From Actinomycetota bacterium (GTDB lineage Bacteria > Actinomycetota > Acidimicrobiia > IMCC26256 > VFJJ01), in the NCBI GenBank assembly GCA_009886115.1, contig VFJJ01000115.1:1-38136 (forward strand): a DNA stretch of 38,136 nt. The letters run 5' to 3'. The notes beneath the pieces were generated by a model that saw only the letters and a list, made by a program, of their open reading frames with translations, searched no databases and was not told the origin of the DNA. Below, piece after piece: positions 1-38,136 of this stretch; positions within the stretch are counted from its first letter, which is position 1; every line of letters starts with the position of its first letter. The translations under genes and the position numbers were made by a program.

Positions 1-38
1 CATGTGGCGGGGGCCGGCATGTGGCGGGGGCCGGCATG
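1..38. repeat. 17-bp tandem repeat CATGTGGCGGGGGCCGG x2 plus partial
   Basis: Exact copies at 1-17 and 18-34 followed by CATG; may continue beyond the window edge. Confidence 0.8.
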
Positions 39-168
39 CGAAGAACGCGGGAACCTGTGAACCCGTTGGGCGAGTCCCGACAGGGGTGCCCAGCGATGTC
101 AGCACGACCAGGCACGGCGTACGCTCCGTCACGGCTCGGACGATGGTCGATCTGATGGGGGACGGGCG

Positions 169-1875
169 ATGCTCGATCTGGTGGTGCGGGGCGGGCTCGT
201 GGTCGACGGCTCAGGACTCCCGGCGTACCGGGCCGACGTGGGCGTGCATGACGGCCGGATCGTTCGCGTCGGCACCGTTGACACCGACGGCACCGTCGGC
301 ACCGGCACCGAAGCAGCGTGCACCGTCGACGCCACCGGGCGGGTCGTGATCCCCGGGCTGATCGACATCCACACGCACTTCGACGCTCAGCTGAGCTGGG
401 ACGCGACGGCAACCCCGATGCTCGAGCACGGCGTCACCACGGTGGTGACCGGGAACTGCTCGCTCTCGCTCGCGCCACTCCGAGCCGATCAGCGCGGCCG
501 CATGTCACGCATGTTCGGGCAGATCGAGCAACTCCCCCAAGCGCTGTTCGAGGACGGCGTCGACTGGAGCTGGGAGACGTTCGCCGAGTGGATCGCCGTC
601 CGAGAACGCAGTCTGGGCATCAACCTGGCACCGCTCGTGGGGCACAGCGCGCTGCGGATGTACGTGATGGGCGACGATGCCCACGAGCGCGCGGCGACCC
701 CGCGCGAGATCGCCGAGATGCAGGGCGAGCTCGCCCGGGCCCTGGCCGCAGGCGCGGTGGGTCTCAGCGTGAGCTGCGTCGACATCGACGAGACCGGAAA
801 GCCCGTCCCCAGTCGCCTTGCGGCACCCGAGGAGATCGATGCCTTGGCCGAGACGCTCGGGGCGGCGAGCGCGATGTTGCAGATGGTCCCTGAGTACTGG
901 GACGCCACGGCGCTGTGCCAGCGCATCGACGAGCTCGCGGAGCTGTCGATCCGCTACCAGATCCCGACCACGTTCTCGCCGTTGCTCGACCAGACGCCCG
1001 GCCTCGTCGACACCGTGCTCGCCCATCTCGACGCGATCAGCTCGACGGGCGGGCGCATCTACGCGCAGGTGCAGCCGCGCGGGATCGACGTGAACTTCAT
1101 GCTCAGCGAGTGGAACTTCGCCCTGTATCGCTGCTCGGGTTGGTCGCAGGTCCTGCGGATGTCAGACCGCGACGATCAGCTTGGCGCATATGGCGATCCT
1201 GAGATCCGGAGCCGCCTGATCGCGAGCGCCTATCCCAGCGACGACCCCGTCCGCCGCGAGCAGCTCGACACTGCGTACGTGAGCGCGGTCGGCGATCGCT
1301 CGCTGTCGTCGCTGATCGGTCGAAACCTCGCCGACATCGCCCGCGAGCGGGGAGTCACGCCAGCCGAGGCGATGATCGACGTCGCTGTGGCCGACGGGCT
1401 CGAGACCCGCTTCACCAAGCCGCCATCATCGAACTGCGACCCGCAGACCATGGGCCGGATGCTGGGCCATCCGGCCGTGCTCATCGGGGCCTCCGACGCC
1501 GGCGCCCACGTCCGTGGATTCTCGACGTACGGCGACACCGCGGTCGTGCTCGGCGAGCTCGTGCGCGATCGCGCCATGTTCAGCCTCGAGCATGCCGTGA
1601 AACGAATGACGAGCGACCTCGCCGCCGCCTGGAACCTCCCCGACCGTGGGCTGCTCCGGCCGGGATACAAGGCTGACATCACGGTGTTCGACCCGGCGAC
1701 GATCGACCGTGGTGTCGAGGTCGATGTCGCCGACATGCCCACGGGATGTCGACGGTATCTTCGGGGCTCGGTCGGAGTCGACGCAACGATCGTCAACGGG
1801 TGCGTCGCCTGGACCGCTCATGGGGGATACACCACGCACCGGGCCGGTCAGATCGCCTCGCGACGGGTCGCCTGA
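169..1875 (+). CDS. N-acyl-D-amino-acid deacylase family amidohydrolase
   Basis: 568 aa; N-terminal DLVVRGGLVVDGSG, PGLIDIHTHFD metal motif, GVTTVVTGNC, SDAGAH, RGLLRPGYKADITVFDP. Confidence 0.9.
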   Translation: MLDLVVRGGLVVDGSGLPAYRADVGVHDGRIVRVGTVDTDGTVGTGTEAACTVDATGRVVIPGLIDIHTHFDAQLSWDATATPMLEHGVTTVVTGNCSLSLAPLRADQRGRMSRMFGQIEQLPQALFEDGVDWSWETFAEWIAVRERSLGINLAPLVGHSALRMYVMGDDAHERAATPREIAEMQGELARALAAGAVGLSVSCVDIDETGKPVPSRLAAPEEIDALAETLGAASAMLQMVPEYWDATALCQRIDELAELSIRYQIPTTFSPLLDQTPGLVDTVLAHLDAISSTGGRIYAQVQPRGIDVNFMLSEWNFALYRCSGWSQVLRMSDRDDQLGAYGDPEIRSRLIASAYPSDDPVRREQLDTAYVSAVGDRSLSSLIGRNLADIARERGVTPAEAMIDVAVADGLETRFTKPPSSNCDPQTMGRMLGHPAVLIGASDAGAHVRGFSTYGDTAVVLGELVRDRAMFSLEHAVKRMTSDLAAAWNLPDRGLLRPGYKADITVFDPATIDRGVEVDVADMPTGCRRYLRGSVGVDATIVNGCVAWTAHGGYTTHRAGQIASRRVA

Positions 1876-1926
1876 CCGACTCGCCATCGAGTCGGGCGCC
1901 CCGCGCGCGAACGGGTCACGGGCGGG

Positions 1927-2583
1927 TCAGGGGCCCCAGAGGGGTTGGTCGATCTCCCAGCCGACGGGGGTGCCCCACTGGTTGCGGTACGACACCTCGT
2001 GCACGGGACGGCGCGACGCGACGCCCCACTTCCCGGTGGGGTAGCCGAACGTGACGCAACAGGCCATGTTCCAGCCCTCGCCCGTCGGCACACCGAGCAC
2101 GGCGAGCGCGGCGTCGGCTTGGAACAACATCACCGACGTGAGCGCAGAGCCGACGCCCTCGGCCCGGGCCGCGAGCTGCGCCGACCAGATCGCGGGATAG
2201 ATCGAGCCGCCGCTCGAGTCGTGCTGCGAGAATCCCAACAACAGCAGGGGATAGGTCTCGAAGTTGTCGGCGAGGTACTGGGCCGAGCGGCGCATCGTCA
2301 CGAAGGCGACGCTGTCGGGGTGCTCGGGGTCGGCCGCGGCGGCATCGGCCCGGGGCTTGTAAAAGGTCGTCCACAAGGCGCCGAGGCACTCTCGGTAGAT
2401 CGGCCCGAGCCCGGCCTTGACCGCGGGATCGTCGACCAGCATGAAGCGCCAGTTCTGCTGGTTCCCCCCCGAGGGGGCACGAATCGCAGCATCGAGGATC
2501 TCCTGCTGGATCGCCTCGGGAATCGGATCGGGCTTCACCCGGCGCATGGCCCGGGTCGTGTAGAGCGCTTCGAAGACATCCAT
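1927..2583 (-). CDS. Nitroreductase family protein
   Basis: 218 aa; TTRAMRR, AAIRAPSGGNQQNWRF, LAARAEGVGS, FGYP motifs. Confidence 0.9.
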   Translation of the reverse strand: MDVFEALYTTRAMRRVKPDPIPEAIQQEILDAAIRAPSGGNQQNWRFMLVDDPAVKAGLGPIYRECLGALWTTFYKPRADAAAADPEHPDSVAFVTMRRSAQYLADNFETYPLLLLGFSQHDSSGGSIYPAIWSAQLAARAEGVGSALTSVMLFQADAALAVLGVPTGEGWNMACCVTFGYPTGKWGVASRRPVHEVSYRNQWGTPVGWEIDQPLWGP

Positions 2584-2630
2584 GGCCCCGACAATGGCAC
2601 ATCAGGTGCCCCGGAGGCGAGGATGAGCCC

Positions 2631-3149
2631 ATGTCGAACCCGAACACCGGCGCCGCTATCGCGCACATCTGGCCGGGCCTGTTCCAACAGGCCTTCGTGG
2701 TCGCCGATCTCGACCACGCCATGAAGACCTTCACCGAGCAGCTCGGGGTGCCCCGCTGGCTGGTGATGCCCGACACGCCGTCGACGTTGCAGACGCCGAC
2801 GGGCACGGTCGAGGTCGGCTGGCACCTGGCCTTCGGTTACTGCGGCGACACCCAGATCGAGCTGATCGAGCCGGTGTCGGGGCCGTCGCACCACGCCGGG
2901 TTCCTCGCCGAACGGGGAGGCGGCCCGCACCATCTCGGCTACCTCGTCACCGATCCGGCGATCGCGGATGCCGCGGCCGATGCCTTCGAGGCCGCCGGCG
3001 TCGCGTGCCTGTTCCGCATCGACATGCCCGACGGGATGATCGTCCGGTACTTCGACACCTCGCCGTTGCTCACCGAGGTGATCCTCGACGGCCCCGAGGC
3101 GTCGTTCTCGGCCATGTGCTCAGCACTCCACGATGGGCTGATCCCGTGA
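2631..3149 (+). CDS. VOC (glyoxalase/methylmalonyl-CoA epimerase-like) family protein
   Basis: 172 aa; FQQAFVVADLD, QIELIEPVSG, GGGPHHLGY. Confidence 0.8.
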   Translation: MSNPNTGAAIAHIWPGLFQQAFVVADLDHAMKTFTEQLGVPRWLVMPDTPSTLQTPTGTVEVGWHLAFGYCGDTQIELIEPVSGPSHHAGFLAERGGGPHHLGYLVTDPAIADAAADAFEAAGVACLFRIDMPDGMIVRYFDTSPLLTEVILDGPEASFSAMCSALHDGLIP

Positions 3150-4069
3150 CCGCCGCCGCGCCCGGCGCCGCGGCCCCGATCATCATCGAGGCGGCGATCA
3201 ACGGTGTCACCCGTCCCGAGCGCAATCCCCATGTGCCGCTTGCTCCCGAAGACATTCGTCGTGCGGCCGGCGCGTGCTACGACGGCGGCGCCTCGGTGGT
3301 CCATGCCCACCACGACGAGTTCGGCCTCCCGGCCGAGGTGGGCGCGGCCCGGTACGCCGAGGCCTGGGCGCCGCTGGTTGCCGAGCGCCCCGATGCCTTG
3401 TGGTACCCCACGATCGGCAGCGGGCCGACGATGGCCGACAAGCTCGCGCACATCGAGCCGCTCGTCGCCACTGCCGGATTGCGCATCGGGCTCGTCGACC
3501 CGGGTTGCATGAACCTCACCTGGGCCGACGACGACGGTCTCCCGGCGCGTGAGAGCCATCCGTACGTGAACTCGATCGCCGACATCCGGTACGCGTTCGA
3601 GCTCTGCGAGCGGCTCGAGCTGGGCCCGTCGATCGCGATCTACGAGCCCGGCTGGCTCAACAACACGTTGGCGTTCTGGCGTCGCGGTCGGCTGCCTCGG
3701 GGCGCCATGCTCAAGCTGTACTTCGGCGGGCCCAACGGGTACTTCGCGAGAGGGCGCGGCGTCTCTTTCGGCCTCGCCCCCACAGCGAAGGCGCTCGATG
3801 CCTACCTCGAGATGCTCGAGGGCTGCCCGTTGCCGTGGTCGGTCACGGTCATGGGCGGCGACATCCTCCGCAGCCCGGCGTGCCGGATGGCGGTGATGGC
3901 CGGCGGCCATCTCCACGTGGGCCTCGAAGACCATTGGAGCGATGATCCGGCCCGGGCCCATCTCACCAATGAAGCGCTCGTAGCCGAGGCCGTCGAGATC
4001 GCCGCCAGTTGCGGACGGCGTCCGGCGACGTGCGCGGAAGCCGCCGAGATCCTCGACCTTCCGCGGTGA
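3146..4069 (+). CDS. 3-keto-5-aminohexanoate cleavage enzyme family (BKACE/DUF849)
   Basis: IIIEAAING, NPHVP, GASVVHAH, GGHLHVGLED, N..LV..A..GRRPAT..EA..IL; GTG start overlaps upstream stop (GTGA). Confidence 0.88.
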   Translation: MTAAAPGAAAPIIIEAAINGVTRPERNPHVPLAPEDIRRAAGACYDGGASVVHAHHDEFGLPAEVGAARYAEAWAPLVAERPDALWYPTIGSGPTMADKLAHIEPLVATAGLRIGLVDPGCMNLTWADDDGLPARESHPYVNSIADIRYAFELCERLELGPSIAIYEPGWLNNTLAFWRRGRLPRGAMLKLYFGGPNGYFARGRGVSFGLAPTAKALDAYLEMLEGCPLPWSVTVMGGDILRSPACRMAVMAGGHLHVGLEDHWSDDPARAHLTNEALVAEAVEIAASCGRRPATCAEAAEILDLPR

Positions 4070-4081
4070 CGCTGTGCCCGT

Positions 4082-4702
4082 TCACGCGCCAGGGGTGAAC
4101 TCGACCAGCCCCAGGACGCCCTCGCCGCCAGCCACCTTCTCCTCGCCGACGAGCCCGACGCCCGGTGCGTCGTACTTGTGCTCGATGGTGTCGGGCTCCA
4201 GCGGACTCCAGTCCTCGGTCTCCACCACGGCATCGAAGACGCCTGCGGGAACGGTCCTCGACTCGGTGACGCTCAGGATCTCGAACATGTCCTCGGCCTT
4301 GCCCTCGTAGTACTCCTGGCGGAATGCCGCACCAGCGCTCGGTTGGGCGGGCATCACGATCCCCGGCACCGCGCCGTCGACAGTCGAGATCCCCATCACC
4401 AGCTTGCGCTCCTCGAGCACGGTGACCTCGACGCGCTCGGTCTCGCCGTCGCTCTCACCGACGAGCACCCAACGGGACCCGGGTAGGAACGGCAGGTACG
4501 GGTTGTCGATGCGATCGACGAAGTTGGCCGGGTCGATGACGGGGGCGTAGACGCCGCCGTCGCCCGGATCGACGACGGGAGCTGCGTCTTGCGTGGACGA
4601 CGTCGAGTCGTCGTCGCCGCAACTCGTGAGCCCGGCAGCAGCGCCGATCGCGGCGAGTGTCACGAGCATGATCCGGGCGGAGAGGTTCGCTCTCGTTGAC
4701 AT
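4082..4702 (-). CDS. Uncharacterised lipoprotein, apparently with an in-frame internal deletion (possible pseudogene)
   Basis: AAGGAG SD before ATG 4702; lipobox LTSC; IDPANFVDRIDNPY, RQEYY..AED, PLEP..EHKY.APGVG motifs. Confidence 0.7.
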   Translation of the reverse strand: MSTRANLSARIMLVTLAAIGAAAGLTSCGDDDSTSSTQDAAPVVDPGDGGVYAPVIDPANFVDRIDNPYLPFLPGSRWVLVGESDGETERVEVTVLEERKLVMGISTVDGAVPGIVMPAQPSAGAAFRQEYYEGKAEDMFEILSVTESRTVPAGVFDAVVETEDWSPLEPDTIEHKYDAPGVGLVGEEKVAGGEGVLGLVEFTPGA

Positions 4703-4775
4703 GGCTGCTCCTTGGCGCAGGGTGAACGCCGGTGCCCGTGTGGTGGGTGTGATACCGGGTCGATGGTGCGCCGTA

Positions 4776-4797
4776 GCGCCTGAACGGCGCCTGAACG
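4776..4797. promoter_or_regulatory. Perfect 11-bp tandem direct repeat (GTTCA-N6-GTTCA on minus), OmpR/PhoB-family box-like
   Basis: GCGCCTGAACG x2 in the divergent intergenic region between lipoprotein and arsC. Confidence 0.45.
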
Positions 4798-4849
4798 TGT
4801 GCCGGACGGGGGTCGGATCGGCGGGGCTGGCCGGATAGTGTCTGCGACC

Positions 4850-5221
4850 ATGACGAGCACGAGCGGGTCGACACCGGAGCTGATCGTCTTCCACAACCCC
4901 GGCTGAGGTCAGTCGCGGGGTGTGGTCGACATCCTGAAAGAGCGGGGCATCGAGTTCGGTGTGGTCCAGTACCTGAAGGACGTCCCCGGACGTGAGGTCT
5001 ACGAGCGCATGCTCGATCTGCTGGCTGACCCGCCGGCCGATCTCGTCCGCAAGGACAAGCGCTTCGCTGAGCTGGGCCTGATCGCCGACGATTACACGAC
5101 CCGAGAGTCGGTCGTCGAGCTCCTGCTCGTCCACCCTGAGCTGATGCAGCGTCCCGTCATCTTCCGCGGCGACCGTGCTGTGCTGGCCCGTCCCTCCGAG
5201 AAGGTGCTCGAGCTGTTTTGA
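4850..5221 (+). CDS. arsC: Arsenate reductase, glutaredoxin-type ArsC family; candidate selenoprotein (Sec at TGA 4904-4906)
   Basis: Read-through gives MTSTSGSTPELIVFHNPG-U-GQSRGVVDIL, matching the ArsC HNPxCxxSR active site; also DLVR, HPELMQRPV, ARPSEKV; 123 aa; TAGTGT -10-like element 8 nt before ATG. Confidence 0.85.
4916..4936 (+). promoter_or_regulatory. Candidate bacterial SECIS hairpin of arsC
   Basis: CGGGGUGU-GGUCG-ACAUCCUG, 8-bp stem with two G-U pairs; loop starts with G after a 17-nt spacer from UGA. Confidence 0.7.
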
Positions 5222-5262
5222 TGTGACCCTCGGCGCTCGGGCCCGGCGTGGCCCGCCGTCGC

Positions 5263-5607
5263 TCAGCTGGGCTCGTCAGTTGCGGGACGGGGTCGTAGGT
5301 CGTCGTCGGGGAGGCAGGGCAGCCCCTCGACGTACGTGGCGAGCTCGGCCATGACGCGGGCGGAGCGGGTGTCGAAGATGGTGGCGCGCATCTCGCTGAA
5401 GGTTCCGTCGACGATGGCCGTGCGGCTGGCGTCGAGCTGCCCGCGGAGATACTCCCAGTCGTCCCGCAAAGCCACGGGGACGTTCGAGATGCTCCGCTCG
5501 AGCACCCGATCCGCGAGTGTCAGCGCATCGGCCTGAGCTTCGACGAGCTCGCCGGGGTCCGCCATCTGCTCGAGCGACCCTGTCCCGTCGAAGGCTCCGA
5601 GGGCCAC
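5263..5607 (-). CDS. Hypothetical helical protein (start uncertain, possibly 5'-truncated)
   Basis: Coding-like acidic/helical 3' part of ORF 5263..5898; the upstream part of that ORF is antisense to the NifU-like gene and looks non-coding. Confidence 0.4.
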   Translation of the reverse strand: MALGAFDGTGSLEQMADPGELVEAQADALTLADRVLERSISNVPVALRDDWEYLRGQLDASRTAIVDGTFSEMRATIFDTRSARVMAELATYVEGLPCLPDDDLRPRPATDEPS

Positions 5608-5772
5608 GAGCTGATGACGAGCGGGGCCCGACCTGCGCCGATGCAGCCCCCGGTGACGTCTCGGGCTGCGGTCGCCGATGTTGCCTATGATCGCCCCCCG
5701 GTCGGTGCGCAGCTCGGGCACGCGATTGCGAGCGCGTCGAATCGGCCCGAGGCAACCAGCGAGGAGTCGGCG

Positions 5773-6039
5773 ATGCCCAGGATCGAGGATCTCGGAACGC
5801 CCTACGAGGTGGCGTTCAACGACGTGCGGGCGCTGGTGCGGCCCGACGGAGCCGACTTCGAGGTCGTCGAAATCGACACCGAGACCGGCACGGTCCACCT
5901 CAAGCTGGTGCTCGAAGGCGCCAACTGCGAGGAGTGCGTGATGCCCGTCGACATCCTCCAGGCCATCGCCCGTGACGTGATGTCGCGCCAGGTCCCGTCG
6001 ATCCGGGCGGTCACCATCGACGATCCCCGGGCCGACTGA
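5773..6039 (+). CDS. NifU C-terminal-like (Nfu) small protein with CxxC
   Basis: GAGGAG SD; VRALVRPDGADFEVV..VHLKL..ANCEECVMP..IL, 88 aa. Confidence 0.8.
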   Translation: MPRIEDLGTPYEVAFNDVRALVRPDGADFEVVEIDTETGTVHLKLVLEGANCEECVMPVDILQAIARDVMSRQVPSIRAVTIDDPRAD

Positions 6040-6222
6040 CGGACCGGTCGGTCACCCGTCACCGGGGAGGCGCCTGCCGTCCGCTGCTCTCGTCCGCTGC
6101 TCCGCCGGTCTGTTGTCTGTGTGGTTGATGTTGTCAGTGTTGCTCATGACATGATCTGACGGTGTATGGTGGCGATGGCGGCGTGTGCCGTGTTCGGAGC
6201 GGACCGCCCGGAGGGGTGACGC

Positions 6223-6519
6223 GTGCACTCGAGCTTGAAGCTGAAATCGGTGCTGGTCTGGCTGATCATCGGATATGTCGGTTACCTCATCTGGAACCAG
6301 CCCGGCTTCTCGGGCGGCGACATCGGCACGTTCGTGGGCAAGACCTGGGGCCTGGCCGGAGATGTGCTCTCGAAGTTCGGTGACTTCATCGGCAACCTCA
6401 ACGAGTCGACCGACACCCCGTCGAACCCCACGATCGGATCGCCAGCGAGCGCCACGATCGCAACCACCATCACCACGCTCCAGGCGGCGATCTTCACGAC
6501 GACGACCCTGGTTCCGTAA
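6223..6519 (+). CDS. Small membrane protein with Thr-rich tail
   Basis: GGAGGGG SD then GTG; one TM (VLVWLIIGYVGYLIW), amphipathic helix, Thr-rich C-terminus. Confidence 0.7.
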   Translation: MHSSLKLKSVLVWLIIGYVGYLIWNQPGFSGGDIGTFVGKTWGLAGDVLSKFGDFIGNLNESTDTPSNPTIGSPASATIATTITTLQAAIFTTTTLVP

Positions 6520-6533
6520 CGGCCGGGACTCGG

Positions 6534-7160
6534 ATGCGTCCGACGCTGCGAGAGCCGGAGCTGTCAGGCAACCGGGACGGGCGCTTCGGGGCCCTGCTCG
6601 ACGACATCCTGCGGTTCTACGGATTCCAGACCCCCGACGAGATCGTCGACGGCCACCTCGCTGTCGGCGGCCAGCGTCCCGAGCGCCACATCCTCACCGA
6701 ACGCCCGAACCCGATCGGGTTGTTCATCAACCGTCGCTTCACGATCGCGTTTCTCGTCGGTCTCGTGCTGCTTCTCGGGGCCGGCCCCGGGACTCCGCGG
6801 CTCGTCGGCGCGCTGGTGATGGTCGCTCTCGCCCTGATCTGGACGTCCAAGTACGTGGCGCTGCACTACACGAGGTACGTGATCACCTCGCTCCGGGTGC
6901 TGCGGGTCTCGGGCGTCTTCGGGCGCAAGGCCGACTGGATCCCCTGGATGCGCGTCACCGAGGTCTCGTTCCATCAGAACGTGATCCATCGGCTCGTGCG
7001 GCTGGGCTCGATCCGCATCGACTCGGCGAACGACATCGACACGCTCAAGGAGCTCACCGACATCCGCAACCCGGGCGACTTCCACCGGCGCTTGGCCCAT
7101 GTGGTGAGCGGATTCCAGAAGCACTCCACGTTCGACCTCGACGCCGTGGTCGGCGACTAG
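6534..7160 (+). CDS. Bacterial PH-domain (bPH_2/DUF304-like) membrane protein
   Basis: Two TMs then YVITSLRVLRVSGVFGR..IP..RVTEVSFHQ..RL..GSIRIDSA. Confidence 0.82.
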   Translation: MRPTLREPELSGNRDGRFGALLDDILRFYGFQTPDEIVDGHLAVGGQRPERHILTERPNPIGLFINRRFTIAFLVGLVLLLGAGPGTPRLVGALVMVALALIWTSKYVALHYTRYVITSLRVLRVSGVFGRKADWIPWMRVTEVSFHQNVIHRLVRLGSIRIDSANDIDTLKELTDIRNPGDFHRRLAHVVSGFQKHSTFDLDAVVGD

Positions 7161-7171
7161 ATCGTGCCCGA

Positions 7172-7235
7172 CTTCCTCCGCAAATTTGCGCGGAAATGCG
7201 CTCGGGGTGCGCACTTCCGCGCAAATTTCGGGAAG
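7172..7235. repeat. Long intergenic palindrome (REP-like or terminator-like)
   Basis: AAATTTGCGCGGAAATGCGC (7182-7201) pairs with 7209-7228 with 1 mismatch, 7-nt loop; outer CTTCC/GGAAG. Confidence 0.8.
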
Positions 7236-7261
7236 GGTGGCTCGGCCGGTAGCGTGGGCCG

Positions 7262-7816
7262 ATGACTTGGCTTCCTGAGACCGTCGACGGCGACACCGAA
7301 CTCGACCGGGTGTTCGGGCTCCGTCCCGAGCTGTACGCCGAGACGCGAGCCTGGTACGGGCACATCTTCACGCCGCCCGTGTGCGACCCCGTGATCCTCG
7401 AGCTGGTGCGCCTGCGCGTGGCCGAGCTGCACCGCTGCGACTCGGAGCTGGCCATCCGCTACGAGGTGGCGCGATCGGCCGGGCTCGACGACGACAAGGC
7501 CGCGGCCGTGGCCCGCTGGCCCACCGATCCCCGGTTCAGCGAAGCCGAGCGGGCCTGCCTCGCCTTCGCCGAGGCGTTCGTGATCGACGTGCACTCGGTG
7601 ACCGACGCCGACACCGAGGCGGTGCGCCGTCATCTCAGCGATCCCGAGCTCATGGGCCTGTGCAACGCCCTGGCGTGCTACGACGGCTTCATGCGCTTGC
7701 GCATTCTGCTGGGTGTCGGCCCACCGGCGGGCGCTGGCGCCGGTGCCGCCTCCTCAGCCGTCGGCCGTCCGATCTTGGTCGCGACCCCCACGGCCGATGC
7801 CCACACGCTGTTCTGA
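7262..7816 (+). CDS. Carboxymuconolactone decarboxylase/AhpD-like protein (CxxE variant)
   Basis: ELVRLRVAELHRCDSE, FSEAERACLAFAE, VTDAD..VRRHLS; TAGCGT 6 nt before ATG (leaderless). Confidence 0.82.
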   Translation: MTWLPETVDGDTELDRVFGLRPELYAETRAWYGHIFTPPVCDPVILELVRLRVAELHRCDSELAIRYEVARSAGLDDDKAAAVARWPTDPRFSEAERACLAFAEAFVIDVHSVTDADTEAVRRHLSDPELMGLCNALACYDGFMRLRILLGVGPPAGAGAGAASSAVGRPILVATPTADAHTLF

Positions 7817-7829
7817 GCTACTCGTACCG

Positions 7830-7848
7830 GTATTCAATCTTTGACTAC
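7830..7848. promoter_or_regulatory. AT-rich operator-like inverted repeat GTATTCAA-TCT-TTGACTAC
   Basis: 8-bp arms with 1 mismatch, 22 nt upstream of the CMD selenoprotein ATG. Confidence 0.55.
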
Positions 7849-7870
7849 AGAGTGCCCGTCTGGAGAACCG

Positions 7871-8389
7871 ATGCCCCGTATCTCCCTCCCCGATGTCGAC
7901 AGCGACGATCCCGTCGCTTCGAGCCCGTTGGCCCATCAACCCCAGTTACTGTCCGACTTCATGACCGCGTACGGCACGTTGTGGAGCCACGGCGTGCTCG
8001 ATGGCGCGACCAAGGAGGTGGCTCGTCTCCGCAATGCGAGGGTCACCGACTGCGGTTTCTGAAGGAACGTGCGCTTCGCAGTTGCGAAGCATGAAGGCCT
8101 CACCGAGGACCTCGTCGCCCAGATCGACGACGGCTACGAGGACAGCACGCTTTCGCCCCGTCACAAGGCCGTGCTGCGGTTCTCCGACGCGTTCCTCCGT
8201 GATCCCCACGGGCTCTCGGAGTCGGCCCGAGCGGAGCTCCTCGAGCACTACAGCGCCGAGCAGATCGTCGAGCTCGCGGCGGGTCTGGCCATGTTCATGG
8301 GCACGTCGAAGATCGCCGTGGCCCTCGGCAACGCGCCCTCAGACATGCCCGTGATGGAGCTGCCGACCCCCGTCCGCCCATCGACCTGA
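7871..8389 (+). CDS. AhpD/CMD-family protein; candidate selenoprotein with CxxU (Sec at TGA 8060-8062)
   Basis: ORFs 7841..8062 and 8069..8389 are in frame; join reads KEVARLRNARVTD-C-G-F-U-RNVRF..GLTED..LSPRHKAVLRFSD..YSAEQIVEL; GGAG SD; 172 aa. Confidence 0.85.
8073..8090 (+). promoter_or_regulatory. Candidate bacterial SECIS hairpin of the CMD gene
   Basis: GCUUCGC-AGUU-GCGAAGC perfect 7-bp stem; G at loop position 2; 17-nt spacer from UGA. Confidence 0.75.
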
Positions 8390-8471
8390 GGGCTGCCGTG
8401 GGTGGCTAGCGTTGACCGTCGAGCCGCCCGGGCGCACCGGGCGGCCCTGGAAACCTCAGCTCGGAGGCGTC

Positions 8472-9437
8472 GTGGCGACCCAGGCAGGCCCCAAGACCAA
8501 GATGGCGACCGGCATCGTCCATGCCGGCGCGCTCATCGCCATCATCGGCACGTTCCTGAAGTGGGTCACCTTCAGCGACGAGGTCAACGATGCCTTCGAC
8601 TCGTTCGGCGAGATGCCGAACGAGACGGGGATCGACGGCGGCGACGGGTTCATCATCATCGTGGTCGCTCTGGTCGCCGCTGTGCTCGTCATCGTGGGCA
8701 AGAAGGCCAACAAGGTGCGCGGGATGGGGATCGTCGCGATCGTCGCCGCCGTCGTGTCGTTCCTCGTGTACATCGCCAACGCCGCCGACGTCAGTAGCGC
8801 CAACGACGATCTCGCGGTCTTCGGCTTCGAAGAGGGTCTGAGCATCGGTGTGGGGATCTGGGTGGGGATCATCGGATCGTTGGTGATGCTCGTGGGGGCG
8901 ATCATGTATCTGGTCTCGGGGTCGAAGGCCGCATCCGTGTGGCCGCCGGCGGGTGGGCCCGGTGCGCCGGCTCCGGGTGGATGGCCGCAGGCTCCGCAGG
9001 CCGGTCAGGTCCAGCCCGGTGGTTGGCCGCAGGCTGGTGCTCCGCAGGGCCCGGCCCCTGCTCCTGGCGGATGGCCGCAGGCTGGTGCTCCGCAGGGCCC
9101 GGCCCCTGCTCCTGGCGGATGGCCGCAGGCTGGCTACCCCCAGGACTCCACGTACAGTGCCCAGCCCGGCTACCCGCAGCCCGATGCGGTTCCGGCGCCG
9201 CCCCCCGGCTCGGGGTCGTTTGCCCCGCCGCCGGCTGCAGCGCCGCCGCTTCCGCCCCTGCCTCCGCTTCCTACACCCGGCGCTGGCGTGCCCACGAGTG
9301 CCGACGCCGGTGCCACCCGGGCGCTCTCGGCCGAGGAGATCGAGACCGCGCGGCGGCTTCGGGCCGGCGAGCAGCCGCCCCCGCCCCCGCCCCCGCCTCC
9401 GGGGCCTCCCCCTCCGCCTCCGGGGGCTCCGCAGTAG
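8472..9437 (+). CDS. Membrane protein (4 TM) with Pro/Gln/Gly-rich repetitive C-terminal tail
   Basis: GGAGG SD before GTG 8472 (alternatives 8412, 8502); four hydrophobic segments; GWPQ repeats and poly-Pro. Confidence 0.8.
   Translation: MATQAGPKTKMATGIVHAGALIAIIGTFLKWVTFSDEVNDAFDSFGEMPNETGIDGGDGFIIIVVALVAAVLVIVGKKANKVRGMGIVAIVAAVVSFLVYIANAADVSSANDDLAVFGFEEGLSIGVGIWVGIIGSLVMLVGAIMYLVSGSKAASVWPPAGGPGAPAPGGWPQAPQAGQVQPGGWPQAGAPQGPAPAPGGWPQAGAPQGPAPAPGGWPQAGYPQDSTYSAQPGYPQPDAVPAPPPGSGSFAPPPAAAPPLPPLPPLPTPGAGVPTSADAGATRALSAEEIETARRLRAGEQPPPPPPPPPGPPPPPPGAPQ
9021..9134 (+). repeat. 48-bp intragenic tandem repeat encoding GWPQAGAPQGPAPAPG
   Basis: Units start at 9021, 9069 and 9117 (partial). 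Confidence 0.85.
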
Positions 9438-9502
9438 AACACGCTCGGTGCCACCGGTCGTCGCGCTCGCTCGCAGGGCGCCGGCCGGGCGAGACTGCGC
9501 CC

Positions 9503-9856
9503 ATGCAGACACCCGAGAAGATCGGCAACATCATCGTGGCCGTCGTCGACATGGACGCCGCCGTCACCTTCTACGGCACCACCATGGGCCTCGAGCTCAA
9601 GTTCCGTGACGGTGACCGCTTCGCAGCGTTCAACGGTGGCGGCGTGACGCTGGCACTGGTGTCGGGCGAGGAGGACGTCACCGGTGGCGTCACCGCCCCG
9701 TCGTTCAAGGTCGCCGACGTGGCCGGCGCCGTCGCCGATCTGGTGGCTGGCGGGGCCACCGTCGTCCTCGGTGCCACCGATGGCCCGCATGAGACCCGCG
9801 CCGTCGTGCGAGACCCGTCAGGAAACACGCTCGTCCTCTACGGCCCCAAGGCCTGA
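9503..9856 (+). CDS. VOC/glyoxalase family protein
   Basis: IIVAVVDMDAAVTFY..GL, SFKVADV, AVVRDPSGNTLVL. Confidence 0.85.
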   Translation: MQTPEKIGNIIVAVVDMDAAVTFYGTTMGLELKFRDGDRFAAFNGGGVTLALVSGEEDVTGGVTAPSFKVADVAGAVADLVAGGATVVLGATDGPHETRAVVRDPSGNTLVLYGPKA

Positions 9857-9862
9857 CGGGGC

Positions 9863-9900
9863 AGGGCCGCCGTTGCTGCCTCGGCCGCGGCGGCAGCCCT
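9863..9900. terminator. Hairpin between convergent genes (possible bidirectional terminator)
   Basis: 13 of 14 positions pair (incl. G-U) between 9863-9876 and 9887-9900; no U-tract. Confidence 0.4.
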
Positions 9901-9935
9901 TGAGGGTCGGGCGGACCGCGAGGTCGAAGAAGGCG

Positions 9936-11114
9936 CTACAGGCGCTCGATGATGGTGACGTTGGCCTGGCCGCCGCCTTCGCACATCGTCTGGAGGCCGT
10001 AGCGGCCGCCCGTGCGCTCGAGCTCGCCGAGCATGGTGGTCATGAGCCGAACGCCGGTGGCGCCAAGGGGATGGCCGAGCGCGATGGCCCCGCCGTTGAT
10101 GTTCACCTTGGCCAGATCGGCGCCGGTCTCTTTCTGCCAGGCCAGCACGACCGAGGCGAAGGCCTCGTTGATCTCGATGGCGTCCATCTGGTCGAGGGTC
10201 ATGCCGCTCTTCTTGAGCGCGTAGGCCGTCGCCGGGATGGGCGCGGTGAGCATGTAGATCGGGTCGTCGGCCCGCACGCTGATGTGGTGGATGCGGGCCC
10301 GCGGCTTCCACCCGTAACGCTTCACGGCATCCTCCGACGCGATCAGCATCGCCGAGGCGGCGTCGGAGATCTGGCTCGACACCGCCGCGGTGAGCCGGCC
10401 CCCTTCCAGCAGCGTCGGGAGCTTGGCCATCTTCTCGAGCGTCGTGTCGCCGCGGATGCCCTCGTCGCGGGCGTGGACGTGTTCGGTGCCGTCGGCCAGC
10501 GTCACGGTCATGGGCACGATCTCGCGCTCGAACCGGCCCTCTGCGGTGGCCCGCGCGGCCCGCTGGTGCGACTCGAGAGCGAAGCGCTCCATGTCCTCGC
10601 GGGAGATGTCCCACTTCTCGGCGATCATCTCCGCTCCCCGGAACTGCGACACCTCGCCGCTGCCGTAGCGCGCCACCCAGCCGGTGGAGCCGGTGAACGG
10701 ATCGGTGAAGCCGAACTGCTCGGCGACGAGCATCGCCGAGGAGATCGGGATGGCGCTCATGTTCTGGCATCCGCCGGCCACGATGAGGTCGCTCGTTCCG
10801 CTCAGCACCGCCTGGGCGCCGAAGTGCACCGCCTGCTGCGACGACCCGCACTGGCGGTCGACGGTGACCCCGGGCACCTCCTGCGGCAGCCCGGCGGCCA
10901 GCCAGCACGTCCGGCCGATGTCGCCGGCCTGGGGCCCGATGTTGTCGAGCGTGCCCCACACCACGTCGTCGACCTCGATCGGATCGACGCCCGTCCGCTC
11001 GACGAGCGCCGTGAGGATGTGCGCCCCGAGGTCGGCCGGATGCACCCGGGCCAGGCTCCCGCCCCGCTTGCCCACGCCCGTCCGGCACGTGTCGATGATG
11101 TAGGCCTCGGCCAT
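9936..11114 (-). CDS. fadA6: Acetyl-CoA C-acyltransferase (thiolase) of HIP catabolism
   Basis: VTVDRQCGSSQQ, IPISSAM..EQFGF, SQFRG.E.IAEKW, NEAFA, GHPLGATG, MCEGGG.ANVTIIERL as in FadA6; GGAGG SD. Confidence 0.88.
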   Translation of the reverse strand: MAEAYIIDTCRTGVGKRGGSLARVHPADLGAHILTALVERTGVDPIEVDDVVWGTLDNIGPQAGDIGRTCWLAAGLPQEVPGVTVDRQCGSSQQAVHFGAQAVLSGTSDLIVAGGCQNMSAIPISSAMLVAEQFGFTDPFTGSTGWVARYGSGEVSQFRGAEMIAEKWDISREDMERFALESHQRAARATAEGRFEREIVPMTVTLADGTEHVHARDEGIRGDTTLEKMAKLPTLLEGGRLTAAVSSQISDAASAMLIASEDAVKRYGWKPRARIHHISVRADDPIYMLTAPIPATAYALKKSGMTLDQMDAIEINEAFASVVLAWQKETGADLAKVNINGGAIALGHPLGATGVRLMTTMLGELERTGGRYGLQTMCEGGGQANVTIIERL

Positions 11115-11186
11115 GGGTTTCCTCCAGGTGGTAAGGAGCGTGAGATCGCCCATCGTTGTGCCTGGAGGATACCGGTGCCTCGATGC

Positions 11187-11753
11187 TCAGTCCCCGGTCG
11201 TGCCGTCGGTGAGCTCGCGGAGGATGTCGGCGTGGCCGACGTGGCGAGCGGTCTCCTCGATCATGTGGACGAGGATCCAACGCAGGCTCACCGACCGTCC
11301 GCCGTAGGCACGCGTGCCGACGGCCGACAGGCTGTCGAGGGTGGCTGCTGCTGCCACGATGCGCCGCGACGCCTCGCACTCCTGCACGTAGTCGGCAACG
11401 GCTTGGGCGATCGACGCCTCGGCGATGTCGTCGAAGTCGGGTTCTTCGCCGGCTTGGTAGCCGGCCTCGGGGCCGTACAGGCCCTCGACGTTCTCGCCAG
11501 CGAAGCGGCGGCGGAACCAGACCCGTTCGACCTCGGCGCAATGGCGGACCAGGCCGACGATCGTCGTCTTCGACGCCACGTGCCGCGCCCTCCCCTGCTC
11601 GTCGGAGATCCCCGTGGCCTTGAGCACCAAGGCCTGGCGGTACCAGTCGAGGAACTCGGTGAGCGTCGAGCGCTCATCGGCGTCGGGCTGTGGGTCGGTG
11701 CGGGGATCATCGACGGGCGATGTCGTCGGTTCGGTGTGCGGTATGTCGGTCAC
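11187..11753 (-). CDS. DinB family (DUF664) protein
   Basis: DERSTL..FLDWYR, GLVRH.AEVER.WF, SLRWILVHMIEETARHVGHADILRE..DG; GTGA overlap with upstream gene. Confidence 0.88.
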   Translation of the reverse strand: MTDIPHTEPTTSPVDDPRTDPQPDADERSTLTEFLDWYRQALVLKATGISDEQGRARHVASKTTIVGLVRHCAEVERVWFRRRFAGENVEGLYGPEAGYQAGEEPDFDDIAEASIAQAVADYVQECEASRRIVAAAATLDSLSAVGTRAYGGRSVSLRWILVHMIEETARHVGHADILRELTDGTTGD

Positions 11754-12814
11754 GGCCGGCCGAAGGCTTGGCGGGGCAGGGTGAGGGGGAGATCGAGCGA
11801 GCTCACGAGACCGGGAGGGGCGTCGCACACGGCGGGGATGGCGTTGACGATCCGCATCGTGGTGGCGAGCATGCCTTCGGAGCTGAACGTGTCGGGGGTG
11901 CCGACGGTGAGCTCGCACTGCATCTCGGGTTCGCCGTCGACGACGACCCGGTAGGTGCCGTCGCGTCGGGCCGTCGGCCATTCGGCGGCGATGTCGAGCG
12001 CCATCCGGTTGACGTGCTCGATGACGATCGCGTCGCGACCGTCGACCACGCCGATCGTCTCGAAGCGAACGGCGCCAACGGTTCCGGCCTCGATCACGCC
12101 ACATGCCACCTCGAGGCGGCGCGGTGTCAGCGCACGCTCGTACGTCTCACGGATCTCGTCGAGCTCGACACCCATGGCATCGGCGATCATGCGGACCGGC
12201 GCGCCCCAGGTTCCGCCCTGAGCACCGTTGAGCGCCATGAGGGGAACGTGCTCGACGGGCTGGCCGAAGCCGAACACCTCACGCATGACGAACTCGACCG
12301 GGTAGTCCCAGTAACAGAAGATCTCCTGCACCCGTACCGAGCGCACCGTCTTCGACATCGTCATGAGGCCCAGGACGAACTGGTCGCCCGCGAACCCGGG
12401 CTCGATGCCCGAGGCGTAGAGGGTTGCTCCACCCCGCTCGGCAGCCACCTCCAGACGTTGCCGGTTCGTAGGGTGGTAGGCCGGCGGGTACACGAGCGCC
12501 GCGGTGGTCACGGTGACCACGTTGATGCCGGCCTCGAGGAAGCGCACATAATCGGGCACGGCCACGGCGTCGAGGCTCGGGCCGCTGGCCGTGTAACAGA
12601 TGCAATCGGGAGCGAGCGCGATCAGCGCGTCAGCGTCGTTGGTGGCCGCCAACCCGATGGGTGCGCCGCCTGCAAGCACGCCTGCGTCGACGCCGACCTT
12701 CTCGGGCGAGTGCACCCAGACTCCCACGAGCTCCAGGTCGGGTCGCTGCGTGATCGCCCCGATCGCTCGCGATCCGATGCCCCCGGTTCCCCACACCGCC
12801 ACTCGTATCGTCAC
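11750..12814 (-). CDS. DapB-like NAD(P)H-dependent amine dehydrogenase family protein
   Basis: VAVWGTGGIG, ELVGVWVHSPEKVG.DAG, LEAGINVV, SGIEPGF, VNAIPAVCDAPPG. Confidence 0.82.
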   Translation of the reverse strand: MTIRVAVWGTGGIGSRAIGAITQRPDLELVGVWVHSPEKVGVDAGVLAGGAPIGLAATNDADALIALAPDCICYTASGPSLDAVAVPDYVRFLEAGINVVTVTTAALVYPPAYHPTNRQRLEVAAERGGATLYASGIEPGFAGDQFVLGLMTMSKTVRSVRVQEIFCYWDYPVEFVMREVFGFGQPVEHVPLMALNGAQGGTWGAPVRMIADAMGVELDEIRETYERALTPRRLEVACGVIEAGTVGAVRFETIGVVDGRDAIVIEHVNRMALDIAAEWPTARRDGTYRVVVDGEPEMQCELTVGTPDTFSSEGMLATTMRIVNAIPAVCDAPPGLVSSLDLPLTLPRQAFGRP

Positions 12815-12844
12815 CTGCGGACCCTATTCCCTGGCCCGACGGCT

Positions 12845-12876
<32 letters not shown>

Positions 12877-12912
12877 CGCCCGCGGCCTCGTTCGCCGCGT
12901 GTCTCGCTGGGC

Positions 12913-13572
12913 TCAACCGTCCGGAACGGGTCCGGGCGTGCGCCAGTGGTCGACGAGCGAGTGGCCGAGCTCGGCGAAGAGCGCTCGGAGCGCTGGGAGC
13001 GAGATCCCCATCACGTTCCCGGCGCAGCCGTCGATACCGTCGATGAACGCCGCCCCGAGCCCCTCCAACGTGAACGCGCCGGCACAACCGAGCGGCTCGC
13101 CGGTGGCCACGTAGGCCGCGATCTCACGATCGGACGGCTCGCCGAAGCGAACGGTCGAGGCGATGGTCGCCGACGCCTCCCGGTGGTTGGCGGTGTCGAT
13201 CACGCAGTGGCCGGTGACGAGCGTTCCGGCCTTGCCCCGCATGGCCTGCCAGCGCTCGATGGCCTGGACGGTCGACGCGGGCTTGCCATACGGGCGGCCG
13301 TCCAGATCGAGCACCGAGTCGCAGCCGATCACCAGCGCGGCGGGTGCGGCCGGCCCGGCCTCGCGGACCGACGCCGCGGTGAGGAGGGCGGCGACAGTTC
13401 GGGCCTTGCGGCGGGCGAGCTCGAGCGCGATCTCTGCTGGCGCGCCGATGACCCCGTCCTCGTCGACGCCGCTCACCACCACCTCGGTCTCGAGCCCGGC
13501 GAGGCGCAGCACCCGCAACCGCGACGCCGACGCCGACGCCAGCACGAGCCGATGAGAAGCGAGCAGTGCCAT
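12913..13572 (-). CDS. maf: Maf family nucleoside triphosphate pyrophosphatase
   Basis: LVLASAS..R, SGVDED, A.RKA, VIGCDS, GKP, YVATGEP..AGAF, NVMGISL. Confidence 0.9.
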
Positions 13573-13583
13573 GCCGTAGTTCA

Positions 13584-13633
13584 CCAACTGTCAGCGTGGC
13601 GGGCCGTATCCGGCCCCTGACGCTGACAGTTGG
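13584..13633. repeat. REP-like palindrome, copy 1
   Basis: CCAACTGTCAGCGTGGCGGGCCG-TATC-CGGCCCCTGACGCTGACAGTTGG. Confidence 0.9.
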
Positions 13634-13652
13634 GAGGGGTGGGGGGTCGGCC

Positions 13653-14894
13653 TCAGCGGGGCTCGCGGGGGAGGCCGAGGACCCCTTCGCCGAGCACGTT
13701 GCGTTGGATCTCGGAGCTGCCGGCGTAGATGGTGTGGGCCCTGTCGTAGAGGAACGCGGTGAGGTTGCGGGCCACGTCGGGACTGGTATCGGCTGAGCCG
13801 CCGTACACCTGGCCGCCGATGCCGGCGATCGTCATCGAGAGCTCGGAGAGGTGGCGGTGCCATTGGCTCCAGTAGAGCTTACCGATGCTGCTCGCCGGAC
13901 CGGCCGCGCCCGACGCTGCCGCGGCCGAGAGCACCCGGAGGTTGTTGTAGCGCATGATCTCGAGGCCCACGTACGAGCGGGCGAGCTCCTGGCGCACGAC
14001 AGCGTCGTCGGCTTTCCCGCAGCGTTGCGCCGCCGTCAGCACTCCCTGGTACGTGCGGGCGTAGCCGAGCTGCTGGCCCAGCGTCGAGGCGCCCCGCTCG
14101 AAGTCGAGCGTGCCCATGGCGACCTTCCAGCCGCCGTTCACCTCGCCGACGATGTTTTCGGCGGCCGTGCGAGCGCCGTCGAAGAACACCTCGTTGAACT
14201 CCTCGCCGCCGCTCATCTGGGTGAGGGGGCGGACGGTGATCCCGGGCTGGCGCATGGGTACGAGGAGGTACGAGATGCCCCGGTGCTTGGTGGGCGCATC
14301 GGGATCGGTGCGGCACACGACGAAGCACCAGTCGGAGTGCTGCCCGTAGCTCGTCCACACCTTCTGCCCGTTGATGACCCACTCGCCGCCATCAGCGCCG
14401 TCGCCGCCTCCGGCGTCAGCACCACCGTCGCCGCCGGGGTCGAGGACGGCCCGGGTCTGCACGTTGGCCAGGTCGCTACCGGCGTCGGGCTCGGAGTAGC
14501 CCTGGCACCACAGCTCCTCCACACTCAGGATCTTGGGGAGGAAGCGGGCCTGTTGCGCGGGCGTTCCGAAGGCGATGAGCGTGGGGCCGAGCAGCGTCTC
14601 GCCCATGTTGGGCAAGCGGTTCTTGGCCTCCGAGGCCGCGTACTCCATGTGGAAGACGACCTGCTGGGTGAGCGTGGCGCCCCGTCCGCCGAACTCGGCC
14701 GGCCAGGACAGGCCGATCCAGCCGCCGTTGGCCAGCTCGCGCTCCCAGCCCACCTCCACGTCGAACGGCACCTCGTCGGTGCCCGGCCCGCCCTGGCCCT
14801 TCAAGCCGGCGAAGGGCCCGCGCACGTGCTCGTGCAGCCACGTGCGCACCTCGTCGCGGAACTCGGCGTCTTGGGGTGTGAGGGTGAGCTCCAT
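13653..14894 (-). CDS. fadE30: Acyl-CoA dehydrogenase IpdE1/FadE30 (HIP catabolism)
   Basis: FA.LKG.GGPG, GE.LLGPTLIAFGT, ELWCQGYSEP.AGSDLA, FERG.STLGQQ, RA.TIY.GS.EIQRN..LGLPRE; context of ipd genes. Confidence 0.82.
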   Translation of the reverse strand: MELTLTPQDAEFRDEVRTWLHEHVRGPFAGLKGQGGPGTDEVPFDVEVGWERELANGGWIGLSWPAEFGGRGATLTQQVVFHMEYAASEAKNRLPNMGETLLGPTLIAFGTPAQQARFLPKILSVEELWCQGYSEPDAGSDLANVQTRAVLDPGGDGGADAGGGDGADGGEWVINGQKVWTSYGQHSDWCFVVCRTDPDAPTKHRGISYLLVPMRQPGITVRPLTQMSGGEEFNEVFFDGARTAAENIVGEVNGGWKVAMGTLDFERGASTLGQQLGYARTYQGVLTAAQRCGKADDAVVRQELARSYVGLEIMRYNNLRVLSAAAASGAAGPASSIGKLYWSQWHRHLSELSMTIAGIGGQVYGGSADTSPDVARNLTAFLYDRAHTIYAGSSEIQRNVLGEGVLGLPREPR

Positions 14895-14906
14895 GGGTTC
14901 CCTCCG

Positions 14907-14954
14907 CAACTGTCAGCGTGGCGGGCCGGATACGGCCCGCCACGCTGACAGTTG
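14907..14954. repeat. REP-like palindrome, copy 2 (inverted relative to copy 1)
   Basis: Perfect 22-bp arms CAACTGTCAGCGTGGCGGGCCG with loop GATA (reverse complement of the copy 1 loop TATC). Confidence 0.9.
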
Positions 14955-14967
14955 GAGTGTTTTCTCG

Positions 14968-15747
14968 CTAGGGGTGTTGCGACGACACCGAGACGACCTC
15001 GCCGGCCATGAAACAGGCGAGATCCGACGCCAGGAACACGATCACGTTGGCGACCTCCCAGGGCTCGGCAGCCCGCTTCATCACCTCACGCTCCGAAAGG
15101 TCGGCGAGCAACTCGTCGCTCGTGACCTTGGCGAGAAAGGGGTGCATGGCGATCGACGGCGACACGGCATTGACCCGGATCCCGTGCGGCGCACCTTCCA
15201 CCGCCGAGCAGCGGGTGAGGGCCATCACCCCGGCCTTGGCCGCGGCGTAATGGCATTGGCCCTCCTGGGCCCGCCATCCGACCACCGAGGCGTTGTTGAC
15301 GATGGCGCCCGTCCCCCTGGGGATCATGTGGCGCAAGGCCGCGCGGGTGCAACGCATCGTGCCGGTGAGGGTGATGCCCAGCACGGCGTTCCACTGGTCG
15401 TCGGTCATGTCGACGAGGTTCACGGTGCCGCCGAGGCCGGCGTTGTTCACCAGCACGTCGAGCCCGCCGAAACCCGCGGCGTCGGCTGCGCCAACCGCGA
15501 ACTCGATCATCCGTTGCACGTCGTCCTCGACCGTGACGTCGCAGGGGATCGCCGGAACGTCGCCGAGCGCGGCGGCCGACTCGGCGAGGCGGCGCTCGTG
15601 CTTGTCGGAGATGATCACGAAGGCCCCCTCCTCCTGGCAGCGCTTGGCCGTGGCGAAGCCGATGCCGGTACCGGCCGCCGCGGTGACGAGCACCGTCTTG
15701 CCGGACAGGAGGTTGCGACCCTCGGGGTACGGGGGGACGGTCGTCAT
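14968..15747 (-). CDS. ipdF: SDR oxidoreductase IpdF (Rv3559c-like)
   Basis: LL.GKTVLVTAAAGTGIG, SDKHERRL, NNASV.GWRAQ..Q.HYAAAKAG, GEVVSVSSQH; ATGA coupling with ipdC. Confidence 0.88.
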   Translation of the reverse strand: MTTVPPYPEGRNLLSGKTVLVTAAAGTGIGFATAKRCQEEGAFVIISDKHERRLAESAAALGDVPAIPCDVTVEDDVQRMIEFAVGAADAAGFGGLDVLVNNAGLGGTVNLVDMTDDQWNAVLGITLTGTMRCTRAALRHMIPRGTGAIVNNASVVGWRAQEGQCHYAAAKAGVMALTRCSAVEGAPHGIRVNAVSPSIAMHPFLAKVTSDELLADLSEREVMKRAAEPWEVANVIVFLASDLACFMAGEVVSVSSQHP

Positions 15748-16958
15748 CGCGCCACCGCCACGGTGTCGCCGGTCACGCCGCCGCCGCCGCCCCTGACGGC
15801 TGCGCTCCCTGTGCTCGCGGTGCCCGCGGTGCTCGCGGTGCCCGACGTGCCCGCGGTGCCTGCCCGCTCGAACGACATCAGGATCGCGTTGGCGTCGTTG
15901 ACGATCGACTGGAGGATGTCGTGACACGAGTCGAGCCGGTCGATGAGACCGAGCACCACGCCACCCGACATCACGCCTTCGTCGGGTCGACCGTCGACCA
16001 TGGCCACCTTCAACAGCACGGGGGTGTTGGCCGCCATGATCACCCCGGCCCAGGGCATGTCGCTGGCCTTCTTCATGGCCAGCCCCTCGTGGATGAGCGC
16101 CCGCCACGATGTGCCCGTGCTCTTCTTGAACGCCAGGGCGTTCTTGATCGCGCCGGGGAGAGACCGGATCTTGCCGGCCTTGACCATGCTCTGCACCACG
16201 CTGTTGTCGAGCACCCGGTGGGGCACGCCGTCGACGGCGGTCGTCCAGATGGTGCCGGTGACCCCGCGTGCGAGGTACTCGGCCTTGGTGGCCTCGGGCA
16301 CGCGGGAGTCGCTCGACATGAGAAAACGGGTGCCCATGGCGATGCCGTCGGCGCCGTAGGCCAGCGCAGCCACCAGGCCCCGTCCGTCGTAGAACCCACC
16401 AGCGGCCAGCACGGGAACGCCGGCCGGGCGGCACACGTCGATCACTTGCGGCAACAACACCGTCGTCGGGACGGGTCCGGTGTGGCCGCCACCTTCACCA
16501 CCCTGGATGATGAGCGCGTCGGCTCCCCATTCCAGAACCTTCTCGGCGTGGCGCTTGGCCCCGATGGACGGCATGCAGATCGCCCCGGCTTCCTTCAGCC
16601 GCACGATGAGGTCTTTGCGGGGAGCCATGGCGAAGGACGCGACCTTCACGCCCTCGGCGATGAACACGTCGATGCGCTTGTCGACGTCGTCGGCGTCGGA
16701 CCGGAAGTTCACTCCGAAGGGCTTATCTGTCTGATCCTTGATCTGTTTCACCGAGTCGCGGAACTGCTTGAAGTCCATCGTCGACGCGCCCAGGATCCCG
16801 AGCCCGCCTGCGGCCGCTGTGGCCGTCGTGAGATGGGCACCGGCGATCCAGCCCATGCCCGTCTGCACGATCGGGTACTCGATGCCCACCAATCGACAAA
16901 ATGGTGTCTGCAATGCCGGGTGCGCTCTCGCTCTCGCTCTCGCAGCGTCGTCGCTCAC
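15744..16958 (-). CDS. ipdC: IpdC (nitronate monooxygenase-like flavoprotein, Rv3553-like)
   Basis: PIVQTGMGW, PFGVN.R.DA, PSIGAKRHAEKV..WGAD..I.QGGEGGGHTG, AANTP.LLK..MVDG. Confidence 0.88.
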   Translation of the reverse strand: MSDDAARARARAHPALQTPFCRLVGIEYPIVQTGMGWIAGAHLTTATAAAGGLGILGASTMDFKQFRDSVKQIKDQTDKPFGVNFRSDADDVDKRIDVFIAEGVKVASFAMAPRKDLIVRLKEAGAICMPSIGAKRHAEKVLEWGADALIIQGGEGGGHTGPVPTTVLLPQVIDVCRPAGVPVLAAGGFYDGRGLVAALAYGADGIAMGTRFLMSSDSRVPEATKAEYLARGVTGTIWTTAVDGVPHRVLDNSVVQSMVKAGKIRSLPGAIKNALAFKKSTGTSWRALIHEGLAMKKASDMPWAGVIMAANTPVLLKVAMVDGRPDEGVMSGGVVLGLIDRLDSCHDILQSIVNDANAILMSFERAGTAGTSGTASTAGTASTGSAAVRGGGGGVTGDTVAVAR

Positions 16959-17740
16959 GGCTTCACCTCGTTGTCGCGTAAAGACTTGGGGTCGAGGACG
17001 TCGCGAATGAGGCGCAGCTCCTCGGCGGTGGGGGAGCGGGTCGCGGCCAGGTCGGCCGGGATCACGAGCTCGAAGCCGGTGTTCGCCACCACGTCGTCGA
17101 CCGTGACGCCGGGGTGCACCGACCGCAGGCGCATCCGGTGATCGGGCGTCTCGAAGTCGAGCACCGCCTTGTTCGACACGACCCGGCGGATCTCGTGGAA
17201 CTCACGGGCCGTGCGACCAGCGGCGGCGGCCCGGTCGTACCCGACACCGCTCACGCAGTCGACCGATTCGACGAAGGCCCGGGTCGTGTGTGCCGGCACG
17301 AAGTACGACGTGGGATGGTTCACCGTGTTCCCCGGGGCGCCTCGAACCCCGAGAAGCTGCGACTTCGGCTTGGCCCACGGGCCGATGCAGGCGATGTTCT
17401 GATTGCCGAACCGGTCGACCTGGGTGGCGCCCATCATCACGTGGCGCTTGCCCGACCACACCATGTCGAACACGTTGCGGAACGGCATCCATCCCTCGAC
17501 GATACGGGGGTGGTCGGGGCCGACACCGACGGGGATCGGTTCGGCCAGCAAGATCGCCTCGCCGTCGGTGTAGAGCAGGTCGGGCTCGAACGTGAGCGAC
17601 GCCATGCGCACGGCGATCATCGGGATCGTGCCGATGGGCGAGGCCAGGATCTCGCCGTCGCCCCGCCAGGCCTCGGCGCAGGCCACCACGCACAGCTCGG
17701 CCAGGCTGTATTCCTCGGTCGGGCTGAGATCAGCGCTCAT
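16955..17740 (-). CDS. ipdB: IpdB, CoA-transferase-like ring-cleaving hydrolase beta subunit
   Basis: AE.CVVACAEAWRGDGEILASP, EGWMPFR.VF, G.RHVMMG..QVDRFGNQNI, GAPGNT.NHPTSY. Confidence 0.9.
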   Translation of the reverse strand: MSADLSPTEEYSLAELCVVACAEAWRGDGEILASPIGTIPMIAVRMASLTFEPDLLYTDGEAILLAEPIPVGVGPDHPRIVEGWMPFRNVFDMVWSGKRHVMMGATQVDRFGNQNIACIGPWAKPKSQLLGVRGAPGNTVNHPTSYFVPAHTTRAFVESVDCVSGVGYDRAAAAGRTAREFHEIRRVVSNKAVLDFETPDHRMRLRSVHPGVTVDDVVANTGFELVIPADLAATRSPTAEELRLIRDVLDPKSLRDNEVKP

Positions 17741-18597
17741 GACGACACCCCCAGCCCCAGACGGGCTCGATACTCGGCATGGTCGCCGATGGCCACGTAC
17801 TTCTCGAAGAACTCGGCCCAGGCCTCGGGCGTCTTGGCCGAGTCGGCGTACTCGCGTTGGAACGCCTCGGCCCGGGCGTAGTCGGGCAGGCAGTGCGTGA
17901 AGTGGGCGCCGAAGGGCGCCTCGACGACTCCGTGCGTCATCGACCGGTTGAGCTTGATCGACGACTCGTGGCCTTCCTTCACGAAATCGGCCGTGGCCAC
18001 GACGCGCTCGCACGACACGTAGGCCTTCTTGGCGGCCCGGCAGAACAGATCGTCGAAGAACCAGTCGGTGCCGAGATACTGGGCGTTGCCTCGGGCGTCG
18101 GCCCGGTTGGCGTGCACGATCGCGGCGTCGAGGTGCAGCGCAGGCATGGCCACGAAGTCGAGCCCGTCGTCATAGGGCGAGGCGACTGTCCTCAAGGAAG
18201 GGTTCACGTCGAGGATCGCCGAGCCCAGACCGGCCCGACACGGCAGGAACGACACCCGCCAGGCTGCAGCTTGGAGCCCGAGCTGCAGCATGCCCTCGTC
18301 GAGCTCCATGGCCTCGATCGTCGCGTTCTGCCGGGCAGCCCGGAAATGCGGCTCGAGGGGGATCGAGTCGAGCGAGACGAAGCCGTAGACGACCTTCTTC
18401 GCCTGCCCCGTGGCGCACAGCATCCCGACATCGGGCCCGCCGTACGAGACGATCGTGAGGTCGCGCAGATCGCTGCGCAGGATCTCGCGCACGATCGACA
18501 TGGGCTTGCGGCGCGAGCCCCATCCCCCGATCCCGATGGTCATCCCCGAGCGCAGCTCGGACACCACCTCGGCCTCGGTCATCCGCTTGTCGGCCAT
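17737..18597 (-). CDS. ipdA: IpdA, CoA-transferase-like ring-cleaving hydrolase alpha subunit
   Basis: LRSGMTIGIGGWGSRRKPM, YGGPDVG.LC, FVSLDSIPLEPHFR, E.DEGM, GAHFT.C.PDY.R. Confidence 0.92.
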   Translation of the reverse strand: MADKRMTEAEVVSELRSGMTIGIGGWGSRRKPMSIVREILRSDLRDLTIVSYGGPDVGMLCATGQAKKVVYGFVSLDSIPLEPHFRAARQNATIEAMELDEGMLQLGLQAAAWRVSFLPCRAGLGSAILDVNPSLRTVASPYDDGLDFVAMPALHLDAAIVHANRADARGNAQYLGTDWFFDDLFCRAAKKAYVSCERVVATADFVKEGHESSIKLNRSMTHGVVEAPFGAHFTHCLPDYARAEAFQREYADSAKTPEAWAEFFEKYVAIGDHAEYRARLGLGVSS

Positions 18598-18615
18598 GAA
18601 CTGTCGTTCCCTCTC

Positions 18616-19440
18616 TCAGGGTTTCTCGGTGACGGGCTCGGTGAGCGGCTGCCCGGGGACGGCGTGCCCGGCAACGGGTTGTGTGCCGACGGGTTGCTTG
18701 GTGACGAAGGCCTGGCGGGCCTCGTCGGCGACGGGGGTGAGGTTGAGCTCGAACGTGAAGCCCATCTCGCGTCGGAACGAGCGCTTCACGTCGATCGGGT
18801 CGATGGCGTTCAACGACTCCTTGGCCCGCCTGATCACCAACGGAGACTTGGCCGCGATGATCGCGGCGATCTCGCGGGCAACCGTCAGCAGCTCCGCGCG
18901 CGGTACGACCCGCTCGACCGACCCCCAGCGCAGCAGGTCGGTCGCGGGGATCCGGGCACAGGTGAGCGCGGCCCAGCGGGCCTTGTGCATCGGGACGAGG
19001 CGCTGGAGCTGGGTCGACGAGCCCAGCCCGCCCCGGTCGACCTCGGGCAACCCGAAGAACGCGTCGTCGCTTGCAACCACGATGTCGGCGTTCCCCGCGA
19101 TGCCGACACCGGTGGCCAGACAGAAGCCGTGCACGGCTGCGATGACGGGGACCTCGCAGTCGTAGATCGCGGCGTAGGCCTCCGCGTTGGCCCGGCTCAC
19201 CGCGATGACGGCGCGGGGTCCCCCCTCGGTCATCTCCTTCACGTCGACGCCGGCCATGAACCCCTTCTCGATGGCCGAGTGGAGGATCACGACGTGGACG
19301 GACGGGTCGCGCCCGAGTGCGGTGACGGTCTCGGCCAGTGCCCGGAACCCATGGGAATCAAGGGCGTTCACCGGCGGGAAGTCGATCGCGATCTCGGCGA
19401 TGGAGTCGCGTTCGCCGGTCCGCTCGATCGTGAGGCCCAT
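18616..19440 (-). CDS. echA20: Enoyl-CoA hydratase EchA20-like, divergent copy heading the ipd operon
   Basis: PPVNAL, GF.AGVD.KEM, FGLPEVDRG, AKESLN.ID, GFTFELNL; TACGCT 6 nt before ATG. Confidence 0.8.
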   Translation of the reverse strand: MGLTIERTGERDSIAEIAIDFPPVNALDSHGFRALAETVTALGRDPSVHVVILHSAIEKGFMAGVDVKEMTEGGPRAVIAVSRANAEAYAAIYDCEVPVIAAVHGFCLATGVGIAGNADIVVASDDAFFGLPEVDRGGLGSSTQLQRLVPMHKARWAALTCARIPATDLLRWGSVERVVPRAELLTVAREIAAIIAAKSPLVIRRAKESLNAIDPIDVKRSFRREMGFTFELNLTPVADEARQAFVTKQPVGTQPVAGHAVPGQPLTEPVTEKP

Positions 19441-19524
19441 GGTCGGAGCGTAATGCGACAGGCCCGCCGGGGGCCTACCACGGCCGTCCTCCCCGGCCCG
19501 CAGGTCGAGGCCTACCCTGAGCCG

Positions 19525-20979
19525 ATGGCTCGACCGAAGATCGTGATCATCGGAGGTGGGAGCCACCAGTGGGCCCCCACGCTCATCGCCGACTTCGCCC
19601 TCACACCGTCGACGGCCGAGGCCGAGATCGTGCTGTGCGATCTCGACGCCAGCCGGCTCCCCCGCATGGTGCGCTACGGGGAGTTGGTCGCCGAGCACCA
19701 CGCCGCGGGCCTCACGGTCACCGCGACCACCGACCGCGCTGAAGCCCTCGCCGGAGCCGACTTCGTGGTCGTCAACATCTCGACCGGGGCCCTGGCGAGC
19801 ATGCGCCACGACCTCGAGATCCCGGCGCGCTACGGCGTGGTCCAGCCCGTTGGCGACACGGTGGGGCCGGGCGGGATCAGCCGGGCTCTGCGCAACATCC
19901 CGGTGTTCCTCGACATCGCCCGCGACATCGAGCGCTTCTGCCCCGACGCCTGGTTGTTGAACCTCACCAACCCGATGACCCAACTGTGCCGGGCCGTGAC
20001 GCGCGAGACGACCGTCAGCACGATCGGGCTGTGCCACGAGGTCACCATCGGCAGCTTCTGGATGTCGGTGCTTCTCGACGCATTCGGCCGCGACGTCGAC
20101 CCGGTCGTCACCGGGGTCAACCATCTCCCGGTCGTGACCGAGCTCCGCGTCGACGGCATCGACGCCCTATCACGCCTCTCGGAGTTGCTCGCCGACGAGG
20201 CCGGGCTCGATCGGCCGTTGCCCGACTGGCTGCAGGACGTGATGCGCGGCCTCGACGCCGAGCCCGGCGCGTTCAGCCACCCGGGAGGTTCCGAGGTCGA
20301 CGGTCCGTGGACCGTCCGCCGTCTGGCCGCTCAGCACCGGGTCAAGCTGGGTTTGCTCGAACGCACCGGCGCGTTGCCGCTGGCCGGTGACCGTCACCTC
20401 GTCGAGTTCTTCCCGGGCTTCCTGACCGAGCGTTCGGGTTGGGGCTCGGCGTGGGGCGTGGCGCTCACCTCGATCGCCGAGCGCGAGGCCGAAGAAGCGA
20501 ACTACGTGAGCGCGCTCGAGGCCCGCATCGCAGAGGCCCGGGTGCCGAAGCGGCGATCGCAGGAGCAGCTCTCGTTGCTGGTCGACTCGCTGCTCACGGG
20601 CGAGCGGCGAGTGCTGCCGTTGAACATCCCCAACGCCGGGCAGTGTCCCGACCTTCCGCTCGACGTGGTGTGCGAGGCCATGTGCGTGGTCGATGCCGCG
20701 GGGGTGCGCGGACGGGATGCCGCCCGGGCCCCGGCGGCGCTGGCCGAGCAGCTTCGCCGGGTCAGCGGCTCACAGGAACTCACCGTGGGAGCGGCTGTGA
20801 GCGGTGACCGTGATCTCGTGATCGCCGCGCTCATGGCCGACCCGCTGTGCGGCCGGGTCGACTTCGCCGACCTGGCACCCATGGCCGACGAGCTCCTCGC
20901 CGCCACCGCCGCGTGGCTCCCGCAGTTCAGACACTCCGAAGGTCGGCGCCGGCCAGCGGCGACTGATCACTTGATCTGA
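19525..20979 (+). CDS. Glycoside hydrolase family 4 (NAD+/Mn-dependent, alpha-galactosidase-like)
   Basis: KIVIIGGGS, AL.GADFV, GDTVGPGG..RALR.IP, P.AWLLNLTNPM, GLCHE, GVNH; TACCCT 6 nt before ATG. Confidence 0.9.
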   Translation: MARPKIVIIGGGSHQWAPTLIADFALTPSTAEAEIVLCDLDASRLPRMVRYGELVAEHHAAGLTVTATTDRAEALAGADFVVVNISTGALASMRHDLEIPARYGVVQPVGDTVGPGGISRALRNIPVFLDIARDIERFCPDAWLLNLTNPMTQLCRAVTRETTVSTIGLCHEVTIGSFWMSVLLDAFGRDVDPVVTGVNHLPVVTELRVDGIDALSRLSELLADEAGLDRPLPDWLQDVMRGLDAEPGAFSHPGGSEVDGPWTVRRLAAQHRVKLGLLERTGALPLAGDRHLVEFFPGFLTERSGWGSAWGVALTSIAEREAEEANYVSALEARIAEARVPKRRSQEQLSLLVDSLLTGERRVLPLNIPNAGQCPDLPLDVVCEAMCVVDAAGVRGRDAARAPAALAEQLRRVSGSQELTVGAAVSGDRDLVIAALMADPLCGRVDFADLAPMADELLAATAAWLPQFRHSEGRRRPAATDHLI

Positions 20980-21452
20980 TCCCACCGGTCGTGCACGTCC
21001 CATTCCGTCGCCCAGTGCTCGACGTAGGAGCGATCGAACGGTCGACCGGTCTGGAGGATGGACGCGATGTCGTCTCGATCGCGAGGCCTCCAGGCGATCA
21101 GCTTGTGCACGATCACATCCTCGACCGTGAGGAAATGCCGCTCCGAGCGAGCGATCGCCAACTCCTGGTACTCGACGACCGGGAGAAGGATGTCGGCCTT
21201 CATCCCGTCGCCTCGAACGAACAACACGTGTGGCTCCTCGCCGTGCGCTGACATGACCCGCACGTCGAATCCCTCGGCGGTCAGCCGTTCCACGAGCCCA
21301 GGAACACGCTCGACCAGGAAGTCGGCGTCGGTGGTCATGCGAGGTGTCGCCCGATAGCGACCGGCGGCGAGCGCACCGATGACCGTCCACGCGGCCCCGA
21401 GCTCATCGAAGATCGCGCCCAGGGGCTCAATGAATTCCGAGGGCTCGCGCAC
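20967..21452 (-). CDS. Nucleotidyltransferase-fold protein (start uncertain, 21452 or 21491)
   Basis: VIGALA....PRMT.DAD, D.L, TVEDVIVHKLIAWRPRDRDDI. Confidence 0.75.
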   Translation of the reverse strand: MREPSEFIEPLGAIFDELGAAWTVIGALAAGRYRATPRMTTDADFLVERVPGLVERLTAEGFDVRVMSAHGEEPHVLFVRGDGMKADILLPVVEYQELAIARSERHFLTVEDVIVHKLIAWRPRDRDDIASILQTGRPFDRSYVEHWATEWDVHDRWDQIK

Positions 21453-21648
21453 GTCGGTACAGCTCCAGTTCTGGTCGATCGCCCGCCTCATCCCCCAACG
21501 GCGGTGTGCCGTCTCGGGCGCGCTCGGAGTTCAGCCAGGCGATGATCGCCGCTCGGCGCTCGGGGGTCGGTTCCTCGTCGGTCTCGGCCTCGCGCAGGTC
21601 GGCGGCCAGCCGGGCCATCTTGGCCTTGTCGCGATCGCTCACCGCCAT
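21427..21648 (-). CDS. Small helical hypothetical protein, partner of the nucleotidyltransferase
   Basis: 73 aa charged ORF overlapping the NTase start; TACACT 6 nt before ATG. Confidence 0.65.
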   Translation of the reverse strand: MAVSDRDKAKMARLAADLREAETDEEPTPERRAAIIAWLNSERARDGTPPLGDEAGDRPELELYRRARALGIH

Positions 21649-21706
21649 GGCCCGAGTGTACGGCTCGCGCATCGGGACGACGTCCGCGCTGCGGCGCTCG
21701 TCCGCG

Positions 21707-23005
21707 TCACAACACCGGCTCGCCGGTGGTGGTGACGCCCGCCGTCACCTCGACGGTGCGGGTGCGGGGGATGGCGACGCCGGCGAGGAGGAGGACCAGC
21801 GAGATGGTGATGAGGCCGCCGGCGATGGCGAAGGCGCCCCGGTACGAGGTCCAGCTGGCCACGAAGCCGAGAGCCAGGCCGCCGATGGCGTTGGAGATGT
21901 CGGTGAAGGCGGTGAGGGTGCCCACGACCGAGCCGCGTTCGGAGTCGGGGGCGGCGTCGACGCCGATGAGCACGAACGTCGGATACATGTACGACATGCC
22001 CACGGCCAGCAGCACGGCCGCGGTGTAGATCCCGGCGGGCTCGGGCCACAGGGCCATGAGGTAGAGCGCGGCTGCGGCCGAGACGATGGCGATGGTGGCC
22101 ATCTTCTGCCGGGGCACCGTGTCGTTGAGCTTGGCGCCGAAGAGGCGTGAGCACACGGTCACGACGGCGAAGACGAGCAGGACCGGGGCCACGTCGTGCA
22201 TGCCGATGCTGTCGCCGTACACCGCGAGGAACGAGTTGAACGAGGCCAGACCCACGGCTCCCAGGCAGATCACGATGCCGGGACGGATGGCCGCCGGATG
22301 GGCGAAAGGCTGTCGAGCCCGCGGTGGCCCCGGCCCCGCTGGCTTCGTCGCCGCTGGCCCCGTCCCCGTTGTCCCCGGTGGCCCCGCGGCCGTCCCCGGC
22401 GCGCTTGGCGCGCCGACCCGGGTGGTCTCGGGCACGAACATCCCGAGGGCAGCAGACACCAAGCCGGTGACGCCGCAGGCGATCCACACGGTGTCGTACC
22501 CCGAACGCTGGTACAGGGCCTCCCCGACGAGGGGCCCGAGGGCGATGCCGAGGAAGACCGAGACCGAGAACAGGCTGATGGCCTCGCCCCGTCGCGCAGC
22601 CGGCGCCATGTCGGTCGCCGTGGCGGTCGCGCCCACGTACACCGCGGCGCCTGCGCCCCCGCTCAACACCCGTACCGCCACGACCCACCAGGTGCCGCCT
22701 GAGCTCTCGGCCAGGCCCAGGAGCATCACCGAGACTCCGAAGACCGCCGCGCCGCCAACGCCGGTCGGTCGACGACCGATCCGATCGCCGAGGCGTCCGG
22801 CCAAAGGCCGCACGATCACCGCTCCGAGCGCGTAGGCGCCGAATGCGAGACCCACGCCGCCCGTGCCACCGTGCAGCGGTCCCTTCACATAGCGGCCCAG
22901 CACGGGAGTGAGCATCGACCCGGCGGCGAAGTATGCGCCGTTGTGGAGCATGAGCACCACGAAGCTGCCCGAGACGATCCGCTCGCGCCTCGCCGATGCG
23001 CTCAC
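21707..23005 (-). CDS. MFS transporter
   Basis: About 12 TMs; motif A GRLGDRIGRR; DMAP..RRGEAIS. Confidence 0.9.
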   Translation of the reverse strand: MSASARRERIVSGSFVVLMLHNGAYFAAGSMLTPVLGRYVKGPLHGGTGGVGLAFGAYALGAVIVRPLAGRLGDRIGRRPTGVGGAAVFGVSVMLLGLAESSGGTWWVVAVRVLSGGAGAAVYVGATATATDMAPAARRGEAISLFSVSVFLGIALGPLVGEALYQRSGYDTVWIACGVTGLVSAALGMFVPETTRVGAPSAPGTAAGPPGTTGTGPAATKPAGPGPPRARQPFAHPAAIRPGIVICLGAVGLASFNSFLAVYGDSIGMHDVAPVLLVFAVVTVCSRLFGAKLNDTVPRQKMATIAIVSAAAALYLMALWPEPAGIYTAAVLLAVGMSYMYPTFVLIGVDAAPDSERGSVVGTLTAFTDISNAIGGLALGFVASWTSYRGAFAIAGGLITISLVLLLAGVAIPRTRTVEVTAGVTTTGEPVL

Positions 23006-23027
23006 CCCGTCACTCGAGCGGACCGCG

Positions 23028-23828
23028 TCACCCGAGGAGCTCGCGTCCCTGGCCCATCTCGGCGGCGCGCTTGTCGACGAAGGCGTTGCGGAGCTCGTCG
23101 GAGTCGCCGAAGAGCTGCAGCTCGAACGTGAAGCCCTGCTCGAAGCGGTAGCTGCGCTTCACGTCGACCGGGTCGATGGCGTTGAGCGACTCCTTGGCCC
23201 GGCGGATCACCAAGGGAGACTTGGCCGCGATGACCCCGGCGATCTCTCGGGCCGCGTCCATCAGCTCGGAACGGGGGACGACCCGTTCGACGGTCCCGAA
23301 CTCGAGCAGCTCGGCCGCGCTGATCATCGAGCCCATGAGGAACATGGCCCGGGCCTTCTTCGCCGGGACGAGCCGGGCCAGGTGCGTGGCCACACCCAAC
23401 GCTCCACGGTCGACCTCGGGCAGGCCGAACGACGCGTCGTCGCTCGCCACGACCACATCGGCGTTCCCGGCGATGCCGACCCCGCCGCCCAGGCACATGC
23501 CGTGCACCGCGGCGATGACGGGGACCTCGCAGTCGTACACGGCGGCGAAGGTCTCCCAGCAACCCCGGTTGACGCCGATCATCTCCGTGCGGGTGGGGTC
23601 GTTGGCCAGCTTCTTGATGTCGACACCCACCTGGAAGTGCTTGATCGCCGGGTCGGCCGCCACGATCAGCGCGTGCACCTCGGGATTGCGTCCGAGCCGT
23701 CGGATCGTGTCAGCGAGGTCGAACCAGGCCTCGGCGTCGAGCGCGTTCACCGGCGGGTTGGCCATCACGACTTCGCCGATGTGGTCGCGGATCTCGGAGC
23801 GGATGGGTGACGACTGTGGCAGCGACAT
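23028..23828 (-). CDS. echA20: Enoyl-CoA hydratase EchA20, canonical-like copy
   Basis: PPVNAL...WFDLAD, NRGC..F.AVY.C.VPVIAAV.G.C.GGG.G, GLPEVDRGALG.ATHL.RLVP, SYR.EQGFTFEL. Confidence 0.85.
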   Translation of the reverse strand: MSLPQSSPIRSEIRDHIGEVVMANPPVNALDAEAWFDLADTIRRLGRNPEVHALIVAADPAIKHFQVGVDIKKLANDPTRTEMIGVNRGCWETFAAVYDCEVPVIAAVHGMCLGGGVGIAGNADVVVASDDASFGLPEVDRGALGVATHLARLVPAKKARAMFLMGSMISAAELLEFGTVERVVPRSELMDAAREIAGVIAAKSPLVIRRAKESLNAIDPVDVKRSYRFEQGFTFELQLFGDSDELRNAFVDKRAAEMGQGRELLG

Positions 23829-23972
23829 GGTCGCGGAGCCTAACGAATGGTCGGGCAGGCCAGGTGGCGACGCGAGCGATTGTTTATGCCGTTGCCGTTG
23901 CCGTTGCCGAGCGCAGCGAGGTCCCGAATCCGCCGGCTTGGAGCCGGCACAAACTGCTGCTAGAACCAGTCC

Positions 23973-24743
23973 ATGAGCTCGATCATCGACCTGACAGGCA
24001 TGACGGCCATCGTCACCGGCGGCGGCAAGGGCATCGGCCGCACCCTCACGACCCGGCTGCTCGACGCCGGCGCCGAGGTGGTCATCTGCGGTCGCTCGGC
24101 TCCTGAGTCGCTGCCGAGCGCGGGCGGACGCACAGCGCTGTTCGTCGCTGCCGACCTGCGAGAGCCCGACCAGATCCAGCGGGTCGTCGACGCCACCGTC
24201 GAGGCCCACGGGCGCATCGACATCCTCATCAACAACGCTGGCGGGACCGGCAGCGTCGACACGGCAACGGTGTCGCCCCGCTACCACGCCGGCATCATCG
24301 CTCTGAACCTCACGGCCGTGCTCAACATGTCGTGTGCCGCGTACCGCCAGATGCGCTCCCAGGACGGTGTGGGCTCGATCGTGAACATCTCGTCGGTGGC
24401 CGGCCTCACCTCGTCGCCCCGCTCGGTCGCGTACGCCGCGGCGAAGGCCGGCGTCACCAACCTCACGCGCTCGCTGGCCATCGAATGGGCGCCGGCCGTG
24501 CGGATCAACACGATCATCGCCGGCCTGATCCTCAACCCGGGCCAGGAGGAGCACTACGGCAGCGACGGCGGCGCTTCGGTGGCGGCGACCATCCCCATGG
24601 GCCGGATGGGCCGTCCCGACGACGTGGCCGACGCCTGCCTCATGCTGTGCTCGCCGTTCGCGGGCTGGGTCACCGGTGCGAACTGGGAGGTCCACGGCGG
24701 GGGCGAGCGTCCCGTGTACCAAGCCGCCGCCGGCATCGTCTGA
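23973..24743 (+). CDS. SDR oxidoreductase, Rv3549c-like
   Basis: TGGGKGIG, NNAGG, YAAAK, LA.EWAP.VR.N, EVHGGGE.P.Y; divergent from echA20 as in the mycobacterial locus. Confidence 0.82.
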   Translation: MSSIIDLTGMTAIVTGGGKGIGRTLTTRLLDAGAEVVICGRSAPESLPSAGGRTALFVAADLREPDQIQRVVDATVEAHGRIDILINNAGGTGSVDTATVSPRYHAGIIALNLTAVLNMSCAAYRQMRSQDGVGSIVNISSVAGLTSSPRSVAYAAAKAGVTNLTRSLAIEWAPAVRINTIIAGLILNPGQEEHYGSDGGASVAATIPMGRMGRPDDVADACLMLCSPFAGWVTGANWEVHGGGERPVYQAAAGIV

Positions 24744-24842
24744 CTTCCGAGGCTTGTCTGCGGGTGCCCGTTACGGCGCCAGAACCCGCCTGGCTCTGCG
24801 GATCCATCGTCCGGGCCCGCTTCACAGCGCGACGGAGTGCAG

Positions 24843-25709
24843 TCACACCTTGAAGCCGCCGCCGGCGACGTCGATGGTGACGCCGTTCACGAAGCTGGCG
24901 TCGTCGCTCAGCAAGAAGGCCATCACGGCGGCGGTCTCGTCGGGATCCTGGTAGCGCCCGGCCACGAAGCGCTGGCGCGGGTAGTCGTCGACGGTCGTCC
25001 CGGCATCTGCTGCCATGCCCAGGAACTGCGGGTTCGACCGGCCACCCGTGGGGTTCACCCCGAGCGGTGAGGCGGCGTTGACCCTGATCCCGTGCACGGC
25101 GAGCTCCTCGGCCATCTTCGAGACGATCCGGTTGGCGCCGGCCTTGGCCGCCGAGAACGCGCCGACGTTCAAGCCGCCGGTGTGGGTGGCGAAGCTCGAC
25201 ATCACCACGATGGCTCCGGGCCGGCCCCCGGCCACCATGGCGGCCGCCGCGGCCCGGGCCACGAGCCAGGCCCCTTTGAGGTTGAGCGCGATGGCGCGGT
25301 CGAAGGCCTCCTCGCTCACGGCCAGCAGCGAACCGTCGCCGATGGGTGCGCCCGTGCCCCCCGAAACGGTCGCGCACAACGTGACCGGGCCCAGCTCGCG
25401 CTCGGCCGCGGCCACGGCGCCGTGCACGGCATCGGAGTCGGACGGGTCGGCGTGTGCCACGATCGCCTTGCGCCCCATGGCCCTGATGGTCGACGCCAGC
25501 TCTTCGAGCTCGCCGGCGGTGCAGCACGCCGTGTCGGGAAGGCGGCCGTCGCCATCGGGCTCGACCACTCGATCGACGACGGCCACGTCGGCGCCACCCG
25601 TCGCCAGCCTGATGGCCAGGGCCCGACCGACGTACGGCGGACGGGCTGCGCCGAACACGACGGCGACCCGTCCGGCGAAGGGCGTGGCGGAATAGGGGAG
25701 GCTGGCCAT
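24843..25709 (-). CDS. Atypical SDR family protein (FxxxK instead of YxxxK)
   Basis: SDR fold motifs GAIVVMSS, ELA.HGIRVNA.SP, FLLSDDASFVNG..I.V.GG; altered Gly-rich and catalytic motifs. Confidence 0.8.
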   Translation of the reverse strand: MASLPYSATPFAGRVAVVFGAARPPYVGRALAIRLATGGADVAVVDRVVEPDGDGRLPDTACCTAGELEELASTIRAMGRKAIVAHADPSDSDAVHGAVAAAERELGPVTLCATVSGGTGAPIGDGSLLAVSEEAFDRAIALNLKGAWLVARAAAAAMVAGGRPGAIVVMSSFATHTGGLNVGAFSAAKAGANRIVSKMAEELAVHGIRVNAASPLGVNPTGGRSNPQFLGMAADAGTTVDDYPRQRFVAGRYQDPDETAAVMAFLLSDDASFVNGVTIDVAGGGFKV

Positions 25710-25751
25710 GGTCGACTCCGAGCTTCTGCGCTGGGTCAGAGGGTGGGGGCG

Positions 25752-27359
25752 CTACGCCTTCGACTGCAGCTCGATCGCCCGCTGGCGCAGCTCGAACTTG
25801 AGCACCTTGCCCGAAGCGTTGAGCGGGAAGGCATCGACGATGTGGACGGCCCGGGGCGCCTTGTAGTTCGCCATCTCGTTGCGGCTCCAGGCGATGAGCT
25901 CCTCGGCCGTGACCGACGCCCCGGTGCGCACCTGGACGAACGCCACCCCCACCTCGCCCATCCGCTCATCGGGGATGCCCACCACCGCCGCGGCAGCGAC
26001 CCCCGGGTGCGCCATGAACGTCCCCTCGATCTCGGCGGGATAGGCGTTGAAACCACCGACGATGAACATGTCCTTCAGGCGATCGGTGATGATCACATAC
26101 CCGCGATCGTCCATCGTGCCGATGTCGCCGCTGTGCAGCCAGCCCTGGGCATCGATGGTCTTGGCGGTCTCGTCGGGATCGTCGAGGTAGCCCAGCATGA
26201 GGTTGTACCCGCGTACGACGATCTCGCCGGGCGTGCCCCGCGGGACCTCGTTGCCCTCGGTGTCGACCACGAGCACCTCGACCCCGTCGATGGCCCGACC
26301 CGAGGTGCGCGCGATCGTCTCGGGGTCGTCGTCGTGACGGCACATCGTCGCGATGCCGTGGGTCTCGGTGAGGCCGTATCCGGTGACGATGTTCTTGAAC
26401 GTGAGCTCGCGCCGCATGCGATAGATCATCTCGACGGGGATGGCCGCGGCCCCCGTCACCGAGAGGCGCAGCGACGAGAGGTCGTAGCTGGCGAGGTCGG
26501 GATGGTTGAGGATCGTCATGTAGATCGCAGGCGGTCCGGGCAGCATCGACACCCGCTCCTCGGCCACCCGGGCCATCACCTGCGGCACGTCGAACACCGG
26601 CTGGGGAATGACGGTGACCCCCTTCATCAAGCTCGCCAGCAACCCCGAGTTGAGCCCGAAGGAGTGGAAGAACGGGTTGATGATCAGGTATCGGTCGCCC
26701 TGCTCGAGCCCGACCACGTCGGCCCAGGAGTCGTACGCGCGCAGTGTCGCACCGTGGATGAGCATGGCCCCCTTGGGCATCCCGGTCGTGCCCGAGGTGA
26801 ACAGCAGGTTGCACAGATCGTCGGGCTGTACGGCCAGCGCGCGGGCCTCGGCGGTCTCGGTGTCGACGGACGCGGCGCGGGCGAGGAAGTCGGAGAACGC
26901 CACGCACCCTTCGGGGACGACCCCCCGGAGCACGACCGTCTCGCGCAGCTCCGGGAGCTCGGCGCCGTGGTCGCGCAGCATCTGCACGTAGTCGGCGTCG
27001 AGGAAGCTCGTGACGGTGAAGAGCATGCGGGCCTTGGACTTCGCCAGGATGTAGCTCGCTTCGCGGCCCTTGAAGCGGGTGTTGAGCGGGACGAGCACCC
27101 CGCCGGCGCTGTGGATCCCGATGGCGGCGACCGCCCACTCGTGGATGTTGGGCGCCCACACCGCGACCGTCTCGCCCGGCGCGAGACCCGATGCGATGAA
27201 TGCCCGGGCCGCTTCGTCGATGCGCTCTGCGTACTCGGGAAACGTCCAGCGGATCTCGCGGTCGCCATCGCGGTCGACCATGGCCTCGATGTCGGGGTAG
27301 CGCTCAGCCGCGCTGCGCACCAGTCTCGGGATCGTGCCCCACTCGACGTCTCCTCGCAT
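25752..27359 (-). CDS. fadD3: FadD3-family acyl-CoA ligase (HIP-CoA synthetase)
   Basis: LFTSGTTG.PKG, GDRYLIINPFFH.FG, TGYGLTE, GWLHSGD.G, DRLKDMFIVGGFNAYPAEIE, MANYK.PR; HIP cluster context. Confidence 0.85.
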   Translation of the reverse strand: MRGDVEWGTIPRLVRSAAERYPDIEAMVDRDGDREIRWTFPEYAERIDEAARAFIASGLAPGETVAVWAPNIHEWAVAAIGIHSAGGVLVPLNTRFKGREASYILAKSKARMLFTVTSFLDADYVQMLRDHGAELPELRETVVLRGVVPEGCVAFSDFLARAASVDTETAEARALAVQPDDLCNLLFTSGTTGMPKGAMLIHGATLRAYDSWADVVGLEQGDRYLIINPFFHSFGLNSGLLASLMKGVTVIPQPVFDVPQVMARVAEERVSMLPGPPAIYMTILNHPDLASYDLSSLRLSVTGAAAIPVEMIYRMRRELTFKNIVTGYGLTETHGIATMCRHDDDPETIARTSGRAIDGVEVLVVDTEGNEVPRGTPGEIVVRGYNLMLGYLDDPDETAKTIDAQGWLHSGDIGTMDDRGYVIITDRLKDMFIVGGFNAYPAEIEGTFMAHPGVAAAAVVGIPDERMGEVGVAFVQVRTGASVTAEELIAWSRNEMANYKAPRAVHIVDAFPLNASGKVLKFELRQRAIELQSKA

Positions 27360-27382
27360 GGCCGGGATCCTAGGCTCGGCCC
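27360..27382. promoter_or_regulatory. Back-to-back overlapping -10 elements (bidirectional leaderless promoter)
   Basis: TAGGCT (27371-27376, +) 6 nt before ATG 27383; TAGGAT (27372-27367, -) 7 nt before ATG 27359. Confidence 0.6.
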
Positions 27383-27868
27383 ATGGTGCGACTTCAGGCC
27401 GGCGGGTTCGGCGCGATCGTCAGGCGGGTGCTCGGCGCGGCACTCGGGCTCGTGGTGATCGCCGGCTGCGGCGGAGGCGACGACCCGGGCGAAGCCGATC
27501 GGCTCGCCGCTGCCGACCTCACCGTGGGCGTCTGCTTCGACGAGCCGATCGTCGCCGCCGAGATCGATGCGGTCGACACCGTCGCCTGCGCGGGAGCCCA
27601 CGTCTACGAGGTCTATGCGTTGTTCGACCTCCCCCTCGGTGCCGCCGCGGCCTTCCCCGGAGACAGCCCGGTGGGCGCCGCCGCCTTCCAAGGGTGCGTG
27701 AATCAATACTCGGCCTTCGTGGGCTCCGAGTACGACGGGCGGACGAGCACCGTGGGCATCTTCCCGCTGGCGCCATCGGAACGCAGCTGGGGCGAGGGCG
27801 ACCGGTCGGTCACGTGCTCGGCGTTCCTCCGCAACGGCGACAAGGCGGTCGGCACCCTCGCAGGGTGA
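27383..27868 (+). CDS. Septum-formation family lipoprotein
   Basis: Lipobox IAGC; VG.CF, V.C...H..EV, FPG, PS..SW..GDR.V.C. Confidence 0.8.
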   Translation: MVRLQAGGFGAIVRRVLGAALGLVVIAGCGGGDDPGEADRLAAADLTVGVCFDEPIVAAEIDAVDTVACAGAHVYEVYALFDLPLGAAAAFPGDSPVGAAAFQGCVNQYSAFVGSEYDGRTSTVGIFPLAPSERSWGEGDRSVTCSAFLRNGDKAVGTLAG

Positions 27869-27903
27869 GGGTGTGACACGACCAGCTCTGCACGGGCCGG
27901 CCG

Positions 27904-29256
27904 TCAACGCCAGGCGACGACCGGACCGGCGACGGCCTCGAGGCGAGCCAGGTCGCTGAAGTCGACGGGTACCTCGATCACGGTGACGCCCCGCTTCGCG
28001 CCGGCGGCGAGGAGCACGTCGCGATGGTGCTCGATGCTCGTCACGCGCACGGCCCCCGAGACTCCCGTCGACCCTTCGCCGGAGGGCCCGGTCTCGGAAT
28101 GGCACCAGACCTCGAGCACGAGCGGCGCGTCGATGCGCCGAGCACAGTCGATCGCCAGGAGCGTCGTCCGATCGACGGGACCCGTGCTGACGGCGACGGC
28201 CGGCGTGCGGGGCGTGCGCGTACCGCAGGCGATCGCAGCCGCGGCAGCGATACCGGGCGCGACCATCGACGGCACCACGACGCTGCCCAGTTCGATGGTC
28301 GAGAACGTGCGGGCCACCCAGAACCCGGCCGGGCCGGGATCGGCGACGACGATGTGGCCCGGGCCCATCGTGGCGCGGATCTCGGCGACCGCCCGCCCCG
28401 GCGACATCGGGAACCGGTCGTCGACGAACAAGGGCTGGCACACGGCCGACATGCGTGAGAGGAAGTCGTTGGGACGAATGGTCGCCGGGGCATGTGGCCA
28501 CGAGCGGGCGAGCTCCGCGAGGTGGCGCGGGTCGACCTCGACCACGTCGCTGAGCGCCCACCGGCTCCGATCGCCGGCCTCGGATGGGTCGACCCCGGTG
28601 GCCACGACCAGATCGACGTCGGCGAAGCCCAGCAACTCGAAGTCGCGCTCCTGCAGACCGACCGTGCCCATGTGGTGCGGGCTGTTCCACTCGAAGACGC
28701 CCTTGGCGCCCCACGTGTTGGCGACGGCGAACCCCGTCGCCGCAGCGAACGCCCGCAGCCCGTCGACCGCCCCGGCTCGCACGACGCCGGGCCCGGCGAG
28801 CACCACGGTGTGGGCTCGGGCGGGGATCGCCGGCAAGGCCGCCGAGACCCCCGCAACCGTCTCCGCCGAGGGCATCACGAGACCCTCGGACGCCGACTCG
28901 GTGATCGGGAACCCGAGGCGGAGCACGACCGTCGCCCCGGCACCGGCGTTGACGATCAGGCCGGCCTCGGCGATGGCCCCGGGGAGATCGTCGGGCACGG
29001 CGACGGCGATCTCGGTCGGGGTCGCGCCCACGGCGGTCGTGATCCGAAGGTGCGGTCCCTCGAACACGGCGCAGCCGGCCGCCGGGCCCACCCGACCGTC
29101 GCCGTCGGCGATGAGCGCGGCGAGGACGGGGTTCCCCTCGACGATCTTCCGGAGGCCTCCGCCGCGCACGGTGTGACCGGCGACGGGTGGGCACACCACG
29201 CGTTCGACGCCGATGGCCGACAGGCACCGACCGAGCAGATCGGGGAGCGCTTCCAT
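27904..29256 (-). CDS. Degenerate thiamine-diphosphate enzyme homolog (acetolactate synthase-like fold)
   Basis: Central domain motifs VLAGPGV, TWGAKGVF, GTVG, DLVVATG, P.SP....EIR..M..IV.AD.G; no GDG motif. Confidence 0.7.
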   Translation of the reverse strand: MEALPDLLGRCLSAIGVERVVCPPVAGHTVRGGGLRKIVEGNPVLAALIADGDGRVGPAAGCAVFEGPHLRITTAVGATPTEIAVAVPDDLPGAIAEAGLIVNAGAGATVVLRLGFPITESASEGLVMPSAETVAGVSAALPAIPARAHTVVLAGPGVVRAGAVDGLRAFAAATGFAVANTWGAKGVFEWNSPHHMGTVGLQERDFELLGFADVDLVVATGVDPSEAGDRSRWALSDVVEVDPRHLAELARSWPHAPATIRPNDFLSRMSAVCQPLFVDDRFPMSPGRAVAEIRATMGPGHIVVADPGPAGFWVARTFSTIELGSVVVPSMVAPGIAAAAAIACGTRTPRTPAVAVSTGPVDRTTLLAIDCARRIDAPLVLEVWCHSETGPSGEGSTGVSGAVRVTSIEHHRDVLLAAGAKRGVTVIEVPVDFSDLARLEAVAGPVVAWR

Positions 29257-29276
29257 GGTCGAGGCGCTGTGGGGGC

Positions 29277-30086
29277 TCAGCCCAGATAGGCCGCGCGAAC
29301 CGCCGGGTTGCTGCGAACCTCGTCAGGGCTCCCCGTGGCGATCACCTGACCCAGGTTGAGTACCACGATGCGGTCGCACATCGCCATGACGAACGCCACG
29401 TCGTGCTCGACGAGGACCACCGAGCACCCTTCGTCGTCGCGGACCCGACGGACGGTCTCGCCGAGGTTGTGCGTCTCGGTCTCCTCGAGACCCGACGTGG
29501 GCTCGTCGAGCAGGAGGACCTTCGGACGGTCGACGATGGCTCGAGCCAACTCGACCATCCGGGCCCGACCGATGGGAAGCTTCCCGGCCGGCTCGTCCTT
29601 GACGTCGGTGATCCCGCACGTCTCCATGACCTCACGCGAGCGAAGCCGGCGTTCCTGCTCGCGTCGACGGCGACTCGGTGCCGCCACGAGGTCGGCGAGG
29701 AGCCCGCCGCCCCCGCCGTGCCACTCGAGCGCAGTGAGCACGTTCTCTTCGACGCTCAGCCATCCGAACGTCTGCTGGCGCTGGAAGGTGCGCCGCATGC
29801 CGTTGCGTGAGCGCCACGTGGCTGAACGCGACGTGATGTCGACGCCGTTGAGCACGATGCTGCCGGAGGTGGGCGTGCGGATGCCCGAGACGACATCGAA
29901 CAGGGTCGTCTTGCCGGCACCGTTGGGCCCGATCAGCCCCACGATCTCGCCCGGCGCGACCTGGATGTCGGCGTCGGTGAGCGCCGCGACGCCCCCGAAA
30001 CGAACGTTGATGCCCCTGGCCTGGAGGATCGGCGCTCCTCGGGGCGGCGCGGCATCGGCGGTTCCGGCTGGGCTGGTGGTCGACAC
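29277..30086 (-). CDS. ABC transporter ATP-binding protein (LivG-like)
   Basis: GLIGPNGAGKTT, RTFQ, ELARA, LLLDEPTSG, VEHD, P.EVR.NP.V..AYLG. Confidence 0.92.
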   Translation of the reverse strand: MSTTSPAGTADAAPPRGAPILQARGINVRFGGVAALTDADIQVAPGEIVGLIGPNGAGKTTLFDVVSGIRTPTSGSIVLNGVDITSRSATWRSRNGMRRTFQRQQTFGWLSVEENVLTALEWHGGGGGLLADLVAAPSRRRREQERRLRSREVMETCGITDVKDEPAGKLPIGRARMVELARAIVDRPKVLLLDEPTSGLEETETHNLGETVRRVRDDEGCSVVLVEHDVAFVMAMCDRIVVLNLGQVIATGSPDEVRSNPAVRAAYLG

Positions 30087-30178
30087 GGGGCGTGCTCCTC
30101 GTGGGTGGTGAGCCTCAACGACGCTAGATCAGACCCTCGGTCGCGGCAACCAGGCGCTCGACGGACCGGGGATGGCGA

Positions 30179-31657
30179 TCACTCCACGCACGTGAGCGGT
30201 GAGACGACCTCGAATCGACCGACCACGAGGGTGATCGAGCCCTGGGTGACGGTCTCCTCGGCGACTCGGAGCAGGCTCGTGCAGGCGACCGGCGCATCGT
30301 GGTTGGCCGGCCACGTGCTCGGTCCGACGCCGGCGAAGGGGTACGACAGACCCGAGGCACCCTGCGTGAACGACGCGGCCGTCGGCTCCGGGCCGGCTCG
30401 TTGGAGGATGGCCAAGAAGAGATCGGCCGACCAGTATCCGGCAGCCACCGCGGGGCGTCCGATCACCGCATCGTCGGCGCCGAGGGCCCGGAGGTCGGCC
30501 ACCATCTGGGCCACGGCGGGATTCCCCGTGTCTTGCACAGGTGAGAACGGGGTGGCCACGAGGCTGCCCAACAACGGCAGGCGCAACGCGTAGTTGGTGA
30601 CGTACGCCGGGTCGTGGGTCGAGGGGTTGACCTGGATGCCCGGGTACTCGAGCTCGGCCAGCGCCCGGGACAGGCCCACGACCGATGCCGGTTGGCCCAG
30701 GTGGAACACGACCGCTGGAGGGGCGCCACCCGCCGAGGTCATCACCCGGCTGGCCCACGGGGAGTAGTCGAATCGAGGCGTCGTGGGGAGCCCGCCGTCG
30801 ACGAGCACCACCTCGAACCCGGCTTCGACGACCATGTCGGCCAAGCGGGCGATCGCCACCTCGCTCGCCGGGCTGACGGTGTCACCGACGATGGCCGCGG
30901 TCGGGGCGGAGGCCTCCGGGCCGACGAGCACCTGCTGGGCGACAGCATCGACGAACGCCGACGACGCGAGCGCATCGGCGGTGATCCCCTGGGAGCCGAG
31001 CGGCTGCTCGATGCACCCGGTGACACCGAATCCGAACGGGTCGTGGCAGAAGCCGGGCGTCGGACCCCATCCCACGTACGGGATGCCTGCCTGCTGCAGG
31101 GGCGCGACCTGCGACGGCGCCAGTGCGGTCGACACCAACGGAACGACGGCGAAGTAGCGCTGCTCGCTCGCGATGCGTTCGATGGCGTCGCCCGCTCGGA
31201 CGCTGTCGCCGCGATCGTCGATGACCTCCACCAGGTCGACGGTTCGACCGTGCACGCCTCCGTCTGCGTTCGCACGTCGAAAGCGGGCCCGGGCGCCGAG
31301 GTCGGCGAGCTCATGGGCCGATCCCGTCGGGTGGGTGAGCGAGGCCAATCCGACGACGGCGATCGAGCGGTCGGTCACGCCGGGGGTGATCGCTCTGGCG
31401 ACGGTCGTTTCGGGCGCCGCGGTGCTGGTCGACGGCGCCTCGACCGACTGCTCGGTGACGCCTTTCGTTCCCGCCAGCCCGGGAGGAGATGTCGACGAGA
31501 TCGGGGCGTCGCTCCCCGACGAGCACGCCGTGAAGCCCGTCACGAGCACCAGCACCAGGGCACTCAGCCTGGCCGATCTCACCGGGCCACACGACGGTCG
31601 GGGCGTGTTCGCGTCGGCGCCGCCGGGACGTTGCGGGTGAGGCCGAACGAGATGCAT
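30179..31657 (-). CDS. ABC substrate-binding lipoprotein (branched-chain/type I periplasmic fold)
   Basis: Lipobox FTAC, S/T-rich linker, PGVTD..I, ARF.RAN..GGVHGR, DD.GD; GGGAG SD before ATG 31657. Confidence 0.8.
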   Translation of the reverse strand: MHLVRPHPQRPGGADANTPRPSCGPVRSARLSALVLVLVTGFTACSSGSDAPISSTSPPGLAGTKGVTEQSVEAPSTSTAAPETTVARAITPGVTDRSIAVVGLASLTHPTGSAHELADLGARARFRRANADGGVHGRTVDLVEVIDDRGDSVRAGDAIERIASEQRYFAVVPLVSTALAPSQVAPLQQAGIPYVGWGPTPGFCHDPFGFGVTGCIEQPLGSQGITADALASSAFVDAVAQQVLVGPEASAPTAAIVGDTVSPASEVAIARLADMVVEAGFEVVLVDGGLPTTPRFDYSPWASRVMTSAGGAPPAVVFHLGQPASVVGLSRALAELEYPGIQVNPSTHDPAYVTNYALRLPLLGSLVATPFSPVQDTGNPAVAQMVADLRALGADDAVIGRPAVAAGYWSADLFLAILQRAGPEPTAASFTQGASGLSYPFAGVGPSTWPANHDAPVACTSLLRVAEETVTQGSITLVVGRFEVVSPLTCVE

Positions 31658-31995
31658 CGTCATCTCCCGGGCCGAGGCGCTCACCGTCGGCGACCTTACC
31701 GCGCAGGCCTGCTCAGCGGTCGCGTGCTCGGTGACGTGCGGAGAGAATCGCGGCACGAGTGGGGCCGCGCCATGGTCGTGATCGCAGTGAGCGAGTGAGC
31801 GCGAACGCTGGGTGACGACGTTGGTGAATACCCCTGGGGTTCTGCCAGGGTCTCGGCTGCACATCGGCGATGAGCTGGGTAAACATCCAGGGGCCTCGAA
31901 GATGCGTTGTGTGACCAAACACCACCGACCGTGACAAATTGCTTCTGAGGGGTTAGTGTCCAGGCATCGGCGTCCAGTCACTCGGGGGAGGATCT

Positions 31996-34900
31996 GTGGG
32001 CCGCACGCCCAGCCAGGGCACACGGACGCGTCGTTCCCGCTCGTGGTCGGCCCGAGCCGCCCTGTCCGGTCGGCTCGTCGTCCAGCGACGGCGACGGCTC
32101 GTTCGGGTCACTGCAGCCCTCGCCGGTGTGGTGGTGATCGTCCCGCTGCTCCCCGCCGATGCGCTCGGGCCGGTGACCGTGGGTGAGTACCGCATCGAGA
32201 ACCTCGCCCCGGTCCGGGAGGTCGTCGGTCACAAGTCCGAGAGCAGCCGGCTCGCCCAGACCGACCCCAGCCTCGTCGGCATCGCCAGCCCGGCGCTCGT
32301 CGACGTGCTCGTGAAGCTCGACTACGACGCTGCCGCCGTGTACGAGGGCGGCGTCGCCGGGCTGGAGGCGACCAGCCCCGAGATCACCGGCCGTCCCCTC
32401 ACGCTCGACGATCCTGCGCTGCTGGCCTTCGACGAGTTCGCCGCCGGTGTCGAGGAGCGATTCGAGAACGACCTCGGGGTCGTCGCGCCCGGCGCCGACG
32501 TCATCGCCACGATCAGCATCGTCTACGGCGGGGTGGCCGCTAGCGTCCCCGGCGATCAGATCGACGACATCCTCGCCATCGATGGCGTCGTCGCCGTCCA
32601 GCGCAACGAGCTTCAACACGTCCTCACCGAAACGCCGACGAACCCCGAGAGCAACGGCGGCGACGACGACGGCACGGATCCCGGGCCGTTGCCGGATTCC
32701 GGCGGCGGGAGCCCGACCAGGCCCGTCGATCCGAGAACCGATCTCATCGGATCCTCGACGGTCATCGACTGGATCGGCGGTCCCGTGCTCGCCGGCCGGG
32801 GCGTCACGGTCGGGGTGCTCGACAGCGGCGTGTGGCCCGAGCATCCGTCGTTCGTGGCATCGCCGCTCCTGGCCGGCTTCGAACGGCCGGATGTTCCGTG
32901 CCAGCTCGGAGACAACCCCCTCACCGCCGAAGCAGATCCGTTCGCCTGCAACGCCAAGCTGGTGGGGGCCCGGGCTTCGACCACGTTCTACGACGCCGCC
33001 GCGGCGCAGGGCCTCGTGCCACCCGACCGGTATCCGGGGTCGGCCCGCGACGGCGACGGCCACGGCACCCACACGGCCACGACCGCCGCTGGGGCCCGGG
33101 TCGAGCAGGCACCGGTCCTCGGTCTCGACCGCGGTCCCGTCCAAGGGGTCGCACCCGGCGCCCAACTCGTCGTGTACAAGGTGTGTGGGCCCGCAGGGTG
33201 CTACGCCTCCGACACCATGGCCGCGGTCGAGCAGGCCATCCTCGATGGGGTCGACGTCATCAACTACTCGATCAGCGGCGGCAAGGACCCGTTCAACGAT
33301 CCCACGGAGCTCGCCTTCCTCGACGCCTACGCGGCCGGGATCTTCGTCTCGGCGTCGGCTGGCAACGGCGGGCCCACGGCGGCGTCCGTCCAGCATCTCG
33401 CTCCGTGGGTCACCTCGGTGGCCGTGTCGACCCTGGCTCGCGGGTTCACCACGACCGTGCACGTCGAGTCAGCCGGCGAGGCCACGATCGATCTCACCGG
33501 GGCGTCGATCCACCCGACCGGGCTGCCCGTTGCCACGCCGATCGTTCGGGCGCCGGGAGACGGGTCCTGCCGCACACCGCTGCCCCCAGAGACGTTCCAC
33601 GGTGAGATCGTGATCTGCCTGCGCGATCCCCTCGGCTCTTCGGCGGTGGTGGGTCGCGTCCGCAAGGGGATCAACGTGAAGATGGGCGGAGCCGGCGCCA
33701 TGGTGCTCGTGAACCCCGATCCGGGCGTGACGGTGTCCGACAGCCATGTGCTGCCGACGGTGCACCTCGATCAGGCGACCGGCGCCCAGCTCCTCGCCTT
33801 CCTCCTCGAGCTTCCCGCGAGCACGGCGAGCTTCGCGGCCGGGTCGGCCACGTCCGCTGTCGGTGACCAGATCGCCGAGTTCTCGAGCCGTGGGCCGGGC
33901 GGCCCGTTCCTCAAGCCCGATCTCACCGCGCCGGGCGTCGAGGTGCTCGCGGGCCATTCCCCCACCCCGGCGGAAGGCTCAGGTGGACCCTCGGGCGAGT
34001 ACTTCCAGTCGCTCAGCGGAACCTCGATGTCGGCGTCTGTGGTCGCGGGGGCCGCCGCGCTGATCAGGGCCAAGCATCGCGATTGGACCCCGGGGCAGAT
34101 CCAGTCGGCCCTGGCGACCACCGCCACTTCCACCGTCGCTCTCGACGGCACGGCCTCCTCGCCCTTCGACCAGGGCTCCGGCCGCGTCGACCTCCCCCGG
34201 GCGGCTCACCCCGGTCTCACCATCTCGGCGACCCACGCCGACTTCCTCGCGCTCGGCTCGAACCCGCTGACCCAGGTCGACCTCAACCTGGCCTCGATCC
34301 ATGCCACCGTGATGCCAGGCTCGATCTCGACGACGCGCACGGCGGTCAACGTCTCCGGGAGGACCCTCTCGTACTCGGTCGAGACCGCCACGTCCGACCC
34401 CGGGGTGGCGGTGTCGGTCTCGCCATCGTCGTTCACGGTCGAGCCCGGCGCGTCGGTCACGCTCGCGGTCACCGTCGAGGCGCCCGGAGTCGCTCCTGGG
34501 CGGTACTTCGGCGAGATCCGCATCACCGAGCAATGGAACGGGGCGCCGGCTCTGCATCTGCCGGTCGCCTTCGACCGTACGCAAGGCGGCGTGTCGCTCG
34601 CCACGACGTGTCGGCCCGTTGCGCTGCGGCTCCGAGACACGGCGAGGTGCACCGTCACCGCCCAGAACCAGACGTTCGGACCGGCCGACGTGAAGATCCT
34701 CACCACGGCCGATCGGCGATTGCGCGTGCACGGCGCCGAGGGTGCCGAGCGGATCGGCACCGCCAGCGTCGGCGTGGTCGGCACGCTCCCGGGCGTGGTG
34801 GCTTCGGCTCCCAGCCTGGTCTCTGCCGGACCGTCGCGCTTCGTCGACCTGGCGACCATCCCCGGGTTGGTGCCCTTGGCGCTCGGTGACGAGTCGGCCA

Positions 34901-35580
34901 TCGACTTCCCTGTGCCGTCGTACGTGTACGGCGACCACAGCTACACCACGATCGGGATCATCTCGAACGGCTACGCCGTGGTCGGAGGCGCCAACGGGGT
35001 GGCCGACATCGCGTTCGAGCCTCAGATGCTTCCCGACGCCGCCCGACCCAACAACGTCCTGGCGCCGTTCTGGACCGACTTGGAAGGCCACGACGGCAAG
35101 GACCTCTGGGCCGCCACGCTCACCGACGCCAGTGGTCGCGACTACGTCGTGTTCCAGTGGAACGTGCATCTCTACGGTGACAGAGCGCAGACCCGGGTGT
35201 TCCAGCTCTGGATCGGCCTCAACGGGGTCGAAGAGATCGCCTTCGCCTACGACCCGGTTCGGCTCCCGGCCCCCCCGGCCGTCGGCACGGTGACCGTGGG
35301 CGCCGAGAACTCCTTCGGCAACCGTGGAGCGGTGCTCGACCCCGCGGGAAGGGCGGGCCCGACGGCCGACCTGGCCGTCGTCAGCACGTTGGGCTCGGCC
35401 GGTGGCCGCCTCTCGTACACCGTCACGCTGACCGCGGTCCGCAAGGGCGTGGCCGAGCTCGTGACCCTGCTGAACACGCCTGTGGTGCGCGGCGTCACCG
35501 TCGACGTCGTGAAGCTGAGCGTCACCGGATCGGTCGGTTGGAGATCGACCATGACGTCGCGCCCCACCCGGGAGCGGTGA
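31996..35580 (+). CDS. Secreted S8 subtilase (inhibitor I9 propeptide, PA domain, Fn3-like and C-terminal beta domains)
   Basis: Catalytic GVLDSGVWPEHPSF, DGHGTHTATTAAG, GTSMS; CNAKLVGAR, SAGNGGP, KPDLTAPGV; GGGGGAGG SD. Confidence 0.92.
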   Translation: MGRTPSQGTRTRRSRSWSARAALSGRLVVQRRRRLVRVTAALAGVVVIVPLLPADALGPVTVGEYRIENLAPVREVVGHKSESSRLAQTDPSLVGIASPALVDVLVKLDYDAAAVYEGGVAGLEATSPEITGRPLTLDDPALLAFDEFAAGVEERFENDLGVVAPGADVIATISIVYGGVAASVPGDQIDDILAIDGVVAVQRNELQHVLTETPTNPESNGGDDDGTDPGPLPDSGGGSPTRPVDPRTDLIGSSTVIDWIGGPVLAGRGVTVGVLDSGVWPEHPSFVASPLLAGFERPDVPCQLGDNPLTAEADPFACNAKLVGARASTTFYDAAAAQGLVPPDRYPGSARDGDGHGTHTATTAAGARVEQAPVLGLDRGPVQGVAPGAQLVVYKVCGPAGCYASDTMAAVEQAILDGVDVINYSISGGKDPFNDPTELAFLDAYAAGIFVSASAGNGGPTAASVQHLAPWVTSVAVSTLARGFTTTVHVESAGEATIDLTGASIHPTGLPVATPIVRAPGDGSCRTPLPPETFHGEIVICLRDPLGSSAVVGRVRKGINVKMGGAGAMVLVNPDPGVTVSDSHVLPTVHLDQATGAQLLAFLLELPASTASFAAGSATSAVGDQIAEFSSRGPGGPFLKPDLTAPGVEVLAGHSPTPAEGSGGPSGEYFQSLSGTSMSASVVAGAAALIRAKHRDWTPGQIQSALATTATSTVALDGTASSPFDQGSGRVDLPRAAHPGLTISATHADFLALGSNPLTQVDLNLASIHATVMPGSISTTRTAVNVSGRTLSYSVETATSDPGVAVSVSPSSFTVEPGASVTLAVTVEAPGVAPGRYFGEIRITEQWNGAPALHLPVAFDRTQGGVSLATTCRPVALRLRDTARCTVTAQNQTFGPADVKILTTADRRLRVHGAEGAERIGTASVGVVGTLPGVVASAPSLVSAGPSRFVDLATIPGLVPLALGDESAIDFPVPSYVYGDHSYTTIGIISNGYAVVGGANGVADIAFEPQMLPDAARPNNVLAPFWTDLEGHDGKDLWAATLTDASGRDYVVFQWNVHLYGDRAQTRVFQLWIGLNGVEEIAFAYDPVRLPAPPAVGTVTVGAENSFGNRGAVLDPAGRAGPTADLAVVSTLGSAGGRLSYTVTLTAVRKGVAELVTLLNTPVVRGVTVDVVKLSVTGSVGWRSTMTSRPTRER

Positions 35581-35680
35581 GCGCTGCTGCGACCGGGTCC
35601 GGGTCCGGGTCCCGGAAGCGGGTCGGGGACGTGCGATAGCGTCCGGTCGCTGAGACGTCACGGGTGAAAGGGCCGAAGCG

Positions 35681-36598
35681 ATGCGTTTCCACCAGGCGGT
35701 GGCGTTTCTGGAGACCGACCAGCTCCTCGAGCTGTGTCCGGTCGTCGACGAGACGGGCTACGCCGGCATCTACGTCTCCGACCACATCTTCTACCCGCAG
35801 GAGCTGCGGTCGCGGTACACGTACTCGCCCTACGAGGACGGCTCACCGATCTGGTCGCCCGACGCCGACTGGCCCGATCCGTGGTGCCTCGTCTCGGCGA
35901 TGGCCGCCGTCACCACGAACCTCACCTTCACGACCGGCGTCTACATCGCCCCCGCACGCGACCTCTACACCGTGGCCAAGCTCGTCGGCACGGCGGCGGT
36001 CATCAGCCGGAACCGCGTGCGCCTGGGCGTTGGAGTCGGGTGGTGCAAGGAGGAGTTCGTCGCCACCGGACAGGAGTTCCACAACCGGGGCCGCCGGCTC
36101 GACGACATGATCCCTGCCTTGCGCGCCATGTGGAAGCGGTCACCCGAGACGGGCGGCTGGGTCGAGTACCACGGTTCTCACTACGACGTTCCGCCGATGC
36201 GGATGAACCCTGTGCCCACGGCGCCGGTCCCGATCTACGGCGGCGGGCACAGCGAACCGGCGTTGTCCCGTGCCGCCCGGCTGTGCGACGGCTGGCTCGC
36301 CGGCAGCGCGTACACCGTCGACGAGGCGCGGCATTACCTGGCGCGCCTGCGCGAGCACCTGGTGCGGAATGGCCGCGAGAGCGAGATCGGCAACGGATTC
36401 GAGATCTACCTGGCCCTGGGAATCCCGCCCGATATCGACGTGTACCGGAGCTTCGAGGACGCCGGCGTCACCGACATGATTTGTGCCCCATGGATGGTCG
36501 CCGAGGTCTCCGACAGCCGCGACTACCGGTCGGCGCTCGACGCCAAGGTGGCGGCCACCGAGGCGTTCGCCACGGACGTCATCGCCAAGATGGGCTGA
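35681..36598 (+). CDS. LLM-class F420-dependent oxidoreductase
   Basis: VSDH, WPDPW...SAMAAVT, VAK.V.TA..S..RV.LGVGVGW..EEF, P.P..PVPIYGGG.S..A..RAA...DGW. Confidence 0.88.
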   Translation: MRFHQAVAFLETDQLLELCPVVDETGYAGIYVSDHIFYPQELRSRYTYSPYEDGSPIWSPDADWPDPWCLVSAMAAVTTNLTFTTGVYIAPARDLYTVAKLVGTAAVISRNRVRLGVGVGWCKEEFVATGQEFHNRGRRLDDMIPALRAMWKRSPETGGWVEYHGSHYDVPPMRMNPVPTAPVPIYGGGHSEPALSRAARLCDGWLAGSAYTVDEARHYLARLREHLVRNGRESEIGNGFEIYLALGIPPDIDVYRSFEDAGVTDMICAPWMVAEVSDSRDYRSALDAKVAATEAFATDVIAKMG

Positions 36599-36621
36599 GC
36601 GCCGACGTGGCCGACCTCCGC

Positions 36622-38058
36622 GTGAACCGAAGCCGGGTGCCCGGGGTGCACGGCGTGCGTGCGACCGTGTTCACCGTGGTGCTCGCGCTCATGGCTGCCT
36701 CGTGTGGCGGCGGTGACGGTGAAGGCGGCCGGCCCGAGGGCGAGGTGTCCTGGCCCTTCTCCACCGGTGGTCGAGTGCTGCACGTCCCCGACGTCATCGA
36801 CGATCTCGTGCTGCTCGAGGTGCAACTCGGCAGGGGCGCCAGCGAGACCGGTGCGGTGATCGCCGTCGACCGCTCGAGCGGCGAGGAGCAGTGGCGCTAC
36901 CAGGCACCGGGCGAGGCGCGTCTGATCCGGGCCCGGTCGGGGGTCGCGCCCTTCGACGGTCCGCCGCTCGTCCTCCGCGACATGGTGATCATCGCGTCCG
37001 CTGCGCCCGACGGGGCCGGAACGCTCACGGCCCATCCGCTCGACGGCTCCGACGAGGAGTGGTCGGTGCCCACGGGCAACGGCTCGGGCCCACCGCTCGC
37101 CAGCGGCAACGACGATCGCATCGTGTTCAGGCAGAGCGCGGCCGATGCCGGGACCGACGACCGTGTCGTGGCCGTCGAGACCAAGAGCGGCAAGGAGAAG
37201 TGGGAGTCAGACGAGGCCACGGTCGGGGAGCCGGTCGTCGTCGGCGATGACGTCGTGTACGAGACCGTCGACGGTGACACCGTGATCGTCGAGGCTGGTG
37301 ACGGCGATGGGCGGTTCATCGCCCGCAAGCGGGCGTTCCGCGGCGCCGTCTCCGAGGTGTACGTGCTCCGCGATGTCGGCGGCGATCTCGTGGGCCTGTC
37401 CAGCGAGGAGCTCCAGGAGCAATGGCGGACGTCGACGCCGGCTGCCACGTGCGACGTGGGAGTGCTCGAAGCCGACGACGAGCTGATCGTGATCTCGTCG
37501 GAGTGCAGCGACGACCGGATCGCCGTCCTGGCCATCGACCCCGAACTCGGGACGGTCGAGCCGATCGTCGCGATCAGCGCTGGTCAGGTCGAGCAGGTGC
37601 TCGTCGACGAGCAGGTCATGGTCGTGACGACCTCGTCGCTCGGCGGTGGCTCCCGGGTGACGGTCGTCGACCTCGAAGAACGCGACGAGCTGTGGCGTCG
37701 CGACTCGGACCAGGTGTTCGTCAACGTGGCCCTCGACGACCGCTCGGTGTACCTGGTCGACGACGACCGGCACCTCGTCGCCCTCGACCGTGAAACCGGC
37801 GAGGAGCGGTGGTCGATCGACGAGCAGGCGCTGACGCTGGTTCCCGTGGTCGTCGACGGCGTGGTGTACGTCTCGGTCTCGACGGGCCGGGCCCCTGCTG
37901 GCGCCTCGGGCGTCGAGCCTGCGCAGCTCCGGGCGTTCGACGCCAACGACGGCGACGAGCGTTGGTCCCTCGACATCTCGGGGAGCGCCGTCATCGTCGC
38001 CGATCGAGGTCGGTTGTACGTCGCCGACGGCGAGGGCGTGGTCAGAGCCGTGACGTGA
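36622..38058 (+). CDS. PQQ-like beta-propeller repeat lipoprotein (BamB-like); start approximate
   Basis: Lipobox AASC; repeated A.D..SG.E.W motifs (AVDRSSGEEQW, AVETKSGKEKW, ALDRETGEERW, AFDANDGDERW). Confidence 0.8.
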   Translation: MNRSRVPGVHGVRATVFTVVLALMAASCGGGDGEGGRPEGEVSWPFSTGGRVLHVPDVIDDLVLLEVQLGRGASETGAVIAVDRSSGEEQWRYQAPGEARLIRARSGVAPFDGPPLVLRDMVIIASAAPDGAGTLTAHPLDGSDEEWSVPTGNGSGPPLASGNDDRIVFRQSAADAGTDDRVVAVETKSGKEKWESDEATVGEPVVVGDDVVYETVDGDTVIVEAGDGDGRFIARKRAFRGAVSEVYVLRDVGGDLVGLSSEELQEQWRTSTPAATCDVGVLEADDELIVISSECSDDRIAVLAIDPELGTVEPIVAISAGQVEQVLVDEQVMVVTTSSLGGGSRVTVVDLEERDELWRRDSDQVFVNVALDDRSVYLVDDDRHLVALDRETGEERWSIDEQALTLVPVVVDGVVYVSVSTGRAPAGASGVEPAQLRAFDANDGDERWSLDISGSAVIVADRGRLYVADGEGVVRAVT

Positions 38059-38072
38059 CGCGTCGCGTCGTC

Positions 38073-38116
38073 GCAGTGAGCAGTGAGCAGTGAGCAGTGA
38101 GCAGTGAGCAGTGAGC
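38073..38116. repeat. Heptamer tandem repeat (GCAGTGA)x6
   Basis: Six exact copies immediately downstream of the last gene. Confidence 0.9.
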
Positions 38117-38136
38117 GGCAGTGCCGGTCGGGACCG

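Follow-up and report, generated by a model that had tools for sequence, protein, structure and literature searches.

The gene at positions 4850 to 5221 of the window (the whole stretch of 38,136 nucleotides of actinomycetotal DNA analysed here) is almost certainly a selenoprotein gene of a known family, in which the host's SelB and tRNA-Sec would read the UGA at codon 19 as selenocysteine (Sec). The account that best explains it overall, and in which we place considerable confidence, is of a stand-alone Sec-containing ArsC with a probably leaderless start and a catalytic adduct resolved by mycothiol, which would use a SECIS close to the UGA while its relatives would reach a more distant one across a folded spacer. 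We further propose, with confidence a little better than even, that SelB reads a far SECIS past a looped-out spacer, that such a spacer can itself turn into a SECIS, and that this gene is an intermediate caught in the change, which would have taken place in two or three lineages besides a marine-looking group that has the proximal element only. The features on which these readings draw are collected in Table 1.

Table 1. Features of the Sec-ArsC gene on the window, and further in-frame TGA candidates by contig of the host genome (G000)
Feature	Position	Strand	Evidence or remark
TANNNT (-10-like) hexamer TAGTGT, probable leaderless promoter, 8 nt 5′ of the ATG	4836–4841	+	Sequence; putative promoter function
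Full CDS, 123-aa thioredoxin-fold ArsC-family selenoprotein	4850–5221	+	Translation, Pfam ArsC, AlphaFold2, Foldseek
In-frame UGA, very probable selenocysteine U19, in the column of R773 ArsC Cys12	4904–4906	+	Alignment, TGA/Cys pairs, Sec machinery
Proximal hairpin, 8 bp, loop GGUCG (4924–4928), 17 nt after the UGA	4916–4936	+	-9.8 kcal/mol; fits the SECIS model
99-aa truncated ORF without the active site, as called by gene callers	4922–5221	+	ORF list, P0002
Distal hairpin, loop AGUU (4953–4956), 46 nt after the UGA	4947–4962	+	Family-conserved, Sec-specific; weakened here
Arg67, equivalent to Arg60 of R773 ArsC	5048–5050	+	Alignment; conservation of 90% or more across 87 relatives
Arg101, equivalent to Arg94 of R773 ArsC	5150–5152	+	Alignment; invariant in 87 relatives
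Arg114, equivalent to Arg107 of R773 ArsC	5189–5191	+	Alignment; invariant in 87 relatives
In-frame TGA candidates elsewhere in G000	C125:8971-, C168:6054-, C196:1657-, C23:40543-, C122:2873+, C44:45394+, C149:3139-
In-frame TGA candidates elsewhere in G000 (continued)	C179:4216+, C101:28863-, C92:1041-, C27:31739+, C178:38232-, C94:12176+

An earlier note on this DNA held that the called reading frame lacks the ArsC active site and that an ATG further upstream in the same frame, behind a -10-like TAGTGT, restores it as IVFHNPG-TGA-GQSR. The ORF list and the sequence bear this out. Translation from the ATG at 4850 crosses the TGA at 4904–4906 and runs to the stop codon at 5219–5221, and the read-through product of 123 residues contains U19 and, as the note also stated, no Cys. 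Database entry P0002 of the protein collection is exactly the 99-aa fragment, and truncated fragments without the active site account for 84 of the 120 best database matches. A sequencing error had been named as something that would undo this reading; contigs from all 4 runs, which belong to four studies besides the likely source, cover the three positions of the TGA and carry no other letter. The gene is the sole PF03960 member of the genome.

In 36 of 41 loci from the host's order a TANNNT hexamer lies 5–8 nt 5′ of the start codon, and this recurrence points to a gene start that is probably leaderless. A scan for two-box sigma-70 promoters gave no match near the gene, as expected for a leaderless start, and a terminator scan gave none there either. 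An RNA-library contig spans 4860–5235; since a DNA run yields a similarly short contig and DNA carry-over is possible, we do not count it as evidence of expression. Directly 3′ of the stop codon, positions 5222–5260 form a GC-rich inverted-repeat region that varies by indels between strains and lacks the U-tail of a terminator. On the other side, a divergent 206-aa ORF (4082–4702, minus strand) has a hydrophobic start and a lipobox-like Cys, and no Pfam or NCBIfam family matches it.

The Sec machinery, whose four genes the note proposed to look for, is complete in the host genome (95.6% complete). Profile searches place selA, selB and selD above curated cut-offs, one tRNA-Sec (selC) scores 66 bits, over the Rfam cut-off, and ARAGORN reports a single tRNA with a UCA anticodon in the genome. 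This tRNA carries G rather than U before CCA, and we take that discriminator base as a sign of tRNA-Sec identity. Its predicted fold (L011:1501–1593) departs from a clean 8/5 arrangement: the eighth acceptor position is an A-C mismatch, and the T stem has 6 bp. The SelD of the host (L010, G000:C57) has Cys, rather than Sec, in its active-site motif.

SECIS-dependent recoding by non-canonical tRNAs is known, which gives some precedent for the alternative that the UGA is decoded here as Cys or Trp, by a non-canonical tRNA acting with SelB or through an altered code. Codon variants are also mentioned in the accessible text of PMC10778597. We nevertheless regard such decoding as highly improbable in this host, given that the only UCA tRNA scores over the tRNA-Sec cut-off and has the discriminator G, that selA and selD are both present, and that TGA terminates most genes.

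The TGA aligns with Cys12 of R773 ArsC, and at this column the genome loci comprise 18 distinct TGA genes and 53 TGC/TGT genes (four duplicates, one frameshifted locus and one cut locus left out). A metagenome scan restricted to the pattern [YF]-H-N-P-x-TGA-x-x-S-R returned at least 117 matches; among the matches listed are 62 ArsC homologues, 58 of them distinct. Genome loci and the metagenome matches listed together give at least 76 distinct genes with TGA at the catalytic column. The Cys/TGA pairs that the note proposed to search for are thus found, with at least 58 TGA genes from metagenomes, and relatives not only keep the TGA but share a conserved, Sec-specific hairpin, described below. 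Sec is flanked by two glycines in 18 of 18 Sec genes from genomes, and 0 of 53 Cys genes have glycine before Cys; in the metagenome Sec genes among the matches listed, glycine precedes Sec in 42 of 58 and follows it in 45 of 58.

The gene is present in 134 of 154 genomes of the host's order. TGA occurs in 10 of the 97 gene-bearing genomes with selA and in 0 of the 37 without it (Fisher P = 0.034, in a set where kin are dependent observations), so that all 10 TGA-bearing genomes of the order have selA; these tallies include G080 and G152, which are flagged as unpublished and both lack the TGA. Genome G001 has a homologue with the same TGA and 89% protein identity to this gene. In a quick protein tree over 115 columns, the Sec label needs 7 changes, only 2 of which are forced by starred branches, and since trees of 115 columns resolve poorly we claim no number of Sec gains. 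L094 (in G107) is an ArsC gene with a TGT codon, Sec-type residues and a perfect distal hairpin, placed inside a Sec branch, and is probably a recent Sec-to-Cys reversion. L156 and L173 carry the TGA in ArsC-like genes of a distant type (HNPR); both lack the two hairpins, and they may be pseudogenes or bear a third type of signal.

A pseudogene or sequencing error, with a Cys codon turned into a stop, would require one base change from TGC or TGT, in a genome where TGA is the commonest stop codon (1506 of 1833 long ORFs), and 3 of 72 TGA relatives do have neither hairpin. This explanation is also very improbable. The identical TGA recurs in four other studies and in G001, the frame stays open to its usual end, and neither a catalytic column with TGA in so many genes, nor RNA covariation specific to the Sec forms, nor selA in every TGA genome of the order is what such a lesion predicts. 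The sel genes, the Cys/TGA pairs, the reads, the co-occurrence with selA and the 99-aa database entry all agree with the central claim of the earlier note, that this is an intact Sec-ArsC which pipelines truncate. Its novelty had been overrated: the family of Sec "arsenate reductases" with a UxxS motif was published in 2005 (PMC1088965, accessible text), and the protein finding alone amounts to an annotation correction for truncated database fragments.

On its sequence, the gene is a member of this UxxS family (COG1393, pfam03960, TIGR00014), with the U-x-x-S motif as U19-G-Q-S22. Pfam ArsC (PF03960) scores 42.6 bits against a cut-off of 24, TIGR00014 scores 86.5 and thus falls below its cut-off of 106.05, and TIGR01617 (Spx/MgsR) reaches 40 of the 75.05 bits it requires; the site is UxxS where those regulators have CxxC, and a second Cys is absent. 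The AlphaFold2 model has a pLDDT of 96.6 over residues 9–123, and Foldseek aligns it with 3f0i, 1i9d and 3rdw at TM 0.87–0.89. By sequence and by predicted fold, ArsC structures rank above Spx and YffB; profile scores give no separation of R773 ArsC from the "putative" reductases 3rdw and 3f0i.

The earlier note had also described a stem-loop after the TGA. One is present, but there are two hairpins in all, and the one that is conserved in the family is the second, distant one, which the note had missed. The proximal hairpin lies within all four bacterial SECIS rules in our own implementation of the published model (a loop of 3–9 nt starting with G(G/U), a stem of 4–16 bp, a spacing of 16–37 nt and an energy of -7.5 kcal/mol or lower). 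It is common to this gene and the G001 homologue, whose six stem-and-loop codons are identical (two DNA sequences of the clade), and 54% of cells in its register are paired across the Sec relatives, which means no family-wide conservation. As background, 414 of 7655 in-frame Cys codons (5.4%) are followed by a stretch that the model accepts, and a hairpin of this kind arises in 139 of 2000 synonymous recodings of the stretch. An Rfam scan of 4600–5500 gave no match, even at E 5. Single-sequence folding is unremarkable throughout (z from +0.62 to -1.46, the latter for 4915–4965), so the hairpin signal becomes visible only when relatives are compared.

Among the genome loci, the core motif of the distal hairpin is present in 18 of 18 Sec genes versus 1 of 53 Cys genes, and the metagenome genes among the matches listed have it in 39 of the 54 that are long enough to test (four are too short). 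For the combined set of 72 Sec genes, drawn from the genome loci and the metagenome matches listed, the hairpin is intact in 55, compared with 1 of 53 Cys relatives, that one being L094. The cut-off for "intact", -7.0 kcal/mol, was chosen after seeing the data, and the hairpin of this gene falls short of it, with 6 pairs, two of them G-U, and -5.3 kcal/mol (z -2.7 versus synonymous recodings). At 46 nt the loop lies outside the 16–37 nt of the published model; it follows the G-U rule, and most relatives also lie within the stem and energy rules. In an alignment of 58 distinct Sec rows picked for carrying the distal element, 97.3% of stem cells are paired, 30 cells have a compensatory change and 0 of 500 shuffles match this; in the unselected 18 Sec genes, 96.8% of cells are paired. 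Given the amino acids, 1639 of 2000 synonymous recodings carry the motif, which thus follows largely from codon bias, and the evidence therefore lies in the Glu-Phe that is fixed in the Sec forms and in coupled changes of the two stem sides, each of which replaces an amino acid. One Sec-ArsC (L176:416–481) has the distal loop CGUG in place of AGUU with the stem intact, so that the two outer loop bases change together while the G-U between them stays.

Predicted folds point to a way in which most relatives could use a hairpin 46 nt downstream, namely by a folded spacer that brings it near. Of the 51 genes with the distal hairpin alone, 49 have a tight spacer hairpin. The share is 28 of 53 among the Cys genes and about 41% among synonymous recodings, and at three control offsets within these Sec genes it is 2–8 of 49–50. 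Mean spacer stability relative to recodings is z -2.13 in the distal-only Sec genes and -0.51 in the Cys genes, a difference whose P value is inflated by relatedness. Over the 51 genes, the spacer hairpin starts a median of 10 nt after the UGA, and the median gap between its end and the distal stem is 0 nt. With the spacer looped out, the predicted effective spacing from UGA to loop has a median of 17 nt and a range of 15–24, in which 15 nt is a floor, since the first 8 nt after the UGA were held unpaired. No consensus fold and no shared register emerged across the 51 genes, and a spacer of fixed register was rejected for that reason; stability and position alone are conserved. Against the spacer model stands the ease with which GC-rich stretches fold, as the 28 of 53 Cys genes that pass illustrate.

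The proposal combines these folds with the geometry of mRNA entry into the ribosome. A stretch of about 30 nt would fold into a spacer hairpin that abuts the distal hairpin, giving a canonical effective distance of about 17 nt in most relatives. The ribosome would leave this spacer folded beyond the mRNA entry channel, and SelB would then read the far SECIS. In open-access running text our search met no usable account of a bacterial SECIS that is distant or bridged by a spacer, and the accessible text of PMC10778597, PMC8659212, PMC13449736 and PMC12013277 contains none.

A comparable layout is predicted in a second gene. The Sec-containing Bcp/PrxQ peroxiredoxin (G000:C19:8357, L227, L231; L232 in G001) has its loop at +83 after the UGA, with 10 free nt, a 64-nt spacer hairpin and an abutting 8-bp hairpin in both TGA genomes. 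Its spacer exceeds that of 28 of 28 Cys relatives in stability, as does its hairpin; the layout is equalled by 3 of 300 synonymous recodings. Under the proposal, looping-out would restore an effective distance of about 17–18 nt across ArsC and this peroxiredoxin. The same spacer test is borderline in a DsbA-like candidate (7 of 300 recodings as good) and non-significant in a UGSC-like one (38 of 300).

The host genome holds at least 13 further in-frame TGA candidates (Table 1), most with a G-U loop 18–25 nt after the UGA. Like the Bcp gene, which alone was checked against family libraries, they come from a self-BLAST filter followed by selection by eye; judged by eye, they presumably include TlpA-, DsbA-, AhpD-, UGSC-, SelL- and MerB-like proteins. 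The DsbA-like and one UGSC-like candidate have distant hairpin candidates alone, at +66 and +62, respectively. A codon-score readthrough scan of the genome was set aside because its 147 candidates were mostly false.

The distal and proximal elements are nearly exclusive. Among the 72 Sec genes, 51 have the distal hairpin only, 4 both, 14 the proximal only and 3 neither; one or the other is thus present in 69 of 72 Sec genes versus 1 of 53 Cys genes, 52 of which have neither. One group, which includes low-GC members, looks marine and has a canonical loop at +23, accounts for 11 of the 17 genes that lack an intact distal hairpin. Without this group the counts become 51, 4, 4 and 2, with an overstated P of 0.002. 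The four remaining proximal-only genes are this gene, the G001 homologue, L151 and L168, and by their placement on a weak tree would represent two or three lineages.

In a tree built on the region after the motif, this gene falls in a clade of 16 protein sequences (support 0.78) in which Val-Asp-Ile-Leu, from the region of the proximal stem, is preserved. Glu-Phe, specified by the distal loop codons, is kept in 3 of 15 truncated clade members versus 69 of 69 other truncated matches; TGA in the clade is read from protein truncation, and DNA is available for two members. A search for DNA of the clade returned only G001 from the genomes of the order and class, and 0 viral contigs. In G001, the distal stem is broken after 3 pairs. 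The loss of the distal loop residues in this clade suggests a hand-over to the proximal signal, in which the spacer region would gain a G-U or G-G loop and become a canonical SECIS, and the distal hairpin would then decay. The proximal hairpin probably derives from the spacer, and the Glu-Phe of this gene could be a re-gain instead of a relic.

Because the clade has mostly lost Glu-Phe and kept Val-Asp-Ile-Leu, and because most other Sec candidates of the host have their loops at 18–25 nt, we lean towards the proximal hairpin as the SECIS at work in this gene. That both hairpins work in this gene seems rather unlikely. We also judge it unlikely that the distal hairpin is still the sole working SECIS and the proximal one a shortened spacer with a G-rich loop by chance. 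The distal core is intact in sequence (loop AGUU, 6 pairs) and unusual against recodings, no other element has family-wide covariation, a canonical-looking proximal hairpin has a background of 5–7%, and a hand count puts the effective spacing with the proximal stem folded at about 25 nt, within 16–37; however, the stem is among the weakest that keep the loop, at -5.3 kcal/mol versus -7.0 or lower in 55 genes, and an AGUU loop is incompatible with the protein sequence of 12 of the 15 truncated clade members. Carrying both hairpins, the gene is a natural test object.

The earlier note was right that the gene has no ars operon neighbours: Pfam detects no ars family among the 42 ORFs of the window, and the 49 ORFs that adjoin the gene at 14 Sec loci include none either. 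Within the order, the next gene downstream encodes an acyl-CoA dehydrogenase at 7 of 9 Sec loci that could be tested and at 22 of 30 Cys loci, from which we conclude that both forms sit at one and the same locus; this neighbour is absent in the host genome and G001. Several non-actinobacterial loci adjoin rpmB-mutL-miaA. Elsewhere, the host genome has a separate ars cassette consisting of an ArsR-LMWPc fusion, an MIP/aquaglyceroporin-like channel and an LMW-PTP ArsC, all under NCBIfam cut-offs. The cassette is split between the end of contig C2 (L262:200–1584) and the start of C173 (L263:1–590), which overlap by 109 nt. Neither acr3 nor arsB has a match in the genome, so the MIP channel may be the exit for arsenite; ArsM scores below its cut-off.

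For the reductant, the note had raised mycothiol and mycoredoxin as a possibility. Mycothiol fits the genome, whereas neither a mycoredoxin nor a glutaredoxin (PF00462, TIGR02200) was found in it at 95.6% completeness, nor was glutathione synthetase (TIGR01380). MshD is above its cut-off (200 against 163 bits), and MshA-like (432/463), MshC-like (415/485) and mycothione reductase (Mtr)-like (558/636 bits) genes are just under theirs. Taken together with the missing alternatives, these genes make mycothiol the likely reductant. A mycothiol S-transferase/DinB-family gene in the window (PF04978; 11187–12104, minus strand) also fits mycothiol use.

In R773 ArsC, the nucleophile attacks an oxyanion held by arginines, and an external thiol resolves the adduct. 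By analogy, the U19 selenolate would attack an oxyanion held by Arg67, Arg101 and Arg114. Mycothiol would clear the adduct, directly or through another thioredoxin-fold protein, in an enzyme that lacks a resolving Cys, and arsenite would leave through the separately encoded MIP channel. On this analogy it is fairly probable that the enzyme can reduce arsenate; that arsenate reduction is its main cellular job we hold only tentatively. The chance is just short of even, in our judgement, that this real selenoprotein is instead an ArsC/YfgD-like monoselenol oxidoreductase with a housekeeping role, whose target would be another oxyanion or mycothiol mixed disulfides, and not an arsenate detoxifier. 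The near-universal presence of the gene in the order (134 of 154), its neighbourhoods of acyl-CoA dehydrogenase or rpmB-mutL-miaA without ars families, the separate ArsR-LMWPc, MIP and LMW-PTP ArsC cassette, and profile scores that cannot tell R773 ArsC from 3rdw and 3f0i all favour such a role, while the complete set of Cys12, Arg60, Arg94 and Arg107 equivalents, in which two arginines do not vary across 87 relatives, and the precedence of ArsC structures over Spx and YffB by sequence and fold argue for the arsenate reductase. Our literature search found no enzyme assay of a Sec-ArsC and no usable description of YfgD/YffB function.

Among known systems, the closest is the published Sec family itself, which also appears as the "ArsC 1" selenoprotein family in the accessible text of PMC2398784 and PMC13188914, with a mention in PMC13326102. 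In the accessible parts of these sources, Sec-ArsC is predicted from TGA/Cys pairs in 14 Sargasso and 77 GOS sequences (PMC1088965, PMC2398784, PMC13188914), its SECIS is described as immediately downstream of the UGA (same three sources), and its function is called largely uncharacterised (2026 review, PMC13188914). The present gene shares with this family the fold and the U-x-x-S at the catalytic Cys, and differs as a member from a freshwater-sediment Actinomycetota with a Gly-Sec-Gly site.

The enzyme resembles E. coli R773/chromosomal ArsC (1I9D, 1JZW) in its modelled fold (TM 0.87, rmsd 2.0 Å), in the HNPx(C/U)xxSR loop, in the Arg60, Arg94 and Arg107 equivalents and in having a single catalytic chalcogen residue. 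It differs in the replacement of Cys by Sec, in an identity of only about 30%, in the absence of the C-terminal extension and of an ars operon, in a host where glutathione synthetase and glutaredoxin were not detected, and in a TIGR00014 score under the cut-off. By analogy, it would work like R773 ArsC, yet its score, its reductant and its gene context place it outside that equivalog. The stand-alone ArsC-like proteins 3F0I and 3RDW are the best or near-best fold and profile matches, are of similar length and have a loop, HNPxCSKSR, that resembles the Cys relatives; they differ in containing Cys, in an identity below 30% and in a function that is itself putative. The ArsC1 and ArsC2 enzymes of actinobacteria have an LMW-PTP fold. 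In the accessible text of PMC10950700 they are coupled to mycothiol and mycoredoxin, and with one catalytic residue recycled via mycothiol they are the closest precedent for the reductant; they require Mrx1, which was not found in the host genome.

With respect to the recoding signal, the bacterial SECIS model has a spacing of 16–37 nt, and reviews note that a subset of elements fails it, in a form left undescribed (PMC13188914 among them, accessible text); in one test bSECISearch missed 13% of known selenoprotein genes (PMC12013277, accessible text). If our proposal is true, a looped-out spacer would give a simple, testable rule for SECIS elements that fail the consensus and would widen search models. 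Engineered selenoproteins would then no longer need a SECIS within the few codons right after Sec. Compared with the canonical model, then, the family-conserved hairpin of the Sec-ArsC genes stands 46 nt away, outside the model and behind a spacer predicted to fold.

Follow-up and report, generated by a model that had tools for sequence, protein, structure and literature searches.

Putative selenocysteine codons and SECIS-type hairpins in linked ArsC-like and AhpD-like genes of an uncultured actinomycete lineage

Results

Two linked genes with an in-frame TGA at a redox cysteine

The window, which is the whole 38,136-nt stretch of DNA analysed here (contig VFJJ01000115.1), comprises two genes that are interrupted by an in-frame TGA and that can be read through it as far as a second TGA. 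The predicted genes and codons are:

4850 to 5221, forward strand: ArsC-family (glutaredoxin-type arsenate-reductase-like) selenoprotein gene, 123 aa with the TGA read as U, motif HNPG-U-GQS
4904 to 4906, forward strand: putative selenocysteine (Sec) codon U19 of the ArsC-like gene, at a Cys column in homologues; the TGA recurs in related loci
7871 to 8389, forward strand: AhpD-like/CMD-family selenoprotein gene, 172 aa with the TGA read as U, motif C-G-F-U
8060 to 8062, forward strand: putative Sec codon U64, in place of the second Cys of the CxxC redox motif, at a Cys column in homologues; the TGA is kept in the relative L001

The first gene extends from an ATG at 4850 to its final TGA at 5221. 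Its product matches the Pfam ArsC model PF03960 (E = 7.6e-11, 42.6 bits, cut-off 24) and thereby exhibits the ArsC-family fold; its score against TIGR00014 (86.5 bits) is under the equivalog cut-off of 106.05, so that arsenate reductase activity is not established for this product. R67, R101 and R114, which we take to be the counterparts of the Arg triad of plasmid R773 ArsC, are invariant within the ArsC clade of the window, a clade with 99% SH-aLRT support in a quick tree. The column of U19 is occupied by Cys in 105 of the 106 full-length homologues found among the 120 best matches; the other 14 matches are truncated gene calls that start right after this column and were left out of the count. 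At the DNA level, the corresponding codon is TGA in 45 of 80 related ArsC loci, spanning several phyla, and TGC in 31, with four loci not assignable by the motif used.

The second gene extends from an ATG at 7871 to its final TGA at 8389, and its product contains a CMD (AhpD-like) domain (Pfam PF02627, E = 8.6e-7, 29.3 bits, cut-off 23). As it scores 47 bits against TIGR01926 (cut-off 81.8) and only weakly, below the curated cut-offs, against three '(seleno)protein' NCBIfam models, it is a member of the CMD family and not an equivalog of any named subfamily. Among the 120 best matches, all 119 full-length homologues exhibit Cys in the U64 column, as they do in the other Cys column of the CxxC motif. 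Fifteen truncated CMD proteins in the database (70-109 aa) are consistent with further TGA forms, some of them being possibly fragments from contig ends.

Both genes are also found together in L001, a syntenic relative and the only one in which the CMD TGA was read at the DNA level. There, both TGAs and their flanking frames are kept, with mostly synonymous change: in the CMD gene, 14 synonymous and 1 non-synonymous codon changes lie 5' of the TGA and 12 and 2 lie 3' of it, and the ArsC gene shows 29 and 10 in the 106 codons 3' of its TGA. This comparison between the window and L001 points to purifying selection both 5' and 3' of each TGA. With regard to the genetic code, TGA is the normal stop at 25 of the 29 gene ends examined and both genes end at a second TGA, so that no code change is involved. 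The public gene calls read both TGAs as stops, which yields database fragments of 99 aa and 106 aa starting right after each TGA.

No selA, selB, selC or selD gene was found in the 38-kb window, and no tRNA-Sec gene in the window or in 20 kb of L001. When the window was scanned for in-frame TGAs flanked on either side by coding-like frames, the site at 8060 was recovered, the known site at 4904 was dropped by the upstream filter, and no third candidate emerged.

Hairpins at the same distance from both TGAs

Each of the two TGAs is followed by a hairpin:

4916 to 4936, forward strand: ArsC proximal hairpin, 8-bp stem, loop GGUCG at 4924-4928, G22-U23, dG -11.1 kcal/mol
8073 to 8090, forward strand: candidate SECIS of the CMD gene, stem of 7 bp GCUUCGC/GCGAAGC, loop AGUU at 8080-8083, G22-U23, dG -12.0 kcal/mol

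In the ArsC gene, a 9-nt spacer (4907-4915) precedes a stem formed by 4916-4923 and 4929-4936, two of its pairs being G-U; in the CMD gene, a 10-nt spacer (8063-8072) precedes a stem formed by 8073-8079 and 8084-8090. The loop of the E. coli fdhF SECIS reads GGUC, and this tetranucleotide is contained in the GGUCG loop of the ArsC proximal hairpin. The distance from the UGA to the apical loop is 17 nt in both genes (4907-4923 in ArsC), which confirms the identical geometry reported in the first-pass annotation. A strict pattern (17 nt from UGA to loop, perfect stem of 7-8 bp, loop of 4-5 nt) fits 2 of the 838 TGA trinucleotides on both strands of the window, namely those at 4904 and 8060, in what is a post hoc test, since the pattern was derived from these two sites.

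A generic pattern resembling the published consensus (stem of at least 5 bp, loop of 3-9 nt starting with [N]G[G/U], 16-37 nt from the TGA, dG <= -7.5) is far more permissive. It is found after 54 of the 838 TGAs (6.4%), after 2 of the 25 true TGA stops and after both Cys-aligned TGAs; the first-pass annotation had proposed this very comparison, and the hairpins proved not to be equally frequent after ordinary TGAs. The generic hairpin is also present 3' of the ArsC gene's own stop codon and, among 31 unique ArsC genes of the Cys form, in 10; consensus-type matches are cheap in DNA with 70% G+C. The 47-nt stretches at the two sites are no more stable than shuffled sequence (z = -0.76 and -0.81), and 48-nt folds are equally good in the TGA forms and the Cys forms of ArsC (-16.7 vs -16.3 kcal/mol). 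What is rare is the position-specific geometry and not the folding energy.

Among 32 unique TGA forms of ArsC, the proximal hairpin is exhibited only by the window and by its closest relative L001, where it is conserved with 7 bp, and 30 of the 32 have no consensus-type hairpin at 16-37 nt. The CMD hairpin is identical in L001. With L001 as the one relative at the DNA level, and its CMD copy being identical, neither the ArsC proximal hairpin nor the CMD hairpin has covariation support, and Rfam gave no match at either hairpin site.

Comparison with the bacterial SECIS model

According to PMC13188914, the bacterial SECIS consensus (the bSECISearch model of Zhang and Gladyshev) comprises a loop of 3-9 nt, an upper stem of 4-16 bp, a G in the first two loop positions that is usually followed by G or U, a distance of 16-37 nt between the UGA and the apical loop, and a minimum free energy of at most -7.5 kcal/mol. 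The ArsC proximal hairpin and the CMD hairpin agree with this consensus in loop, stem, position of the G, spacing and energy. In E. coli fdhF, as described in PMC8659212, the upper stem-loop spans nt 15-31, 11 nt after the UGA, with a bulged U17 and with G23 and U24 in the loop. The present hairpins likewise expose a G-U in a small apical loop, at positions 22-23 instead of 23-24, i.e. one nucleotide apart; they differ in their perfect stems without a bulged U, in their spacers of 9-10 nt vs 11 nt and, for the CMD gene, in the AGUU loop. As these parameters lie within the general consensus and close to fdhF, nothing in the cited descriptions marks the geometry as lineage-specific, and the first-pass proposal of a lineage-specific minimal SECIS is not upheld.

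A conserved distal hairpin in TGA-bearing ArsC genes

A further hairpin is located downstream in the ArsC gene:

4947 to 4962, forward strand: ArsC distal hairpin, 6-bp stem GCAUCG/CGGUGU, tetraloop AGUU at 4953-4956, 46 nt after the UGA

As for the proximal and CMD stems, its stem is uninterrupted and has no bulged U. This hairpin is the new element here and is not the one first noticed. TGA-bearing ArsC genes of several phyla commonly exhibit a CGUCG-AGUU-CGACG hairpin at this distance, and an NGUN loop with at least 5 bp is present at the distal site in 45 of 46 TGA forms vs 1 of 31 Cys forms (Fisher p = 4e-19, which is not a true probability, since the ArsC sequences are related). It is the only helix that RNAalifold found across 28 unique sequences, with 99.4% of the cells paired. 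Two compensatory changes from G-C to A-U are observed in the stem, with compensation in the locus L068 and in the window, where it employs the rare codon GGT. The entropy at third codon positions is 0-0.18 bit over codons 43-57 vs 0.6-1.6 bit in most flanking codons; the distal hairpin is frozen at synonymous sites. AGUU-tetraloop hairpins with at least 5 bp occur only three times on both strands of the whole window, and the ArsC distal hairpin and the CMD hairpin are two of them.

With regard to the consensus cited above, the distal hairpin fits the rules for loop (4 nt), stem (6 bp) and G position (AGUU), but its 46 nt exceed the range of 16-37 nt, and its energy in the window (-6.1 kcal/mol for the hairpin alone, -8.0 in other family members) is weaker than the threshold of -7.5. 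In L001, the distal stem contains an A.C mismatch (dG -3.3). Moreover, in the window's clade, Asp stands in place of Glu at the loop codon in 9 of 13 truncated orthologues, and Asp (GAY) removes the G of the loop; these protein sequences suggest that the distal loop has been lost in part of the clade. The geometry shared by the two genes is real, but the hairpin that is conserved throughout the ArsC family is another one, 46 nt after the UGA. The shared geometry may thus pair a true SECIS, that of the CMD gene, with a clade-specific hairpin of ArsC.

Discussion

Selenoproteins of both families have been on record since 2005. Arsenate reductase selenoproteins with a UxxS motif are represented by 14 sequences in a Sargasso Sea study (PMC1088965) and are listed under TIGR00014 (PMC13188914), and AhpD-like (CxxU, TIGR01926) and CMD-domain (CxxU, PF02627) selenoproteins are described in both papers. 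The first gene shares with the arsenate reductase family the ArsC fold and the UxxS motif, as U-G-Q-S with the predicted Sec at the catalytic Cys column; this actinobacterial member is shortened to 99 aa in public gene calls. The second gene shares with the AhpD-like and CMD families the CMD fold and a C-x-x-U motif in which Sec would replace the second Cys. The two genes are unannotated members of known selenoprotein families, and their 17-nt hairpins agree with the standard model of the bacterial SECIS.

On the basis of sequence comparison, it is probable that both TGAs are selenocysteine codons of these thiol-redox families, that the AGUU hairpin of the CMD gene is its SECIS and that the ArsC gene bears two tandem SECIS-type hairpins. 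The first protein would be a glutaredoxin-type ArsC-like protein with Sec in place of the nucleophilic Cys (UxxS), and the second an AhpD-like CMD protein with Sec instead of the second Cys of CxxC (CxxU). By analogy with the established bacterial pathway, SelB carrying GTP and Sec-tRNA(Sec) would bind the hairpin loop with its exposed G-U just 3' of the UGA and would deliver Sec as the ribosome arrives at this codon. In the CMD gene, the SelB-recruiting element would be the 7-bp AGUU hairpin 17 nt past the UGA. In the ArsC gene, the distal AGUU hairpin would be the ancestral SECIS of the ArsC selenoprotein family, and the proximal GGUCG hairpin, apparently confined to the window's actinobacterial clade, would provide the canonical spacing seen in the CMD gene and in E. 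coli fdhF.

That both genes are instead pseudogenes or truncated genes, with TGAs acting as real stops and hairpins arising by chance in G+C-rich DNA, is scarcely credible. The public gene calls do stop there, leaving fragments of 99 aa and 106 aa, and generic hairpins occur widely in the DNA of the window. However, each TGA coincides with the catalytic Cys column, in line with the argument of the first-pass annotation against two nonsense mutations; the frames 5' of the TGAs are conserved with mostly synonymous change, both TGAs are kept in L001, and the ArsC TGA recurs in 45 loci of several phyla, accompanied by a conserved hairpin specific to the TGA forms. A SECIS type peculiar to this lineage (17 nt, stem of 7-8 bp, loop of 4-5 nt), acting in both genes of a selenoprotein-rich organism, also seems improbable. 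Its geometry is real, unique among the TGAs of the window and kept in L001, but falls within the general consensus, one nucleotide from E. coli fdhF in the descriptions cited. As for richness in selenoproteins, the scan that had itself lost 4904 gave no third candidate; the two genes, being linked in L001 also, are not independent samples of the genome, so that two in 38 kb says little about it; and studied actinobacteria such as mycobacteria are reported in bioRxiv 10.64898/2026.03.03.709296 with FdhA as their one selenoprotein.

A more serious alternative, which we nonetheless regard as less likely than not, is that ArsC uses the distal AGUU hairpin only. The 40-nt gap would then be compacted by a variable spacer helix, of which the proximal hairpin is just the local form; that its loop resembles a SECIS and lies 17 nt from the UGA would be coincidental, and the two genes would share a tetraloop and not a geometry. 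The distal hairpin is indeed the sole helix found by RNAalifold, separates TGA forms (45/46) from Cys forms (1/31), shares its AGUU tetraloop with the CMD hairpin encoded in the same genome (two of just three in the window) and stays paired in the window through a compensatory A-U, while a consensus-type hairpin at 16-37 nt is lacking in 30 of the 32 unique TGA forms. On the other hand, 46 nt lies outside the consensus range given in PMC13188914, the TGA forms have a spacer no more compact than that of the Cys forms (7.0 vs 7.1 unpaired nt), the distal stem is broken in L001, the loop G is gone with the Asp codon in 9 of 13 clade orthologues, and the strict proximal geometry is found at no TGA of the window beyond those of the two genes (2/838). 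Because the proximal hairpin is kept in L001 with 7 bp, where the distal stem carries a mismatch, and because of the Asp in 9 of 13 orthologues, we lean slightly towards the proximal hairpin being a working SECIS in the window's clade and the distal one being redundant or in decay. If the proximal hairpin is the one at work, the identical 17-nt spacing would reflect a fixed SelB-ribosome geometry common to bacteria and not a peculiarity of the lineage.

More tentatively, and with some doubt, the ArsC selenoprotein genes of several phyla could use a distal SECIS, an AGUU (NGUN) tetraloop hairpin at a fixed 46 nt past the UGA and hence beyond the consensus range of 16-37 nt, the spacer before it being folded; within this spacer, the window's clade would have evolved a second, canonical hairpin. 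The window gene would then capture a SECIS on its way from a distal to a proximal site, both copies being still intact.

As public gene calls end both proteins at the UGA, their active sites are lost from the annotation, and many database fragments similar to the 99-aa and 106-aa ones exist. ArsC-like and AhpD-like selenoproteins would co-occur in an uncultured actinomycete lineage. Among the actinobacteria, intensively studied ones such as mycobacteria are reported with FdhA only in the preprint cited above. How far from its UGA a bacterial SECIS may lie can be tested cleanly in the ArsC family, as a natural experiment: almost all members have a hairpin at 46 nt, and one clade has a second one at 17 nt. 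Should the distal hairpin prove functional, gene finders that look for a SECIS only at 16-37 nt would choose the wrong element or miss the ArsC family.

Two genes of known selenoprotein families

The window (G+C content 69.8%) carries two genes with an in-frame TGA. These genes and their downstream hairpins are as follows:

ATG 4850 to TGA 5219-5221, plus strand: gene 1, ArsC family, in-frame TGA at 4904-4906
4916-4923 paired with 4929-4936, plus strand: ArsC proximal hairpin, 9-nt spacer, 8-bp stem, loop GGUCG
4947-4962, plus strand: ArsC distal hairpin, GCAUCG-AGUU-CGGUGU, dG -6.1
ATG 7871 to TGA 8387-8389, plus strand: gene 2, CMD/AhpD-like, in-frame TGA at 8060-8062
8073-8079 paired with 8084-8090, plus strand: CMD hairpin, 10-nt spacer, 7-bp stem, loop AGUU

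In profile searches of the read-through products, gene 1 matched PF03960 (E=7.6e-11) and TIGR00014 at 86.5 bits, under the 106-bit cut-off. Gene 2 was carboxymuconolactone-decarboxylase/AhpD-like (PF02627, E=8.6e-7) and also matched TIGR01926 and three '(seleno)protein' NCBIfam models, all under their cut-offs. The Sargasso Sea study already reported arsenate reductase UxxS selenoproteins (14 sequences) as well as AhpD-like CxxU (27) and CMD-domain CxxU (4) selenoproteins (PMC1088965), and both families are also named as selenoproteins in a 2026 review (PMC13188914). The window adds two new, mis-annotated members to these known families, with standard SECIS geometry.

Among the best 120 of 1512 ArsC matches, the TGA column is occupied by Cys (HNPxCxxSR) in 105 of the 106 full-length proteins and by Leu in one; the other 14 are gene calls of 98-103 aa starting just past this column. 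Among the best 120 of 449 CMD matches, both CxxC positions are Cys in all 119 full-length proteins, the remaining one being a 106-aa truncation. The closest DNA relative, locus L001 from an uncultured Actinomycetes MAG, is syntenic (seven aligned stretches, 80-93% nucleotide identity) and has both TGAs. Codon differences between the two are chiefly synonymous on either side of each TGA: 14 synonymous and 1 non-synonymous in the 63 codons 5' of the CMD TGA, 12 and 2 in the 110 codons 3' of it, and 29 and 10 in the 106 codons 3' of the ArsC TGA. A change of the genetic code was ruled out, since TGA is the true stop of 25 of the 29 genes examined. From these comparisons of sequences, both TGAs are judged to be Sec codons rather than nonsense mutations, and the proposal of two selenoprotein genes in the first-pass annotation is upheld.

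The single Leu at the Cys/Sec column belongs to the database protein P0092 (HNPG-L-GQARG), which otherwise resembles the TGA forms around this position; a stop codon that was recoded or mistranslated in the source may explain it.

A second CMD-family gene (7262-7816, plus strand; PF02627, E=2.2e-9) lies immediately 5' of the Sec-containing one, so that the two form a tandem paralogue pair. It matches a 'YciW-related (seleno)protein' model weakly and contains one Cys (LHRCDSE), neither CxxC nor TGA being present. Between it and a bPH-domain gene lies a palindromic hairpin (7179-7230), probably a terminator. On the minus strand, a 206-aa ORF (4085-4702) divergent from the ArsC gene has an AAGGAG box 6 nt 5' of its ATG; neither Pfam nor NCBIfam matched it. 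A longer minus-strand ORF beneath the ArsC gene (4082-5134), which is without family match, was rejected as a real gene; the probable start of the shorter gene, 4702, is not within the ArsC gene. Default blastn against L001 gave no alignment over 4073-5633, yet the ArsC gene is present in L001.

Geometry of the hairpins 17 nt after UGA

The first-pass annotation had reported the same UGA-to-loop distance in both genes; this distance, 17 nt in the ArsC proximal and CMD hairpins alike, was confirmed together with the stems and loops. Counted on both strands and in any frame, TGA occurs 838 times in the window, and in just 2 cases, exactly these two sites, does a perfect stem of 7-8 bp, closed by a 4-5 nt loop, end at 17 nt from the TGA. 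As this strict pattern was taken from the sites themselves, a generic consensus was also scored (stem of at least 5 bp, loop of 3-9 nt starting [N]G[G/U], 16-37 nt from TGA, dG <= -7.5). Of the 838 TGAs, 54 (6.4%) were followed by it, as were 2 of 25 true TGA stops. Equal frequency of such hairpins after ordinary stops, which would have spoken against the first-pass annotation, was thus not observed. A bare generic match is nevertheless cheap in this G+C-rich DNA, and false positives arise easily, as illustrated by the ArsC gene's own stop, one of these two true stops. The hairpin concerned (5219-5260, CGGGCC-CGGCGU-GGCCCG, -11.1 kcal/mol, 22 nt after the stop) fits the generic consensus and may be a terminator stem.

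Folding energy does not single the two sites out (z-scores -0.76 and -0.81), nor does it separate the TGA forms of ArsC from the Cys forms. The CMD hairpin comes without covariation evidence because L001, the sole relative at DNA level, shows no difference in the 48 nt that follow the TGA. Rfam gave nothing at gathering thresholds over the whole window and, over 4700-8400 at E <= 10, just weak microRNA-model matches on both strands to the intergenic palindrome (7179-7230).

According to the review (PMC13188914), a consensus bacterial SECIS has a 4-16 bp stem and a 3-9 nt loop, lies 16-37 nt from UGA and has an MFE of <= -7.5; its loop carries a G at position 1 or 2, with G or U after it in most cases. 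Some bacterial elements depart from this model. Both 17-nt hairpins fall within all four constraints (dG -11.1 for ArsC and -12.0 for CMD). In E. coli fdhF, the upper stem-loop begins 11 nt after UGA and the loop contains G23 and U24 (PMC8659212); counting the U of UGA as 1, the loop G-U is at 23-24 in fdhF and at 22-23 in both hairpins of the window. The lineage-specific minimal SECIS proposed earlier is thus not supported, as the 17-nt hairpins fit the published general bacterial consensus and are close to that of fdhF. A fixed SelB-ribosome geometry predicts such equal spacing between genes of the same organism.

A conserved distal hairpin in the ArsC family

Scanning the genome collection gave 80 ArsC loci, with TGA at the catalytic Cys codon in 45, TGC in 31 and the motif not matched in 4. 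The TGA context is always HNPG-U-G, except in L056 (YNPG-U-G). The 45 TGA-form loci are labelled Binatia, Myxococcota/'delta proteobacteria', Methylomirabilota, Acidimicrobiia and other groups, some of the MAG labels looking unreliable. The 60 nt after UGA were aligned for 28 sequences unique over that stretch, drawn from 45 TGA-form sequences that included the window (duplicates dropped, L056 left out). The proximal hairpin was observed in the window and L001 only. The only consensus helix returned by RNAalifold was a distal element, GGCGUCG-AGUU-CGACGU, with its loop 46 nt after UGA. In this helix, 99.4% of cells are paired. G-C has been replaced by A-U through a double change twice, in the window and in L068, and the helix is broken once, in L001.

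An NGUN tetraloop on a stem of at least 5 bp is present at the distal site in 45 of 46 TGA forms versus 1 of 31 Cys forms (37/38 versus 1/31 for unique sequences; Fisher's test 4e-19, a value inflated by kinship of the sequences). The stem itself also occurs in many Cys forms, with ACCA or AGCA loops, because it encodes G-V-D-x-D-V; it is the G-U loop, not the stem, that goes with TGA. In TGA forms, the third positions of the codons that span the hairpin hardly change (GTC 35/35, GAG 37/37, TTC 37/37, GAC 35/36), whereas the same amino acids nearby are encoded by varying codons or by ones that favour A/T (GAT 24/29, TTT 21/25). At the level of codon usage, this pattern indicates selection on the RNA, linked to the Sec codon. 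AGUU-tetraloop hairpins of at least 5 bp number three in the whole window, including the ArsC distal and CMD hairpins.

The distal hairpin is probably the SECIS of the family outside the clade of the window, which would place this element beyond the 16-37 nt consensus range. A literature search gave no description of it in the accessible text; the figures of PMC1088965 show predicted arsenate reductase SECIS elements, so that it may already be in print. A TGA-specific compaction of the spacer before the hairpin was considered and rejected, as exterior unpaired nucleotides do not differ (7.0 in TGA versus 7.1 in Cys forms); spacer dG differs slightly (-14.2 versus -11.5).

Several loci exhibit variants of this element. 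In the TGA form L078 (3262-3321), the distal loop CGUG replaces AGUU and encodes V-A-C-D, not V-E-F-D, with G-U remaining at loop positions 2-3. L056, not caught by the first motif, carries from 10028 a divergent TGA-form gene (YYNPG-U-GTARG, Acidimicrobiia MAG) with a 9-bp distal AGUU hairpin. Three Cys-form genes keep a distal G-U tetraloop: L027 (after 8272; 10001-10400 region) and L070 (after 6854) have AGUU on just 3 bp, and L072 (after 660) has GGUU on 6 bp. These look like SECIS remnants after a Sec-to-Cys change.

Two candidate SECIS hairpins of ArsC in the clade of the window

The clade of the window comprises 15 rows (99% SH-aLRT in a quick tree whose deep forks are not resolved), and here either ArsC hairpin may be the working one. 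That the distal hairpin is the only functional one would agree with its conservation throughout the TGA-form family, its compensated stem in the window and a tetraloop identical to that of the CMD gene of the same genome. However, the proximal stem is stronger than the distal one, has canonical spacing, the same as in the CMD gene, and is kept in L001, where the distal stem has an A.C mismatch (dG -3.3). Moreover, the loop codon is Asp instead of Glu in 9 of 13 truncated orthologues of this clade. Asp swaps the loop G for C or U; as far as the protein sequences tell, this rules out the distal hairpin as a G-loop SECIS in those genes, and another element would have to serve. An exclusive role of the distal hairpin in this clade is rather unlikely, and we lean slightly towards a functional proximal hairpin.

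Gene predictions, linkage and Sec machinery

Public gene predictions systematically begin both selenoproteins past the UGA, and the active-site motif is lost. Such truncated calls include the database proteins P0006-P0061 (99-103 aa, ArsC) and P0190 and P0245-P0269 (70-109 aa, CMD). Truncated ArsC and CMD forms share longest-contig values (4682 and 19904 nt), which hints at an origin from the same contigs and suggests linkage of the gene pair in further members of the clade. As the two genes are also neighbours in L001 and may be co-located elsewhere, they form a conserved local group that says little about the number of selenoproteins genome-wide, which the earlier annotation had suggested to be high.

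No selA, selB, selC or selD gene was found in the 38-kb window, and an ARAGORN search of the window and of L001 gave neither a tRNA nor a tRNA-Sec. When the window was scanned for TGAs flanked on either side by coding-like open frames, 8060 came up and nothing new did; the upstream filter also lost 4904, so the scan is not exhaustive. Elsewhere, L068 contains a Prx-like AhpC/TSA gene (14784-15434, minus strand; AhpC-TSA E=3.8e-30) with an in-frame TGA at 15180-15182 (W-U-P-Y-C); this locus also holds a TGA-form ArsC gene bearing the distal hairpin. The sequence after the UGA of the Prx-like gene can fold with loop CUGCA on a 7-bp stem (-9.7) or with loop AGUU, at 16 nt, on a 5-bp stem (-7.9); given this ambiguity, the gene was set aside as a second same-genome case.

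The value of the ArsC gene for follow-up is the coexistence, in one gene, of the conserved distal hairpin of its family and a proximal hairpin.

Follow-up and report, generated by a model that had tools for sequence, protein, structure and literature searches.

Positions 7,871 to 8,389 on the forward strand of the window (by which we mean the whole 38,136-nucleotide stretch of contig VFJJ01000115.1 that was analysed, from an Actinomycetota bacterium) very probably form one gene, referred to here as gene B, for a CMD/AhpD-like selenoprotein with a CxxU motif, in which a SECIS hairpin would drive the decoding of an internal UGA codon and whose product would have a redox role, likely with the paralog encoded by the adjoining gene A as partner. 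On comparative sequence evidence, gene B is a genuine mis-split gene for a predicted selenoprotein of a known class. The insertion of selenocysteine (Sec) that we infer would proceed as follows. When the ribosome reaches UGA 8060–8062, the hairpin at 8073–8090 would be bound by SelB carrying Sec-tRNA(Sec), Sec would be inserted in place of termination, and translation would continue to the real stop codon, TGA 8387–8389. The product would carry a C61-x-x-U64 redox pair at the AhpD CxxC position, near Glu49 and the invariant Arg68.

Reading frame of gene B and its internal UGA codon

Gene B (7871..8389, +) comprises 172 codons, with Sec as codon 64, and its assignment draws on translation, a PF02627 match, homologs, an AF2 model and Foldseek searches. 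The sequence-only reading had described two adjacent in-frame open reading frames (ORFs) split only by TGA 8060–8062 and giving 172 residues when joined, and translation confirms this: the ORFs 7841/7871..8062 and 8069..8389 (both +) lie in a single frame whose sole interruption is this TGA. The second ORF as listed opens at GTG 8069, two codons past the TGA, and the frame is uninterrupted there. With TGA read as U, the translation runs ...RLRNARVTD-C-G-F-U-RNVRFAVAK..., which places the UGA selenocysteine codon (8060..8062, +) at U64 of C61-G-F-U64. ATG 7871 is the likely start; a GGAG ribosome-binding site, read directly from the sequence, lies 5 nt 5' of it (7862..7865, +), and an invariant Arg3 is common to the homologs. 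The true stop is TGA 8387–8389, and no SECIS-type hairpin was found at this terminal codon.

A search of a 5.8-billion-protein collection at E <= 0.001 gave 449 matches among 1046 candidates, the best 120 of which are mostly 166–188 residues long and share 56–68% identity with gene B over approximately the whole length. The homolog alignment contains 114 of these 120, with 56–67% identity to gene B, plus the query, while P0021, P0039, P0062, P0066, P0067 and P0079 were dropped for lower coverage. The Cys61 and Cys64 positions are invariant in 114/114 full-length homologs, so the UGA codon is aligned with an invariant Cys64, as well as with Cys51 of PA0269. Downstream of codon 64 the alignment has 17 invariant columns, all 17 of which are kept in the window, and the full-length homologs end where gene B ends. 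Homologs stopping at codon 64 had been named as a finding that could overturn the selenoprotein reading; none of them stops there. Additionally, the proposed check of the joined sequence against PF02627 gave a match that crosses the internal TGA, spanning residues 25–84 (29.3 bits versus a gathering score of 23). One of the dropped proteins, P0067, is a 106-residue C-terminal fragment of gene B, 98% identical to it and present in the collection as a called protein, which indicates that gene callers cut gene B at the TGA.

Selection on the two halves was estimated against a same-genus genome with 94% nucleotide identity. Before the TGA, 14 synonymous and 1 non-synonymous changes give an omega of 0.018; after it, 12.8 synonymous and 3.2 non-synonymous changes give 0.077. 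These low values on either side argue that both halves of gene B are translated and constrained. The relaxed selection after the TGA that had been proposed as another refuting observation was not seen; selection there is purifying instead.

The alternative that survives best, although we consider it very improbable, is that the UGA mostly terminates translation, so that at low selenium the main product of gene B would be its first 63 residues, or else a C-terminal piece initiated at GTG 8069, with Sec-containing protein as a minor product. Bacterial Sec insertion does compete with release factor 2, and a GTG is present at 8069. Both fragments would, however, be incomplete: the Pfam match spans residues 25–84, so neither holds a whole CMD domain. 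Moreover, no fragment-length homolog besides the mis-called P0067 appears among the best 120 matches listed, and selection acts on both halves.

Sec/Cys alternation, the hairpin and the decoding machinery

We scanned relatives with one genome per species (378 relatives) and took codon counts at the position of codon 64 from the 80 best loci. TGA stands there in 17 loci, TGC in 58 and TGT in 5, and the proposed check for C/U alternation among homologs is thus borne out by 17 Sec forms versus 63 Cys forms. Of the 17 TGA forms, 11 belong to metagenome-assembled genomes (MAGs) recorded as Actinomycetes, Acidimicrobiia, Ilumatobacteraceae or actinobacterium, and the other 6 are spread over Deltaproteobacteria, Binatia, Spirochaetales (2), Dehalococcoidia and an unclassified MAG. 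Five of the 61 same-order genomes have the TGA form, namely the same-genus one (CGFU) and four from a different genus (CKLU/CGLU), and three have Cys forms (CNYC, CGIC and CETC). A maximum-likelihood tree, built quickly from 21 Sec and 66 Cys proteins (87 in all) with the Sec/Cys column masked, requires at least 8 Sec/Cys state changes, 4 of them forced by well-supported branches, versus a shuffled mean of 18.9. These state changes point to repeated interchange of Sec and Cys, which is described as usual for bacterial selenoproteins (PMC1794560).

The sequence-only reading had noticed a perfect 7-bp hairpin after the TGA, and we confirmed it at 8073..8090 (+). The sequence GCTTCGC-AGTT-GCGAAGC gives seven perfect Watson-Crick pairs (stem GCUUCGC/GCGAAGC) and a 4-nt loop (AGUU), the stem beginning 10 nt and the loop 17 nt past UGA 8060–8062. 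The hairpin is included in the minimum-energy fold, and the whole 81-nt region is not an exceptional folder (z = -1.79; 9/200 shuffles equal). Pairs were scored at set positions downstream of the codon, +11..+17 against +22..+28, and at least 6 contiguous in-register pairs were present in 16/17 TGA forms versus 1/63 Cys forms. Specifically, all 7 pairs occur in 12 of the TGA forms, 6 pairs in 4, and only 3 contiguous pairs in the remaining one (L112), while in the Cys forms the contiguous run is at most 3 pairs in 61, 5 in one and 6 in another. It is this comparison of Sec with Cys forms across the 80 loci that marks the hairpin as more than chance. The 5' arm, which covers invariant Arg-Phe-Ala codons, is identical in 17/17 Sec forms, an identity to which the constraint on this coding also contributes. 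The 3' arm arises in Sec forms from Ala-Lys/Arg written GCG-AAG or GCG-AGG, and the Cys forms mostly have GCG-CGC. The program bSECISearch looks for a UGA that is closely followed by a stem-loop whose apical loop contains a G. In the 17 TGA forms the loops are GGUC (11), AGUU (2), CGUG (2), AGGU (1) and CGUU (1), so that the second loop position is G in all 17, and the Sargasso Sea survey gives a conserved guanosine in the loop as a feature of bacterial SECIS elements (PMC1088965).

The suggested covariation analysis was upheld in one part and fell short in the other. Pairing is strong, with 95.7% of cells paired across 24 Sec-form sequences (23 distinct) versus 33–56% when the partner arm is slid by 1–3 columns. 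Covariation is weak: one compensatory change (C-G to G-C) is seen in one paralog lineage (contig C9 and its same-genus copy), two further stem pairs vary by G-U wobble only, and 87/500 shuffles match the observed count of covarying pairs. With covariation this thin, it is the difference between Sec and Cys forms that carries the case for a SECIS element. An Rfam scan of 7700–8500 at E up to 10 gave two chance-level matches and no SECIS family. Taken together, the pairing specific to Sec forms and held in register identifies 8073–8090, at the level of sequence comparison, as a predicted bacterial SECIS element.

These data also bear on the possibility that gene B is a pseudogene, a CMD gene of the Cys type inactivated by a TGC to TGA nonsense mutation, with a hairpin there by chance. 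Such a mutation would be a single base change, and the splitting of the gene by gene callers, with the 106-residue P0067 as a called protein, is what a broken gene would also give. Yet the same TGA recurs in 17/80 loci, which span several phyla, as well as in 5 relatives, the downstream omega is 0.077, all 17 invariant downstream columns are kept, and the hairpin tracks the TGA. A pseudogene is effectively refuted by this conservation, and we give it next to no weight.

The genome of the window (224 contigs, 95.6% complete) was searched for the Sec machinery, whose absence had been listed as a further refuting observation. On the contrary, selA, selB, selD and tRNA-Sec were all found. The selB gene adjoins selA on contig C73 and scores 293.7 bits, or 320.5 bits with its C-terminal piece (cut-off 242); selA scores 458.7 bits (cut-off 268); selD lies on contig C57 and scores 398.4 bits (cut-off 125). 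The tRNA-Sec gene, also on contig C73, scores 66.2 bits (cut-off 47) and is called by ARAGORN as tRNA-SeC with anticodon TCA. Among relatives, all 5 that have a TGA form carry selA above the cut-off. Of the 3 that have a Cys form, one has selA, and no selA was found in the other two, which are 98% and 86% complete. The relatives are Acidimicrobiia, in agreement with the actinobacterial host that the sequence-only reading had deduced.

UGA is reassigned in some uncultured bacteria, but a genome-wide reassignment (to Trp or Gly) or a near-cognate read-through as Cys or Trp is scarcely credible here, as TGA ends gene A (7814–7816) and ends gene B exactly at the end of its homologs, internal TGAs are absent from selA, selB, selD and 15/18 CMD matches in the genome and occur only at the Cys-aligned site, and a dedicated tRNA-Sec and SelB are encoded. 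The interpretation of the split ORFs as one selenoprotein gene is thus supported, every refuting test that had been named for it having come out in its favour.

The genome has at least four CxxU CMD genes, namely gene B and genes with CRTU (contig C9), CHIU (C122) and CFVU (C23), and each of the latter three has a hairpin after the TGA and an Arg four residues past Sec. A second A-B cassette was observed at G000:C9:7664-8490 (-; loci L041 and L136), where the CRTU gene is preceded by an A-type CMD gene (LGCDAE), and it is the hairpin of this CRTU gene that carries the compensatory C-G to G-C change. The CHIU gene (G000:C122:2753-3001, +) and the CFVU gene (G000:C23:40415-40663, -), loci L138 and L142, belong to a CMD subfamily different from that of gene B, which includes a CPIU gene of relative G054.

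Predicted fold and active site of the gene B protein

The AF2 model of the gene B protein, built from a 115-row alignment, is all-helical (pLDDT 92.1, pTM 0.88). Its best PDB matches in Foldseek are Atu0492, Mlr4105, PA0269 AhpD and D. radiodurans AhpD, with TM values of 0.65–0.72 and a probability of 1.00 to 2gmy, 3c1l, 2ijc, 6k40 and 7xw1. Foldseek also finds TIGR01926-type 'peroxidase-related' proteins and, more distantly, the thiol-dependent debrominase Bmp8. None of the specific NCBIfam models is matched above its curated cut-off, the gene B protein scoring 47.0 bits against TIGR01926 (cut-off 81.8), 38.3 against NF053654 (cut-off 310), 27.2 against NF041238 (cut-off 175) and 21.9 against NF041047 (cut-off 110).

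In AhpD the second Cys is the attacking residue, and Sec takes this place in gene B when compared with PA0269 and M. tuberculosis AhpD. Pairwise and profile alignments put Glu49, C61 and U64 opposite Glu36, Cys48 and Cys51 of PA0269 (2o4d, 2ijc and 7xw1), whose helical fold is shared at TM 0.65–0.68 together with the Glu and CxxC positions. Glu49 is invariant and aligned with the relay Glu (Glu36 of PA0269, Glu118 of M. tuberculosis AhpD). In these two proteins the Glu, the Cys pair and a His act as proton-relay residues, and the relay His (His55/His137) is called invariant among AhpD-like structures (PMC3141380). The solved homologs that we compared all have this His (CAFCVDMH, CAYCVNMH and CYYCLTAH). 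In contrast, the corresponding residue of gene B, four residues past Sec, is Arg68, and this Arg is invariant in 115/115 sequences. The gene B protein therefore belongs to the CMD/AhpD-like fold family; its catalytic pair is in the AhpD position, and it lacks one defining feature of the AhpD relay. The replacement of the relay His by Arg implies that the peroxidase chemistry of AhpD is not simply transferable to it. The most likely activity would be a cycle between selenol/thiol and selenenylsulfide, through which the enzyme would act as a reductant of a hydroperoxide or of a partner protein carrying a disulfide or sulfenic acid. Among the ORFs looked at between 6500 and 11150, no ahpC gene was noticed.

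In the same AF2 model, the conserved C-terminal tail, MPV..PTP, makes a short strand at residues 162–164 (DNA ~8354–8362), and a second short strand lies at residues 67–69 (DNA ~8069–8077), directly after Sec. The DSSP strings suggest that the two strands may pair, which, if real, would put the tail beside the active site.

Pairing with gene A and relation to known families

Upstream of gene B lies gene A (7262..7816, +), a CMD paralog of 184 codons that matches PF02627 with 37.6 bits and has C-D-S-E where gene B has C-G-F-U. Gene A ends at TGA 7814–7816, which is in the same frame as the ATG of gene B with no stop between them. We considered and rejected read-through of this TGA into gene B. 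The 54-nt spacer (7817..7870, +) appears non-coding though in frame, as judged from its substitution pattern (6 differences from the same-genus genome, 0 of them at third codon positions) and the lack of a hairpin after the TGA of gene A.

A relative of gene A (at least 35% identity) lies directly upstream on the same strand in 68/80 loci, comprising 14/17 Sec forms and 54/63 Cys forms, and some of the 12 loci lacking it have insufficient flank. Of the 68 A proteins, 42 retain the first Cys and 40 the Glu, a pattern which implies that the A half is without a redox pair. With start codons chosen heuristically, the A-B gap is at most 54 nt in all 66 measurable loci, and 29 of these are overlaps of 1–44 nt, mostly of 4 or 1. 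In 13 loci (L057, L073, L075, L078, L081, L082, L085, L095, L109, L111, L115, L116 and L120), A and B form one continuous ORF of 339–352 codons; these come from Acidimicrobiaceae MAGs, the cultured Yinghuangia and Streptodolium (Streptomycetaceae) and a Binatia MAG. The fused proteins contain two PF02627 stretches, and none scores above the cut-off of any NCBIfam model. Two further candidates for Sec-containing A-B fusions, L076 and L096, were left as ambiguous, the joint being Arg-rich and off-consensus. On this sequence evidence, gene B probably works as a two-part unit with its degenerate paralog A.

The model of a natural A-B fusion (13-row alignment) has a pLDDT of 84.1 and a pTM of 0.87, and the latter, high for two domains with a disordered linker, suggests that the two halves have a fixed packing. 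The best whole-length Foldseek matches of this model are to human Sestrin2, which also has two AhpD-like halves (TMq 0.53–0.56); with E 7e-3, an rmsd of about 10 A and no similarity in sequence, this is a weak match, to be taken as a lead and not as a relationship. Sestrin2 has its redox Cys in one half only. We tentatively propose that A-B could represent an uncurated, widespread double-CMD oxidoreductase, in which a degenerate half (CxxE or no Cys) and a catalytic half (Glu...Cys-x-x-Cys/Sec-x-x-x-Arg), encoded by coupled genes or as a fusion, would form a Sestrin-like pseudo-dimer whose chemistry and substrate, with Arg for His, would be unlike those of AhpD. If this tentative proposal holds, its range would cover Actinomycetota, Myxococcota, Binatota, Spirochaetota, Chloroflexota and Pseudomonadota.

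A crude clustering of flanking ORFs, made to look for further conserved neighbours, was contaminated by spurious high-GC ORFs. The genuine neighbours apart from A vary by lineage, including SDR, amine oxidase, LepA, FemAB-like, OmpA, amidohydrolase and TPR proteins. The neighbours in the window are common only to the same-genus genome, namely a bPH domain protein, a Pro-rich membrane protein, a VOC-type protein and a thiolase. Between the stop of gene B and the next gene, at ~8424–8446, lies a strong GC-rich hairpin (~9 bp) with no T run after it, which may be a terminator or attenuator of the kind found in high-GC bacteria. Within the ORF of the Pro-rich predicted membrane protein (8412–9437), a perfect 48-nt tandem repeat of 2.3 copies (9024–9133) encodes repeated GGWPQAGAPQGPAPAP units.

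CxxU proteins of this class are already catalogued. The Sargasso Sea survey of 2005 lists as new selenoprotein families an 'AhpD-like protein' (COG2128, CxxU, 27 genes) and a 'CMD domain-containing protein' (Pfam02627, CxxU, 4 genes) (PMC1088965), and the GOS study of 2008 lists 299 'AhpD-like 1' (COG2128) and 70 'AhpD-like 2' (pfam02627) genes (PMC2398784). More recently, a 2026 review places AhpD-like/CMD selenoproteins under TIGR01926 and PF02627 (PMC13188914), and a 2026 database has a page for the AhpD-like family (PMC13326102). The novelty claimed in the sequence-only reading was hence overrated (PMC1088965, PMC2398784, PMC13188914). Actinobacteria were already listed in 2006 as one of three selenoprotein-rich phyla (PMC1794560). 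For Acidimicrobiia, a 2026 preprint gives about 5 selenoproteins per Actinomarina genome.

Gene B is like these AhpD-like/CMD CxxU families in its CMD/AhpD fold, in Sec replacing the second Cys, in a SECIS element with a loop G directly after it, and in widespread Cys homologs. It differs in its low TIGR01926 score, in Arg for His and in the A pair or fusion, the comparison being with the families as their descriptions give them. The fused A-B forms also resemble NF041238, the 'alkylhydroperoxidase-related (seleno)protein' model of 357 positions that corresponds to 'hypothetical protein 1' of the Sargasso Sea study, whose Sec motif is in the C-terminal half and whose size is approximately that of two CMD units; the fused forms have 339–352 residues. 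NF041238 is nevertheless not the family of gene B, as the fused forms reach only 22–30 bits and gene B 27, far from the cut-off of 175. In a literature search on AhpD-like paralog pairs or heteromers, none of the papers listed contained the term AhpD-like, and we make no claim that such pairing is unpublished; the A-B pairing or fusion and the Arg-for-His active site of this subfamily may be new.

Gene B leaves the knowledge of Sec decoding unchanged, and its main value is the correction of the annotation of a split gene. Since gene callers split this gene, the selenoproteomes of uncultured Acidimicrobiia-type actinobacteria would be under-counted. The seemingly obligate A-B pairing or fusion and the change from His to Arg mark a subfamily without a specific curated NCBIfam model, and raise the question of whether a degenerate half may serve as the structural partner of a selenol-bearing half, and of what the pair would reduce.
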